Positions 1 through 64,000 of a stretch of DNA of 64,000 bases are shown piece by piece. The notes beneath the pieces are model-generated. The model searched no databases and was not told where the DNA came from. It was given only the letters and a program-made list of their open reading frames with translations. Made by a program: the position numbers and the translations under genes. Positions within the stretch are counted from its first letter, which is position 1. Every line of letters starts with the position of its first letter. This stretch comes from Eledone cirrhosa (lineage: Eukaryota): NCBI GenBank assembly GCA_964016885.1, contig OZ024759.1, positions 32,922,001-32,986,000 of the forward strand, read 5' to 3'.

Positions 1-44542: not shown

Positions 44543-44906
44543 CAGCGACCGATACATTCTGGTTAGGTTAGTTTGCCTGTTGACAAAATTGGCAGCCATT
44601 GTGTTGCCCTTATTTCGGGTTCAGGCCCCTCTGTGTATAGACACGTGGTGGTACCACATACTCTAACCTTTCTTTGAAAATGTTATCTCTATGATATCTC
44701 GCCATACACAAAATAAAAAGTCATTTGTTCTCGAATATATCTTTTTCACTTGGTTCACTTTTACGTGGATTGTGAAAGTGAGTGAAAATTATTACTTTGA
44801 TGGACGCAGACTGTTAAACAGATCTAAATGTGGACCATGCAAATGTAGAGACGCCTTAAACTCCGATAAAGTAAAGGGAGACATCATCGGAGGGAAAACG
44901 GAAGGA

Positions 44907-45073
<167 letters not shown>

Positions 45074-45146
45074 TATATATATATATATATATATAAATAT
45101 ATATAAATATATATATAAATATATATATAAATATATATATATAAAT

Positions 45147-45223
<77 letters not shown>

Positions 45224-45254
45224 AATATATATAAATATATATATATATATAAAT

Positions 45255-45341
<87 letters not shown>

Positions 45342-45342
45342 T

Positions 45343-45426
45343 ACACTAATCTGAAGTTTCGCCTGCTTATGAGAGGTTCATCCAACAGATAAACAGGCGA
45401 AACTCCAGAGTACTTACTATTTAGCC
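45343..45426 (+). mobile_element. Family F short fold-back with 3' half of a hammerhead-like core
   Basis: CTGAAGTTTCGCCTG / CAGGCGAAACTCCAG inverted pair; CGAAACTCCAGAGTA...ACTATTTAGCC shared with 50520-50555. Confidence 0.55.
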
Positions 45427-45603
45427 TTAATATATATATATATATATATATATATAAGTGTGTGTGTGTGTGTGTGTGTGTGTGTTAGTCGTCCCCGCCA
45501 TCTTGATATTACACTGGGCTGATAAACATTGAAACAATTGTAAAAAGTTTGTACGTATGCTGCAACACTGACTTCGATTCTTCTTAATCTCTCTCTCCCT
45601 CTC

Positions 45604-45654
<51 letters not shown>

Positions 45655-45732
45655 ATACAGTATATATATATGTATGTGTGTATACAGTATATATATATGT
45701 ATGTGTGTATACAGTATATATATATGTATACA

Positions 45733-45796
<64 letters not shown>

Positions 45797-45808
45797 TATA
45801 TGTATATA

Positions 45809-45855
<47 letters not shown>

Positions 45856-45910
45856 TGTATATATAAATATACCTGACAATAGAAAAATATTATTAATAAT
45901 TTGGCGAGAA

Positions 45911-45946
45911 GCGGTCATGTTTCGACAAAGAGGTCTCTTCAGTGCA
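45911..45946 (-). ncRNA. Degenerate minimal hammerhead motif
   Basis: CTGAAGA-GAC-ctcttt-GTC-GAAA-CATG-AC; palindromic CATG but the U before the cleavage site is replaced by A. Confidence 0.55.
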
Positions 45947-46152
45947 GTCTAAAGTTTAAAAGAAAATTATGTGCTAGCTTTATAGTTCAGACAGAGTGAG
46001 AATAATTAGTAAAAGTACTTTATTGTGTTGAGTTGAGAAGTTTAAAGAGAGTTACGTGCAATTTAAAATGGCGTGTGAAATTGAAAGATACTTATTTCTT
46101 TAGCGTGGTAGGGGGCAGTTGAATACAAACTCTAGATAAATTCCTTGATGAT

Positions 46153-46183
<31 letters not shown>

Positions 46184-46298
46184 CGTGTGTGTGTGTGTCT
46201 GCATAAATTTGAATTTATCTATCTAGCTCTCCATCTATATATATATGTATATATTTATATATATATATACATACATACCCAGACACACACATATATAT

Positions 46299-46340
<42 letters not shown>

Positions 46341-46346
46341 TTATAC

Positions 46347-46390
<44 letters not shown>

Positions 46391-46785
46391 ATATATGTGT
46401 GTGCGTGTATATATGTATATATAAATATGTGTGTGTATATATGTGTGTCCGTATACATATGTTTGCATATGTGTGTCGGTCTATGGATAAGTCATTAAAT
46501 ATAGATAAGATCAATAGTATGACGAAACTACATTTATTGTTGGAGTTGTTTAGCCCTAGATTACCCGAGACTGAACAAAGATATGATCATATCAATATCA
46601 TCTGTACTTAAGGCACCAAACATCTACGACCTAATATAACAGTGTGGCGTCAAAAAGAGATTTCGTTACAATAACTTGAAGGTAGAATTAGTAGAGTCTT
46701 TAAACATGTCAGATTAAATGATTTGCATTCTTTGCTTCGATCTACGAAAGCTCTCTACTTACATATTTGATCTGCTAGCAATAGA

Positions 46786-47295
46786 AACTGGAAACCTCGT
46801 TATAGGTAACTCTGTAGAAAACATAAATGCCAGTGCCAGCCAAAACAAAAGACCAAGGCAGTCGTATTTGATCCGACAGGGAAGTAAAACCCAAACAAGA
46901 AAACTCAGTGTAGGAAATAGTGTAGAAAACCTCCTAAACGACACCGCTAGCCAAGACAAAGGGCTGAGGTAGTTGTATTTTACATGGAAACCCTTTCAAT
47001 TGTGAATAAAATCTTCTAAATTCCACCGCAAGCCCAGTTGAAAGTAGAATCCGAACTGGAAACCTGGTGATATGTAGCTGCATGGCAAAACTTCTAAATC
47101 ACCTCACTAGCCAATCCAAAGGACTGAGGCACTTGTATTTGATCCGACACAGGAAAGCCTGTAATTGTGAATCAAATCTTCTTCTAAATTCCACTGTTAG
47201 CCCAGCTAAAAAACCAGGACAGTTGAATACGAGCTGGAAAGCTGGTGGTTGTTGATTGCAAGAGCCAATCTTCCAAATCACACCGCTAGCCAAGC
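46786..47295 (+). repeat. Degenerate ~80-100 bp tandem array (CTTCTAAAT.CACCGCTAGCCAA), about 6 units
   Basis: Motif variants near 46835, 46935, 47013, 47090, 47181, 47270; GTATTTGATCCGACA twice. Confidence 0.65.
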
Positions 47296-47631
47296 GTCCA
47301 TATTGTAATTCTTTAGAGAGTTGTGAAAAAAGTTAGAAAAAATACTCAACCAAACTACGTCCTCCGCCCAACCGAAATACCCCCCGCCCCTTACTACCAC
47401 CACCACCATCTCTACTCCTACTACTACTGCTACTGCTGCTACTGCTACTACTACTACTACTACTCCACACTCCGTTCGTTACTACATTCAACGACAAAGC
47501 ATTTTTACACAATCTTTCGCTATTTTGAATCAGCTTTCCATTTCCGATTAAAACGCTACGTTTCACTGGAATAGAAAGAAAGCCAAAAAGAAAGAAAGAC
47601 AAAAAGAAAGACAAAAAGAAATATAGATACA

Positions 47632-47677
<46 letters not shown>

Positions 47678-48011
47678 GTAACACTAATAATAATAATAAT
47701 AATGATAATAAAATTCTGCAAGAGACTGGAAAGTTCTGGCGAATGGAAGGCTTGGCAAGTTTTACGAGTGAACTGCTAAGATATTTACAGTTAATAAACA
47801 CCAACAACATAAAATTAAATGTAAAAAAAAAAAAAAAAAAAAAGAAAAACACACACAACAACAAAACAAAATACAAACAACAACAACACTAATAACAATG
47901 ACAACAACAAATGAAATGAAGGAAGAAGAAAAGCTTTGAAATAGGAAGTGAATATAGAGAATTACGATATATATATATAGAGAGTTATATTATATATATG
48001 GAGAGAGTTAC

Positions 48012-48087
<76 letters not shown>

Positions 48088-48197
48088 TAGAGTTACATTA
48101 TATATATATAGAGAGAGTTATATTATATATATAGAGATAGAGTTAAACATATATATAGAGAGAGAGAATTACTAAATATTTATATAGAAAGAGAGTT

Positions 48198-48245
<48 letters not shown>

Positions 48246-48470
48246 TATATATATATATATAGAGAGAGAGAGAATTAAAATATAAATATAGTTTGGACTG
48301 TGAAATAATTTAAACTAAAAAACATTTTTTCTTTGGGTTGATTTCCAAGAATTATTTCAATTGGAAGAAATTTTACAATTTTGTACATGTTGATGTTGCT
48401 GTTGTTGATATTGGTATCGTTGTTAAAGTTTTTGTTGTATATATATATATATATATATATGTGAAACAAT

Positions 48471-48542
<72 letters not shown>

Positions 48543-48675
48543 CTATTAGTTAAGACCAGTTAGACTATTATTTAACTCTCAACTCTCAACTTAGGTAAAG
48601 TAGTGTCTATATACACACATATATATCTATCTCATATATATATACATATATATATGTATGTATATATATGTGTTA

Positions 48676-48713
<38 letters not shown>

Positions 48714-48716
<3 letters not shown>

Positions 48717-48766
48717 TGTTACACACGTTTTCAGATAAAGAATCTTGGTAAACAAATTCAGAAACG

Positions 48767-48769
<3 letters not shown>
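48714..48769 (+). mobile_element. Minimal family B insertion (8-nt inverted stub + ~47-nt tail)
   Basis: TATTGTTA (start of the inverted arm at 53183) fused to CACACGTTTTCAGATAAAGAATCTTGGTAAACAAATTCAGAAACGAA, between (TA)n tracts. Confidence 0.75.
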
Positions 48770-48821
<52 letters not shown>

Positions 48822-48990
48822 ACAACAACAACAAAAACTTTAACAACAATACCAATATCAACAACACCAACACACACATATATATATATATATATATGTA
48901 TACATATATATATATATATACATTTATCTCATGCAGAAATGACTTTTACAATATCAGCACTGTTTCACTCTTTTAAAATCATCAGGTATG

Positions 48991-49021
<31 letters not shown>

Positions 49022-49689
49022 GTACAATGACGAAACAACCTAACAGAATTCGCATGACTTGTCTCATTTTACACAGACACACACACAAACACAGAAACAC
49101 ACACACACACATACACTACAACACACACATTCACACACACATATACAAAGGAAACGGTTTACCTATTTTTTTGTTTCCTTTTCACACAAGAATTATTCTC
49201 CCTGAATAGTTTTGAAAGGAATTTTTTCTTTGTTATTTTCCTGCAACATATGCTATCTCTCTCCTCCATCTCTTCCCCCTCTGTATATGTACCAGTCTAT
49301 CTATCTATCTCTCTAAATATCATATATATATCTGTGTGTGTGTGCGTGTAAATATATTATTCTTTTCTCAGCTCCCCAATACTTTATTCTGATGGAACCA
49401 CAGACGTAGATAAATGATATTATGCAAAGTTGGATAAAATTAAACGAACAAAATGTAAATAGGAAATTCATGACAAGAAATCATATAAATAAATATACAA
49501 ATATATATATATATATATATATATACAATTCTATAGATAAATATACAAATGCATATATATATAAATATATAAATGAATTCATAAACATATATAAATGCAT
49601 ATACAAATATAAAAAATATATACATATATATTTGTATATATAAATATATATACAAATATATATATATAAATTTAAATATATAAAAAAGT

Positions 49690-49720
<31 letters not shown>

Positions 49721-50148
49721 TATATAAATATCTCGTATATATACAAATATATGAGAACGCAAATCTGATAAATATTATTTACATAAACATTTTTTCTCCC
49801 AGTTTGCTTAAAATAATAAATACACAATTTATTCTGCAGAAAAGTACAAATTCTAAATAGTGTTTTTGGCGAAATCAGTTGATAATTTATAATTCACAAC
49901 TTTCAATTTAATATAATCTTACATTTTATCATTAAAAATAGAAATTTATATCTATGCTGCCACCCACGAAAAAAACAAAACAAAATAAAAACACACACAC
50001 ACACAATAAAAACAGCTTATAGATTTAGGTATGACTATGATTTAAGGAGTTCGTTTCGTAACATTGTAGCTCTAAGAAGGAAGCGGCACTTTTACATTGA
50101 ATAATACCTTGACAGTAGGATATGGTATACACAACCAGTAGAAACCCG

Positions 50149-50204
<56 letters not shown>

Positions 50205-50209
<5 letters not shown>

Positions 50210-50442
50210 AAAGATAAACAGAAATAACAACACAATCGGTACAGTATATGGAAGGGATATATTAAATTAACACTTGAGATAGCAGGATGACGGTCTCAAC
50301 GTTTCGGACGCTGGTCCTTCATCAGAAGAAAGAATGAGAAATAAGATAGATTGAGGGGATGGGTGGGTTGGAATTGGAAAAATGTCTTTAGATAAAAATA
50401 ACAAGTCCATCCATGTTGACACCTCCTGCAAAACTGTTGGTG

Positions 50443-50445
<3 letters not shown>
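50205..50445 (-). mobile_element. Family D ~240-bp element in (TA)n
   Basis: Reverse-complement homolog of 31826-32067 over its full length. Confidence 0.85.
50294..50329 (-). ncRNA. Minimal type I hammerhead motif (family D)
   Basis: TCTT-CTGATGA-A-GGAC-cagc-GTCC-GAAA-CG-TT-GAGA; stem I TCTT/GAGA, palindrome AACGTT in place of stem III. Confidence 0.8.
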
Positions 50446-50505
<60 letters not shown>

Positions 50506-50568
50506 GACACTGTGAAAGAGCAGTCGAAACTCCAGAGTAACAAAACTATTTAGCCATACTAAATATAG

Positions 50569-51678
50569 TGTCGATGGTTCTAGCAACGAAGTGTAGATGA
50601 GTCTAGCGACGAGGTGTAGATAGTTCTAGAAACAAGGTGTAGATAGTTCTAGCAACGAAGTGTAGATAGTTCTAGAAACGCGGTGTAGATGGTTCTAGCA
50701 ACAAGGTGTAGATAGGTCTGGCAACGAGATGTAGATAGTTCTAGAAACGAGGTGTAGATAGTTCTAACAACGAGGGGTAGATAGTTCTAACAATGAGGTG
50801 TGGATAGTTCTAACAACGAGGTGTAGATAGTTCTAACAATGAGGTGTAGATAGTTCTAACAACGAGGGGTAGATAGTTCTAACAATGAGGGGTAGATAGT
50901 TCTAACAACGAGGTGTAGATAGTTCTAACAACGAGGTGTAGATAGTTCTAACAACGAGGTGTAGATAGTTCTAACAACGAGGTGGAGACAGTTCTAACAA
51001 CGAGGTGTAGATAGTTCTAGGAACGAGGTGTAGATAGTTCTAACAACGAGGTGTAGATAGTTCTAACAACGAGGTGTAGATAGTTCTAGGAACGAGGTGT
51101 AGACAGTTCTAACAACGAGGTGTAGACAGTTCTAACAACGAGGTGTAGACAGTTCTAACAACAAGGTGTAGATAGTTCTAGGAACGAGGTGTAGATAGTT
51201 CTAACAACGAGGTGTAGACAGTTCTAGCAACGAGGTGTAGATAGTTCTAGGAACGAGGTGTAGATAGTTCTAACAACGAGGTGTAGATAGTTCTAACAAC
51301 GAGGTGTAGATAGTTCTAACAACGAGGTGTAGATAGTTCTAGAAACGAGGTGTAGATAGTTCTAACAACGAGGTGTAGATAGTTCTAGCAACGAAGCGTA
51401 GATAGTTCTAGCAACGAAGTGTAGATAGTTCTAGAAACGAGGTGTAGATAGTTCTGACAACGAGGTGTAGATAGTTCTAACAATGAGGGGTAGATAGTTC
51501 TAACAACGAGGTGTAGATAGTTCTAGAAACGAGGTGTAGATAGTTCTGACAACGAGGTGCAGATAGTTCTAGTAACGAAGTGTAGATAGTTCTCGCAACG
51601 AGATGTAGATAGTTCTAGAAACGAGGTGTAGATAGTTCTAGAAACAAGGTGTAGATAGTTCTAGTAACGAAGTGTAGA
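50569..51678. repeat. 23-bp minisatellite AGGTGTAGATAGTTCTAACAACG (~48 copies)
   Basis: Directly visible head-to-tail array with no spacers. Confidence 0.97.
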
Positions 51679-51849
51679 AACGTTCACGTTCTCTTCAATG
51701 AAAATGATTGCAGAGAAAGGCAGATGTTGTCCGTTTTAATGAGTTGTTGGCAGAATTACAGCAGCAGCAGCAGATACAGTACTTGCAATAGTTGTAACAG
51801 TAATACAAGTTGTAGTATTGGTATTAGAATTATTATTATTATTAATATT

Positions 51850-52100
51850 AATAACTGTTTCTACTTTTGGCACAAGGCCAGCAATTACCCCAGTGCATTA
51901 CTGGTACTTCATTTTATCGACTTTATTTTAAGGATGAAAGGCAAAGTTAACCTCGGCGGGATTTGAACTCAGAACGTAAAGGGACGTAACTGTGCTGCAA
52001 TGTATGGCGTCCGACTATCTACCGATACTGCCAATCCACCGCGCAACCAGTAATGCACTGGGTAATTGCTGGCCTTGTGCCTAAAGTAGAAACAATTATT
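51850..52100. mobile_element. Full minus-strand Meta-like SINE (51850-52042) abutting a plus-strand 3' fragment (52046-52100)
   Basis: Similarity to 30742-30933; the two 3' ends form an inverted repeat. Confidence 0.9.
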
Positions 52101-52799
52101 AATAGTAATAATGATAGTACTACTACTACTTGTACTACTAGTAGTACAAGTAGTAGTAAAACCGGAAATAAAGAGATAAATACTAGCTATACACTATTTT
52201 TTCGTTTGCTGAAAATAATTTCAATTCATTTTACATTCCATATTAGTAGAGAGAGAGGGAGAGAGATAGAGAGAAAGAGAGAGAGCATTTGAGAGAGACA
52301 GAGAGTGGTGGGAGGAAGGAGACAAACTTAAATAGCAAGACGGCGAGACAGACAAATAGACAAACGGACAAAATATAAGACTGAATGAAAGATAGACAGA
52401 AAAAAAATGAATACAATTTGTTGGTAGTGTGAGACAAAAAAGAACAAACGAATACAAAAGCAAAAGAACAACAAAAACAAACAGATAAAATAAGAAAAAG
52501 CATATATAAGTCACAAAATATGAAAAAAGCATATATACGTCACAATAGAGAACGTTCATTAAGACGAGTAAAGAATTGTTACAAGTCAGCTGAATAGAGA
52601 AGACAGAAACTATAAGCTATATCATGTCTGGTCTTAGTAGATGATATATACATATGAATCTAATAAACCTTTATTTGTCTGCCTCTCTGTTTTGTTTCCG
52701 TATAAATTTGCACTATATATTTATATATAACTAGCTTACATTTCTAATAATATATATATATATATATATATATAAAACCCCACTTTCTAATAAATATAT

Positions 52800-53028
52800 A
52801 AAACCTCACTTTCTAATATATATATATATTAGAAAGTGAGGTTTTTTACGAAATGAAAAATAACCGAGGTGTCCTACACGAGTGAAAGTATAAGGAAAAA
52901 AGATGAAATCTAAAATGCAACTGGAGTCTTTTTAAAAAAAAATATATATTAATTTGGTTGCTTTATCGGTTTCGCAGTTCTTCTGCTTTTCAAAAGTAGA
53001 GTTGAGATGGAGGGTTTGTGTTTTTTCT
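52800..53028 (-). mobile_element. Family E element with degenerate hammerhead (52961-52996) and terminal palindrome
   Basis: Minus strand CTT-TTGAAAA-GCAG-aagaa-CTGC-GAAA-CCGA-TA-AAG; AAAACCTCACTTTCTAA(TA)nTTAGAAAGTGAGGTTTT palindrome at 52800-52845. Confidence 0.6.
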
Positions 53029-53044
53029 CACACACACACACACA

Positions 53045-53168
<124 letters not shown>

Positions 53169-53182
53169 TGTATATATATATA

Positions 53183-53718
53183 TATTGTTATACTTTGGGA
53201 GGGTCATGTTGCCAATAAGAAACACACGCACCAGTTGCTTTCACTTCAATTTATTATAATACATTTATAAATTTCCGGTTGGTTGGTTGGTTCCACAACC
53301 AGATGGTTGTTTATATATTGTCAAAGTTCTTTCGTCACACATTCTGTGACCTCTTCAGTGACTGGGGATTCTTTTCTTTGTTTTTTGTGCCTCTTTGTGT
53401 CACACACAGAAACAAGATGGCGTTGGACAGAACAAAGGAGAGGCACAAAAAACAAAGAAAAGAATCCCCAGTCACTGAAGAGGTTACAGAATGTGTGACG
53501 AAATATTTTGACAATATATAAACAACGATCTGGTTGTGGAACCAACCAACCAACCGGAAATTTATAAATTCCTAAATTTATAAATTTATTATAATAAAAT
53601 GAAAGCAACTGGTGCGTGTGTTTCTTATTGGCAACATGACCCTCCCAAAGTATAACAATATCGGTTTCAACACACGTTTTCAGATAAAGAATCTTGCTAA
53701 ACAAATTCAGAAACTAAA
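53183..53718. mobile_element. Family B head-to-head fold-back (~210-220 bp arms, ~58-nt tail) with two outward-facing hammerheads
   Basis: 53183-53394 is an inverted copy of 53439-53660; ATG at 53636 reads [26 protein letters not shown] into (TA)n. Confidence 0.88.
53320..53362 (-). ncRNA. Intact-looking minimal type I hammerhead (family B)
   Basis: GTCA-CTGAAGA-G-GTCACA-gaatg-TGTGAC-GAAA-GAAC-TT-TGAC; perfect 4-bp stem I and 6-bp stem II; degenerate partner on + at 53471-53512. Confidence 0.82.
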
Positions 53719-53729
53719 TATATATATAT

Positions 53730-53798
<69 letters not shown>

Positions 53799-53804
53799 TA
53801 TATG

Positions 53805-53946
<142 letters not shown>

Positions 53947-54060
53947 TAAGAGGAATTCCAACTTTGTCTGATTTACTCGTTTTATTTACAATCCTTTAAA
54001 ATATATATAATGGTATTATAATGAAATAGTATGATAGAATATTAAATTCTAAGTGTTAAT

Positions 54061-54099
54061 TGAACAAGTACTTTCATGCTTTCGCAATCTTCAGGTTCA
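54061..54099 (-). ncRNA. Minimal type I hammerhead (P6, minus copy)
   Basis: Exact reverse complement of 54163-54201. Confidence 0.8.
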
Positions 54100-54162
54100 T
54101 GATATGTGGTGACAGTCGAGTTTGCAGTTGAAAATTGCAAACTCGACTGTCACCACATATCA

Positions 54163-54201
54163 TGAACCTGAAGATTGCGAAAGCATGAAAGTACTTGTTC
54201 A
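54163..54201 (+). ncRNA. Minimal type I hammerhead (P6, plus copy)
   Basis: TGAAC-CTGAAGA-T-TGC-GAAA-GCA-T-GAA-AGTACT-T-GTTCA: 5-bp stem I, GNRA-capped stem II, palindromic stem III. Confidence 0.8.
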
Positions 54202-54603
54202 ATTAACACTTAGAATTTAATATTCTATCATACTATTTCATTATAATACCATTATATATATTTTAAAGGATTGTAAATAAAACGAGTAAATCAGACAAAG
54301 TTGGAATTCCTCTTATTAATATAATCTTCTATACACAATCATACACAGCCGTGTATATTTACCTATCTATATCTATATATATTAGCTCTCCTCTTTGTTG
54401 TTATCTTGTCTCACTCGCTTTACGCGTTTTAATTGTCCTAATAACTTAATTTAGTTATTATTGCACCGACGTGAGGTATATGATTTTTAATGCAATGAAA
54501 TATCTATGATCGTCGGCAAATCACTGATGAGGGACTTATTTTATTACATGTTATCCATGTGCAACCTGCAGTATTCTTCTCCCCATCTTTTCATATATAT
54601 ATG

Positions 54604-54634
<31 letters not shown>

Positions 54635-54676
54635 GGGAGGAGGTTATAGTTCACTTGAAACTTCTTCAAGTGAAAC

Positions 54677-54726
<50 letters not shown>

Positions 54727-54727
54727 G

Positions 54728-54786
<59 letters not shown>

Positions 54787-54803
54787 GCATATATGTATAT
54801 ATG

Positions 54804-54836
<33 letters not shown>

Positions 54837-54843
54837 GTATATG

Positions 54844-54908
<65 letters not shown>

Positions 54909-54955
54909 GTATATATATATATATAGCACTAACACTATTACCATAGAGAGAGTAG

Positions 54956-55076
54956 TGCGGTGGACTGGAAGTATATCGTTAGAGGGTTGGACGCCATGCT
55001 TTGTCGCATAGAGTTACGACCCTTGCCATTCTGAGTTCAAATCCCGCCGAGGTTAACTTTGCCTTTCGTCCTTACG
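54956..55076 (+). mobile_element. Meta-like SINE, 3' truncated
   Basis: Head GCGGTGGA.TGG..., B box GAGTTCAAATCC, GGTTAACTTTGCCTTTCGTCCTTACG. Confidence 0.85.
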
Positions 55077-55298
55077 AAATATATATGTGCGTGTGTGTGT
55101 AAGTCAATTACAACTGTTATCGTATGCTAAGAATATGCAATATATCTGTACTCTAGACTTTTGCTTATATATATATATATATTAATATATATATATATAT
55201 TAATATATATATATGTATATTAATATATATATATATATATTAATATGTATATATATATATATATATTAATATGTATATATATATATATATATATATTA

Positions 55299-55339
<41 letters not shown>

Positions 55340-55367
55340 TATGTATATATATATATATATATATTAT

Positions 55368-55462
<95 letters not shown>

Positions 55463-55467
55463 CTATG

Positions 55468-55506
<39 letters not shown>

Positions 55507-55919
55507 CGAGCGAGAGATGTGGGAGAGAGAGAAAATGGCGTTTGTTTTAAAGTTAATTATTAAAGTGGTTTTTCATAAATATTTTGTTGCTTGATTTGGA
55601 ACGGAAATTTAAATTTCTTTCTTTAAATATCTGCTTCTGTTGTCATGCATGCATGCATGCATGCATGCATGCATGTATGTATGTATGTATGTATGTATGT
55701 ATGTATGTATGTATGTATGTATGTATGTATGTATGTATGCATGCATGCATGCATGCATGCATGCATGCATGTATGTATGTATGTATGTATGTATGTGTGT
55801 ATGTGTGTATGTATGAATGTATGTATGTGTATCTATGTATGTATGTGTATATGCATTATATGTATGTATATATGGATGTATGTTCTTCTGGTTTTATAAT
55901 TTCACAAATGTTTGCCAAT

Positions 55920-55950
<31 letters not shown>

Positions 55951-56544
55951 TTCTAACATAGACACAATACTCGCTCATTGGAATTTACACAACATCAACT
56001 AGGTAGATATGTATGTATGTCTGCATGTATGTGTAAATATGGATGTTATTGTATGTGTGGATGTGTATGTTTTGAGTTATATGTGTGCATGTGTATACGC
56101 TTTGTATCTGTACATATGCAGTTATTAGATGCAACATTTTTGGAATGTTTTATATATTTTTACTGTTCCATTAATGGATTGTACTTGTAATTTCCTAACT
56201 AGTTGTATTCTTTTTGTTCCTGTGATGTCCGGGTTCTCAAGATTTGTATTGAGCCAGTTACTAACATCCCAGTGCCCCAATAGTCACAGGCATATGTATG
56301 TATGTATGTATGTATGTCAAGGCAGAATTCTAGGTGAAGGAAAACTCTGATATTATACCTGCAACCCTGATGGTATCCAATGATGTTGACTTGTTCTTCT
56401 TTTTGGTAAATATCATCTTGGTTAAGAGAGTGGGACTGGCTGTGTGCAGTGCCTTTGCTCACTCTAAAAGCTTCACGGCACAGGCATTGCTTTATATCTG
56501 GAGATCTCTCTGCACTTGTCGTCACATGGTACCATGCACTATGT

Positions 56545-56860
56545 GTCAATAATTGTCACAAGTGTAGTGTTTGTGCCAGAGTTTTCAAGTCGCTGGATGG
56601 ACTAAAAAGTCACTCGTTCAGCGCATTGGTAGGGGTTCCCCTACATGGATATAAAGTAGTGGCCGTACTTGAAAACGAGTTGGCAGCCACCATGTATGTA
56701 TGTATGTATGTATGTATGTATGTATGTATGTATGCATGTATGTATGTATGTATGTATGTATGTATGTATGTATGTATGTATGTATGCATGTATGTATGTA
56801 TGTATGTATGTATGCATGTATGTATGTATGTATGTATGTATGTATGTATGTATGTATGTG
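56545..56860 (+). mobile_element. Probable RTE/BovB-like LINE 3' end with C2H2-type motif and (TATG)n tail
   Basis: HKCSVCARVFKSLDGLKSH resembles the terminal CxxCxRxFxSxxGLxSH motif of RTE ORFs; short 3' region with CTTG-AAAA-CGAG hairpin runs into (TATG)n. Confidence 0.6.
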
Positions 56861-57802
56861 TGAATGTATGTATATATGTATGTATCTATATGTGTTTGTC
56901 TCTTTCTATTAATTTGGAGTATAATTTCCACTAGCCACCTTGCCGGTGGCAATGTTGTAACGAAAAGGAAATTTTCGTCTTCCCTTATACAGTAGTTCAT
57001 CCTAAGAATTCTAAGACTATCTTACAGCTTTCGAAGGTTCCAGATATCGCGGCCAAGGTCAGATTATGTATTAAAAGAACTGCATTTTTCTCCATTAATC
57101 CAATCTTAGTCACACTTTCGTTGCACTCTGTTGCAACAATATCAACAGCCACGACAAACAAAACAACATAAACGATAACAACGACAATAACAACGATGAC
57201 AACACCATCAACAACAACAACAAGTAAACAAGGACAATCTCCACAACGCCACCAACAACAACTATGAAAAGATGATCATTAACAACAAGAACAAGAGCAG
57301 CCATTAAAATATCAACCATGACAGCCACAACAATAACAAGAACAATAACAACAGCGGCAATGACAAAAATACCCACGACAGCAACAACGATGACAACAAC
57401 TGCCATCTTCTTATCATCATCACCATCACCGTCATCAATAACAATAACAACAACGAATACATCACGCACGACAGCTACAACAGCTATAACAACAGCATCA
57501 GCAACATCATCATCACCAACATCAACAACAACAACGAGAGTAACACAAAACAAACAACAAATATTTCTGTAAGATATTACAAGAACCTTCAAGTAATTTA
57601 AGTTTGTTAACAGTAAACATTAAATGTAGGACGAATGCTAACAAACTATTTAAAATAAAACTCCAAAACATCAGGGATTCATCTTGAGTGACATGTATGT
57701 CCTGCTATCTCTTCGTTGTATTATTGAAATGTTCCGCCATATTGGATTTTGCTTCGATTCGGACTTCTCACAGCACTGGCTGATTTCACAAATAGATTTC
57801 TT

Positions 57803-57878
<76 letters not shown>

Positions 57879-58015
57879 GGTGCTGTAGTGGCTGTGTGAG
57901 TACGTATACATGTATATATTTATATATATGTGTATATATGTATATATATATACTTACACACACACTCACACATATATATATATATATATACATATACGTA
58001 CATATATATACATAC

Positions 58016-58048
<33 letters not shown>

Positions 58049-58533
58049 CATACATATATATATATATACATACATACATATATATATATATACATACATA
58101 CATATATATATATACATACATACTTACATATATATATATATATATATACACACATAAATATATATATATATACACACACACACATATATATATACACACA
58201 CATTCACATATATATATACACACATACATATGTATATATATATGCGTGTGTATATATGCATATACACGCACATAGAACATATGTGCACTGATACACAAAG
58301 ATTGAAAGATAACGCATTTTTAAAAGTAATAAAATATGACATAGCAAAACCACAGGACACACACACACACACACTCACACACATACACACACACACACAC
58401 ACATGCATACATATATATATACGTGTATATATATATACATATTTGTTTATCTACATAATTATATATACTTTGATATTCCTCACGGTTTTCATATGACGTT
58501 AATAATATATATGAATGTATATATAGTATATTT

Positions 58534-58568
<35 letters not shown>

Positions 58569-58750
58569 GCGTTTGTATATATATTTATAAATATACATAT
58601 ATGTATGTATATATAAATACGTTTATATATATATTTATAAATATACATATACATGTATATTATACACATATGTATAAATGTACACACACACACAGAAACG
58701 CATATATATATATATATATATATATATAACATACGTGTTTCTTTATGTAT

Positions 58751-58857
<107 letters not shown>

Positions 58858-59514
58858 TCCATTTATACATATATAATACAAATATACAAATACCGTTTCC
58901 TGATTACGCACATTTTTAGAAAATTTAGGAAAAATATTTTAATATATTTATATGTGAGGTATCATTTACATTAGATAATGCATGGAACTACACACAAATT
59001 GAAACATCATTCGTTTTGACAGGCCCAAACCTTGTTCATTTAGCAATTTTGTTAACTTCTAATTAATTCTCATTCTAAAGAGCATTTTACTAAATTTCAT
59101 GTCATTGAAATCCACTGCTTACTCAGTTTTTTCCTTCTATTATATTGGTTTAATACTATTATAACTGTAATTTGTTTTTTGACGACCGTCTATATTTGTA
59201 TATGTGTATGTGTGTATGATTGTATGTGTGTATGTGTATATGTTTGTATGTGTGTATATGGGTGTATATATGTGTATGTGTGTGTATATGTGTGTACGCG
59301 TGTATGATCTGTGTTGGATTTAATTCATGTTGGAATAGGAATCAAATTAATTATAACCAAATATTGACAAAAAATTTCAATGTGGAAATTAAGATAAAAT
59401 CAAACAATTAGAAATATATATAAAAATCTATATTAACTAATATAATCCAATGAATTCTACGACTTGTGAATCAGAATTTTGGATAAAAACCGTATAATAC
59501 ACACACACACACAC

Positions 59515-59656
<142 letters not shown>

Positions 59657-59675
59657 ATACTTACGGACATATATT

Positions 59676-59719
<44 letters not shown>

Positions 59720-59861
59720 CAAATATATATATATATAAAATAAGGCTTTACATGAAGGTATATGCAATATGTTTATGTAGAATAAACCTATATAATCTCA
59801 CTCTGAATGTTAAAAGCTATGATCCTGCCATAGATATTTCAGTAGCTGTGTAAGGACGCTA

Positions 59862-59900
59862 GACCCAGTGTTTCAAGATTTTTAATGCCTCATCAGAGGC
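59862..59900 (-). ncRNA. Degenerate hammerhead-like motif
   Basis: CTGATGA-GGCattaaaaatCTT-GAAA-CACTGG-GTC; both core boxes present, stems poorly paired. Confidence 0.4.
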
Positions 59901-60208
59901 ATTTGCTCACCCAGTACTGAAACCAGTATAAAATATACTTTAAATGTTTATAAAACCGTTCCTATGATAGCTGTGCCATGTTTTTATTATACATAATTAT
60001 TCTCAATAATGAACCTCTTCATGCCATTTCTAAGAACCTTTTATTATCTGCTTTGTAAATAGCGTATCATACATTTTCCCTTTATGCACATTTTTTATGT
60101 TTGAAATTTCTAAACGGTTAGTAAAATAAATAATGAGAAAAAACCTGTTTGACCGTGGAACTGAAAATCATCTGCTAAACATACCTTTCAAAAGAATTCC
60201 ATTATATG

Positions 60209-60538
60209 TCATAGCAGGTATAAGTAATGTTCTTGAATGTGATAAAGATTAATAACCCCAAAGATGGATCTATTCAATTCTTCCTCGTATACTTTCATCA
60301 TCATGCAGAGTGGGTTACCGGCAAGTGTGAACCTCGCGAGCTGGAATGGCTCTTCAAGCGCATCTTCCTCACCATCTTCTGGAGAAACTCCTTCTCTATT
60401 CTGTTTGCCGGGGCTGCGGGGCTGCTGCCAGCCCACCGGGATTGCGTGGGTCACGATTTGCTCATAACATTGAGAGATGGGAATAGCGGGAGAGACGGAG
60501 GCAGTGACATTGAAGCTTTGGTTCTTTTGTGTTTGGAC
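60209..60538 (-). CDS. Candidate coding exon, product unknown
   Basis: GC-elevated unique island; CAG| at 60539-60541 then open frame VQTQKNQSF...PEDGEEDALEEPFQLARFTLAGNPLCMMMKVYEEELNRSIFG to TGA; possible earlier donor G|GTAACC after 60319; weak pyrimidine tract; no family recognised. Confidence 0.4.
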   Translation of the reverse strand, partial: VQTQKNQSFNVTASVSPAIPISQCYEQIVTHAIPVGWQQPRSPGKQNREGVSPEDGEEDALEEPFQLARFTLAGNPLCMMMKVYEEELNRSIFGVINLYHIQEHYLYLL

Positions 60539-60582
60539 CTGATGTATATATATATATATTTTAAGTACACAGATATCCACAT

Positions 60583-60671
<89 letters not shown>

Positions 60672-61133
60672 CACTTATATAACCACATACACGTAGTAAC
60701 GTAGTATACAAACACATATATTTCTAGCATTTTACAGAATTGGAGAAACACAAATTAAAAAAAAAACAAAAACGAAACACGAATTTTATACCGTATCTGT
60801 ATATTACAATATTTTTCTTTTCGTCTCAAATTATAATTTCGTTTATTTATCATAACATAAAGACACATTTAAACAAGTTTAGTTTCATTTAATCCTGTTG
60901 CTTCTGTATGACATCTTCTCTCACCTTTACACCATCTATTATCATTGTTCCAATTAAAACACTTTCACAATTAGAGTGTAAAAACTAAATACCTCTTCAA
61001 CTTTATCTTATTTGAAACATTTAATTTTCTTTTCACTGTACTATACACCTCAGTGGTGATAATTTATATGTAATATAGTTATAAATGTATTTATATATGA
61101 AACATATAAATATATTTAACTATACACACACAC

Positions 61134-61192
<59 letters not shown>

Positions 61193-61194
<2 letters not shown>

Positions 61195-61343
61195 CACTGA
61201 CGAATTGGTGAATCTAAAAACAACATATGTATATATATATATAGAGAGAGAGAGGAGAGAGATATCCCTCTATCTATTTCATATATATATATATATACAT
61301 ACACACACATATGTTGTTTTTAGATTCACCATACGTCATTGCT
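61193..61343. repeat. ~37-bp inverted repeat enclosing microsatellites
   Basis: AGCACTGACGAATTGGTGAATCTAAAAACAACATATGT (61193-61230) vs 61307-61343. Confidence 0.8.
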
Positions 61344-61681
61344 GTTATGTTATTTCCAAGGCAATATCTTATCGCTTTCTAAATTCTGACACAGGTGCAA
61401 ATATTTCTGACATATTTAACATATGGCCTTTCGTCTCTTTTGTCGTCCACCTTCCCATATCTCCGTCTTTTTCTCTTCAACGTGACTCAGGCTCATTTAA
61501 TATTAATCACCTATATTGTTGCTATTGTTGTTGTTGTTTTCAGTTTTCTCTTTCATAGCGACAGCTTTGTTTATTTGCTTTTCTTGGTTTTCTTGATTTA
61601 TTTTGTTGTTATATTTCTTAGTTTTATTTTTCTCCAGAAAATTTCAATATTTTAATTCATAATTTAGTTTGTTTATCTTAG

Positions 61682-61770
61682 GTGATACACATGGACACAC
61701 AGACAGAGACAAAAACACGCGCATGGGCAAGCAGACGCGTCAAAACACTAACTCTGAAAAGGGCATCCAA
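61682..61770 (+). other. Weak candidate 89-nt exon
   Basis: TTGTTTATCTTAG| acceptor after a long T-rich region and CAA|GTAAGT donor; open in at least two frames; no homology recognised. Confidence 0.25.
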
Positions 61771-62163
61771 GTAAGTACAAGACAGCTAAGTCGCACGCAT
61801 ACAGACATACACATACAACTACAAGGAGGTACAAAATACATGAATCAAAACAACAGGAGTGCGCTTTCGTACACGGATACACGACATAGCAACATACCAC
61901 TCACGACTATGAAACTATCAGCCAAACACCCAATAATTCACTCTGTATCTTTTCCGCTCCTTCCTAAACTACAAAGGTTTCTCCTCTTACCCAACACGTC
62001 AATAGATTGCGTCCCAGTTCCCACCCCCCGAGGAAACAGCGCATTTAAATTACTAAATATGACAAAAAATCACAAAGTTACTTACTCGCCCATGAAAGGG
62101 TATGAGCTCAGTCGTCGGGCACTAACTTCTTACTATTTTATATATATATGTGTGTGTATGTGC

Positions 62164-62217
<54 letters not shown>

Positions 62218-62376
62218 TATATATATATATATATACTGGTTATAACTATGTATTGGTGATCGATTGACGCAGAAACAGGCGGGGAGCGATCTCTAGACCT
62301 ACCAGTTCAGAGAAACAATTGTCAGCAATGTGATTAAAGCCCTTATTGTATAGCAAACCGTGTCACTCTTCTTTCT

Positions 62377-62493
<117 letters not shown>

Positions 62494-62499
62494 GTTTAT

Positions 62500-62559
<60 letters not shown>

Positions 62560-62712
62560 TATATATATATATATAAATATATATACATATATAGTTTATA
62601 TATAAATATATATACATATATATATAGTTTATATATATATATAAATATATATAAATATATATATATAGTTTATATATATATATAAATATATATAAATATA
62701 TATATATAGTTT

Positions 62713-62743
<31 letters not shown>

Positions 62744-62796
62744 GTTTATATATATATATATAGTTTATATATAAATATATATATATATATATATAG

Positions 62797-62847
<51 letters not shown>

Positions 62848-62937
62848 CTTATATATATACAGTATATATATATATATATATATATAGTTTATATATATAC
62901 AGTATATATATATATATATATAGTTTATATATATACA

Positions 62938-62974
<37 letters not shown>

Positions 62975-63129
62975 ACACACAAATATATATATATTTTAGA
63001 TAACTTTAATATAAAACAAATTCCATGTAACATTTTAAATAATCATTCCCAGCAAACAAAGGGGATTATTCAATTCTGGTAAATTAAAAATAGCGTTTCT
63101 TTCAAAAACTCAACGCAAGTACATGTATT

Positions 63130-63213
<84 letters not shown>

Positions 63214-63501
63214 TATACATATATATATATACATACATATATATATACATACATATATACATATATGTATATACATACATATACCGTATATATATATATA
63301 CATACATATATATATACATAATTATATATATATACATATATACATATATATATACACATATATATACATATATATACATATATATATGCATATATATATA
63401 TATATATGCATATATATATATATACATACACATATACATATATACATATATACATACATATATATATATATATATACATACACATATACATATATACATA
63501 T

Positions 63502-63585
<84 letters not shown>

Positions 63586-63945
63586 CTACATATTTATGTA
63601 TATATGTACATACATCAATATGCATATGGATATATATATATTTATATATATATATATATACGTATATATATATATATATATATATAAATTATATATATAT
63701 ATAATACTTTATATAATTTTTGAATTCCTTATTTGGCTACTTGTATAAGTGTGTTCATACGCCTGAGTTTGCGCCTATGAATGCCTCTCTACGCATGCGT
63801 GTGTGTGCGTGTGGTTCAAATTGCATGTCCTTTAGTTTTGTCATATCTATTGTTGAGTTTGTTGGTGAACAATACAATAATTATTTAGCGTAATCAAAGT
63901 AAAGTAATTATGTTTTTATGTGAAGCTATTCATTCTCTTTGTATA

Positions 63946-63992
<47 letters not shown>

Positions 63993-64000
63993 CACATATG

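Follow-up and report, generated by a model that had tools for sequence, protein, structure and literature searches.

A Penelope-type minimal hammerhead motif with a non-palindromic stem III centre in the genome of Eledone cirrhosa

The 64,000-nt stretch of Eledone cirrhosa DNA that we analysed (the window) carries two copies of a hammerhead motif that is almost certainly, by descent, a Penelope minimal hammerhead. The motif type has already been published and the motif is ordinary for its class; judged by its letters, the non-palindromic AA centre of its stem III insert is the sole departure from that class. The genome holds more than 30,000 hammerhead copies in two Penelope-like families, A and B, in which the hammerhead is a motif of the terminal repeat (pLTR) of elements with RT/GIY-YIG frames.

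The window copies and the class of the motif

Both window motifs lie on the minus strand, and direct reading returned them letter for letter as initially annotated (Table 1). A pattern common to A and B matched twice in the window and never in 100 shuffles. The A copy has a weak stem I with a C-U mismatch. The B copy belongs to a head-to-head pair that spans 53182-53661 and is embedded in (TA)n, the arms aligning with each other at 85.8% over 500 columns. An ATG at 53636-53638 in the right arm opens the first 26 codons of the element frame (window frame 53603-53971), and the N-terminus it encodes is identical to that of a full-length copy, L097. When the whole window element was folded, the long hairpin that formed buried the motif, whichever strand was used (-341.6 and -346.3); the 53320-53362 copy is predicted to be a truncated passenger whose motif would be buried by read-through of both arms. 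In Rfam, no hammerhead model was among the 30 matches to 53170-53680 (E up to 10), and no hammerhead family among the best 150 of 782 matches to the whole window; the matches were microRNA-like hairpins only, none at the gathering score.

Table 1 Positions of the motif copies, their parts and related features. Positions are those of the window unless prefixed with G000, the genome to which the window belongs.
Feature	Position	Strand	Remark
Family B minimal type-I hammerhead	53320..53362	-	Sequence, pattern match, fold energies
B stem I	53362-53359 with 53323-53320	-	4 bp
B core CUGAAGA	53358-53352	-	Extra G at 53351
B stem II	within 53320..53362	-	6 bp
B GAAA	53333-53330	-
B stem III insert GAAC	53329-53326	-
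B U16.1	53325	-
B U17	53324	-	Predicted cut between 53324 and 53323
Left arm of the head-to-head pair, short 5'-truncated family B pLTR	53182..53400	-	Carries the B hammerhead; (TA)n end
Right arm, second B pLTR copy plus "tail", then (TA)n	53401..53714	+
AAGATGGCG motif	53414..53422	+	About 60 nt upstream of the right-arm hammerhead; common to A and B
Decayed right-arm hammerhead	53471..53512	+	Stem III insert altered and shortened by one base; a single change in stem II
Family A minimal hammerhead	12528..12569	-	Extra U at 12558; stem II 6 bp; insert GAAC; U17 at 12532
Family A short pLTR insertion in (TA)n	12323..12699		Main copy on the minus strand
Inverted 70-nt copy of the A insertion's own 3' end	12630-12699
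Third B pLTR copy	20406..20666	+	Hammerhead at 20475-20517; G15.2 changed to U; one stem II mismatch
Young A arrays	G000:C1:14380000-14396999; G000:C1:307336000-307350999; G000:C7:28549000-28565999
Candidate cut-RNA copies, rare	L269/L270 (G000:C2:183710473-183710538); G000:C6:22018018-22018077

The constraint on the motif was assessed in 13 hand-picked, related representatives. The core C3-U4-G5-A6-N7-G8-A9 and G12-A13-A14 is invariant in 13 of 13, as are the A15.1-U16.1 pair and a base other than G at position 17; 15.2/16.2 stays G-C or G-U, and the motif has an extra unpaired nucleotide between 9 and 10.1 as well as G10.1-C11.1. The variable positions (7, the extra base, loop 2, loop 3 and 17) are ones that the consensus leaves free. 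Stem I is paired in 84.6% of cells (4 bp in B, two sure pairs in A) and stem II in 100%. Covariation had been claimed for stem II, and two of its six pairs do change on both sides (C-G/U-A and A-U/G-C), one relative carrying a G-U intermediate. The covariation score of the 13 related rows exceeded those of all 500 shuffles; however, because the rows are related and both changes fall on the family A branch, this amounts to two events rather than a significance test. The predicted CUU triplet gained support from the constancy of U16.1 and U1.1, with U or A at position 17, and a register in which the second U would serve as U16.1 was rejected, since the A17 subfamilies are unable to form it. The proposal of a selected hammerhead likewise held, the core, the stem II pairing and the UH site being kept across families whose endonuclease DNA is 30-33% apart.

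The extra core nucleotide, which the initial annotation had offered as a novelty, turned out to be a consensus trait of Penelope minimal hammerheads, in which Cervera and De la Pena found it conserved in 2014 (PMC4209133). In the accessible part of that paper, 54 of 56 aligned motifs (counted by hand) have the extra base, with the consensus CUGANGAH; G at this position, as carried by B, is rare there, occurring in one of the 56, from Nasonia. The same source reports CUU triplets in Philodina, Chrysemys and Oikopleura, and covarying hammerhead families within single genomes. The Eledone motif shares with the published motifs the type-I pLTR layout, CUGANGA plus the extra nucleotide, G10.1-C11.1, a long stem II, a short stem I, a tiny stem III, NUU triplets and an occurrence, within one genome, as several covarying families whose solo or opposite-strand copies number in the thousands; a single base separates it from the Oikopleura motif, GAAA-GAUC-U-U (PMC4209133). 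In contrast to them, its stem III insert is not self-complementary (AA, with GA and AG derivatives), and a two-purine centre is present in none of the 56 aligned motifs. The motif also resembles the Drosophila virilis type, which has a 2-nt palindromic helix III insertion, in having a stem III of 2 bp around a 2-nt centre, a stem II of 6 bp, a 5' extra base and, in family A, a stem I of 2 bp, but the Drosophila centre is a palindromic AU, matched in Eledone only by the youngest A form, AGAUUU with G-U (PMC4209133).

Penelope minimal hammerheads are defined by a palindromic 15.2-16.2 plus loop 3. In the Eledone motif, 15.2-16.2 pairs and the AA centre does not, for which reason we file the motif as a variant; a palindrome is formed, via G-U pairs, only in the young A subfamily (AGAUUU). 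The initial description of the centre as non-palindromic and at odds with the published rule was thus correct, but AA is one state in a series and not a fixed one. A literature search covering work other than the Lunse et al. variants paper found no non-palindromic and no cephalopod Penelope hammerhead, and a purine-purine centre goes unmentioned in the accessible parts of 10.64898/2026.07.22.740005, PMC6765202 and PMC7229834.

Host elements and variants of stem III across the genome

We searched the window's own genome (G000, 3.0 Gb). A same-strand RT/GIY-YIG frame lies upstream in 115 of the 232 copies with 950 nt of flank. In the reverse test, with loci picked by RT alone, the motif was in place in 26/30 B and 26/30 A loci; G15.2 is changed in one of these 26 B loci, so that it is kept in 25/30 B and 26/30 A. 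The full-length frame, 1,228 aa long in B and 1,210 aa long in A, is flanked by same-strand hammerheads 4.04-4.15 kb apart, and tandem elements, in which two such hammerheads are 4.0-4.15 kb apart, form arrays of up to four. The hammerhead is found about 210-250 nt past the stop and 115-190 nt ahead of the start of the RT/GIY-YIG frame.

The element proteins contain DKSG, YVDD, a CX4CxxC linker and YIGET. The linker between RT and endonuclease (CX2-5CxxC) reads CTNRKCIIC in A and CIDKKCITC in B and points to the Neptune/Nematis type, an assignment made by motifs and by the descriptions of those clades. Scans of the full-length proteins against Pfam and PDB gave no match; fragments matched RVT_1 at E 0.007, below the curated cut-off, and GIY-YIG at 22.5 bits against a cut-off of 22.6. 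Neighbour clusters in the atlas included RT and GIY-YIG families, at 0.96-0.97. Only 2 of 120 listed homologues bear a name, and the nearest named protein among them is an Octopus vulgaris entry, at 69%. Eight public runs were listed, all as assembled contigs, with two RNA runs at shares of 0.10 and 0.07.

As in the available descriptions of Neptune and Nematis (PMC8557442), the Eledone elements have a C-terminal GIY-YIG, a CX4CxxC linker, DKSG, (TA)n targets and partial tandems with an inverted 5'-truncated copy and a tail; they differ in their long frame (~1,220 aa) with an asparagine-rich insert. In the copies L097 (1922-5641, -) and L240 (73-3702, +), a long asparagine/histidine/threonine-rich stretch before the RT accounts for the frame length of ~1,220 aa. 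The anole Poseidon element PAc, as far as it is described in the accessible part of PMC11167929, shares a pLTR hammerhead near the start codon, an internal RT start, an optional tail and AT-rich targets, and its main template is uncut RNA. PAc belongs to the Poseidon clade and is cut inside the reading frame, whereas the Eledone motif lies upstream of the ATG; unlike PAc, the Eledone protein has the CX2-5CxxC linker (PMC11167929).

Stem III is variable across these copies. A looser pattern ending in GAAAGAACTTTG matched 8,502 + 8,550 = 17,052 times in the genome, compared with 5 matches for the reversed control, and a further 15,593 copies have A at position 17; by eye, the first 100 rows of the latter comprise 35 B-GAAC, 26 B-GGAC and 39 A-GAUU. 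The second loop base is altered in 1,283 copies (78 GAGC, 11 GAUC and 11 GACC among the first 100 by eye), and the first loop base, with U17, in 204 (39 GGAC, 33 GUAC and 28 GCAC by eye). The initial claim that GAAAGAACUUUG is invariant applies to the two window copies only, given the large subfamilies GGAC, GAGC and GAUU, and A17. GUAC and GAUC, both perfect palindromes, occur no more often than non-palindromic single mutants and founded no large subfamily. C and G at position 17 together account for 317 copies, a background level, with G in about 35 of the first 100 by eye; C17, which is expected to cut too, is as rare as G17. A C17 subfamily, hinted at by two loci, was rejected on this total and because the C17 rows form no clade. 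About half of some 34,000 copies bear the exact 12-mer and about two thirds have the AA centre, shares that are rough because the patterns vary slightly between counts and the rows were drawn from the first contigs. Descriptors requiring a palindromic stem III would overlook about two thirds of these copies.

The proteins of A and B are 61.5% identical. Their untranslated repeats align patchily: a block of 114 columns around the motif stands at 68%, and one of 33 columns at the start codon at 88%. In a tree of 49 of the 115 endonuclease rows, a third group, C, also GAAC, joins A; the tree does not fix the root of B, a GAUU row and a GGAC row each lie apart from their clade, and the endonuclease sample had no GAGC copy. 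Mean within-group distances in A are 0.029 for GAAC/U17 (n=4) and 0.018 for GAUU/A17 (n=34); those in B are 0.034 for GAAC/U17 (n=24), 0.022 for GAAC/A17 (n=26) and 0.021 for GGAC/A17 (n=14). Since the GAAC/U17 distances are the larger in both families, GAAC/U17 is likely the ancestral state of A and B, and the U17->A17 change likely occurred in parallel in both. By analogy with the published class only, we infer that the AA centre would have arisen from a palindrome. Sister families with palindromic loops were tried as an outgroup and set aside, no clean link to an RT having emerged. One family of putative kinship with A and B (L146, L163, L165 and L252) has a stem II that starts like that of B and pairs the "extra" G, and a palindromic UAUAUA insert.

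The young A subfamily forms head-to-tail arrays with a period of 4.12-4.15 kb (L237-L242 and L235-L236). Several open 1,210-aa frames with identical search scores suggest that these arrays were recently active. Neither a protein search nor a pattern search found relative loci in metagenome contigs, and 17 pattern matches in viral contigs, none with more than 2 stem II pairs, were taken as chance.

5' ends of the copies

In both families, as seen in the window, L097 and L240, the core follows the AAGATGGCG motif at a distance of 50-59 nt. Of 125 family B copies examined, 66 have a 5' end within 600 nt upstream, and 22 of these 66 end 56-80 nt before the core, at and immediately upstream of AAGATGGCG; two of the 22 came from a query favouring that length. 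Only three A copies end at the matching place. AAGATGGCG, which we take to resemble a YY1 site, is likely near the transcription start and is a candidate start-site element.

Copying of cut RNA would be expected to leave many 5' ends directly after position 17, but family B 5' ends show no pile-up at the scissile bond. Junctions, scored by eye, made up about 40 of 83 matches at the cut, the other cut matches being indel mutants, compared with about 15 of 40 at 10 nt upstream; 20 nt downstream of the cut there were 8 matches. After rough correction the 5'-end excess at the cut site is about 2-3-fold, and because a base matching position 17 is retained in 9 of the 10 junction events that the first 20 loci contain, this excess is not at the scissile bond. 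With 5' ends clustering 56-80 nt upstream and not at the cut, uncut RNA is likely the usual template. In two head-to-head pairs, both arms start at or one base before the predicted cut, with few AT units between them; these rare loci are candidate copies of cut RNA (Table 1).

Pairing of stem III and possible modes of action

Within a single strand, a loop of 2 nt cannot close a stem of two base pairs, and Penelope minimal hammerheads have for this reason been proposed to work as dimers. Forced self-pairing of AGAACU was computed at +2.4 kcal/mol, the weakest dimer helix of the 16 centres, and this centre is nonetheless common to both families. Relative to AA, the dimer energy was computed to be lower for every centre that has spread (GA, -1.7; AG, -0.4; AU as AGAUUU (GAUU), +0.2 kcal/mol), and perfect palindromes reach -4.8 and -5.0 kcal/mol. 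Tandem G-A pairs adopt the sheared form. In the computation, U17 favours a shifted helix in which A13-A14 are sequestered by pairing (-1.2), and A17 abolishes it (+6.2). NUA triplets cut faster than NUU. The highest intrinsic rates are those of GUC and GUA, according to the available part of a review (PMC3138052), and Penelope minimal hammerheads are described as dimer-dependent, with low cleavage (PMC4209133).

We lean towards a slow, dimer-dependent hammerhead, probably protein-assisted, that would cut after CUU across an A-A/A-A mismatch. In tandem transcripts, or between two RNAs, the AGAACU strands would pair as A-U, G-C, A.A, A.A, C-G and U-A and so complete both active sites. Under such weak pairing, most RNA would stay uncut and be copied by RT starting inside the RNA near the ATG, which would explain why genomic copies retain an intact motif and why many begin at the presumed start. 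Younger subfamilies would then have strengthened the motif modestly, by GA or AU centres and A17. The tandem layout, the host RT/GIY-YIG, the constraint on the core, the background level of G17 against 15,593 A17 copies, the lower dimer energies of the centres that have spread and the published precedents (PMC4209133, PMC11167929) speak for the dimer model. Against it stand the AA centre, the weakest of 16, the misregistered helix favoured by U17, the lack of a 5'-end pile-up at the scissile bond, the rarity of C17, the sub-threshold Pfam match of the RT with the blank full-length scans, and the one-step palindromes GUAC and GAUC, which are unspread although the idea that a better dimer is better predicts their spread. 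AA->GA and AA->AG are transitions, so that mutation bias could be their cause. That a dimer hammerhead runs on a tandem purine-purine mismatch with its cutting tuned low, so that uncut RNA is reverse-transcribed, is a tentative idea that we regard as possible but doubtful.

De la Pena and Flores reportedly found in 2001 that G at the extra position lowers activity, which counts for a different view: the GAAC/U17 form may have little or no catalytic activity and persist because the pLTR RNA uses it for its structure or to bind protein, and only some derived subfamilies may cut. The weakest computed stem III, the competing misregistered helix, the 2-bp stem I in A and the lack of a 5'-end signal at the cut are all consistent with a dead form, as is the report that the anole hammerhead is dispensable for in vitro insertion, catalytic mutants being without effect (PMC11167929). 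The catalytic-core letters, however, are all kept across families 30-33% apart, with variation at consensus-free positions, and we judge a dead relic unlikely.

Cutting by a monomer, in which stem III would be no more than the A15.1-U16.1 pair, with GAAC as its loop and a protein holding it, appears improbable to us. Since a protein would hold stem III, the self-complementarity of the loop would be irrelevant, in keeping with a loop centre that drifts among AA, GA, AG and AU and with perfect palindromes that have not spread; the anole hammerhead, moreover, was cut only with protein present, in one pLTR-ORF junction RNA (PMC11167929). Yet 15.2/16.2 stays G-C/G-U, which cannot close a 2-nt loop in one molecule and fits a dimer, and each of the three centres that have spread makes the dimer helix more favourable by computation. 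A chance likeness inside a MITE-like inverted-repeat DNA element, as might be suggested by the TA-flanked palindrome around the window copy (seen in many MITEs) and by a B motif that alone folds no better than shuffles (z -1.19), is extremely improbable, being refuted by the tandem layout, the same-strand upstream frames and the RT-picked loci bearing the motif, and also at odds with the fit to the published consensus and with the tails and the inverted, 5'-truncated copies, both of which are characteristic of Penelope elements (PMC8557442).

The role of the hammerhead in Penelope elements has been called unclear (PMC8557442). The Eledone motif is of value for a dated set of natural variants, found in subfamilies that are young, run to thousands of copies and were apparently active in recent times; these variants could show how cleavage rate relates to the success of a copy. 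If a dimer hammerhead with low-tuned cutting does run on the purine-purine mismatch, the range of centres (AA, GA, AG and wobble-AU), the unspread palindromes and the parallel U17->A17 change would form a natural allelic series, and this would allow the cutting rate selected for in a Penelope element to be measured.

The window contains further motifs of other families. Four minimal-hammerhead-like motifs, at 31948 (+), 50325 (-), 33774 (+) and 45942 (-), have a palindromic or near-palindromic stem III, the 33774 type being the commonest among the matches listed. A short inverted pair at 32151-32275 consists of A-type 3' ends without a hammerhead. An inverted pair of another hammerhead-like family, with the C of CUGA at 54094 (-) and 54168 (+), lies 750 nt from the B motif and has a 5-bp stem I and a short stem II with a GAAA loop; its stem III is a perfect palindrome, A-GUAC-U, followed by U17, and provides a natural control for the GAAC form.
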